Program-made: the position numbers and the translations under genes
Notes under the pieces: generated by a model
The model's input: only the letters and a program-made list of their open reading frames with translations
The model's database searches: none
What the model was told of the DNA's origin: nothing
Virus record (IMG/VR): IMGVR_UViG_3300037507_001618
Location: 1 to 40,568 of that record
Source of the DNA: a virus
Taxonomy: Duplodnaviria; Caudoviricetes
Reading direction: 5' to 3' (one strand)
Length of the DNA stretch: 40,568 nt
Part shown: one piece after another, positions 1-40,568 of the stretch
Numbering within the stretch: position 1 is the stretch's first letter
Layout of the letters: each line of letters begins with the position of its first letter

Positions 1-271
1 AACGAACCAAATAGATTCTTTCGTAAGGAGTTCTCTCATCAAGAACATCTCTCAGAGCATTATAGAGTGTAATGAAAGTTTTACCTGTTCCTGCACAACC
101 ATAAGCAATCAAGTGCTTTTGAGCAGCGTAAGATTCAAAAAGTTTTCTCTGATTTTCTGTGAGAGGATCAATATCAATCAGATAATCAGAACTTAATGGT
201 TTTTTACGCTTCATTTGACGAGTAGTAAGACCAACCCCGATTGGTTGCTCTGCTCTTTTTCTTCTTGCCAT
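1..271 (-). CDS. phoH: PhoH-family ATPase, N-terminal part (runs off the left edge)
   Basis: Not in the ORF track. Translated by hand from ATG at 271: MARRKRAEQPIGVGLTTRQMKRKKP...DPLTENQKKLF...IAYGCAGTGKTFITLY...IYLVR. Contains a Walker A motif and the typical cyanophage PhoH N-terminus. Confidence 0.92.
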   Translation of the reverse strand, partial: MARRKRAEQPIGVGLTTRQMKRKKPLSSDYLIDIDPLTENQRKLFESYAAQKHLIAYGCAGTGKTFITLYNALRDVLDERTPYERIYLVR

Positions 272-272
272 A

Positions 273-521
273 TTAGAGTTTTTTAACGGTTGAACCTGGT
301 GCCTTACTGGCTTTTTCTAATACATCATTCCACCCAGGATTGCGATTGATAAGCTTATTTCTCCACTCACCCACCTCTCCAGGAGAAGGGCAAGTAGAAG
401 GATCAGACCAATCACGGATCCAATCAGTGTTGTCTTTTTTCCACTGGTCCCAGTCGTGGATACTCATTTCCACTTCTTTCTGTTCACCAGTTTTTGTATT
501 GACTACAGGATATACAGGCAT
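273..521 (-). CDS. conserved cyanophage hypothetical protein (82 aa)
   Basis: Clean ORF (MPVYPVVNTKTGE...) packed between thyX and phoH. Confidence 0.8.
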   Translation of the reverse strand: MPVYPVVNTKTGEQKEVEMSIHDWDQWKKDNTDWIRDWSDPSTCPSPGEVGEWRNKLINRNPGWNDVLEKASKAPGSTVKKL

Positions 522-547
522 AAAGTTACGAATTCAAGATAATTTAT

Positions 548-1183
548 TTAGACCCACTCAAGAGCTTCGGCAACCGTTGGAAACTGTTCGGAAAACACTT
601 TCTTACATTCCAGAGCAATGTCCATATGCTCTTTCTGAGTTCCATTTGCAGAACGAAGATTGATGTAATGAATCCAACTACGGCAAGAACCCGTCATATA
701 AATGCGCGTAGGGGTCGCCAGAGGCAGCACAAAGCGAGCACACTCCTTAGCAACACCGTGATCCAGAAGTTCCTTGTAGAGGCGCATAGAGTGTGCAAAA
801 TGCTCTTGAATCTTGCTCTGAAGACTCAGTTTTTCATATTCACCAAGATCATCAATCGAGTTCTGACGATTCTTGGTGTCCTGACGGCGAAGGTCAGGAA
901 CGGGAACATAATCACTCAGCAAAGAAGAATCGGCATACCGCTGCGAAAACTCTTGAAATGTGAAACTACGGTGGCGAAGAATTTGTGCTGCAATGCCACG
1001 ATTCGTTTCAATCTCCAAACTCATAGAAGATTGCTCAAACACAGACCAATGATTGTGCTTAATACAATAACGTAGCAAACCCGCATAGTTTTCAGAATCT
1101 TGATTCGCTGGATTAGAAACTCTAGCAATATATGCCATTGTTTGTTCTGCATCGGGAGTCACACTGATAAGTTTTACGGTCAT
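548..1183 (-). CDS. thyX: FAD-dependent thymidylate synthase ThyX
   Basis: ThyX signature RHRSFTFQEFSQRY, plus HWSVFEQ and KECARFVLP. Confidence 0.97.
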   Translation of the reverse strand: MTVKLISVTPDAEQTMAYIARVSNPANQDSENYAGLLRYCIKHNHWSVFEQSSMSLEIETNRGIAAQILRHRSFTFQEFSQRYADSSLLSDYVPVPDLRRQDTKNRQNSIDDLGEYEKLSLQSKIQEHFAHSMRLYKELLDHGVAKECARFVLPLATPTRIYMTGSCRSWIHYINLRSANGTQKEHMDIALECKKVFSEQFPTVAEALEWV

Positions 1184-1347
1184 TTCTTTCCAAATCCTTT
1201 TGATGTTTTTGCTTCAAGTTCTGCGAGTTCTTCTTTAAGAGTTCGCAGTTGTGCTTTCATTTCTTTAATTTTTTCATCGGTGTAAAGATGATCTTGCTTC
1301 ACCAATCGTTCTAAAAGTTTAATAAGTTCTCGTGCTCTACTAGTCAT
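1180..1347 (-). CDS. small hypothetical protein (55 aa, coiled-coil-like)
   Basis: Hand-read MTSRARELIKLLERLVKQDHLY...KTSKGFGKK*. The stop overlaps the thyX start (ATGA). Confidence 0.75.
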   Translation of the reverse strand: MTSRARELIKLLERLVKQDHLYTDEKIKEMKAQLRTLKEELAELEAKTSKGFGKK

Positions 1348-1513
1348 CTAAATCAGAATCCTCAAAAATTTCATCGTAATCTAAAATTGGTCTTTTTCTG
1401 ACTTCTGGTTCTGTATAAGAATACGCAGAAGTATCAGAATACACTTCTGCTTTCAGATTATCAACCAAGAGTTCAAGATTACGGACAATCAGTTTTAGTT
1501 TGTCTCTGTCCAT
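1340..1513 (-). CDS. small acidic hypothetical protein (57 aa)
   Basis: Hand-read MDRDKLKLIVRNLELLVDNLKAEVYSD...DYDEIFEDSDLDD*. Overlaps the next start by 8 nt. Confidence 0.75.
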   Translation of the reverse strand: MDRDKLKLIVRNLELLVDNLKAEVYSDTSAYSYTEPEVRKRPILDYDEIFEDSDLDD

Positions 1514-1534
1514 AGAATACTTTTCACTCAGCGT

Positions 1535-1563
1535 ATCATAACATAAAAAAAGGGGGGAATCAA
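1535..1563 (-). promoter_or_regulatory. sigma70-type promoter overlapping the terminator
   Basis: TTGATT(1563-1558)-17 nt-TATGAT(1540-1535), with an extended -10 TG. Lies upstream of the 57-aa/55-aa/thyX/phoH genes. Confidence 0.55.
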
Positions 1564-1570
1564 CCCCCCG
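1545..1570 (-). terminator. intrinsic terminator
   Basis: Minus strand GGGGGG-TTGATT-CCCCCC followed by T7. Confidence 0.85.
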
Positions 1571-1573
1571 ATT

Positions 1574-1657
1574 TTATTTGAATAAAAATTGAATATAAAG
1601 AGACAATAAAGTAATTACAACCGCACAACCTGCGGTAATTTGTAATACTGCGAACAT
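1574..1657 (-). CDS. 27-aa hydrophobic micro-protein (single TM-like helix)
   Basis: MFAVLQITAGCAVVITLLSLYIQFLFK*. TGATG overlap with the upstream ORF; ends just before the terminator. Confidence 0.5.
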   Translation of the reverse strand: MFAVLQITAGCAVVITLLSLYIQFLFK

Positions 1658-1755
1658 CACTTTGCTCCAACGAGTTGTGCTAATTGTGCCTGATGACGAC
1701 GCTCTTCTTTTTGTTTTTGTTCTTTGATGAGTTGTAGGAAGTTTAGCTTTTGCAT
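1657..1755 (-). CDS. 32-aa basic, Gln-rich micro-protein
   Basis: MQKLNFLQLIKEQKQKEERRHQAQLAQLVGAK*. TGATG coupling on both sides, with AAGGAGG upstream. Confidence 0.6.
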   Translation of the reverse strand: MQKLNFLQLIKEQKQKEERRHQAQLAQLVGAK

Positions 1756-1892
1756 CACTTGTGTCCCTCCTTTACAAACTTAACACCACGATAGGTTTCG
1801 TTGTATTGTTGGGCTTGTTGTTGCATTTGCTGTTGGTATTCAATACGCTTTTGAGTATCGTATTCAACACCTCTGTAAACGACTTTAGACAT
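1755..1892 (-). CDS. DUF4278-like small protein (45 aa)
   Basis: MSKVVYRGVEYDT...NETYRGVKFVKEGHK* has the duplicated YRGV motif of DUF4278. SD AAGGAG upstream; sits downstream of a glutamine-riboswitch motif, the established context for this family. Confidence 0.85.
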   Translation of the reverse strand: MSKVVYRGVEYDTQKRIEYQQQMQQQAQQYNETYRGVKFVKEGHK

Positions 1893-1924
1893 TAGGTTTT
1901 CTCCTTAATTTTGAGGCTAAAGAG

Positions 1925-2093
1925 CGTTCCTTCAGTCGGCTTTTGCGTCTATTTTGCACTCTTTTGGAGTAATCTGTTTAATCTCCCAAATCAAATCATT
2001 CTTTGCTTGTTTTGGAATATCAACTCTATAAACTCTCCCAACCATTAACTGTGCTTGTAGGCAAGTTAAAATGAGTGTTTCCATAGATGAACG
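1925..2093 (-). ncRNA. glutamine riboswitch-like aptamer 2 (Downstream-peptide/glutamine-II type) with ~130-nt expanded P2 loop
   Basis: 5' strand CGTTCA-TCTAT (2093-2083); 3' strand ATAGA-CGCAAAAGCCGACTGAAGGAACG (1952-1925). P1 = CGTTC/GAACG, P2 = TCTAT/ATAGA. Confidence 0.75.
1932..2084 (-). CDS. 50-aa two-Cys protein nested in aptamer 2
   Basis: METLILTCLQAQLMV...KECKIDAKAD* from ATG 2084. The ORF track extends it to a GTG at 2138. Confidence 0.65.
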   Translation of the reverse strand: METLILTCLQAQLMVGRVYRVDIPKQAKNDLIWEIKQITPKECKIDAKAD

Positions 2094-2096
2094 ATC

Positions 2097-2348
2097 CGTT
2101 CCGAGTCGGCTTACTTCCGTCCTATTCAGTTTTAGCACTTAAGTCTCACAACATCCTTTCGGAGTTCTGATAGCAATCGGTCTTCTTTTCTTTGGTCTAC
2201 TACATCGTCGTTTTTAACGATGTCCATTAGTTCCCACGCTGCGTCGCAACTTATTGTCACCTGATTGGATTTAGCAAGTTGAGGCGTAGAGATAGAAAGA
2301 AGTGGAACCCATGCTAAAAGCAAAAGTGCTTTAGTCATAGGATGAACG
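2097..2348 (-). ncRNA. glutamine riboswitch-like aptamer 1 (glnA-like) with ~210-nt expanded P2 loop
   Basis: 5' strand CGTTCA-TCCTAT (2348-2337); 3' strand ATAGGA-CGGAAGTAAGCCGACTCGGAACG (2125-2097). CGGAAGTA matches the glnA motif; 3-nt linker to aptamer 2. Confidence 0.7.
2132..2338 (-). CDS. 68-aa two-Cys protein with signal-peptide-like N-terminus, nested in aptamer 1
   Basis: ORF track. Hydrophobic N-terminus, then SCDAAWEL...RLKC. Confidence 0.65.
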   Translation of the reverse strand: MTKALLLLAWVPLLSISTPQLAKSNQVTISCDAAWELMDIVKNDDVVDQRKEDRLLSELRKDVVRLKC

Positions 2349-2358
2349 TTAGAGGACT

Positions 2359-2388
2359 ATTATACCTCTATTCATTCTATATAGTCAA
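2359..2388 (-). promoter_or_regulatory. sigma70-type promoter for the riboswitch unit
   Basis: TTGACT(2388-2383)-18 nt-TATAAT(2364-2359). The predicted start site falls a few nt before aptamer 1. Confidence 0.8.
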
Positions 2389-2395
2389 GTATGTG

Positions 2396-2411
2396 TGTAT
2401 TTCCTGATACA
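2396..2411. promoter_or_regulatory. putative NtcA binding box
   Basis: TGTA-TTTCCTGA-TACA matches the TGTA-N8-TACA consensus, 7 nt upstream of the -35 element. Confidence 0.55.
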
Positions 2412-2470
2412 ATTTTAAAAACCTTCACGCGGGAAAATTTTGCCGGAAAAATTTCCCCCGATCTGGGAAA

Positions 2471-2809
2471 TCACTTACGCTTTTTCTTTTCGGGCGATTT
2501 ATATCCCCAGAGTTTTGGATTAACTCTACCGTATCCAAAGTCAATACTCTTTAGATTTTCACGAAACTTATCCCAGTACATATCAAACAATTTGATTCTA
2601 GTGCCTCGGGTAAGGTCATAGCACACTTCATCATCAACCATATACTTTATGATATAAGCATCGTTAGGAGCTTCTTTGGTGCGAACATCAGCATATGAAC
2701 CATTTTCAATCATAATCTCACAACCGTAGCGTGACTTACAAGTTTCTCTTTCTGCTGATGTCCAATGGTCCATGTGCTTTTCCTGTGTTTTTTCAACAAC
2801 TTGACTCAC
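2471..2809 (-). CDS. conserved cyanophage hypothetical protein
   Basis: Intact 112-aa ORF with ATGA overlap with the upstream gene. Confidence 0.8.
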   Translation of the reverse strand: MSQVVEKTQEKHMDHWTSAERETCKSRYGCEIMIENGSYADVRTKEAPNDAYIIKYMVDDEVCYDLTRGTRIKLFDMYWDKFRENLKSIDFGYGRVNPKLWGYKSPEKKKRK

Positions 2810-3420
2810 GAACGTCCTCCCCAGGTAATATCTGGATAAGCTTCAGAAACAATTTCTTTTGTAATCTTATACTTTTCTTCAAGTTTTTTATCTTTTATAA
2901 GACAAACAATTTCTGCTTCAAGTGGGTGAAGTCCTTGGAGAAGATTAATGAACATCGATTCTCTACGAATATTATTTAACCCATCATTACCACCTTTGAT
3001 AAAGTGATAGAAATTCTTGTATTCTTTACGAATTGTAGTATGCCCTTGCTTGTCACTAGAACCTAAAGAGAAGGATCCAGTTTCGTGCATTCTACGAACT
3101 TCATCTGTAATCTTTGTAGAGAGATTGCCAGAGTGAACAGTTTGGTCTTCAAATGCAGAGTATGGTACTGGTCCCTCAGGCAGCATTGAAATTACACTCT
3201 CATCAAAATTCCAAATCATAATCGCTTTGATTGAAAAATCCTCATATTTTTTGAGGACTTCTACCTTTTTAGCGTTAGATCTTTGACGAGAAACGAGATC
3301 TAATACTTCAAAAATAAAAGGATTCTTTGGTAGATTATCGACCACTGGAGCAGAAGTAGTTTTCTTTGCTTGAACTACTTTTGCTTTCGCTGTCGTCTTT
3401 TTTGTTGTTGTCGTAGTCAT
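2806..3420 (-). CDS. conserved T4-like phage hypothetical protein (204 aa)
   Basis: Motifs LPEGPVPY, RRESMFINLLQGLHPLEAE resemble a conserved myophage family. Late-type CTAAATA at 3451-3457. Confidence 0.8.
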   Translation of the reverse strand: MTTTTTKKTTAKAKVVQAKKTTSAPVVDNLPKNPFIFEVLDLVSRQRSNAKKVEVLKKYEDFSIKAIMIWNFDESVISMLPEGPVPYSAFEDQTVHSGNLSTKITDEVRRMHETGSFSLGSSDKQGHTTIRKEYKNFYHFIKGGNDGLNNIRRESMFINLLQGLHPLEAEIVCLIKDKKLEEKYKITKEIVSEAYPDITWGGRS

Positions 3421-3457
3421 ATGAATTCAAAATCTAAAATGATTATACAGTATTTAG

Positions 3458-3688
3458 TTATTCTTCCTCATCTTCATCTTCATAGTCGTCAAAGTAATCA
3501 GGATTAAAACTGATTGCTAGAACTTCGTCAGGAATTACATTGCCTTTGCTGTCAAAGAATTCTGGATGAAGTTTTGGACGATCCTGATAATTCATCATAT
3601 ATTCTCTGGCAACCCAACCAGTTACAACTCCCACTATAAGAAACAATACAGTTAAGAAACAACCGAAAACTAAACTAGTTGCTAACAT
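3458..3688 (-). CDS. small membrane protein, hypothetical
   Basis: N-terminal TM helix, HPEFFD motif, acidic tail. Confidence 0.75.
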   Translation of the reverse strand: MLATSLVFGCFLTVLFLIVGVVTGWVAREYMMNYQDRPKLHPEFFDSKGNVIPDEVLAISFNPDYFDDYEDEDEEE

Positions 3689-3926
3689 TTCTTTTTCTCC
3701 GGGAAACTACTTTTCTTTTCCTTGACTTAAAGGAAAATTCAAAATAGATGGTTACTTCCCGATTTAGAAAGCAAACCATCTTCTCAAAGATGATGTGGAA
3801 CGGTTGAGTTTGCTTTCTTTTACCTCCATGAAGAATAAGTTCAATACCACGATTTCTGTGGTCTTCCTTTTTATTTAGGTTAGGACTTGATGATTTGTTG
3901 TTCCTTGAGGAATTTGATTGTGTCAA
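3675..3926 (-). CDS. hypothetical protein (start uncertain)
   Basis: ORF filling the gap between glutaredoxin and the TM protein, overlapping both. Confidence 0.55.
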   Translation of the reverse strand: MTQSNSSRNNKSSSPNLNKKEDHRNRGIELILHGGKRKQTQPFHIIFEKMVCFLNREVTIYFEFSFKSRKRKVVSRRKRNVSN

Positions 3927-4122
3927 CGGATCCTCCTAATTTCTTATCATCACAAATAACTTGTGGAAATGTAGCACCATTACCAAACTCAGCATAGAAC
4001 TCATCTCTGGTAAAATGCTCATTCAAATTATAAACCACAAAGTTACTGTTTGTCAACTCCAATACTTGCTTGACCTTATAGCAATAAGGGCAATCTTCTT
4101 TAGAATATACTGTGAAATTCAT
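3880..4122 (-). CDS. glutaredoxin (NrdC/Grx-like)
   Basis: VYSKEDCPYC active site, TFPQV cis-Pro loop, LGG motif. Confidence 0.93.
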   Translation of the reverse strand: MNFTVYSKEDCPYCYKVKQVLELTNSNFVVYNLNEHFTRDEFYAEFGNGATFPQVICDDKKLGGSVDTIKFLKEQQIIKS

Positions 4123-4155
4123 AAGTTTCTTAAGATTTATAGTAATTTATAATAG

Positions 4156-4181
4156 AAAAAAGGAGGGTATAAAACCCTCCT
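4156..4181 (-). terminator. intrinsic terminator
   Basis: AGGAGGGT-TTTAT-ACCCTCCT followed by a T run. Confidence 0.85.
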
Positions 4182-4254
4182 CGGTAACCACCAACTCACC
4201 TCTCCCACCACAGAGAGGGTCTTCATTCCCAAAGATACAAGGATGTTGAAGACC
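4156..4254 (-). ncRNA. candidate ~100-nt structured small RNA
   Basis: Lies between a consensus promoter and a terminator; GC-richer than its flanks; three hairpins plus the terminator; no credible ORF. Confidence 0.6.
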
Positions 4255-4259
4255 TTGAT

Positions 4260-4288
4260 ATTATAAGGGGTTTTGATTCAGGTGTCAA
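4260..4288 (-). promoter_or_regulatory. perfect sigma70 consensus promoter
   Basis: TTGACA(4288-4283)-17 nt-TATAAT(4265-4260). Confidence 0.88.
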
Positions 4289-4779
4289 GTCCAATCTTCA
4301 GGAACGGGAATACCCATTTCTGCAGCAACTTGCATCATATCTTCCGCTGTATCAATTTCAACTTCATTTGGATCTGGTTCCACTGGATCTGGTTCTGGAT
4401 GAATCAAATATCCAACATCAGAGTATGGTCGATCTGGAGTATAAGTAATTGTTTCTTTTAAGTTTTGAAGATGTCTTTCGTGGTAAATTTCATATTCGTA
4501 TTTTGTTTCAACTGGATCAGTATCAGGAATATTGTATTTTACGATTCTTTCTTTTACCCAATCTAAAATTTGCTCTTCTGTAAGTTCATTAAACGGTGTA
4601 AAATGATCTGGATCAATTGTTTTTATGTCTAAAATGACAGATCCTGGAGTGGTTATAGTAAGATAAGAAGGATTATCAGAGTCAGTGGATGTTATTTGGA
4701 ACAAAACTTTATAGACAGTTCCTCCAGTATCAAGATACTTATTAACACTTGTAACATGCCAGTTATGTGCAATTGCCAT
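4285..4779 (-). CDS. tail-fibre-associated hypothetical protein
   Basis: FTPFNELTEEQILDWVK motif seen in small proteins following fibre genes; directly downstream of the giant protein. Confidence 0.7.
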   Translation of the reverse strand: MAIAHNWHVTSVNKYLDTGGTVYKVLFQITSTDSDNPSYLTITTPGSVILDIKTIDPDHFTPFNELTEEQILDWVKERIVKYNIPDTDPVETKYEYEIYHERHLQNLKETITYTPDRPYSDVGYLIHPEPDPVEPDPNEVEIDTAEDMMQVAAEMGIPVPEDWT

Positions 4780-4780
4780 T

Positions 4781-7700
4781 TTAGTTAATACCTGAGATAT
4801 AAATTTGACCGTTTTCTGTGACTACGGTGTATTTAGGATCGGTAGTAATACCATTGTAGGCAACATCTGTCACATTTCCATTAAATCCATTTGAAACACT
4901 CCAATTAAATCCATCTGTGGTAAATCCAACATAACCACCAGTAGCAATACCAATCAGATATTGTGGTGTTTTTACAAATTTATTGACCGGATTGTTTCCA
5001 AAGTATGATGGATGTTTATTAGAAGACTCATAATAATTTAATCCATATGTAGAATTAAATGGTGCAGAGAATACAATACTATTAGGATCATTTGCAGCAC
5101 TTACATAAGACGTTGGAGGACTAAAGGTGACTCCAATTCCTGATGCTGATGAATTATATTTCGCAAGATCATACATTCTTAAGTCTTGAACATATCCATA
5201 ATGCGATTGCGAATTACCTAATCTGGAACCAATGTAAAGTGGTCTCACACCAGAATATGCTGGATTTGCCGTGAATGTAGTAATTCCAACACCGTTTCGA
5301 TAAAGTCTAAAGGTTGATCCTTTTTTCTCTACTGCTAAGTGAGCCCAGGTATTATTAGAAACTGATCCAAATGACTGACCATTGGAAATATTCCAACTAC
5401 CTCCGTCAGTAGAAGAATAATAATACCAAAATCCGTTATATCTGTAAATTAGATGATCTGCAACTGCCGCACTAACACCGGAAGAAACGACCCACCTTCC
5501 CGACCCACCACCAGCATCTAAAGCATTAAACCAACCTTCAATTGTAAAGTCTCCAGTTCCAAGATTAGCAAAAGGATCAATTGAGACTATTAGATTATCA
5601 GTAGTGCCATCAAAGTAAGCACTCGATCCACCATAAGCAGATGATGCTGTCGAAACAACTGTGTCGCCTGTAATAGTGTTAAAGGTTGATATAGTGAGTC
5701 TATTGGTAGAGAATCCGACAGAAGTAAGACCACTTAATGAATCATCAGTATAGAACAATTGTCCGCGTTTGTTTGCAATCACATTTACAGTTCCAATACC
5801 ACCCACCGCGCTGACAGATGTTAGTCCGACAAATGCTGTTTTAGCAGTTCCTACAGGTGTTGTGTAGTAAATAATAGATGTTGCTCCATCCACAGCACCA
5901 GTAAATGGCGCGGCAAACATTACAGATCCTTTGTAAGGGTCTGTTGCAATATCATATTGTGTCGATGGTGGTGTAAAATTAGATGTATATTTTGCAACAC
6001 CATTGTAGAAAATAAAGTCATTTATATTACCAGCCCAGTTGCCACCTGCCCATTGTGGAGCACCAATTCTAAAAGTATCATTAGCAGGATTGAATGTTCC
6101 AGCACCACCGGTAGTTAAAACTGACCCAACACCATCAACATAATAAGTCACTGTAGATCCATTTCTCACCAGAGCATGATGTTTCCAAGTATTTAATGTT
6201 TGATCTACAGATCCACTGCCACCTACACCGCCAGAACCACCAGTCAAATACCATGTATCACCTCTATTTAAAATAGAGTCGGAGTAGGTGCCCCATTCAA
6301 AACCAATAAATCCATAGGTAGTTCCTGTTCTATACTGCCACCATTCCATCGTATAATCTCCAGCAACAGTATTAGTAAATGCTGCCTGAACATAACTTGT
6401 CTGGTTTCCTGTTGGTTTTATCCATAAAGATCCGTTGCCAAACTTACTTTGACCTGTGCTTATTGCTGCACCAACATTAGTAAAGGTGGACGTTCCTGCC
6501 ACACCCGCATTTCTATTTGAAGTATAAGAAACAAAATCAGTTGTAATACCAAGAATGTTGGCATTCGTGCTTGCTATGGATACTATGAATTTATTGCTCG
6601 ATGTAATGCCGATACTTTCAAAATTTCTACCAATGTTTCCATCAAGGATACTGGAAACAAACGTTCCCCTATCAGACCATTCAAGACCATTTGTAGATAT
6701 ACCAAGTTCAGCAACAGAAGAACCATTTGATCCTAAAACATAATAACCATTCGTATAAATTCCCACTCGAATATCATTGAGTCCAAAAATATTATAAATT
6801 GACTGTCCAATACCTACAGCAGTAAAGTCAGTTCCTCTATATGATTCTTCACGGAAGTTGCGAACATTAATATTATTTGTGCTATAACCAACAAATCCTC
6901 GATCGCCATAATAAACATAAGAATTATCACCTTTTAAAATTCCTCTTATTTTTCTATGTCTGTAAGCTGGTGTTGTAAGATCTCCAATAGTATAATAAGG
7001 GACATTAAAAACATTTAATCCAACAGTCCCAATTCCAGCAGTTGCAAAACCAACTTTACTAAAGTCTCCAGTATATGTTGAGGTTGAAGAATTAATATAT
7101 TGAAGTTGTAATCGAAGACCAGAAGCCAAATCACGAGCAATATATTTGATTGGATAGTATGTTGAAGTGCTAAGAGATTGTGTTGTAAAATATCTGGTTT
7201 GATTATAAACTGTGGATGTAACTGGAGATCCATCAAACCAAAATGTCCCATTAAGATAAGAATACATTGAAAATGTATGAATACCAGATACCGTTGGTTT
7301 AAAATAACCCTCAATTGTGGTGTTCCAAGAATAAACATTACCAGAAGTATCAGTTAATCTTGGATAATAATTACTTAAGTTAGTGACATAATCTTTTCCT
7401 GTAATGTAATAGTTGTCAATCATTTTTGTATAATTACCATCTTCACAATTTGAGAAGAATGCAATTTTATCTCTAAATGAACTTATACCAATACTCAACT
7501 GTGATGTTGGTGGTGTAAAGTTCGTTGTATAACCACAGTATCCATTATAGATTCGAATATCATCTAGATAATAATTTGAAGCGCCTGGACTGTATCCATC
7601 AGCACGAGCACCAAAAGATCTACCATAGGTGCTGTTTGAAACATATGATACTGAATCTGTATAACTAAAAGTTTCTGTTCCATCCCAGAATAGTCTTGTG

Positions 7701-10700
7701 GTGCCGCCTTGACGAGCAACGGCAACGTGATACCAAGCGTTCGTCGTAATTCCTGTTTTGATATTATAACCTGCCCATTGAAGACTTGTGCTTGTATAAT
7801 AAACATAATAACTTTGATCAATCCAAATCAGACCTGTTCCACCTCCAGAACCTTGGGGATTAAACCAAAACTCAATTTGGAAATCTCCATATCTAAATGA
7901 GAAGTCGATTCCAGAATCTGCAAACGCAGCATTATTTGAAAAATACCAAGACTTGGTGCCATACTTGAATGTTGTTCCAACACCAACAGGAGCAGAACGT
8001 AATGAATAACTTCCTGCTGGAATTGAGGTTGCAACACTTACAACTCGATCAGTTGCCCCAGTGCCAGTAATGTATGGATCATTGAAATAGGCAGATTGTG
8101 TTTGTGTAATATCATATGTGGTTGTAATTCCAGAAATCGTAATAATATCATTTTTAAGAGAATTCCTAGCAGGGAATTGTTCTGAAGTTACAACAATATT
8201 ATTACCATCTACATAACTTGCTCCAGTAAATTGCTTATAACCTGGTCTACACAACCTCATTGAATTGTCAAGATTTGCCAAAGAAGTTGTAACTCCGAGT
8301 TGATAATAAGATCCATTTGTTGTAGTATCATAACCGATAATATACCATTTGCTACCATCATTTTTAACTTTGGTAATTTTTCCAGATTTTTCTACAATAG
8401 ATCCAAGATTTAAACCAAAGTCAACCCAATTATGTCTGCTTGTATTAATTCCAGTTGTAGGAATTCCTGTAGCATAATTTATCGCCAGATCTCCATATCC
8501 ATTATAAGTTCCATAAGAATTTGACATCAAAAACTCATTTGTAGAAGTGCTATATCCGATTGACTGTCCTCCAGTCCAAGGAATCGTTAAAGAACCAGAA
8601 GAAGGATATTGCCACAATTCTCCAGAAGAACCGTGCCAAAGGTTTTTAAACTCATCTTCTCCACCATTATTTGAAAAGAAAGTATGATTATAGCTGGGAG
8701 CAGAATACTCCCCAGTAACTACTACCGTTGATCCTGCACCAACAATGTCATAAAAATATGTTGATTGTGCAAGATAATAAGATCTTATGCCGACATTTGT
8801 GTATGCGTTTCCACTGGCATTCCTAGGACGACGAGAACCAACGGTCCAATCATAACCATTTGTAGAAATTCCAATATATCCATAATCACCAATCACGACA
8901 AAATTATCTTGAAATACTAATGCCTGTGTCGTCACACTTGTAATATCTGGTAATCTAATGATATTATCAATTGGATCCTTAGGTGCATATGCTTGATAAT
9001 TTGTATTAGCATTATTCAAATTAGCAAGAATGCTAAGATTTTTATAATTTGAATCTCCAACTGCTGTTAAAGGTGTTGTTGGTGGCGTTATATTGAAAGT
9101 TGATTTATCAAATTTTAAGGAAGTTTGTCCATTTGACCCACCAAAAGTTGCAGCAAAGGCAACATATTGTTTTAATGGATCTGTATTAATATCATAAGCA
9201 GCGGTTGGAGTTTGGAATGTAATTCCTGCGCCAACGGTGTATTTGGATGTACCATTGTAAATAATAAAGTCAGATATATATCCACTTAAAGGGTTGCTGT
9301 TAGTGTGTCTAGAATTTCCAAGTCTTATATCTGTTGATGTTGAAGGATTAGTTGTACTGTTTGTTCCTGTACCAATACCAATACCATTTCTATAATAATG
9401 AAGAGTAGAACCAGATCTAATTAAAGCATAGTGAGCCCATTGAGATGCAAGATATTGTCCCCCAAAACTTCCAGATGTTGTAGTTGTTCCTGGAATATAC
9501 CAAGAATCACTTCTGAATAAAAATCCATTGTCATAAGTACCATACTCAAAGAAAGTTTGACCGCTACTATAATAACCCCAAAATTCAATACAATAATCTC
9601 CACCCAAAGGTGGTAATGCACTACCAGTTGTTGCCTTTGTTATTCCTCCACCTACGGATAAACTTGTTGATTGATATTTTGTTTGTGTTGTGCTTAAAGC
9701 AGCACTTTCATCAAGTGGTCCTGTTAAAATACCAACATTCTGTGTATATGGTGCCTTGTTATTATAAATTCTAAAGTCTTGAAGATGACCTTTAAAAAAG
9801 TTTGTTAAATTATAATCACAACCAATATATCGATAATTTACTCCATTCCCATTTTCTCTATAAAAATTAGAATCCGATACTGAAGCTCCTGCTTGAGATC
9901 CATCAATAAACATCTTGGTTGATCCAGATTGTCTTGTAATTAATACGTGGTACCAAGTATTTGCAGATGAAATTGTAGTAGATATAATGTTACTATTATT
10001 TGCATTGTAATAAAGAGTAGAACCTGTGGTGTAAATGTAAGGATATGGTCCTGTTGTTCCAGGTCTACCATCGTAAATAACTTGTGTTCCAGTTAAAGAA
10101 TCAAATCGAACCCAGAACTCAATACTAAATTCTCCTGTGCCAAAAACATACGAAGAATTTCTTGGGTCAGAATATCTTAAATAAGTAATTCCATTAAAGT
10201 AAGTTGATCCAGATCCAAATTTACTTGTTGTTCCTATGCCGATACTAGTATAATTTTTATTTAATGAATTATGAAGTCTAAATGTTGTTGTTGTAATTCC
10301 AACTTTTTCTTTTCCATAATATTGATAAGGTATATGAGGTATTGTAGTCGTATCAATTCCTGCAGTTCCAGTTGTATTAAAATTAGCAAGAATTTCAAGG
10401 TTATTAACATTCGTATCCCCAATTCCAGTTAAAGATGTAGGTCTTGTAAAGTTTGTTGTATAACCACAATAACCATTATAAACTCTCAACCCATTCATAT
10501 GACCATTTAATGGATTAGATGTGCCATCATTCTGGAAACCAATAGACACTTGAGCACCACTTGAGTTATATGAAATATAATCATTTGTATCAGTATAATT
10601 ACTGCCAGTTTGTGTGCCGTTCAAGAACATTTTGGTGACACCATTTGATCTGGCAACGGCAATATGATACCATTGATTTGCACTTAACGTTGATCCAGTA

Positions 10701-13700
10701 ATTTGTGCAGCACTATTAACAAAATAAGTTAAAGCACCAGCATTCGTATAAATTAGTGGATAAACACCATTTGTTTGTGGTCTTTGATCCCACAACACTG
10801 TTGTTCCTACAGTATTAAAGCGAACCCAAAATTCAATTGTAAAGTCATTAGTTCTAAATGAAAGATCATTTCCAGCATATCTTAATCCACCTGTTCCATT
10901 GAAATATGCAGAACCTGTTCCATACGCAGAAGTAGTGGCAACACCAACAACACTGTTGTTTACAAAATAATCAACACTTAAGGTATTAGCACTACCAACA
11001 TTTGCATACATAAAATTAGTGGCAATACCAACTTTACCACCAGATGCGATTACATATACATCATTGCCATCAACTTTTTTAGTAGCTATTCCTTTTACAG
11101 GATTTGTATAATTAATTTCTCTTGCACCAGTTGCATTGCTTGCTAAAACTTCATTCCACTGCGATTCTCCCGTTGGAAAATACTTTGCATAACCTTTATA
11201 AACTTGGAAATCTTGAATATAACCAAGGAAAGCGTTTGAACCATTCCAATAGTTTCCAATTCTCATTCCTGGACCATCATATCTATTAGTATCAGTATAA
11301 ACTCCTTGTATCTTTCCGTTTTGATAGAGTCTTGTAACTCCATTTTTTCTACAAAGAGCAACGTGATTCCATTTGTTTAGATTACTTCTTCCTTGTAAAT
11401 CTAGTCTTGGATCAGTTGTAATTCCAAGAGCAGCATTAGAACCAAAATTAGCCCCACCTATATTTTGCCCGTAAATTCTAGCAGCACCATTTAAAATAAA
11501 GGAGACAGGTGATCCAAGACCCTCAAGACTATAAAGTGCTGGTCGAATACGAGTATTATTATCTACTCTTCCATCAAATAGATACTCATTGCCAGACGTA
11601 TCAGTTGTATTCTTGTAATACATACACTCAATCGTGTAGTCATCAGTGCCAAAATAGAAGGCAGTAGATGCAGTTCCAGTAATCGCAGATGTTGTGCCAT
11701 TGAAGAGTGCTATACCTCTTTGGGCTTTAGATTGATAAGTAATTGTGGTTTGCCCATTTGTTCCGGAGAATGATGCTGCTAAAGCAACATTTGTGGAATA
11801 AGGATCTGAACTTGCTGAAACATAAGACGTTGGAGGACTAAAGGTGACTCCAACTCCTGATGCTGATGAATTATATTTTGCAACATTATACATTCTAAAG
11901 TCTTGAATGTATCCATAATGTGCAGCATTAGTTCCATCATATGTGCTAATGTAAGCTGACCAAGTAAGATTGGTATAAGAACCACTTGATGTAAATGTGC
12001 TTACTCCAACACCATTTCGATAAAGTCTAAAAGTTGTTCCTTTTCTTTCAACCGCTAAATGTGTCCAGGTGTTATTAGAAACTGATCCCCAACTTACTGC
12101 TTCTACAACATTCCAATTACCTCCTGTAGTAGAAGAATAATAATACCAAATACCACTTGCTCTATAGAACATATGCTCACCATAACCATTTCCTGGAGCA
12201 CCCATACATATGACGTAACGGTTTCCAGTATCTAAAGCATTAAACCAACCTTCAATTGTAAAATCTGCAGTTCCTATTCCAGCAAGAGGATTTGATGACA
12301 GCGATAGACTATCACCCGTGCCATCAAAGTAGGCACTACTAGTTCCATAAGCAAATGATGCTGTTGAGATTTGAGTATTACCAGCAACAGTAAAATTACT
12401 ATTTGTAATTACAGTAGAACCAATGCCAGCATTAACGCCATAAAGATAAGTCGCAATACCAGCACTGTTTGTTGCGCTACTAGCAACACTTACAGATGTA
12501 TTAGTAAGTGTCGTGGCAGTTGTTCCAATACCAGCAGATAAGGCAGCAGTATTTACATGAGTGATTGAAATATCAGGATTTTCTGTGTTTAAAGGAGCAG
12601 AGAATGTTAGATACTGGAAGTAATCTGCAAGTGGTGGTGGTGTGAAATTTGCTGTATATTTTGCGTATCCTTTGTAAACACGAGTATCATTTAAATATCC
12701 TTGGAAGTATTCACTTGCGGCACTTGTTCCAACATAAGAAACATTATTTGTTTGTGCTCCACTAATAGGAATTCCAGTATTCGTTAGTGGTTGATCTACT
12801 CCATCAACATATATCTTAAATGATGATCCAGACCTAACCCAAGCAATATGGTGCCAAGTATTGAGACTAATATCAGGTGCATATAAACCATAATTGCCAG
12901 CTCCAGGTCTTGAACTTGCACCAAAAATTGCATTTGCACTACCAGTAGTATCATAAAGACCGGCAATATGAATTAAAGAACTGGTATAAATGAATGCTGG
13001 ATTATCTTTTCCAGATTCAGTTGGATAAACCCAGGTTTCGTATGTGAAATCACCTGTTCCCACATCGATATTAGTGAAACTTAAATAATCATCGGTCCCA
13101 TCAAAAGACGCAGAACTTCCATAATACTTACTGACTGTTGTAGAGATTCCAACACCATTATTGTTGGTTACAGTCTTGTTAAATGAACTTCCATTATAAG
13201 AAGTCATAATACCAGAAATATCAGTCGTCGTTCTTGCGGTATTCAGTGGTAAAAACAATACAAGACTATCTGGTTCTAAAGAGTTATTTGGATTGACTGG
13301 AACTTGAATTCTGTCAATCACTGATGCAGGATTATTTGTTACACAAACTTTACCATTAGCATATCCAGAAGTATATCGTCCACTTGTAACAATGCCACAA
13401 GTCATGTAGGTTGCACCAGACGCTCTTAATGATGATAAAGTAGTATCTCCAATTCCCGTTGAATACCAGTTTTCACCATCTTGTGATACCTCTACATAAG
13501 CACCATTTGTCGAATTGTATTTACCCATTACAAAATAATCAGTGCTTCCTATGCCAGAATAAACAAAAGAAGTATAATTATTAAAAATAGAATTTTCTGT
13601 TTCGTGATCTCCTGCTTTCCATGATGTGCCACCGTCAGTTGAAATTGCTACAGCATTATGTAAGTATGCACTCCGACTACCCCAATCATAAGCAATTACC

Positions 13701-15679
13701 CACCTATTTTTCCCAGCATTATAGGATGATGCTATTGGAGAATAATATGTGTAATCATTAGTGCTTCCACCTTTCAAGTATGAATTATATAAAACTGCCA
13801 TATCTGGTTTTTGGAATGTGGCAGTATTATCTACTTGAGAACCAGAAACCATTGCAGAGGTATAACCAAATCCAACATTCCTTTCACCACCACCGTGCCC
13901 CAAGTTAGTATAAGTTGCAAAGTCAGTTGTAATTGCAACTCTTGAGATTTGAGAGGAAGATTGATAATGAGCAGTAATAATTTTCTTGTTGTCTGGTCCA
14001 GCAGAAATATGGTTTGGTGTATATGCCGCAAATAAAGTTTTAATTCCAACAGGTCCGCCAGAAGAAGTTTTAACTTCATTCCACTTCATATATGAACCAG
14101 AAAAAGAAACACTTGTACTAAAAGCAACTGGAATATAAGTATAATTGCTATATCCACCCGTACCTTTCATTACAACAAGTCGATCTGTTAATGCAATTCC
14201 TGCTTGAGATCCTTGTGGAAAACTCCAACCAGGAATATTACTATTGGTTGGATCCGCCTGTTCATTTATAATATTGGCAAACTCCGCATTAGCAACTTGT
14301 CTCCAACTTGATGGATCAGTAATATTTGTCGTAAATCCTATATTACCTGTTGATGCAACATACCATTTAGATGTTGCCGAATGATAATAAATCTTATAGT
14401 TATAATCATCATTCATGAAGGATGCAAAATCTACATTTCTTGAATAACTTGCTACTCCAACATTTCCATAAAAGTCTGGTGCTAATCTAGCATTCGTCCA
14501 ATTCGATAAGTTTGTTGAGTATGCAAGTCGATTAATTCCAGAAATAACATAATAACCTTGCCCATAATCAATTGACCAAATTCTTGATGTATTATTTGTA
14601 GTTCCCCAGTTAATGCCTGCTGTCTTAATTCCTACAGATACATCACTCCAAGTTACTGCATCATCGGAAGCATATAAGAATCCATCATTCGTTCCAGCAA
14701 AATACTTATTGTTTTTCTTTTCTACAAGAGTAAAATTTTTACCAGATAAAAGTTGAGACTGTAATAAATCTAAATTAGTGGTGCTTACTGTTCTTAAAAG
14801 AGCAGTTGTGATGCCTACAAGATAATATCCAAATGGTGTGAGTGAATTTGCTGCCGCATTTCCATTTATAGTGATTGTGAAATTATTGGAACTTGCGTCA
14901 GTGATTGTTGATGGACTTTGGCAGGTTAATAATACAGTATTAGTGACTGCTGTGAGCGGAGAAATTGGTGGGGTAAAAATAAAATCTCCAACTGTTGTGG
15001 AAGAAGTTTGATACGCAGTAGGAATTGATCCATTAACAAATCGATAGTTGGATATATTTCCCTGAAAAGGTTCCCCAGATCTATAAGGGGTATATCCCTG
15101 CATACCAATTCTTACAGGTTCTGTTGGATTTGGAAGAGTATAACTAGTAGAACTAAAGGCACTTAAAACTCCATTAACAAACAATCTAGTGCCAGTTGAA
15201 TTTCTTGTAACTGCAACATGCTGCCAAGAATTTGTCGTTAAAACATTTGATGCTGTGATAGAAACTGTACCAGTGGGCACAAATCCGTCAGTATCATAAG
15301 ACCAAACAAGATTATTAGAATTATTTGCTACAAACTGCCATACACCACTGTTCCCACTATCTCCCCATTGACATGCAATTACTGAAGATGTATTTGTATA
15401 ACCTGTTGGGTATATCCATGCTTCCATACAGAAGTCATTACTTCCGATGGTAAAAATATTATTATCCAAAATGGATAAATTATCACCACTCCCATCAAAA
15501 CTTACACTACCTCCTACACTTGCCTCAATGGCATCATTAATCGTAGTAGGTGAAGTAGTATTAAATCCTGCTAATCCATCAACGTAATTACTCCCAACTC
15601 CAAATCTTCTAAAATTTTGAAGTCTTTTTCCTTTATCGTTAAAATTAACTGATGTAAGAATATTACCTTTAAAGAGCAT
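4781..15679 (-). CDS. giant (3632 aa) virion/adhesin protein with ~10 LamG/ConA-like domains, a PA14-like domain and beta-propeller-like blades
   Basis: Repeated S-x-x-FDG...DFTIExW...WxHxAxxR...GYIQDxRxY units; SxDGxxW blades; EGYFKPTVSGIHTF...YYPIK segment (~7050-7370). Confidence 0.85.
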   Translation of the reverse strand: MLFKGNILTSVNFNDKGKRLQNFRRFGVGSNYVDGLAGFNTTSPTTINDAIEASVGGSVSFDGSGDNLSILDNNIFTIGSNDFCMEAWIYPTGYTNTSSVIACQWGDSGNSGVWQFVANNSNNLVWSYDTDGFVPTGTVSITASNVLTTNSWQHVAVTRNSTGTRLFVNGVLSAFSSTSYTLPNPTEPVRIGMQGYTPYRSGEPFQGNISNYRFVNGSIPTAYQTSSTTVGDFIFTPPISPLTAVTNTVLLTCQSPSTITDASSNNFTITINGNAAANSLTPFGYYLVGITTALLRTVSTTNLDLLQSQLLSGKNFTLVEKKNNKYFAGTNDGFLYASDDAVTWSDVSVGIKTAGINWGTTNNTSRIWSIDYGQGYYVISGINRLAYSTNLSNWTNARLAPDFYGNVGVASYSRNVDFASFMNDDYNYKIYYHSATSKWYVASTGNIGFTTNITDPSSWRQVANAEFANIINEQADPTNSNIPGWSFPQGSQAGIALTDRLVVMKGTGGYSNYTYIPVAFSTSVSFSGSYMKWNEVKTSSGGPVGIKTLFAAYTPNHISAGPDNKKIITAHYQSSSQISRVAITTDFATYTNLGHGGGERNVGFGYTSAMVSGSQVDNTATFQKPDMAVLYNSYLKGGSTNDYTYYSPIASSYNAGKNRWVIAYDWGSRSAYLHNAVAISTDGGTSWKAGDHETENSIFNNYTSFVYSGIGSTDYFVMGKYNSTNGAYVEVSQDGENWYSTGIGDTTLSSLRASGATYMTCGIVTSGRYTSGYANGKVCVTNNPASVIDRIQVPVNPNNSLEPDSLVLFLPLNTARTTTDISGIMTSYNGSSFNKTVTNNNGVGISTTVSKYYGSSASFDGTDDYLSFTNIDVGTGDFTYETWVYPTESGKDNPAFIYTSSLIHIAGLYDTTGSANAIFGASSRPGAGNYGLYAPDISLNTWHHIAWVRSGSSFKIYVDGVDQPLTNTGIPISGAQTNNVSYVGTSAASEYFQGYLNDTRVYKGYAKYTANFTPPPLADYFQYLTFSAPLNTENPDISITHVNTAALSAGIGTTATTLTNTSVSVASSATNSAGIATYLYGVNAGIGSTVITNSNFTVAGNTQISTASFAYGTSSAYFDGTGDSLSLSSNPLAGIGTADFTIEGWFNALDTGNRYVICMGAPGNGYGEHMFYRASGIWYYYSSTTGGNWNVVEAVSWGSVSNNTWTHLAVERKGTTFRLYRNGVGVSTFTSSGSYTNLTWSAYISTYDGTNAAHYGYIQDFRMYNVAKYNSSASGVGVTFSPPTSYVSASSDPYSTNVALAASFSGTNGQTTITYQSKAQRGIALFNGTTSAITGTASTAFYFGTDDYTIECMYYKNTTDTSGNEYLFDGRVDNNTRIRPALYSLEGLGSPVSFILNGAARIYGQNIGGANFGSNAALGITTDPRLDLQGRSNLNKWNHVALCRKNGVTRLYQNGKIQGVYTDTNRYDGPGMRIGNYWNGSNAFLGYIQDFQVYKGYAKYFPTGESQWNEVLASNATGAREINYTNPVKGIATKKVDGNDVYVIASGGKVGIATNFMYANVGSANTLSVDYFVNNSVVGVATTSAYGTGSAYFNGTGGLRYAGNDLSFRTNDFTIEFWVRFNTVGTTVLWDQRPQTNGVYPLIYTNAGALTYFVNSAAQITGSTLSANQWYHIAVARSNGVTKMFLNGTQTGSNYTDTNDYISYNSSGAQVSIGFQNDGTSNPLNGHMNGLRVYNGYCGYTTNFTRPTSLTGIGDTNVNNLEILANFNTTGTAGIDTTTIPHIPYQYYGKEKVGITTTTFRLHNSLNKNYTSIGIGTTSKFGSGSTYFNGITYLRYSDPRNSSYVFGTGEFSIEFWVRFDSLTGTQVIYDGRPGTTGPYPYIYTTGSTLYYNANNSNIISTTISSANTWYHVLITRQSGSTKMFIDGSQAGASVSDSNFYRENGNGVNYRYIGCDYNLTNFFKGHLQDFRIYNNKAPYTQNVGILTGPLDESAALSTTQTKYQSTSLSVGGGITKATTGSALPPLGGDYCIEFWGYYSSGQTFFEYGTYDNGFLFRSDSWYIPGTTTTSGSFGGQYLASQWAHYALIRSGSTLHYYRNGIGIGTGTNSTTNPSTSTDIRLGNSRHTNSNPLSGYISDFIIYNGTSKYTVGAGITFQTPTAAYDINTDPLKQYVAFAATFGGSNGQTSLKFDKSTFNITPPTTPLTAVGDSNYKNLSILANLNNANTNYQAYAPKDPIDNIIRLPDITSVTTQALVFQDNFVVIGDYGYIGISTNGYDWTVGSRRPRNASGNAYTNVGIRSYYLAQSTYFYDIVGAGSTVVVTGEYSAPSYNHTFFSNNGGEDEFKNLWHGSSGELWQYPSSGSLTIPWTGGQSIGYSTSTNEFLMSNSYGTYNGYGDLAINYATGIPTTGINTSRHNWVDFGLNLGSIVEKSGKITKVKNDGSKWYIIGYDTTTNGSYYQLGVTTSLANLDNSMRLCRPGYKQFTGASYVDGNNIVVTSEQFPARNSLKNDIITISGITTTYDITQTQSAYFNDPYITGTGATDRVVSVATSIPAGSYSLRSAPVGVGTTFKYGTKSWYFSNNAAFADSGIDFSFRYGDFQIEFWFNPQGSGGGTGLIWIDQSYYVYYTSTSLQWAGYNIKTGITTNAWYHVAVARQGGTTRLFWDGTETFSYTDSVSYVSNSTYGRSFGARADGYSPGASNYYLDDIRIYNGYCGYTTNFTPPTSQLSIGISSFRDKIAFFSNCEDGNYTKMIDNYYITGKDYVTNLSNYYPRLTDTSGNVYSWNTTIEGYFKPTVSGIHTFSMYSYLNGTFWFDGSPVTSTVYNQTRYFTTQSLSTSTYYPIKYIARDLASGLRLQLQYINSSTSTYTGDFSKVGFATAGIGTVGLNVFNVPYYTIGDLTTPAYRHRKIRGILKGDNSYVYYGDRGFVGYSTNNINVRNFREESYRGTDFTAVGIGQSIYNIFGLNDIRVGIYTNGYYVLGSNGSSVAELGISTNGLEWSDRGTFVSSILDGNIGRNFESIGITSSNKFIVSIASTNANILGITTDFVSYTSNRNAGVAGTSTFTNVGAAISTGQSKFGNGSLWIKPTGNQTSYVQAAFTNTVAGDYTMEWWQYRTGTTYGFIGFEWGTYSDSILNRGDTWYLTGGSGGVGGSGSVDQTLNTWKHHALVRNGSTVTYYVDGVGSVLTTGGAGTFNPANDTFRIGAPQWAGGNWAGNINDFIFYNGVAKYTSNFTPPSTQYDIATDPYKGSVMFAAPFTGAVDGATSIIYYTTPVGTAKTAFVGLTSVSAVGGIGTVNVIANKRGQLFYTDDSLSGLTSVGFSTNRLTISTFNTITGDTVVSTASSAYGGSSAYFDGTTDNLIVSIDPFANLGTGDFTIEGWFNALDAGGGSGRWVVSSGVSAAVADHLIYRYNGFWYYYSSTDGGSWNISNGQSFGSVSNNTWAHLAVEKKGSTFRLYRNGVGITTFTANPAYSGVRPLYIGSRLGNSQSHYGYVQDLRMYDLAKYNSSASGIGVTFSPPTSYVSAANDPNSIVFSAPFNSTYGLNYYESSNKHPSYFGNNPVNKFVKTPQYLIGIATGGYVGFTTDGFNWSVSNGFNGNVTDVAYNGITTDPKYTVVTENGQIYISGIN
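5103..5650. repeat. intragenic duplicate of ~11821-12365 (one LamG domain)
   Basis: Long near-identical stretches, e.g. cataagacgttggaggactaaaggtgactccaa.tcctgatgctgatgaattatattt in both. Confidence 0.85.
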
Positions 15680-15694
15680 TGTTACTACCTATAA

Positions 15695-16153
15695 TTAACG
15701 AGCATCAGCAATTGATAATGTTCCTCTTACATTTGCTCCCGCATCTGTAGAAACAAAGGTAAGAATATCAGTCCCAGAAGAAACTAGAGTTGGAGATACA
15801 CCCCCTGGCCATTTAATTCCGCTTCCCCAACTAATCGTATAAGCACCACCGTTAGTAAGTTCTAGTGTCGCAAAGTATGCACGATTTGTAGCTATTCCAG
15901 AAAAAGAAATTGTTCCATTTCCTGTGGCAGTATATTTAAAATAGTTTGCAGTTGCTGCGTTTAAAGTTGTGGTTCCATTTACGTTTCCTGTGACGATTCC
16001 TACAACTTCAGCACCAACAATATCATAAGATGTGACAGGATTTGTGGTTCCAATACCAAGTCTACCTGCACTTGTAACAGTCATATTAATGCTGCTGGTG
16101 CTTAAACCAACTTCCAACTTTCCAAATACTTGTGTATCAAGTAACTGTGCCAT
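15695..16153 (-). CDS. short tail-fibre-type protein
   Basis: GRLGIGTTNP motif; C-terminal TISWGSGIKWPGG...DILTF motif typical of fibre domains. Confidence 0.7.
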   Translation of the reverse strand: MAQLLDTQVFGKLEVGLSTSSINMTVTSAGRLGIGTTNPVTSYDIVGAEVVGIVTGNVNGTTTLNAATANYFKYTATGNGTISFSGIATNRAYFATLELTNGGAYTISWGSGIKWPGGVSPTLVSSGTDILTFVSTDAGANVRGTLSIADAR

Positions 16154-16171
16154 TCTTATCTTTATTTTTAG

Positions 16172-16759
16172 TTATTTATCGCAAATTACATTGAATGATA
16201 AACTAATTCTTTCAACATCAACAGGAAGAGTGCCGTGCAAAGATCCACTCATAAAAAGAATTAATCTTCCATCAATTGACTCATAACGACAATCTGTTTG
16301 ATTGAACTCTGTTTGATTCTCAATGAATGGCAAAGATGGTTGTGTATTTAAATTTGGACTTCTAAAGTAAAAATCTTTCTGATTACTTCCAGTAATATAA
16401 AGAACACCCGACATCATACTATCGTGATGAATATGAGGTTCTTGTAAATATCCTGGTTCATAATAATTTAACCAAGAACCACTTAACTTGTATGTTTTAG
16501 TCGAATCAAAACTCATAAAGCGAATGTAGTCGCTAATGCCTTGAACGACATAATTTCGAATGTTTAAAAATTCTGGTAGTTCTAAGATTCGATCAAACGT
16601 ATCAACTGTTGTCAAACATTTTGTAATAAAAGAGTGTCTCCCGTGTTGATGACAAAGTTCCTTTGACAACTCTTTAAGTTCTTTTGTGATAAGATTTGAA
16701 TTATCTTTATGATAAACAACTGTCGGAAATAATGGAGTAATAATTGCAGATTCACTCAT
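16172..16759 (-). CDS. 2OG-Fe(II) oxygenase family protein (TIGR02466-like)
   Basis: SWLNY...PHIH...SGVLYI...GRLILF...LHGT...RISLSFN: HxH...H iron ligands and the RxS 2OG motif. Confidence 0.88.
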   Translation of the reverse strand: MSESAIITPLFPTVVYHKDNSNLITKELKELSKELCHQHGRHSFITKCLTTVDTFDRILELPEFLNIRNYVVQGISDYIRFMSFDSTKTYKLSGSWLNYYEPGYLQEPHIHHDSMMSGVLYITGSNQKDFYFRSPNLNTQPSLPFIENQTEFNQTDCRYESIDGRLILFMSGSLHGTLPVDVERISLSFNVICDK

Positions 16760-16777
16760 AAAATAAACATTATAGCA

Positions 16778-18607
16778 TTATACTAAAGAAAGATATACAA
16801 GTCCTGGTTGTGCAACATTTCCGTATGTTCCTCGATATGGATCTGATGAATTTCCAGGTGAAGATCCAAATCCAGTATAAAGAATTGTAGTTCCGATTCC
16901 AACGACTACAGATCCATTATAAAATCCAGATCCACCACCAGAACCAAAAGCACCAGCATCACCGCCACCTTGACCTCCACCAAAGTGTCCTCCACCACCT
17001 CCTGGAGATCCGGCATCACCACCATTTAAATCACCAGTTCCACCGTTGTATTTTGCTGCACCATTTGACGAAGTAATTCCAGAATACCCACCAAAGTATG
17101 AAGGTGTTCCAGTTGCTCCTCCAGCACCATTTGTATTTGTTGCTGATGCTCCAGTTCTTCGTCCACCAGCACCACCAGCACCACCAGCAGTCTGTGTTCC
17201 TCCATCACCACCTGTTGTTGCACCTTCACCATCCTGTCCTGTTGTTCCTCCACCGGCACCAGATGCTCTTCCCCCTCCCGTAACTCCATAACTTCCAGCA
17301 CCACCCCCAGCAATCAGAATTTCGGACTGGTTTGATGCTAAAAGAATTCCAGAAGCAGCTCCGCCACCTGGAGCACCTCTGCTTGAAGTAGCGTCTTGAC
17401 CTGTTCCTCCAGCGAACACAAGATATGAAGTTCCACCAGTAAGTGTTACACGACCATACGCGGCGCCGCCAGCACCACTGTTTGCCGTATAGTTAGTTCC
17501 ATCAAAATATCTTCCTCCGCCAGCACCCCACATTCTTACAATTATACTCATATTTTTTGATGGAGTTAGAGTATAACCTTTACCAGTCGTGCCAACACCA
17601 ACAATAGATAAACCTGTAGCGAAATCTCCTGCAGTTGCGCCACTGGGCAATGCTGGAGAAATCGTATAAGGAAACCCTATTGGATTTGTGCCTATTTGAT
17701 TGACATCAACATACTTAGTAATTCTTGTTGGAACAGAAAGTTTATTTGTCGAAATACCAGTTTCTCTGAATACTGCCTGAAGTCTTGCGCCTTCCGTTGT
17801 TGTTGAAGATACTACAGCACCAAATCCACCAGTAATTCTTGTCGGCGGTGTGAAGTTCGATGTATATTTTGCATATCCTTTGTAAACACGGAGGTCTTGT
17901 ATGTAACCATCAAAATCTCCAGATGTTCCACTATAACTTCCAATTCTAGGTCTTGGTGATCCAGAGTTTGGAGAAACCGATGTGCTGTAAGTGGTAGAAG
18001 ACTCTAAAACCCCATCGACAAATAATCTTAATGTTGTTCCAGAACGGCAACCTGCTATATGATGCCAAATACCATTACAAACATTAGAAGTTCCTAATAA
18101 ATTTAAGACACTATCCCAAAGATTTACTTTTCCAGTAGATGGTTCAAGTGCTATTTGAAAATTTCCACCAGCATTACCTGTTGGTCCGTCAGTCATATAA
18201 ATGCGACGATAGAAAGTGTCTGCTGTTGTATTGGTTGTATAAATCCAACATTCAACTGTAAAATCACCTGTTCCAAAAGAAAAATCTGCTGAAGACCCTA
18301 GATCAACATAATCACTTACCCCATCAAAATACGCAGAACTTCTTCCTAATTGAACCCCAGTTACACTCGAAATACCAACACCATTAAAAGTTGTAACCGT
18401 TTTATTTGCAACCGTCCTATCAACCCTCATTGCCGGAGCAATATCAGTGAATGAAGTATTCTCATCAAAAGGTAATGCAAGAACTAATGTTGTTTTAATT
18501 CCTACTGGTTCCTCATTAAACTCAGTAATGTTTGTGTAAGCTGGTGCTGTAGTAGGTCTATAGATAGAACCCGTAATACCATCAATAGAAATAAAAGGTT
18601 CTGGCAT
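16778..18607 (-). CDS. virion protein, LamG domain plus C-terminal glycine-rich domain
   Basis: SAYFDG...DFTVECW LamG motifs; MWGAGGG...GGGGS glycine-rich adhesin-like region. Confidence 0.8.
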   Translation of the reverse strand: MPEPFISIDGITGSIYRPTTAPAYTNITEFNEEPVGIKTTLVLALPFDENTSFTDIAPAMRVDRTVANKTVTTFNGVGISSVTGVQLGRSSAYFDGVSDYVDLGSSADFSFGTGDFTVECWIYTTNTTADTFYRRIYMTDGPTGNAGGNFQIALEPSTGKVNLWDSVLNLLGTSNVCNGIWHHIAGCRSGTTLRLFVDGVLESSTTYSTSVSPNSGSPRPRIGSYSGTSGDFDGYIQDLRVYKGYAKYTSNFTPPTRITGGFGAVVSSTTTEGARLQAVFRETGISTNKLSVPTRITKYVDVNQIGTNPIGFPYTISPALPSGATAGDFATGLSIVGVGTTGKGYTLTPSKNMSIIVRMWGAGGGRYFDGTNYTANSGAGGAAYGRVTLTGGTSYLVFAGGTGQDATSSRGAPGGGAASGILLASNQSEILIAGGGAGSYGVTGGGRASGAGGGTTGQDGEGATTGGDGGTQTAGGAGGAGGRRTGASATNTNGAGGATGTPSYFGGYSGITSSNGAAKYNGGTGDLNGGDAGSPGGGGGHFGGGQGGGDAGAFGSGGGSGFYNGSVVVGIGTTILYTGFGSSPGNSSDPYRGTYGNVAQPGLVYLSLV

Positions 18608-18632
18608 ATTTTACTTTCTTCTTTTTAAATAT

Positions 18633-19334
18633 TTAGAGACCGAAACGACCTCTTAAACGATTGAAGTTTTGTGAGACTTCTGCTGCTGTCAAGATTTTAT
18701 TACTATACAACTTCAATGAAGCACAATTTCCATCAAATAATGTTCCTTCACCAAAACTAGGTCCAGCACCGATTTGCAATAAAGTAAAATCTGCAGAATG
18801 AACAGATAAAGTAACTGATCCAACTAAAGAACCATTTTTATACAAGGTGCAAAATCCATTATTAACTGTCCATACAAAATTGTGCCAAACTCCATTTACA
18901 AGAGTTCCTGCGGAAGTTACTGCGTTACTTCCCGTATTGGTTCCAATGTATAATGTTCCAGAAGAATCTGTATGCGCGGTAAAACCACTCCAATAACTTC
19001 CTGCAGATCCACTCGAATTCATCATAATACATTGATCATAGTTTGATACTGCAGTTGGTCTTGTCCACCAGTCAATTGAATAATATGTTCTACTACAAGA
19101 TATAGTAGCAGACATATAATCATTCGTTCCATCAAAAAGTATTGAACCACCGTTCGCACTACTAAAAGTTGGTCCATTTATCAAAGTTCCATTATTACCA
19201 CGACTACTTGCATCATACCAAGTAGTTCCAGATCCAGTATAAGATCTTAAATAACCAGCATCAAGATTTAAAACTAATCCACTTGTTACAATTTGTTCAT
19301 CAGAAAATTTAACAAATCCTGCAGGAGGTGTCAT
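18633..19334 (-). CDS. single LamG-like domain protein
   Basis: GLVLNLDAG...SYTGSGTTW...FDGTNDY...QNFNRLRGRFGL family signature. Confidence 0.85.
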   Translation of the reverse strand: MTPPAGFVKFSDEQIVTSGLVLNLDAGYLRSYTGSGTTWYDASSRGNNGTLINGPTFSSANGGSILFDGTNDYMSATISCSRTYYSIDWWTRPTAVSNYDQCIMMNSSGSAGSYWSGFTAHTDSSGTLYIGTNTGSNAVTSAGTLVNGVWHNFVWTVNNGFCTLYKNGSLVGSVTLSVHSADFTLLQIGAGPSFGEGTLFDGNCASLKLYSNKILTAAEVSQNFNRLRGRFGL

Positions 19335-20110
19335 ATTGTTTTACCAGAAAATTTAACAGGGTAATAAATTGATTGAAGAAATGGCGATTGCGACTTATAT
19401 GTAAAACTAGATGGAAGTAAGGATGTAGATCCCCACTTCCACGCTAAGTATCCAGTAACAATTTCAATTTGTGCTGCTGTAAGGTATGTAGTCTGATAAG
19501 CAATAATTTCACCATAATTTCCTACAAATATTCTATCAGAACCGTTTCCATATCCAGTTCCATTAAATCCACCAGTATAACCACTTTGTAGATTGATCGA
19601 ATAAATTGAAAATGTGGTCCACTTATTATTGCTGACATTCACAAAGTTAGATCCATCCAATTGAGATGTTGATTGTGTTGGTTGAGATGTAACCCATGCA
19701 GCAGCAAAAGAACCAGAAGCTAAAGCAGTGCTACTTGGACCGTGCCAATCATAAGAGTTTGAACCCAAAAATCCGTTATAGTTTGTTGATACTGCACCAG
19801 CAGCAGACCAAGCAGAGGCAACAAAAATATGAGTCACAGAATTTAATTGTGTTGTCGTCATTCTGGCAGTGCCAGCATAAGTCATAACGTTGAGACCATT
19901 TTGAGTTGCAGTATAAGTTGGAGTTCCTGCAGCAAGACCTAAGTTATATCCTGTTCCAGCACTACCCTTATTTGCCCAAGTTGACACTGTGCCTCCACTT
20001 AATGTAACTGTAGAAGAATCAGAGGCATCATACCATAAAGCAGGTGAAAAAATTTCAGATATTGATGGACTGCGATTTGCTGAAGTTTGAGTGCGAAATT
20101 TAACTGGCAT
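19331..20110 (-). CDS. ConA/LamG-like virion protein (second type)
   Basis: LWYDASD...VSTWANK...GEIIAY...GYLAWKWG. Confidence 0.75.
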   Translation of the reverse strand: MPVKFRTQTSANRSPSISEIFSPALWYDASDSSTVTLSGGTVSTWANKGSAGTGYNLGLAAGTPTYTATQNGLNVMTYAGTARMTTTQLNSVTHIFVASAWSAAGAVSTNYNGFLGSNSYDWHGPSSTALASGSFAAAWVTSQPTQSTSQLDGSNFVNVSNNKWTTFSIYSINLQSGYTGGFNGTGYGNGSDRIFVGNYGEIIAYQTTYLTAAQIEIVTGYLAWKWGSTSLLPSSFTYKSQSPFLQSIYYPVKFSGKTI

Positions 20111-20116
20111 AAAGCA

Positions 20117-21355
20117 TCAACTCGTTATAAATGTAAAGTCTAAAGTTTGTGAATTTATATTATAATTTATCTTATAATACGAAGAAGTTCCAGCAGCAGC
20201 AACTCGAATATCTCCTACAAATCTTGATGTTGCATTAACGTCAAATGGTTGTGTTGCATTTGTGGTTCCAATTCCAACGTATCCGTTTGAAGTTGGTGTA
20301 AAGAGAACATCGTTGTCAGTTCTTACGTCAATTAAAGCAGCGTCGGTAAAATCTGTAACACTAAAAATACTACTTGTGCTTGTTGTGGTACCAACTCCGA
20401 CTGAGAAAATGGTTGTTCCAGCACTTATAGCACTAAGTCCGCTAGTTGTAACTACACCACTGAAGAATCCATCGCCAGAAACATAAAGTTTTGATGTTGC
20501 ATTAGTTGTTCCAATGCCAACATCACCTATAGAATCGATAATAACAATCGAAGAACCAGTGCCAACTTGTAAAGTTTGTATTGGGTTGGTGGTTCCTATA
20601 CCAAGTCTTGTAGTTGATGGGTTATAAACCAGTGATGTCGTAGCACCAAATCCAGTTGTTGATCCAAGAGAAGTTACGTAAGGAATAAATTGATTACTAT
20701 TAGTAGTGTTAGTAGAGATTGAGACTGATCCACTACCGCCGCCTCCACTACCAGAAATACTAATATCAACTCTATTTCCAACTACAGCAAATGTATTACC
20801 AGTTCCAACAAAGTTTAGAGCTGTGATAATGCCAGTTGTTACTAAATTACCACCAGAGTAAATTCCAATACCTTGAACACCACCTGATGCAGTAACAACA
20901 CCTGTTACGACAGCATTACCAACAACGTGAAGTTTTGATATTGGTCTTGTGGTTCCAATACCAACATCCTCGTTAGAAGTTATAACAAAGATTTGACCAT
21001 CAGTTGATATACCTAAAGTATTTGCTGCACCAATTTGGAATTTTTGAGAAGGATTTGTAACTCCAATGCCAATATTTCCGGTATAAATTCCAAGTCTTAT
21101 AGTGCCATCAGCATTTGCATCAATTAACGGTAGTCCTGAAATGTCATTAACTGAATAAATGATTCCCGATGAGAGATTAGTATTGACTGCAAAAACTTGA
21201 CCTTGATATCCTTCAAAACTTAAAGTGCCTTCAGCATCATCTAAAACCTTAAGAGTAATAGAAGTATTTCCAGCGCCGGTAAATGTAATGCTAGGTTGGT
21301 CTACTGTTGAACCTATAGACGGACGAATTACAATATTTTTATCCGAGTTCGCCAT
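20117..21355 (-). CDS. tail fibre protein
   Basis: Multiple VGIGTTxP/xKLxV repeats. Late-type ATAAATA at 21382-21388. Confidence 0.8.
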   Translation of the reverse strand: MANSDKNIVIRPSIGSTVDQPSITFTGAGNTSITLKVLDDAEGTLSFEGYQGQVFAVNTNLSSGIIYSVNDISGLPLIDANADGTIRLGIYTGNIGIGVTNPSQKFQIGAANTLGISTDGQIFVITSNEDVGIGTTRPISKLHVVGNAVVTGVVTASGGVQGIGIYSGGNLVTTGIITALNFVGTGNTFAVVGNRVDISISGSGGGGSGSVSISTNTTNSNQFIPYVTSLGSTTGFGATTSLVYNPSTTRLGIGTTNPIQTLQVGTGSSIVIIDSIGDVGIGTTNATSKLYVSGDGFFSGVVTTSGLSAISAGTTIFSVGVGTTTSTSSIFSVTDFTDAALIDVRTDNDVLFTPTSNGYVGIGTTNATQPFDVNATSRFVGDIRVAAAGTSSYYKINYNINSQTLDFTFITS

Positions 21356-21396
21356 TTACCTAATACTACTCCTTATAAAGATATTTATGTTTTCTT

Positions 21397-22752
21397 TTAG
21401 AGTCCATAACGACTTTTTGTATTTTGATAATTTTTCAATACTTCTGATGCTGTGAGTCCTTTGCCCTTTAGAACCCGAAAATTTGAGATTCTACCATTGA
21501 GTGGGTAAAGAAATGACCCTCTATATTGAATAGCACCAATAGAAGGTTGATATGATGTTGCATTTGATATAGATAATGCGTAAGATGTTGTTGAAAGTAA
21601 AGCCCCATTTAAAAATAAGTAAAGACTATTTCCAATTCTACTAGCAGAAACATAATACCAAGTATTTGTCGCAAAAGACGAATAAGCACCAATTGCTATT
21701 GGTGTGCTATTAACAGATAAATAAACACCATTTGTAGTATATCCACCTAATGTGCTACCTTGCGTAATAAAAAATCTAAAATCACTTCCAACATCACCAT
21801 CACCCGTTGCATAAATCATATTAATACCATAAGTTGTAGCTCCACCAGCAGCAAATGTAGAAATATTGACCCAACATTCCAGAGTAAATTCCCCACTACC
21901 AAAGTCAAATGTAGTATTAGGAAAAGAACCAATCGTCACATAATCATTAGTCCCATCAAACTTAAAGGAAGGAAAACCATAAACGGATCTTGCGTCTCCA
22001 TTTACGGTTATGGCAAAGTTATTAGAACTTGCGTCCCTTATACTTCCTTTCTGACAAGTCAATAATGAGGTTCCAGAGACTGCTGTGAGTAATGATCTTG
22101 GTGGTGTGAAGTTTGATGTGTAAAGTGCGGTTCCTTTGATGATTCGGAGGTTGGAGATGTAAGCATTAACGTTATTGGCGCTATACGCCGCACCAATTTG
22201 TACGTTCTGAGAACTGCCTATCCACGTTGAACTCTTTGTTGCTGTCCCAAGAGACACGCCGTTTTGATAAAGGGTTACGGTAGATCCACTTCGCACTAAA
22301 GCCAAATGAGTCCAAGATCCCAAAGGTGGCAATCCTGTCCAAAACATCTCACCAGAACCTGCAAATTGAGCAACATATTGACCAAATTTCAAGCCAAAAT
22401 AATCGCCACTACCGCTAGGTGTACCTATATACAGGGTATATGCGCTGGTGTAGTTGTCAAGAGGATAAGTCCAGAACTCAGACGTAAAGTCACCAGACAA
22501 GTCAAAAGCACTATTTTGTCCAATTTGCAGGTAATCCCCAGTCCCATCAAAATACACACCACCAGCACCACCAAAGGGTTCATTAAATCCTACTGTCGTA
22601 TATGCTGGTCCATTCGTCAAAGTCCCATTGTTTCCACGATAAGAAATATCAGTCCAAGTGGTTCCAGACCCACCATAAGATCTTGTATTAGCAGCATCAA
22701 GTGCTAATACAAGACCGTCATCAGCAAGTTCTGGTCCAGCATATGCTCCCAT
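21397..22752 (-). CDS. LamG family protein with a second, nested LamG domain
   Basis: Family N- and C-termini plus a ~195-aa insert. Confidence 0.85.
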   Translation of the reverse strand: MGAYAGPELADDGLVLALDAANTRSYGGSGTTWTDISYRGNNGTLTNGPAYTTVGFNEPFGGAGGVYFDGTGDYLQIGQNSAFDLSGDFTSEFWTYPLDNYTSAYTLYIGTPSGSGDYFGLKFGQYVAQFAGSGEMFWTGLPPLGSWTHLALVRSGSTVTLYQNGVSLGTATKSSTWIGSSQNVQIGAAYSANNVNAYISNLRIIKGTALYTSNFTPPRSLLTAVSGTSLLTCQKGSIRDASSNNFAITVNGDARSVYGFPSFKFDGTNDYVTIGSFPNTTFDFGSGEFTLECWVNISTFAAGGATTYGINMIYATGDGDVGSDFRFFITQGSTLGGYTTNGVYLSVNSTPIAIGAYSSFATNTWYYVSASRIGNSLYLFLNGALLSTTSYALSISNATSYQPSIGAIQYRGSFLYPLNGRISNFRVLKGKGLTASEVLKNYQNTKSRYGL

Positions 22753-23069
22753 TAGACAGGTTCTCCTGTTGAAGTTGGTTCAGTAACTTCTCCAATCACA
22801 ATTGCTGGTAGAAGTTCTTCGTTTTCGTCAATTGGTTTAGTCCATTCAGGTCCAGAAAGAATCTCTAAAATTTCTGTGTGATTATAAGGTCCTTCTTTAG
22901 TTGTTAATGCCTCAACACAAGCAGGAATTTCTTCTGAATCCCACTTCACAAAAGTTTTACTTTCATCTAAACTCTTGCGTAGTGTTTCTGGTGAAGTTTC
23001 ACACACTTGATTAAACTCAATTGTGTCAATTTCAGTTGTGCTGAAAATCATATACTGTCTTGAAATCAT
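22752..23069 (-). CDS. conserved hypothetical protein associated with LamG genes
   Basis: ETSPETLRKSLDESKTFVKW...PYNHTEIL. Late-type CTAAATA upstream. Confidence 0.75.
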   Translation of the reverse strand: MISRQYMIFSTTEIDTIEFNQVCETSPETLRKSLDESKTFVKWDSEEIPACVEALTTKEGPYNHTEILEILSGPEWTKPIDENEELLPAIVIGEVTEPTSTGEPV

Positions 23070-23095
23070 TTTCTTATGCTCCTTTTTTTAAATAT

Positions 23096-24361
23096 TTAGA
23101 TCCCAAATCGGTTTCTAAGTGCGTTGAAGTTTCTTTGAACTTCTACTTCTGTAAGATTTCTATTATATACTTTTACATTTGATATATAACCGTTTAACAA
23201 ACTATTAATATCACTTCTTGTATTTCCAAAACTCAAAATTCCATATGGATTATCTGTCCCTGATCCTGAAGAGTATTTTGTTTGATTAATATAAAGATCC
23301 CCATTTTTAATATAACAAAATCTATACCATTTATTTTGAGGTGGTGATCCAACTCCACTTATAACTCTTCCTGCAAGACTATTTCCATCTGTTCTAAAAG
23401 TGCTTCCATTAAAAGTATAAGCTCCAGAATTTCCATTATAACTTAGTATATCTCCAGTTGCTCTCGTATCATAAATCCACATTTCTATCGTCATATTTGT
23501 TAAAGAAGATGCGTTCATACTATCTACATAATCATTCGTCCCATCAAGTTTTATAGATGCTGATTGAATTGCTCTAACATTTCCATTTCTTGTGATGCTA
23601 AATTTATTGTTACTATTATCAACAATTGCACCGCCTTGACACGTTAAAAGTGAAGTTCCTGATACTGGTGTTAGTGGTTTTGTGGGTCGGGTGAAAGCGG
23701 AAGTATAGAGTGCGGTGCCATTAACTACACGAAGATTGGAGCAATATCCCGGAGACGCATAATTGGCAGCGTCAAAACCTGCACCGATTGTTGCGTTGGC
23801 ATTTGAGCCAGTTGCAATAGTGCCGGACACAGTGCCACTATATCCTTCAACACCATTAACAAACATTTTAAGAGTTGTTCCACTGCGAGTTAGTGCAATA
23901 TGATTCCAGGCACTTGAAACGCAATTAACTGAGGAAGACAATACGCCGCCGCTAAAAATAAACTGTACAGCTCCGCCAGAGCTAAATACACCGAACGTCC
24001 AGTTTGACTGGGTGTATGCAGTTCTTGTGTCAATTAATACAAATCCCTGAACACCAGGTCCACCAGTAAATGAACTGTATATCCATGCTTCAACTGTAAA
24101 GTCACCTGTAAATGTCAGGAAACTGCCGTTTATAACCGTCAAATAATCCCCAGTCCCATCAAAATAAACACTTCCCCCAGTGCTTCCAGCGAAAGGGCCC
24201 CCAGGTTCAAAAGTTGGTCCATTTGTCAAAGTGCCATTATTACCACGATAAGAAATATCAGTCCAAGTGGTTCCAGATCCACCATAAGACCTTGAGTTTT
24301 GTGCGTCTAATGCTAATACAAGTCCATCACTGACGATGGATGGTGAGTGAATAAGTCCCAT
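23096..24361 (-). CDS. LamG family protein with a second, nested LamG domain
   Basis: Same architecture as 21397..22752. Confidence 0.85.
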   Translation of the reverse strand: MGLIHSPSIVSDGLVLALDAQNSRSYGGSGTTWTDISYRGNNGTLTNGPTFEPGGPFAGSTGGSVYFDGTGDYLTVINGSFLTFTGDFTVEAWIYSSFTGGPGVQGFVLIDTRTAYTQSNWTFGVFSSGGAVQFIFSGGVLSSSVNCVSSAWNHIALTRSGTTLKMFVNGVEGYSGTVSGTIATGSNANATIGAGFDAANYASPGYCSNLRVVNGTALYTSAFTRPTKPLTPVSGTSLLTCQGGAIVDNSNNKFSITRNGNVRAIQSASIKLDGTNDYVDSMNASSLTNMTIEMWIYDTRATGDILSYNGNSGAYTFNGSTFRTDGNSLAGRVISGVGSPPQNKWYRFCYIKNGDLYINQTKYSSGSGTDNPYGILSFGNTRSDINSLLNGYISNVKVYNRNLTEVEVQRNFNALRNRFGI

Positions 24362-25035
24362 TATAATCCAAACCTCCCTTTGAGAGCATTATAGTTTTGC
24401 AATACTTCTGCTGATGTAAGACCTTTGCCTTTGTAGATGCGGGTGTTGGAGATATTGCCCTTCCAAGGATGATTACCATCAGCACCTCTATATCCAATAT
24501 ATGCAGTAACACCAGAATTTCCAATTGAAGATGCTTGTGTGCCAGAAGAAGTTTCTACTCCATTTATGTAATTTCTGATTGTTGTGCCAATTCTAGATGA
24601 CACCACATGAGACCAAGTATTGATTGGGGGATAATTTGCAGCAACATTATTATATACCAATCCAAATAATAATCCAGCACCAGCAAATATTCCAAATTGA
24701 TCTAAACTACTACTTCCACCAGTGGCATAAATTATTCTCCCACTAGCAGCATATGTTCCATCCCAATAGATCCATGCCTCAATAGATACATCACCAGTTC
24801 CAAAATTAAAATCACTTGAAGCAGGTATAGTCACATAATCATTCGTCCCATCAAAAACTATAGACCCACCATTCACACTACTGTAAGTTGGACCATTCGT
24901 GAGTGTTCCATTATTACCACGATAAGAAATATCAGTCCAAGTGGTTCCAGACCCACCATAAGACCTTGTATTAGCAGCATCAAGTGCTAATACAAGACCA
25001 TCAGATACTGTAGTCGGATTATAATTTATTGCCAT
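24361..25035 (-). CDS. single LamG-like domain protein
   Basis: Family signature GLVLALDAAN...QNYNALKGRFGL. Confidence 0.85.
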   Translation of the reverse strand: MAINYNPTTVSDGLVLALDAANTRSYGGSGTTWTDISYRGNNGTLTNGPTYSSVNGGSIVFDGTNDYVTIPASSDFNFGTGDVSIEAWIYWDGTYAASGRIIYATGGSSSLDQFGIFAGAGLLFGLVYNNVAANYPPINTWSHVVSSRIGTTIRNYINGVETSSGTQASSIGNSGVTAYIGYRGADGNHPWKGNISNTRIYKGKGLTSAEVLQNYNALKGRFGL

Positions 25036-25045
25036 AATCTATCTC

Positions 25046-28000
25046 CTAGTATTCTACAACTAATTTTTCAATATCTTTTCTTTCTGCGTAAATTGTATAA
25101 TAATAATCAAGATCTCCATCCTCTTTTGAAAATACATTCACAATATTTTGATTAATGCTTTCAACTCTTGGCATAGCACTATGACCAATTGGAGTAAGAT
25201 TCACTGTAATTGAGTTCTCATCAACCAATGCAGTCCAATATTCTGGAAGTTCAATGATTGTTTCTTGACTTCTACCTCTTACATAGACACCCTGCTCTGG
25301 TCCCTCTAAAGAAGCATAACGAAGTTTCTTACCAGATTTTGTTGGGTGATCAATGACGAACGACTTACTGGTTGCCGCGAAATCACCAATTACGTGAAGA
25401 TTGTATTGAGGACTTGTGGTTCCTATACCGAGTCTTGTAGTTGAAGGATTGTAGACTAATAATGTAGTAGCACCAAATCCAGTGGTTGATCCAAAGGAAG
25501 TTGCGTAAGGAATGTATTGGTTACTATTAGTCGTATTGGTGGAGATTGAGAAACCAGCAGCAATACCTGTGAGTTGGGATCCATCACCCCTATAACTTGA
25601 GGCAGTAACAATACCAGTAAAACTTGCTGTAGTTCCAAAAAGTCCTGCTGTGTGAGTAGCAATACCAGCGAACGTTGATACACCAGTTACGTTTAATGTC
25701 GTTGCGCCAATTCCACCATTAACGTGAAGTTTGGAAGTTGGAGCATTGGTTCCTATACCAACATTATAAGAACTATTACCTACAATCCAATCATCAGTGT
25801 TCGAACCAATGACCAATTGAGTGTTTCCGCCAGCAGTAGGAACATCACGATTATAACCAATTACAATATTGTTACTACCAGTTAGTTTTGCTTGACCTGC
25901 ACTGTAACCAATACCAATGTTATAACTTCCAGTTGCATTAGAGTAACCAGCAAGATAACCAGTAAAGACATTATATGAACCACTTGTTAAATTATATCCT
26001 GCTTGATATCCAAATATATTGTTTCCAGTAGCGGTTGATCCACCTAAAGTATATCCTGCTTGATATCCAATTATGTTATTATATTCAAAGTTAGTGTCAC
26101 CTCCAGTATTAATTCCTGCGATTTGGAATCCTATAATATTATTATATCCAACTCTACCTCCGCTAACAGAACCAGAATTAAAATTGAAATTTCTTAAAGA
26201 CTGATGACCAATAACATTATTGTAAGACCAATATTGATTGAGACCCCCACCAGACCATAATAAATTATCGCCAAGATTGGAACCAAAAACATTATTATAT
26301 TGATAAGATCTTGCGAAAGATCCGCCGCCACCATTGCTAATTAAAAGTGAATTGGTCCCATAAACATGATTAAAAGAATCTCCAGTTCCAGTGGTTATTC
26401 CAGTGATATTTCCCGATCTCAATATTGTTCCAGATGTTATACCATAACGATTGGCAGTTATTGTAACACCGACACCCAGTGTTGTTCCATCAAATGTTAA
26501 GTTAGAACTTGTCGAAGTAGTATTTGTCGCAGAGTTATAAAGAACTCTATTGGCAGTTCCATTAACGTTGAAGGCAGTATTGGCAAATGATGCCGTTGAT
26601 GCAGAACCAATGACGTTAAATGCTGTTGTGGCAAATGATGCCGTTGATGCAGAACCAATAAACTGAACCGCTGTTATGACACCAGACACATTGAGTTGTC
26701 TAGCAAATAATGTAGGTCCAGTGACGGTAGTGATTCCAGCAAATGTAGAAACACCAGTTACATTCAGTTGTGAGATTGATGTAATACCAAGAGTGCTGAC
26801 TCCAGTAACAACAAGACTATTCGTTCTTACATTATCAGTTGCGGCAATACCAGTTAGTTGAGAACCATCACCAAAATAAGTAACACCAATACCACCAACG
26901 GTTGCTCCAGTTCCTACTGGAGTCATACGGAAGTTACCTACGGTTGAGACACCAGTGATTAGAGCACCACCAACAACGTGAAGTTTGGAGGTTGGTCTTG
27001 TGGTTCCAATACCAACATCTTCTGTCGATGTTATAACAAAGATTTGACCATCAGTTGATATACCTAAAGTATTTGCTGTGCCTACTTGTAATGAATGAAT
27101 TGGATTTGTGGTTCCAATACCAATACGATTATTTGTCGCATCAACAACTAAAGAATTTCCATTAACAATAAAGTTACTAGTAACTGTGGCAATGCCAGCA
27201 ATTAAAGCATTACCAACAACGTGCAATCTTGATGTTGGTAAAGTTGTTGCAATACCTACGTTTCCATCAGCATAAGGTGCTAGTGTGACCGTACCATCAG
27301 CATTGACATCAATACTTGGAATACCCGATACATCATTAACTGAGAAAATGGATCCAGAGGTCAGGTTGTTTGTAATTGAGAACAACTGTCCAGCAGAACC
27401 TTCCCAAGATAATGCACCACCTTGAAGTTCATATGCTTTTTGTGTAATATGCTGAGTCGTAGCAGCGCCAGCAGCAACAAGAAGATTGCCTTGAATATGT
27501 AATGTTTGTAATGGGTTGGTAGTTCCTATGCCTAGATTATCTGTTGATGGATTGTAAACCAATAATGTTGTTACACCAAATCCTGTGGTTGATCCTGCTG
27601 ATACGGCGTAAGGAATAAATTGATTGCTATTAGTAGTGTTAGTAGAAATTGAAACGCCAGTAACAATGTTTGATAGTTGAGAACCATCACCATAATAAGT
27701 AACACCAATACCACCAACGGTTGCACCAGTTCCTACAGGTGTGATGCGGAAGTTGCCTATTGTTGAGACACCAGAGACATTCAGTTGTCTTGCAAATAGT
27801 GTGGTTCCAGTGACGGTGGTGATTCCAGCAAACGTTGCTACACCAGAAACACTTAACTGGTTTGCAAATAACGTAGAAGTATTAGTGGTGACTCCAACAA
27901 AAGTAGAAACACCAGAAACCCACAGTTGCGAAAGTGTTGCAATACCTGCGGTTAAAATACCAGAAGCATTAATATTTCTTACAACTGCTAAATCATTCTC

Positions 28001-31000
28001 AGTAAACTGAACTGAACCTGCTGCTAATCTGGTTCCTGTTGGGAATTGTGTTGAACCAATACCAACCGCATAATTACTTAACCAAGCGTCTGTTCCAAGA
28101 CCAGCAAAAGTGCCTGCCTTAAACCACATAATTTTCTTGTATGTGGCAGGATTAGTTTCAATACCTGCAATGAATAATTGAACTAATGGACTGCCTTCTG
28201 TTGATGCGATAGCAACGCCACCATGATTGGCAGTATTATCGTTAGAAACATCATTACCAAATGCATCAGTTCTATAACCCAGGATAATATCAGGGTCAAA
28301 AACAGTTAATGTCGGAACATTAATAAATGCAGAGGTTCCGCCAATTGTAACGCTTCCTGTTACATTTAAGTTACGATTAACTTGAAGATCTCTTGTAACT
28401 GTTAAATCTTGTGGAACAACTAAATTATTTGGAAGACTTATTGTTGGTGTTGAACCCTCTCCAGTTCCAGAAGTAACAGTAATTTGGTTTGAAGTTCCAG
28501 AAATTGACTGAACATAATCACCAAAAGTATCTGTTCCAAGTCCAACTGAGTTTGGTTGAATGGTTGCTGCTAGTGATACATTACCAGTCCCATCAAAAGA
28601 AATAGCAGAAGCAACAACATCACCAGTAATTTCAAAAGTTCTTGGAGTTTGAAGTGCCGTTGCAACTCCTGCTGTGGTTGCATAAGTTGCTATGCCAGCT
28701 ACAGTTGCATAAGTCGCTATGCCAGTTACATTTGCATAGGTAGCTATGCCTGCTACATTAGCATAAGTAGCAATACCAGAACTTGTAGCATAAGTTGCAA
28801 TACCTGCCGATGTTGCATAAGTCGCTACACCAGCATTAGAAACATAATCCAAAAGTGTAATTGTGGCAATGCCATTTGCACCACTTGTTGCTTGAATTGA
28901 AAGATTTGGACTTACAAAATTAAGAGAAGAAATACTATTAGCAGTTCCTACAAGATTACCTTCATCATAAACAGTAATGCCCCCAAAAGCACCAGAAGCA
29001 GCACTTACATTTCCCCAAATTGGAACAGACCCATTAAACAGAAGAACCTGTCCAGATATACCATTCGTTACAAAAGTTGTTGTGTCAGGTGCTGACTGAT
29101 AAGGAACATTACCAGTAACACCACCCTTGAGATTTGTTGATATACCTGCAGAGTTTGCATAACCAGCAATTCCACTTTCAGTAACAGTAACAGTTGTAAT
29201 TCCATTTACTGCATTAGATGCAGATATTGTTAATCCACTAAAATTAAGTGTAGTAACAGAAGTTCCAACTATAGATCCTTCATCCTGAATTGCAATGCCT
29301 GCAACAGCTACAAGATTTTGAAGTTTAGAACCATCACCATAATAAGTGATAATACCAGAAGTTGCAGTAATAATACCTGATGATATTTGTATGGTGTCAA
29401 AAGTTGAAACACCAGAAACATTTAATTGAGTGACTGAAGCAATGCCACCTATGACTGATGTAGAAACACCAGCATTATCAGCATAAGTTGCAATACCTGA
29501 AGATGTAGCATAAGTTGCTATGCCAGCATTATCAGCATAAGTTGCAATACCTGAAGATGTAGCATAAGTTGCAATACCTGAAGATGTAGCATAAGTCGAT
29601 ATGCCAGCATTAGTAGCATAAGTTGCAATACCTGCTAATGTTGCATAAGTGGCAATACCAGCACTTGTTGCATAGGTTGCTACACCTGCTAATGTTGCAT
29701 AAGTTGCTATGCCAGCATTATCAGCATAAGTTGCAATACCTGAAGATGTAGCATAAGTCGCTATGCCTGCTACATTTGCATAAGTGGCAATACCAGCACT
29801 TGTTGCATAAGTTGCTATTCCACTTGAAGACGCATAAGTCGCTATGCCTGCTACGGTTGCATAAGTGCTTATACCAGCATTATCAGCATAAGTTGCTTTT
29901 CCAGCAAATGAAGCATAACTTGCTATACCTGCTACAGTTGCATAAGTCGCTATGCCAGCATTATCAGCATAAGTTGCTATGCCAGATACACTTGCGTAAG
30001 TAGCAACACCAGCAACATTGGCATAAGTGGCAACACCAGCAGATACAGCATAAGTAGCAACACCAGCAACATTGGCATAAGTGGCAACACCAGCAGATAC
30101 AGCATAAGTAGCGACACCAGCAACATTGGCATAAGTAGCGACACCAGCAACGTTTGCATAAGTCGCTATGCCAGCAGATACAGCATAAGTTGCCACACCA
30201 GCATTAGTGGCAGTCGCTGCATTACCACTAATATCAATATTATAAGTTCCAGTTAGTCTTGCAGTGTTGATTGTTCCTGTTGTAATATTAGCAGCATCAC
30301 TTAAATTAAAAGCGGTTGTTGCAAATGCTGCTGTTGAAGCAGTTCCTGTTAAGTTGCCTACAAAACCAGAGGATGCAGTTACAATACCCGAAGCATTAAT
30401 ATTTCTTACAACTGCTAAATCATTTTGAGTAAATTGAACATTACCAGCAGCAAGTCTTGTGCCATTCGGGAATTGAGTAGACCCAATACCAACTGCATAA
30501 TTAAACAACCAAGCATCTGTTCCAAGACCAGCAAATGTGCCTTCCTTGAACCACATAATTTTCTTGTACGTGGCAGGTGCTGTTTCAATACCAGCAATAA
30601 ACAGATCAACTAATGGAGTTCCTTCTGTCGATGCAACCGCAACACCACCGTGATTAGCAGTATTGTCATTGGAGACATCATTACCAAATGCATCTGTTCT
30701 ATATCCCAGAATAATATCTGGATCAGTAACAACTAATTCTTGAACATTAACAAATGCTGTTGTTCCACCAATTGTAATATTACCAGTTACATTTAAGTTA
30801 CGATTGACTTGAAGGTCTCTTGTAACTACTGCATCTTCGGGAATAACTAGATTATTTGGAAGACTTATTGTTGGTGTTGAACCCTCTCCAGTTCCTCCCG
30901 TGACTGTAATTTGATCTGAAGTTCCAGAAATTGACCGAACATAATCACCAAAAGTATCTGTGCCTAATCCTACACTATTTGGTTGAATAGTTGCTGCCAG

Positions 31001-31543
31001 TGATACATTACCCGTGCCATCAAAACTGACTGGTGAAGCAGCAATGTCACCAGTGATTTCGAAAGTTCTTGGTGTTTCTAGTTTTGTTGCAGTAGTTGCA
31101 GTGCCCGTTAAATTGCCTACAAAACCACCAGCAGAAGTTGTAACTCCTGCAACATAAGCATTGCTTTCAAAAGTAATATCAGTTCCAGCAAATCCAATAA
31201 CTTTAAAACCAGAGGCATTATTAACTTGACTTGCACCAATGGTTCCCTGAAATGCTACGTTTCCTGTTCCGTCATAAACATAAAACGCATTGGTTCCATT
31301 TGCCGACTGATAATAACCACTACTTGGACGGAAAGAAAGACCAGTTACAATACCTGAAGAATTAATACTTTGTGCAGTCAAACGAGTTACTGTTGTAACT
31401 CCAAGAGTGCTTATACCAGCATTTATTTGCCCATTAAAAGTTGTAGCAGTGACTACACCAGTAACTAATCCATCCCCAATAACGTGTAGAGCGGAGGTTG
31501 GATTTGTCGTCCCGATACCAGTATTAGCCTTTAAAAGTGCCAT
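25046..31543 (-). CDS. long tail fibre protein (2165 aa)
   Basis: GIGTT repeats, 9-aa tandem repeats, GYQAG beta-helix-like repeats, C-terminal KSFVIDHP...LEGPExGVYVRG domain. Late-type ATAAATA at 31564-31570. Confidence 0.85.
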   Translation of the reverse strand: MALLKANTGIGTTNPTSALHVIGDGLVTGVVTATTFNGQINAGISTLGVTTVTRLTAQSINSSGIVTGLSFRPSSGYYQSANGTNAFYVYDGTGNVAFQGTIGASQVNNASGFKVIGFAGTDITFESNAYVAGVTTSAGGFVGNLTGTATTATKLETPRTFEITGDIAASPVSFDGTGNVSLAATIQPNSVGLGTDTFGDYVRSISGTSDQITVTGGTGEGSTPTISLPNNLVIPEDAVVTRDLQVNRNLNVTGNITIGGTTAFVNVQELVVTDPDIILGYRTDAFGNDVSNDNTANHGGVAVASTEGTPLVDLFIAGIETAPATYKKIMWFKEGTFAGLGTDAWLFNYAVGIGSTQFPNGTRLAAGNVQFTQNDLAVVRNINASGIVTASSGFVGNLTGTASTAAFATTAFNLSDAANITTGTINTARLTGTYNIDISGNAATATNAGVATYAVSAGIATYANVAGVATYANVAGVATYAVSAGVATYANVAGVATYAVSAGVATYANVAGVATYASVSGIATYADNAGIATYATVAGIASYASFAGKATYADNAGISTYATVAGIATYASSSGIATYATSAGIATYANVAGIATYATSSGIATYADNAGIATYATLAGVATYATSAGIATYATLAGIATYATNAGISTYATSSGIATYATSSGIATYADNAGIATYATSSGIATYADNAGVSTSVIGGIASVTQLNVSGVSTFDTIQISSGIITATSGIITYYGDGSKLQNLVAVAGIAIQDEGSIVGTSVTTLNFSGLTISASNAVNGITTVTVTESGIAGYANSAGISTNLKGGVTGNVPYQSAPDTTTFVTNGISGQVLLFNGSVPIWGNVSAASGAFGGITVYDEGNLVGTANSISSLNFVSPNLSIQATSGANGIATITLLDYVSNAGVATYATSAGIATYATSSGIATYANVAGIATYANVTGIATYATVAGIATYATTAGVATALQTPRTFEITGDVVASAISFDGTGNVSLAATIQPNSVGLGTDTFGDYVQSISGTSNQITVTSGTGEGSTPTISLPNNLVVPQDLTVTRDLQVNRNLNVTGSVTIGGTSAFINVPTLTVFDPDIILGYRTDAFGNDVSNDNTANHGGVAIASTEGSPLVQLFIAGIETNPATYKKIMWFKAGTFAGLGTDAWLSNYAVGIGSTQFPTGTRLAAGSVQFTENDLAVVRNINASGILTAGIATLSQLWVSGVSTFVGVTTNTSTLFANQLSVSGVATFAGITTVTGTTLFARQLNVSGVSTIGNFRITPVGTGATVGGIGVTYYGDGSQLSNIVTGVSISTNTTNSNQFIPYAVSAGSTTGFGVTTLLVYNPSTDNLGIGTTNPLQTLHIQGNLLVAAGAATTQHITQKAYELQGGALSWEGSAGQLFSITNNLTSGSIFSVNDVSGIPSIDVNADGTVTLAPYADGNVGIATTLPTSRLHVVGNALIAGIATVTSNFIVNGNSLVVDATNNRIGIGTTNPIHSLQVGTANTLGISTDGQIFVITSTEDVGIGTTRPTSKLHVVGGALITGVSTVGNFRMTPVGTGATVGGIGVTYFGDGSQLTGIAATDNVRTNSLVVTGVSTLGITSISQLNVTGVSTFAGITTVTGPTLFARQLNVSGVITAVQFIGSASTASFATTAFNVIGSASTASFANTAFNVNGTANRVLYNSATNTTSTSSNLTFDGTTLGVGVTITANRYGITSGTILRSGNITGITTGTGDSFNHVYGTNSLLISNGGGGSFARSYQYNNVFGSNLGDNLLWSGGGLNQYWSYNNVIGHQSLRNFNFNSGSVSGGRVGYNNIIGFQIAGINTGGDTNFEYNNIIGYQAGYTLGGSTATGNNIFGYQAGYNLTSGSYNVFTGYLAGYSNATGSYNIGIGYSAGQAKLTGSNNIVIGYNRDVPTAGGNTQLVIGSNTDDWIVGNSSYNVGIGTNAPTSKLHVNGGIGATTLNVTGVSTFAGIATHTAGLFGTTASFTGIVTASSYRGDGSQLTGIAAGFSISTNTTNSNQYIPYATSFGSTTGFGATTLLVYNPSTTRLGIGTTSPQYNLHVIGDFAATSKSFVIDHPTKSGKKLRYASLEGPEQGVYVRGRSQETIIELPEYWTALVDENSITVNLTPIGHSAMPRVESINQNIVNVFSKEDGDLDYYYTIYAERKDIEKLVVEY
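27956..28648. repeat. ~690-nt intragenic duplication, copy B (copy A at ~30383-31075)
   Basis: Both encode TPRTFEITGD...VVRNINASGI with high DNA identity. Confidence 0.9.
28673..28834. repeat. coding 27-nt tandem repeat, 6 units
   Basis: (A/S/T)G(I/V)ATYAxx x6. Confidence 0.9.
29474..30202. repeat. coding 27-nt tandem repeat, 27 units
   Basis: (A/S)G(I/V)ATYAxx x27, with a recurring gcataagt core. Confidence 0.92.
30383..31075. repeat. ~690-nt intragenic duplication, copy A
   Basis: Matches 27956-28648. Confidence 0.9.
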
Positions 31544-31585
31544 TTTTGTCTTTTATATAAGGTTATTTATTCTGAACTACGAATG

Positions 31586-32440
31586 TCAATAACTAACGTT
31601 GTAACCAGTGTATATGGTCCAACTAGTTCCATTACTATTGCCAACAAATACATAACTTTGGTTTTGTGATAATGTATAAGTTGCATAAGCAGTTGTAGTA
31701 TTAGCAACGTTTGCAACACCTGCTAATCTAGAGTGATTGCCAACTAAAAGTTCCAAAACATTACTTCCTCCCATAACACTTGGATTGAATAATGTAATTT
31801 CAAGGACAATGTTTGGAGAACCAACAGTGCCAACAGTAGCAGCAGTTCCTTCATAACGAATTCTCTGATAATCAGTTCCAAAAGCAAATCTAGAAACTCT
31901 TTGATAAGAGTTGTCAGCAGCACCAAACATAAACTTTGGAAGTGCTGGATTGGAGGCACTCAATCCACTAAAAAGTGTAGATCCAGCACTGAATGTAATA
32001 TAAGTATTCGAACCCATATAGGTTGTTGTATACCCATTTCCTGCAATATAAAATGTAAATGGAAGACTGATTGTTAAGAAGCTATCATCAACAGAAGCAT
32101 TTTGAATACCAGTCCAACTTCCAGTAGGTGGATAAGTTCCACCACCTGTGCCATAGATAGGCAGTTTAGTGCCAGAAACAATACTATAAACAGTAGCAGA
32201 TGGAGTTACATTACTTACACCAGTCAATTCATCAAAGTAGTTGTAAACTCTCAAATCTTTATTGTTTATAATTCTCATTGGTGCATTGCTTGTCAATTCA
32301 GAAAAATCACCTTCCTTCATTGTATTAGAATAAAAAATTCCATATTGATCTACACTCACATTTCTACTTGGTGAAGAAAATTCATCAAATAGATTTGCAA
32401 ATAAAACACCATCCGATCTTAGTCTTCCTACAGTATCCAT
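31586..32440 (-). CDS. putative virion protein, hypothetical
   Basis: Intact ORF in the fibre cluster; beta-rich C-terminal domain (DDSFLTISLPFTFY...SNTYITF). Confidence 0.7.
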   Translation of the reverse strand: MDTVGRLRSDGVLFANLFDEFSSPSRNVSVDQYGIFYSNTMKEGDFSELTSNAPMRIINNKDLRVYNYFDELTGVSNVTPSATVYSIVSGTKLPIYGTGGGTYPPTGSWTGIQNASVDDSFLTISLPFTFYIAGNGYTTTYMGSNTYITFSAGSTLFSGLSASNPALPKFMFGAADNSYQRVSRFAFGTDYQRIRYEGTAATVGTVGSPNIVLEITLFNPSVMGGSNVLELLVGNHSRLAGVANVANTTTAYATYTLSQNQSYVFVGNSNGTSWTIYTGYNVSY

Positions 32441-33651
32441 TATATGAAAATAAAGTCTAGTGAATTGAGTGCGGCATTGTGTTGTATTTCAAATCTGTTC
32501 ACAGAAGATGCCGACTGTATTCCAATCGTGCCGACAACATCCAAATTTTCTCTTGGGTTTGTTATTCCTACTCCTATAGATCCTGAAACATAAGCACCAC
32601 CAGTCACCTGAAGTCTTTGTGATACGGTTCCTGTTGATGTTGCTGCACCAACAAATACAGGACCATTTGCAAAAGTAGAAATCCCAGCAACTTGTATCTG
32701 AGTAAATGTAGCAGCAGTTGATACAAGTGTTGGTATTGTACCGACACCACTCAGACTCAAATTTGTCCCAAAAACTGGTGCAGTATAAGTTGCAATTCCA
32801 TTGAATGTTGAGACACCAGAAACACTTAGTTGTCTTGTAAATAATGTAGTTCCAGTAACAGTGGTAATTCCAGCAAATGTAGAGAGACCAGATACGTTCA
32901 GTTGTTGTGATGTTAAATTAGTAGCACTGGTGACTCCTAATGTAGAAATACCAGTAACCTGAAGATTTTGAGTTGTAGTAAAACCCGTTACACCTAGGGT
33001 TCCTACTGTAACAATTCCAGTTACATTTGCATTTCTTGCAGTAAATTCATCAAAAACTAAGTCATCCTTTACATATAAATCTCCACCAACATATAAATCT
33101 CCACCAGTTGTTGTAATACCACCACTTGATGCAAGAGTTGTAATTCCAGATACTTCAAGACCTAGATTAATATCTACACTTCCACCAACGTCAACATATC
33201 CATTAAGTGTAGAAATTCCGGATACGTTAAGTCCACCACTACCAACATTAAGACCAGAACCAGTGCTATATGTTAAATTAGGACTATCTTGAAGAGATCC
33301 ACTTATTCCCGCAAGAACAACTCTACCTGACGTTAAATCGGATACAGTCGCAGATTCAAAAGTTGCTTCACCGGATACTCCTATTGAATTATCAAATTCA
33401 GAAAGTCCAGTAACTAGCAGTTGAGAAATTGTTGTTTGTGATAATGAAGTTGCGGCACCAACCGTCAGTGTGTCTCTTATATTAACAGAACCACGAACAT
33501 CTAAGTCTGTAATTGGATCAAAAATTGTCGAACCAATACCAACACGTCCTACCGCCTCTATGACTTTGCTATTTGTGCTGACACCAACAATACCTGCCTT
33601 TATATTGGCATTTCTTCCACTTAGAAATTTGGCGCTAAGAAACTGTTCCAT
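32440..33651 (-). CDS. tail fibre-like protein
   Basis: LxVSGxST repeats and GIG motifs; C-terminal LDFxF end shared with 20117..21355. Confidence 0.78.
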   Translation of the reverse strand: MEQFLSAKFLSGRNANIKAGIVGVSTNSKVIEAVGRVGIGSTIFDPITDLDVRGSVNIRDTLTVGAATSLSQTTISQLLVTGLSEFDNSIGVSGEATFESATVSDLTSGRVVLAGISGSLQDSPNLTYSTGSGLNVGSGGLNVSGISTLNGYVDVGGSVDINLGLEVSGITTLASSGGITTTGGDLYVGGDLYVKDDLVFDEFTARNANVTGIVTVGTLGVTGFTTTQNLQVTGISTLGVTSATNLTSQQLNVSGLSTFAGITTVTGTTLFTRQLSVSGVSTFNGIATYTAPVFGTNLSLSGVGTIPTLVSTAATFTQIQVAGISTFANGPVFVGAATSTGTVSQRLQVTGGAYVSGSIGVGITNPRENLDVVGTIGIQSASSVNRFEIQHNAALNSLDFIFI

Positions 33652-33660
33652 TTTAGAGTA

Positions 33661-34002
33661 TTAGTTAAGTGTTTCGAGAATACTTCCAATAAATTTTATG
33701 CCAGATGCTGTATCTGCAGAAAACACAAGCACATCTCTTTCTTCAAGAACAAGTTTTCCAGCAAGAAGATTAGCACTATCATTACCAGGAATTGCAAAGT
33801 CTTTTAGAATTTCTGTTGTTACAGCAATTCCAGAAGTTGTTCTCTGGTGGGAAAAAGAAATTGTATGTGGTGAAGAATCAACATTGGTTGCCTGAGCAAG
33901 TAGAACAACGCCACTATAACCAACTGGTGCCGTATAAATTCCTACTGGACTTGTTGTTGCTACCTTTGTGACTGTTTTAAATACATTAAGTGCGAGTGCC
34001 AT
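33661..34002 (-). CDS. conserved small structural/hypothetical protein
   Basis: IYTAP...GKLVLE...SILET pattern typical of genes next to myophage fibres. Confidence 0.75.
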   Translation of the reverse strand: MALALNVFKTVTKVATTSPVGIYTAPVGYSGVVLLAQATNVDSSPHTISFSHQRTTSGIAVTTEILKDFAIPGNDSANLLAGKLVLEERDVLVFSADTASGIKFIGSILETLN

Positions 34003-34019
34003 TGATCTATGTTCCTCCT

Positions 34020-35867
34020 TTAACTAAGTGCGAGAATAAATGGTGTCATCGTAGAGAACAAACTCTTCGAATAAAATCTTCCAGAAATTGTTCCGGTAAC
34101 TTGATTGATTTGAACTCCTTCACCAATTCTAAAATTACCAGACTGATCTGTACTGGTATAAACAACCAGACCACCATTTCTCATATCAACTTCATTATCT
34201 TGAATTGGAATACCACCTTGAGCAGGAAGGGCAGCATTAATATTTGTTCCAGATCCAATGTATTCAAAAGAGTGCCCAGATGCAAGAACACGACTTTGCT
34301 TAAAGAATGGAACAGTTGATCCAACACCTACTGCATAAGGAACGTTTTCACTTACAGTGATTGTGCAAATTCCTGCAGAAACAGGAGTTGAAGATAAAAC
34401 TGAATAGTAAGTTGGAAGAGATTGTAATGTTAATGTTGCTGAATTAGATCCAATGTCAGGTGCTGAAATTGTAATGTTTGGAGTTGTTGTATAACCTCTA
34501 CCACTGGAGACAATCTCAACAGAGGTTACTGATCCATTTGTAAGTTCTGCGACTGCTGTTGCTTGAACTCCCCAATCAGTCGAAGGAACATCAATTGTAA
34601 TTGTAGGAGTATTCGTATAACCAGTTCCACCAGCACTTACTTGAATCTTATTGACTGTATAATATAAGTCATCAAAATAAACGACCTGACCATCAAAAGG
34701 TCTTACAACATTAATCTTTGCTGTTCCACCAGAAACATAAGTATGAGGCAATGTTGAAGGACCAACATTGACTACTAGTTGATTTGCTGCAGGAACTGAT
34801 TGAACTTCAAAAACATAACCATAATTACCACTTGGATAGGTTACAATTCCTGGTCCAGATGGGCAAGTAAAACCAAGTCCAGCAATTGTAACTCCCATTC
34901 CAACTTGGAAATTATGATTCGCAGAAGTAGTAATTGTCGTAACACCACTTACATTATCATAAGTTGCGTTTGAGACATTATAAGTTGGAACGTTTAGGTC
35001 TAAAGTAAATACATCACTGTTTGCTGCTGCTGCAACTGTTACAATACCTGTATATTTTCTAGGTCCAATGCCATCGGCAACAAGACCATAATTACCAAAT
35101 GATGCGTTAGAGTTTGTAAGATCACAAGCAGCACCAGATCCGCAGAAGACGGCTGTGTCTGGGCAGATTGTAAAGAGTGAAACCAACTGAGCATAACCTT
35201 CGTTGGTAATTGAAACTCCAATACCACCTTGATTGTATTGTGTATAAGAGTCAAGAACCATTGACTTGGTTGGTCCTACTGAATATCGACCATCAATTTT
35301 CATTCCAATGCTGTTTGGAATGAAGTTGGTGCAGTTTTGAATGTAAGGTGATTGATTATTATAGACTGGTTTGTTAGGATTGAATGCGAAAATAGCACCT
35401 GTGTTTGCAGCACCTACAAATGACATTTCTGCAATGTAGTTTCCATTCCCAACATAAAATAGGTCTCCAGTATTTTGTGGAGTAACTGAGACTTCTCTTA
35501 AACTATCACCAACAATACTAACTTGATCTGGTAGTGCAATTGGATTGTTCTCTACATAAGATCCAGCACTAACTCTAATAACGGTGCCTGTTGAGGAGAT
35601 TGCAACTGCTCCTGCGATTGTTGCTTTGGCGTCTCCAAGTTTTCTTCCTGTGTTGGAGTCGTTTCCGTCTTTTGTGACATAGATGACATTTGTAACTGTT
35701 GCGCCTGCACCGATGCGAATAATGTCTGTGCCGATTCCAGGACGCTCTCTTTTTGCACTTAACTCACCATCATAAGTGTTGTAAGCTAATTCTGCACTGA
35801 GTAATTGATCTACTGTAGGTCTTTTACCAGGAACGGCAGACCTTTTTATCCGAATCGGAGTTGCCAT
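34020..35867 (-). CDS. tail fibre/spike protein with pectin-lyase-like beta-helix
   Basis: N-terminal IRIKRSAVPGKRP...ELAYNTYDG anchor; IYVTKDGND...TIxxA...GxYxE...IVGDSLR start of a beta-helix. Confidence 0.8.
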   Translation of the reverse strand: MATPIRIKRSAVPGKRPTVDQLLSAELAYNTYDGELSAKRERPGIGTDIIRIGAGATVTNVIYVTKDGNDSNTGRKLGDAKATIAGAVAISSTGTVIRVSAGSYVENNPIALPDQVSIVGDSLREVSVTPQNTGDLFYVGNGNYIAEMSFVGAANTGAIFAFNPNKPVYNNQSPYIQNCTNFIPNSIGMKIDGRYSVGPTKSMVLDSYTQYNQGGIGVSITNEGYAQLVSLFTICPDTAVFCGSGAACDLTNSNASFGNYGLVADGIGPRKYTGIVTVAAAANSDVFTLDLNVPTYNVSNATYDNVSGVTTITTSANHNFQVGMGVTIAGLGFTCPSGPGIVTYPSGNYGYVFEVQSVPAANQLVVNVGPSTLPHTYVSGGTAKINVVRPFDGQVVYFDDLYYTVNKIQVSAGGTGYTNTPTITIDVPSTDWGVQATAVAELTNGSVTSVEIVSSGRGYTTTPNITISAPDIGSNSATLTLQSLPTYYSVLSSTPVSAGICTITVSENVPYAVGVGSTVPFFKQSRVLASGHSFEYIGSGTNINAALPAQGGIPIQDNEVDMRNGGLVVYTSTDQSGNFRIGEGVQINQVTGTISGRFYSKSLFSTMTPFILALS

Positions 35868-35923
35868 TTATTGCATTCGGTATTTACCACAAAAACAGTA
35901 TTTACTGCCTTTCATTTATTTAT

Positions 35924-36295
35924 TCAACTCGCGTTATTGCGTCTTGGACGATATGCAAATAAGTTCGTTGGTGGATCTGGTTTCATCCACTCTTCTATTT
36001 TATTAAATTGCTCCTCACTATAAAAGTCTTGCTGAACATACCACAACTTCCAGTGCTCGTGTCCCTTTGACTGGTTACAATCGTGGCAGCAGCATACCAC
36101 ATTTTTAGTGAAGTCTGCTCCACCTTTTGATTGTGGAACAATGTGGTCGATTGTGAGATTCTCTTCTGATCCACAATAAGCACATTGATGATTCCATTGT
36201 TCTTTTATATGTTGCCTCCACATTCGTTTTGCCTCCCCAGAACTTGTTGCGTGTAACTGAAACAAGTATTCTTTTGGAGAGTGTAGAGGTCCCAT
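35924..36295 (-). CDS. HNH endonuclease
   Basis: CAYCG...LTIDHIVPQSKGG...NVVCCCHDCNQSKG. Confidence 0.92.
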   Translation of the reverse strand: MGPLHSPKEYLFQLHATSSGEAKRMWRQHIKEQWNHQCAYCGSEENLTIDHIVPQSKGGADFTKNVVCCCHDCNQSKGHEHWKLWYVQQDFYSEEQFNKIEEWMKPDPPTNLFAYRPRRNNAS

Positions 36296-36318
36296 AAGTT
36301 TCTGCGACTTATGATTAT

Positions 36319-37059
36319 TTAGATTCCAAACCTTCCTCTTGTCGCATTAAAGTTTTGTTGAATTTCGGATAATGTGAGTGCCCTGTTGTATACTCTAAAA
36401 GAAGAACAATTCATAGGCATTTCATATTCAAAACCATATCTCCAACCTGATATTCTTCCATTTCCACTATTAAAATTTCTATTTACGGCGTTCTCAGAAT
36501 TCTGTTGTTGTGATAGTGATTGAGAAATTGTGTTAATGTATATTTTATTATTGGTATAAGAAACATCACTTCTCATCTCAAATACATAATGCTTCCAATT
36601 ATTCACTAGTCCCAAACTTGATACTGTTGTAACTGAAATACCATAAACATCACCATTAGCAGTATTATACCCCAAAGCTCCAGCTGAGCAGTAAACATCA
36701 TATGTTTGCCAACCAAAAAACATTTTACTCGAATATGCAGCACCTAAATTAACCCACATTTCAACAGTAGTGGTTGTTCCTAAACTTGGTGCAAAAAAGT
36801 CAGCATAATCATTACTTCCATCAAAACTCAAAGACCCCCCATTACCATTATTATACCCAACACCATTCACAAGAGTTACATTATTCCCATTACCACTCAA
36901 ATCAGTCCAGGTGGTTCCAGAACCAGGATAAGAAGTAGAAGCACCAGCATCAAGATTTAATACAAGACCTGATTGAACAACAAAATTTCTAGCTGCATAA
37001 ATTCTTCCGGCATCACCAGATGAACCCCACCAAGTCGTTGGTCCAGAATATACTGACAC
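36319..37059 (-). CDS. single LamG-like domain protein
   Basis: Family signature; GTG start. Confidence 0.83.
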   Translation of the reverse strand: MSVYSGPTTWWGSSGDAGRIYAARNFVVQSGLVLNLDAGASTSYPGSGTTWTDLSGNGNNVTLVNGVGYNNGNGGSLSFDGSNDYADFFAPSLGTTTTVEMWVNLGAAYSSKMFFGWQTYDVYCSAGALGYNTANGDVYGISVTTVSSLGLVNNWKHYVFEMRSDVSYTNNKIYINTISQSLSQQQNSENAVNRNFNSGNGRISGWRYGFEYEMPMNCSSFRVYNRALTLSEIQQNFNATRGRFGI

Positions 37060-37082
37060 TTTACTCTCCCGTTTTTAGATAT

Positions 37083-37808
37083 TTAGATTCCAAACCTTCC
37101 TCTAAGTGCGTTGAAGTTTTGTGAGACTTCTGATGCTGTGAGTCCTTTGCCTCTGTAAACACGGAGGTTAGATATTTTACCATTATTTGAATATAACGTT
37201 CCACTTCCACCACCAAAGTAAGCACCTCCAATATATCCAGTAGAATTAGAGGGGGATGCTGTTGAAACATTTGATGTAAATGTTTTGTCTCCACCTACTT
37301 GTGTTGTATTTACAAAAAACTTAAGAGTTGAACCAGTCCTAACCAAAGCGCAATGTGTCCAAACTCCGGTAGAAGTTGTAAGTGAAGTAAAATCTACAGT
37401 TGATACGCCATTTCCACCTACACGAAGATATGATCCGCTACTCTCATATCTAATTCCAATACTTGCATTTGAACTGCTATTAGCACCATTAGCATTGGCA
37501 TGAATAATTGCAAAATATTGACTAACAAAAGATTCTATATATTGCCACCACTCAATCGTAAAATCACCAGTGCCAAACTCATAATCAGTGGAACTTGGTA
37601 TAGTTACATAATCATCAACCCCATCAAACACAATGCTCCCACCATTAGAACTACTATAAGTCGGTCCATTCGTGAGTGTTCCAGTATTACCACGACCACT
37701 TAAATCTCTCCAGGTAGTTCCAGAACCAACATAAGACTTTGTATTTCCAGCATCTAGGCAGAGAACTAAACCGTCAGTGACTATGCGTGGTGAATGTGAA
37801 AGTGCCAT
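37083..37808 (-). CDS. single LamG-like domain protein
   Basis: Family signature. Confidence 0.85.
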   Translation of the reverse strand: MALSHSPRIVTDGLVLCLDAGNTKSYVGSGTTWRDLSGRGNTGTLTNGPTYSSSNGGSIVFDGVDDYVTIPSSTDYEFGTGDFTIEWWQYIESFVSQYFAIIHANANGANSSSNASIGIRYESSGSYLRVGGNGVSTVDFTSLTTSTGVWTHCALVRTGSTLKFFVNTTQVGGDKTFTSNVSTASPSNSTGYIGGAYFGGGSGTLYSNNGKISNLRVYRGKGLTASEVSQNFNALRGRFGI

Positions 37809-38512
37809 TAGATTCCAAACCTTCCTCTAAGTGCGTTGAAGTTTTGTGAGATTTCTGATGTTGTGAGTGCTCTGTTGTATATGGATACTTGTGCGATGTT
37901 TCCATCCATATAATTAGCAGAAACACTAGAATGTTTTCCTATAATAAAATTGGTATTTGTGTTATTATAAGAACTTGCAAAGTTCAACACTGGAGATGAA
38001 TTATCATTAACATACAATAAAAAATTTGTTGCGTTTTTTACCACCGTCATATTATACCAAGTTCCTATTGTGGTAGTAAAACTGTAAAGATGATTTGCCC
38101 CGTCCCATATATTAAGTTGATTGGATTGATCTACTAGTAACTCAAAAGCAGGAGAACCTTGAAAATTTACTGGATTTGCAGTATTATTATTATCTTTTTT
38201 AAACCAAACAGAAATACTAAACTGTGTTCCTAGAGAAGAAGATAAAGAAGAACTTACAAAATCATCAGTCCCATCAAAAACAATAGACCCACCATTTGCA
38301 CTACTATAAGTCGGTCCATTCGTGAGTGTTCCAGTATTACCACGACCACTTAAATCAGTCCAAGTGGTTCCTGAACCAACATAAGAAGTAGAAGCACCAG
38401 CATCAAGATTTAAAACAAGACCATCTTGAACTACCATTCTTGTAGATGCTACAATTCTACCAGCATCAGTAGAATTAACAACTATAGTATTATTTCCGTA
38501 TACTACACCCAT
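37808..38512 (-). CDS. single LamG-like domain protein
   Basis: Family signature. Late-type ATAAATA at 38534-38540. Confidence 0.85.
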   Translation of the reverse strand: MGVVYGNNTIVVNSTDAGRIVASTRMVVQDGLVLNLDAGASTSYVGSGTTWTDLSGRGNTGTLTNGPTYSSANGGSIVFDGTDDFVSSSLSSSLGTQFSISVWFKKDNNNTANPVNFQGSPAFELLVDQSNQLNIWDGANHLYSFTTTIGTWYNMTVVKNATNFLLYVNDNSSPVLNFASSYNNTNTNFIIGKHSSVSANYMDGNIAQVSIYNRALTTSEISQNFNALRGRFGI

Positions 38513-38664
38513 TATTTCTCAGTGTTTTGTCTGTATTTATGGGCACAGGCACCACGAGCATATGCCCTTGTCATATTATCTACATAAGAACAAGGTTTTC
38601 CTTTCTCACCACAATGAGGACACTTAGCATCTGGTGGATCATTAGGGTACGAAAACTTCGGCAT
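38512..38664 (-). CDS. 50-aa Cys-rich (possible Zn-binding) protein
   Basis: Hand-read MPKFSYPNDPPDAKCPHCGEKGKPCSYVDNMTRAYARGACAHKYRQNTEK*. TAATG coupling to the next gene. Confidence 0.55.
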   Translation of the reverse strand: MPKFSYPNDPPDAKCPHCGEKGKPCSYVDNMTRAYARGACAHKYRQNTEK

Positions 38665-38965
38665 CACTCTTCTTCAATTGTTTTTTAACTGGTTGCATCG
38701 GTTGCCTTCCTCTTAAGTTCCAGGGATCAACATCCTCTGGAATTGGATCATCCCACTTGCTACTCACAATCTCATTGGTCGGCAGTGCCTTTGGAATCTC
38801 AACATCAATCACAGGACTCATTAGAATCCTATTACGGGTGTAAGTTCTGTTCTGTGGATCAAAAGCAACCATTGCCAGTGCGTCTTGTTCATCACCACAA
38901 TCTAAAAGTTTTCTTCCAGTCTTTTTATCTAAAACTGAAAAATATTCATCATTATACTTTTTCAT
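38642..38965 (-). CDS. hypothetical protein
   Basis: Intact 107-aa ORF behind a sigma70-like promoter. Confidence 0.75.
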   Translation of the reverse strand: MKKYNDEYFSVLDKKTGRKLLDCGDEQDALAMVAFDPQNRTYTRNRILMSPVIDVEIPKALPTNEIVSSKWDDPIPEDVDPWNLRGRQPMQPVKKQLKKSDAEVFVP

Positions 38966-38984
38966 TCTTTGAAGTCTTTTGGTT

Positions 38985-39013
38985 ATTATAGGATACTTTG
39001 ACAGGTCTGTAAA
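38985..39013 (-). promoter_or_regulatory. sigma70-type promoter
   Basis: TTTACA-17 nt-TATAAT. Confidence 0.65.
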
Positions 39014-39070
39014 GGTTTGGCCAAGTATCTCTAAGAATTTCTGCGAGTTTATACGGAGTTGTTGAGGATA

Positions 39071-39565
39071 TCATATTTTTTCAAGATTTTCTACAAGTGT
39101 TTGGAGTTCTTGTAGGGTGGCGTCGGATTTAATCCAGTTTGCTCTTGAAGATATTACCCATATATTATCAGGAGTATATCCTTTTCCAGGTTCTTTTTGA
39201 TCTAAACTTGGATTTCTTGCGTCTCTTTTGTTATTTGTTGATACAAGAGGTATTCCAAGTAAAGGACAAGTTTCTGGAATAACAATATCGTTAATAGTTA
39301 TGGTAAAAGGTATTCCCTTTCTTTTTGCTCTGTGTTGAGCATTATGAAACATTTTATATCTGCGGTCGCTACACTTTCTTTCTTCTACAGGTTTTTCTAT
39401 AGTATTTCTTCTCGCCCGTTCTTTTCTTCTATAACACCCACAACTTCTAACTTTCCCACCAGGTTTTATAGAACTTAAAAATATATTTTTTTCTATTCCA
39501 CACTCGCATAAACATTTTGCTATTCTACCTTTAGGGGCAGATTTTATATCTAAAATACACAACAT
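39071..39565 (-). CDS. putative free-standing homing endonuclease (HNH-like)
   Basis: N-terminal CxCxCG...SCGC; RAKRKGIPF; SLDQKEPGKGYTPDNIWVISSRANWIK resembles the SLDRID.xGY..xN...N..K nuclease motif. Confidence 0.75.
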   Translation of the reverse strand: MLCILDIKSAPKGRIAKCLCECGIEKNIFLSSIKPGGKVRSCGCYRRKERARRNTIEKPVEERKCSDRRYKMFHNAQHRAKRKGIPFTITINDIVIPETCPLLGIPLVSTNNKRDARNPSLDQKEPGKGYTPDNIWVISSRANWIKSDATLQELQTLVENLEKI

Positions 39566-39617
39566 ATTCCAAACTATGAATAACTTATATTATTTATAAT
39601 ACCATAGTTTGGAATAT
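39564..39617 (-). promoter_or_regulatory. 15-bp inverted repeat enclosing a T4-type late promoter
   Basis: atattccaaactatg (39564-39578) / catagtttggaatat (39603-39617); TATAAATA at 39598-39591. Confidence 0.75.
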
Positions 39618-39625
39618 AAGTCAAT

Positions 39626-39647
39626 AAAAAAGACCCCGAAGGGTCTT
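39626..39647 (-). terminator. psbD terminator
   Basis: AAGACCC-TTCG-GGGTCTT followed by a T run. Confidence 0.88.
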
Positions 39648-39652
39648 AAAAA

Positions 39653-40568
39653 TCAAAGAGCGTTGCCCCGGGGCAATACCTCCTCTGGAAAAACAAAGCG
39701 TTCGTGTGGCTGGTCAACAGGTGCCATCCACGCTCTTATGCCTTCGTTAAGCAATATATTTTTTGAATAAAATGTTTCAAATTCCGGATCTTCAGCAGCA
39801 CGAATCTCCTGACTTACAAAATCATAAGCCCTCAAATTCAACCCCAGTCCGATAATCCCTATACTACTAGTCCAGAGCCCCATCACTGGCACGAACAACA
39901 TAAAGAAATGAAGCCAACGCTTATTACTGAATGCGATTCCGAAAATCTGAGACCAGAAGCGATTGGCAGTAACCATCGAATAGGTCTCTTCTTCTTGAGT
40001 CGGTTCAAATGCTTTGAAAGTGTTTGCTTGGTCACTGTCTTCAAATAGTGTGTTTTCTACTGTTGCTCCGTGAATGGCACACAATAAGGCACCACCAAGA
40101 ATACCCGCTACGCCCATCATATGAAACGGATTTAGCGTCCAGTTGTGGAAACCCTGAAGGAATAGAAGGAACCTGAAGATTGCTGCCACACCAAAGGAGG
40201 GAGCAAAGAACCAACTGGACTGCCCCAGTGGATACATCAGGAACACAGAAACGAATACTGCGATAGGACCAGAAAACGCAATGGCATTATAAGGTCTAAT
40301 ACCGACCAGACGAGCAATCTCAAACTGACGCAACATAAATCCGATTAAGCTGAAAGCCCCGTGGAGTGCCACAAAAGTCCAGAGTCCCCCAAGTTGGCAC
40401 CACCTGACGAAATCCCCTTGAGCCTCAGGACCCCAGAGAAGAAGAAGAGAATGACCCATAGAATCTGCTGGAGTGCTAACTGCCGCAGTAAGAAAGTTTG
40501 CACCCTCAAGATAGGAACTTGCCAACCCGTGAGTATACCAACTCGTAACGAAAGTTGTCCCAGTAAGC
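39653..40568 (-). CDS. psbD: photosystem II D2 protein (5' end outside window)
   Basis: Frame is open to the edge ([22 protein letters not shown]...); [10 protein letters not shown]; C-terminus [10 protein letters not shown]. Confidence 0.98.

Follow-up and report, generated by a model that had tools for sequence, protein, structure and literature searches.

Two genes nested in the loops of a cyanophage tandem glutamine-riboswitch-like leader, and covariation pointing to one interlocked fold

How might an RNA that resembles a metabolite sensor fold, and what could it control, when each of its two consecutive units holds a whole gene in one of its loops? The question is raised by the minus strand of a 40.6-kb virus record (IMG/VR IMGVR_UViG_3300037507_001618, analysed over all of its 40,568 nucleotides and hereafter called the window), which carries thyX, glutaredoxin, tail and baseplate genes, and psbA. 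The nearest matches to its riboswitch region are Synechococcus and Prochlorococcus myoviruses, and the source of the window is therefore a T4-like cyanophage. Elsewhere the window has a gene for a 3,632-residue tail/virion protein (4781-15679), at least eight successive paralogous genes for virion proteins with common phrog_24074/8510/3545 domains (16778-38512), and two free-standing endonuclease genes, one adjoining psbA (35924-36295, 39071-39565, 39653-40525).

On the minus strand a promoter (2388-2359) and the RNA element (2348-1924) precede a DUF4278-like gene, behind which come two tiny ORFs and, at 1569-1552, a terminator, in what is a putative operon. The promoter is of the sigma-70 type (TTGACT-18-TATAAT; an 11/12 consensus match), with a predicted transcript start near 2352-2354. 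The DUF4278-like (IF17-like) gene (1755-1892; PF14105, phrog_5049) has a short product of 45 residues with two YRG motifs, the Pfam PF14105 match of which (E 0.0011, 19.7 bits) lies under the cut-off of 25.3; a YRG-type gene accounts for 282 of the 295 ORFs downstream of tandem units. According to the available text of Klahn 2018 (PMC6212724), picocyanobacterial DUF4278 proteins do not have the C-terminal GS-binding region. A 33-residue ORF (1657-1758; phrog_545, E 3e-4) overlaps the DUF4278-like stop, and a hydrophobic 28-residue ORF (1574-1660), an open reading frame for which no Pfam or PHROG family match was found, comes last before an intrinsic-terminator-like hairpin and T run (1552-1569). 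In a relative, L420, the YRG gene runs on into sequence resembling the separate 33-residue ORF (window 1657-1892), so the two ORFs of the window may stem from one duplicated or split gene. Another relative (L064) has a manA RNA (positions 775-972; 174.9 bits) some 225 nt downstream of its glutamine element.

Unit 1 starts with CGTTCA from 2348 and has a 211-nt P2a loop and a 3' half at 2119-2097; after a GAT linker (2096-2094), unit 2 starts with CGTTCA from 2093 and has a 130-nt P2b loop and a 3' half at 1947-1925 (1947-1924 when nucleotide 60 is included). P2a pairs TCCTAT (2342-2337) with ATAGGA (2125-2120), and P2b pairs TCTAT (2087-2083) with ATAGA (1952-1948). By reading frame and family conservation, ORF1 (2338-2132, 68 residues) lies within the P2a loop and ORF2 (2084-1932, 50 residues) belongs to the same two-Cys family. 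The preliminary description had read the region as two consecutive minus-strand units, each P2 stem around one gene, and on direct reading every coordinate checks out, including the ORF1 stop 6 nt ahead of the P2a 3' strand and the ORF2 stop, the TGA at 1934-1932. It had also put the nested AUGs in the P2 5' strands, which is right for the A and U of both start codons; the G is the first loop base. The last codons of ORF2 double as the P2b 3' strand, J2/3 and the P3 strand, its stop overlapping the GAA of loop E. In relatives P3 changes alter the last residues of ORF2, and RNA constraint thus overrides the protein.

With respect to class, an Rfam scan of the whole window returned no glutamine riboswitch match. 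In 20 relatives, however, 28 of 29 short-loop units match RF01739 at E<=1, 13 of them at or above the gathering score (35 bits), as against 0 of 11 long-loop units. The glnA-type (glutamine-I) identity proposed earlier is thereby supported, as is the suspicion that covariance scans miss such split aptamers; riboswitch censuses consequently undercount. Four relatives (L004, L042, L050 and L055) are letter-identical to the window in the conserved segments and therefore serve as natural loop deletions; RF01739 gives their unit 2 35.4-37.2 bits and their unit 1 24.3-24.6. The other identity that had been offered, Downstream-peptide (glutamine-II, RF01704), was rejected, its best score in the 20 relatives being 28.9 bits, where the gathering threshold is 33, and a covarying P3 being present, as opposed to a pseudoknot without P3.

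Numbering of the glutamine-I core follows the available parts of PMC5393176 and PMC11477058, in which loop E is an AGUA strand joined to a GAA strand; ligand binding forms a Watson-Crick 23-60 pair (PMC11477058 and PMC6212724, as far as their available text goes). In the window the within-unit 23-60 pairs are both mismatches (G-G and C-C), AGUA occurs solely in unit 1 and GAA solely in unit 2. These features are at odds with a tandem of independent aptamers that steepen the dose response, which is how the available text of Sherlock 2022 (PMC9481103) classes tandem glutamine riboswitches, i.e. as pseudo-cooperative. Each short-loop unit does align alone to RF01739, and in the commonest variant both units have an identical P3 octamer, so that either pairing is possible.

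Covariation among relatives decides between the two pairings. From 339 unit-1 matches, 239 unique tandems were obtained, 43 matches being dropped for want of an adjacent second unit (mostly chance matches, five with long linkers) and 24 for want of the unit-2 3' half; two scans left P3 free and excluded the common base in order to enrich variants. Nucleotide 23 of unit 1 is a Watson-Crick partner of nucleotide 60 of unit 2 in 239/239 tandems (168 C-G, 71 G-C), and nucleotide 23 of unit 2 pairs with nucleotide 60 of unit 1 in 231/239, as compared with 157/239 within each unit; at loci found by protein, the pairs form across units in 72/72 and 69/72 and within units in 1/72. The P3 octamers of the 239 tandems change in step across units. 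At 74 short-loop loci, variant-rich by choice, the outer P3 pairs form across units in 74/74 (three pair types) and 72/74 (four types), and the linchpin 23-60 pairs of the swapped structure in 74/74 and 71/74, whereas the independent structure manages 19/74 and 35/74, respectively; the two central P3 positions are mostly C-A mismatches. In one relative (L523) both P3 strands are 3 nt shorter and complementarity is retained. In P1, a C at unit-1 position 55 goes with a G at unit-2 position 5 in 5/5 loci, possibly a single event, the unit-2 partner base being unchanged. The covariation counts are over related sequences and are not independent events; several pair types, in both orientations, recur in different backgrounds. 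Exchange of P2 strands across units was rejected (a mean of 2.1-2.5 of 5 bp across versus 4.6-4.8 within, 232 loci).

A P1/P2/P3 three-way junction is thus supported with P2 covarying within units and P1 and P3 across them. With P1, P3 and the 23-60 pair all covarying between the two units, these cannot be independent; the earlier picture of two separately folding consecutive aptamers fails on this point, and with only half of loop E per unit we regard independent tandem sensors as very improbable. The covariation argues strongly for an interlocked fold, very probably one in which an outer aptamer encloses a circularly permuted inner one. The outer aptamer combines the unit-1 5' half with the unit-2 3' half and measures 425 nt end to end (2348...1924): its P1 5' strand (2348-2344, C1 = 2348) has 1929-1925 as predicted partner, and J2/3 (C21, G22 and G23 = 2119-2117) together with the AGUA strand of loop E occupies 2119-2112, G2117 covarying with C1924. 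The inner aptamer combines the unit-1 3' half with the unit-2 5' half, its P1 being a hairpin (2101-2089; 2101-2097 with 2093-2089) closed by the 3-nt loop GAT, in which G2096 is nucleotide 60. One P3 duplex is common to both, the unit-1 strand at 2111-2104 having unit-2 1941-1934 as predicted partner. The unit-2 3' half supplies in turn J2/3 of the inner aptamer (C23 = 1945), P3, the loop-E GAA, the outer P1 3' strand and C60 (1924). The available text of PMC9964418 gives a 99-nt riboswitch match in phage S-CREM1, suggestive of a model spanning both units; a single RF01739 alignment across both was rejected, two separate matches of 33.5 and 20.4 bits being found instead.

Does the interlocked RNA bind glutamine? 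The ligand-contact positions C1-G59, G2-C58 and G22 are present in both cores of the window. The invariance of core nucleotides at RNA-found loci was imposed by the search patterns; protein-found loci retain the core in 156/160. The outer core has a complete loop E (2119-2112 against 1933-1930). The inner core is without a canonical one, its J2/3 being without AGUA and its J3/1 consisting of two bases, and because loop E is incomplete it is not classed as a canonical glutamine-I member; the inner aptamer may not bind ligand. A relative, L352, has G59 of the outer core changed to A with the rest intact, possibly a one-pocket variant. The non-canonical inner core would suit a structured RNA that has ceased to sense glutamine and serves another ligand, a protein site or stability, as would the phage form not having been found in host chromosomes (12 pattern matches in 185,579 genomes, both Prochlorococcus matches being on phage-type contigs). 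Such a loss of sensing appears most improbable, however, given that C1, G22, C58, G59 and the 23-60 pair, the glutamine contacts of the solved structure (roles in the available text of PMC6698751), are present in both cores, and that an NtcA-type box and the YRG gene indicate a link with nitrogen. The sequence evidence makes it likely that the element is a glutamine-binding RNA.

Long loops with nested frames extend well beyond the window. Scanning viral contigs with the 3' half of a unit alone returned 120 loci (about 1,900 stretches are estimated for the collection), with the nearest upstream 5' half either 10-28 or 138-224 nt away and none between, the pattern having missed one unit-2 variant. 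Three viral-contig scans, eight isolates and the window together provide 177 distinct long loops (66 of unit 1, 111 of unit 2). Each of the 177 has, 3-7 nt past CGTTCA, a start codon whose frame stays open through the loop, the two other forward frames being open in 1 and 0, and 155 have a P2 of at least 5 bp, compared with a mean of 51 (maximum 66) with shuffled partners. The stops are equally regular: 104 of the 111 unit-2 genes share a stop codon within the core, and each of the 66 unit-1 genes stops from 16 nt before to 6 nt after the junction. The P2 covariation and nested-ORF conservation that the preliminary description had looked for in homologues are both found, P2 covarying across the long loops and the nested ORFs forming one two-Cys family under purifying selection across relatives.

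Loops are filled and empty in every combination. The 302 complete tandems divide into SL 104, SS 83, LL 59 and LS 56 (S, short; L, long), and since 83 have neither nested gene, the nested genes are dispensable. Loop state differs in one of 15 locus pairs with both flanks at least 90% identical. Among cultured phages both loops are filled in P-SSM4 and P-HM1, one in P-SSM2, P-RSM6, S-SRM01 and DSL-LC02, and none in S-PM2 and S-CREM1; P-SSM4, P-HM1, P-RSM6, S-SRM01 and DSL-LC02 have hypothetical CDS annotations for nested genes. A search by protein only found 160 loci, of which 152 lie in a unit by script and 4 on inspection; contig ends truncate 3 others, and in the last one the 3' half has decayed. 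In relative L426 (1630-1800) ORF2 is intact, the unit-2 3' half is decayed and no DUF4278-like gene follows, apparently a gene that outlived its aptamer. Of 139 short unit-2 loops, 34 share a single 22-nt P2b hairpin allele (L004 and L126, for example) and include both C60 and G60 types, which suggests cassette exchange between phages via the conserved halves. Judged from sequence, the layout is widespread in cyanophages and structurally well supported.

All 177 nested products have exactly two cysteines, 31-40 residues apart, and a hydrophobic N-terminus; 103 align as a single family with a mean identity of 27% and both cysteines invariant. Pooled dN/dS is 0.088 for ORF2 (41 homologues) and 0.18 for ORF1 (40 close homologues), the pairs not being independent in either case. 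PHROG 504, 6471 and 13397, of unassigned function, cover most family members; the window's own ORF1 and ORF2 proteins match none of the three at E 0.01. A Pfam search with the 103 proteins gave no family common to more than one, an Atlas search gave no match, and in 300 of 301 host-family genomes no homologue was found, the sole match being a phage contig. Structure prediction gives ORF2 a two-helix hairpin (pLDDT 86). A fold search of the PDB with a nested protein produced no match at E<=0.001, and the named top viral fold matches were only cyanophage proteins of unassigned function; sequence matches to Protein A were rejected, being repeats of a short helical stretch no copy of which passes alone. 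Our guess, from the models, is that the nested protein may be a disulfide-closed hairpin, membrane-tethered or exported. Two database proteins, P0001 (106 residues) and P0005 (97 residues), join an ORF1-type to an ORF2-type protein through the inner P1 region and are either natural fusions or artefacts of assembly or gene calling.

What the nested genes are doing in the loops can be read in more than one way. The loops could simply be safe harbours, the riboswitch controlling the downstream gene only and the nested genes riding on a strong promoter with no glutamine regulation. All four loop states occur, in C60 and in G60 types alike, and the third loop, i.e. the inter-unit linker, holds a 194-residue homing-endonuclease-like gene in relatives L269 (11-592, minus strand) and L303, both of which accord with passive occupancy, as does the small folding change predicted at nested starts (below). 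A mere harbour does not, however, account for a start codon that always lies 3-7 nt from the P1 strand and never deeper in the loop, nor for the tightly placed ends of the nested genes, nor is it easily reconciled with closure and nested translation being unable to coexist on a single molecule. We consider it unlikely, but worth serious attention. The linker gene (phrog_314, E 4e-5; phrog_10820, E 6e-9), which has what we take to be a GIY-YIG-like start, has an AUG preceded, as in P2, by CCT, and its frame continues across unit 2 to the core stop that unit-2 genes use. Seven further relatives (L228, L258, L111, L390, L391, L409 and L450) have linkers of 20-67 nt closed by a CCTA...TAGG stem; in L228 and L258 the linker resembles what deletion of the endonuclease gene would leave behind.

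Upstream, an NtcA-type box, GTA-N8-TAC (2397-2410, no strand assigned), is centred about 55 nt from the aptamer and lies 8 nt upstream of the -35. In the window by itself the motif occurs no more often than chance allows (14 copies against 9.7 expected); across loci it occurs at most 100 nt upstream in 216/271, versus 12/269 and 5/240 in controls and 7.6 in shuffles. Of these boxes 153 sit some 55 nt ahead of the aptamer, at neither the activating (-35) nor the repressing (-10) position for NtcA, and 24 over the -10/start region. That cyanomyoviruses in general have NtcA sites is already published (PMC3037559, available text). As to expression, 16 RNA runs contain part of the stretch, and contigs from six of them were examined. 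One contig, from a relative, spans 1888-2340 intact with both nested genes, and contigs of relatives from two studies end at 2354 and 2355 plus 4 letters, followed by adapter, a weak hint that these ends adjoin the predicted transcript start. In runs X1 and X2 the operon has far greater contig depth than the sequence on either side, but these runs were selected for containing the stretch and their depth cannot rank genes, so that no weight is placed on it. Excision of a loop from the RNA was rejected, the joints that skip loop 2 bearing letters typical of short-loop relatives and the 1888-2340 contig being intact; contigs cannot rule out rare RNA processing.

Folding of the free RNA of the window gives the inner P1 hairpin a probability of 0.88, P2a 0.40, P2b 0.13 and outer P1 none. 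It also predicts, at 0.92, an 8-bp anti-Shine-Dalgarno hairpin (1924-1901; 1924-1917 with 1908-1901), which begins at C60 and covers the ribosome-binding site of the DUF4278-like gene. That site is unpaired at 0.04 in the free RNA, 0.47 in the swapped fold and 0.16 in the independent fold. Over 225 of 231 loci, adopting the swapped fold opens the downstream site in 56 and closes it in 4 of the C60 types (n=67); because it opens in 37 and closes in 58 of the G60 types (n=158), folding provides no general ON rule. At nested starts accessibility changes on closure from 0.36 to 0.29 and from 0.34 to 0.29 across loci, the drop exceeding 0.05 at 47/64 unit-1 and 42/103 unit-2 starts, and the ORF2 start of the window gains (0.25 to 0.37). 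Given these small or opposite changes, secondary structure alone does not predict a switch-off. The nearest-neighbour model, in which neither tertiary contacts nor the ligand is represented, makes the closed fold about 10-15 kcal/mol costlier.

The mechanism that we propose is as follows. At low glutamine the inner P1 and anti-Shine-Dalgarno hairpins would form, long-range P2 and outer P1 being mostly open, and the nested genes would be translated with the DUF4278-like gene held off. Glutamine would stabilize P1 and the G2117-C1924 pair, which would take the first base of the anti-Shine-Dalgarno hairpin and so open the ribosome-binding site; for Synechocystis gifB, an ON mechanism via an anti-RBS starting at nucleotide 60 has been proposed (Klahn 2018, PMC6212724, available text). 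Ribosomes on ORF2 would traverse P2b, J2/3 and P3 and stop in loop E, and both start codons are in P2. Since nested initiation would cover the 5' strands of P1 and P2, and unit-2 genes mostly stop in the core, closure should exclude nested translation; a given mRNA would be closed or translating its nested genes, never both, and high glutamine would favour the DUF4278-like peptide at the expense of the nested proteins.

Not all parts of this proposal are equally secure. On the models, it is fairly probable that the DUF4278-like gene is ON at high glutamine, and rather doubtful that glutamine measurably switches the nested genes off. Taken together, sequence and models lead us to favour, with modest confidence, a leader that is one interlocked two-pocket riboswitch, in which glutamine would turn the DUF4278-like gene on and closure would exclude nested translation. 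The fullest version, with two pockets (one permuted) cooperating through a common helix and a rise in host glutamine shutting the nested genes while turning on the IF17-like peptide, is put forward tentatively. A different balance would hold if nested translation were dominant and kept long-loop aptamers unfolded, glutamine mattering only when the nested genes are idle; a ribosome stopping at 1934-1932 would melt the anti-Shine-Dalgarno hairpin 8 nt downstream and couple the DUF4278-like gene to ORF2. ORF2 does end within the core, adjoining C60, the predicted P2 pairing is low in the free RNA, and P0001 joins ORF1 to ORF2 through inner P1. Such gating by ribosomes is nonetheless improbable, given that compensatory changes preserve P2 and every cross-unit pair at loci with long loops; the closed fold is therefore under selection with the genes in place.

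If the interlocked two-pocket riboswitch is correct, a ligand-binding fold spans 425 nt and encloses two complete genes, and one aptamer would be sensor, expression platform and coding sequence at once. Tandem glutamine riboswitches, at least in cyanophages, would then be one interlocked fold, not two separate sensors, and the interlock offers a possible route to true cooperativity. It appears that an aptamer can remain under selection though split by 130-210 nt of coding sequence, and other riboswitch classes may likewise hide from covariance scans. The NtcA-type box, riboswitch and small proteins would make a concrete nitrogen-sensing circuit in abundant cyanophages, in which host nitrogen sensing and nested-gene translation would compete on one RNA.

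Group I introns have ORFs in peripheral loops, and like them the phage element accommodates a gene in a loop outside its folded core; unlike them it has no intron core and no sign of excision, and its RNA is a putative metabolite sensor. With respect to previous work on tandems, the available text of Sherlock 2022 (PMC9481103) counts 157 glutamine riboswitch doublets, and there, as in PMC2864571 (also available in part), tandem units are separate aptamers, whereas in the phage element they are predicted to interlock. In the searched places of the Weinberg 2010 alignment (PMC2864571), the loop columns of which are wide, S-PM2 unit 2 and P-SSM2 unit 1 are single short-loop rows, no long-loop or linker-spanning row was found, and P-SSM4, both loops of which are long, is without a glnA row. 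Nested genes or strand exchange are not described in the available parts of PMC9964418, PMC9004378, PMC12379486, PMC2864571, PMC6212724, PMC9481103, PMC7357161, PMC5393176 and PMC3037559, nor did a full-text literature search, which covered neither Ames and Breaker 2011, Ren 2015 nor Additional files 1, 3 and 7 of Weinberg 2010, return a description.

The glutamine-II class (RF01704) has a near-identical ligand pocket and precedes small DUF4278-like ORFs (PMC6698751, available text), but is a pseudoknot without P3 or loop E and has its ORF downstream, whereas the phage element has P3, loop E and nested ORFs. A domain-swapped glutamine-II dimer has been seen in crystals (PMC7357161, available part); that swap joins separate molecules and is presumed absent in vivo, whereas the one predicted here is between units of one RNA. 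The closest known system is the Synechocystis gifB/IF17 leader, which, going by the available text of PMC6212724, has in common with the phage element the core nucleotides, three-way junction, loop E and 23-60 pair, as well as an anti-RBS from nucleotide 60, a DUF4278-type gene downstream and an NtcA-type box upstream, the box lying over the -10 in the gifB leader and mostly upstream of the -35 at phage loci. The phage element differs from that leader in being phage-borne, in having two cores, one circularly permuted, that are predicted to exchange P1 and P3 strands, and in having P2 loops that carry whole genes with their starts in P2.
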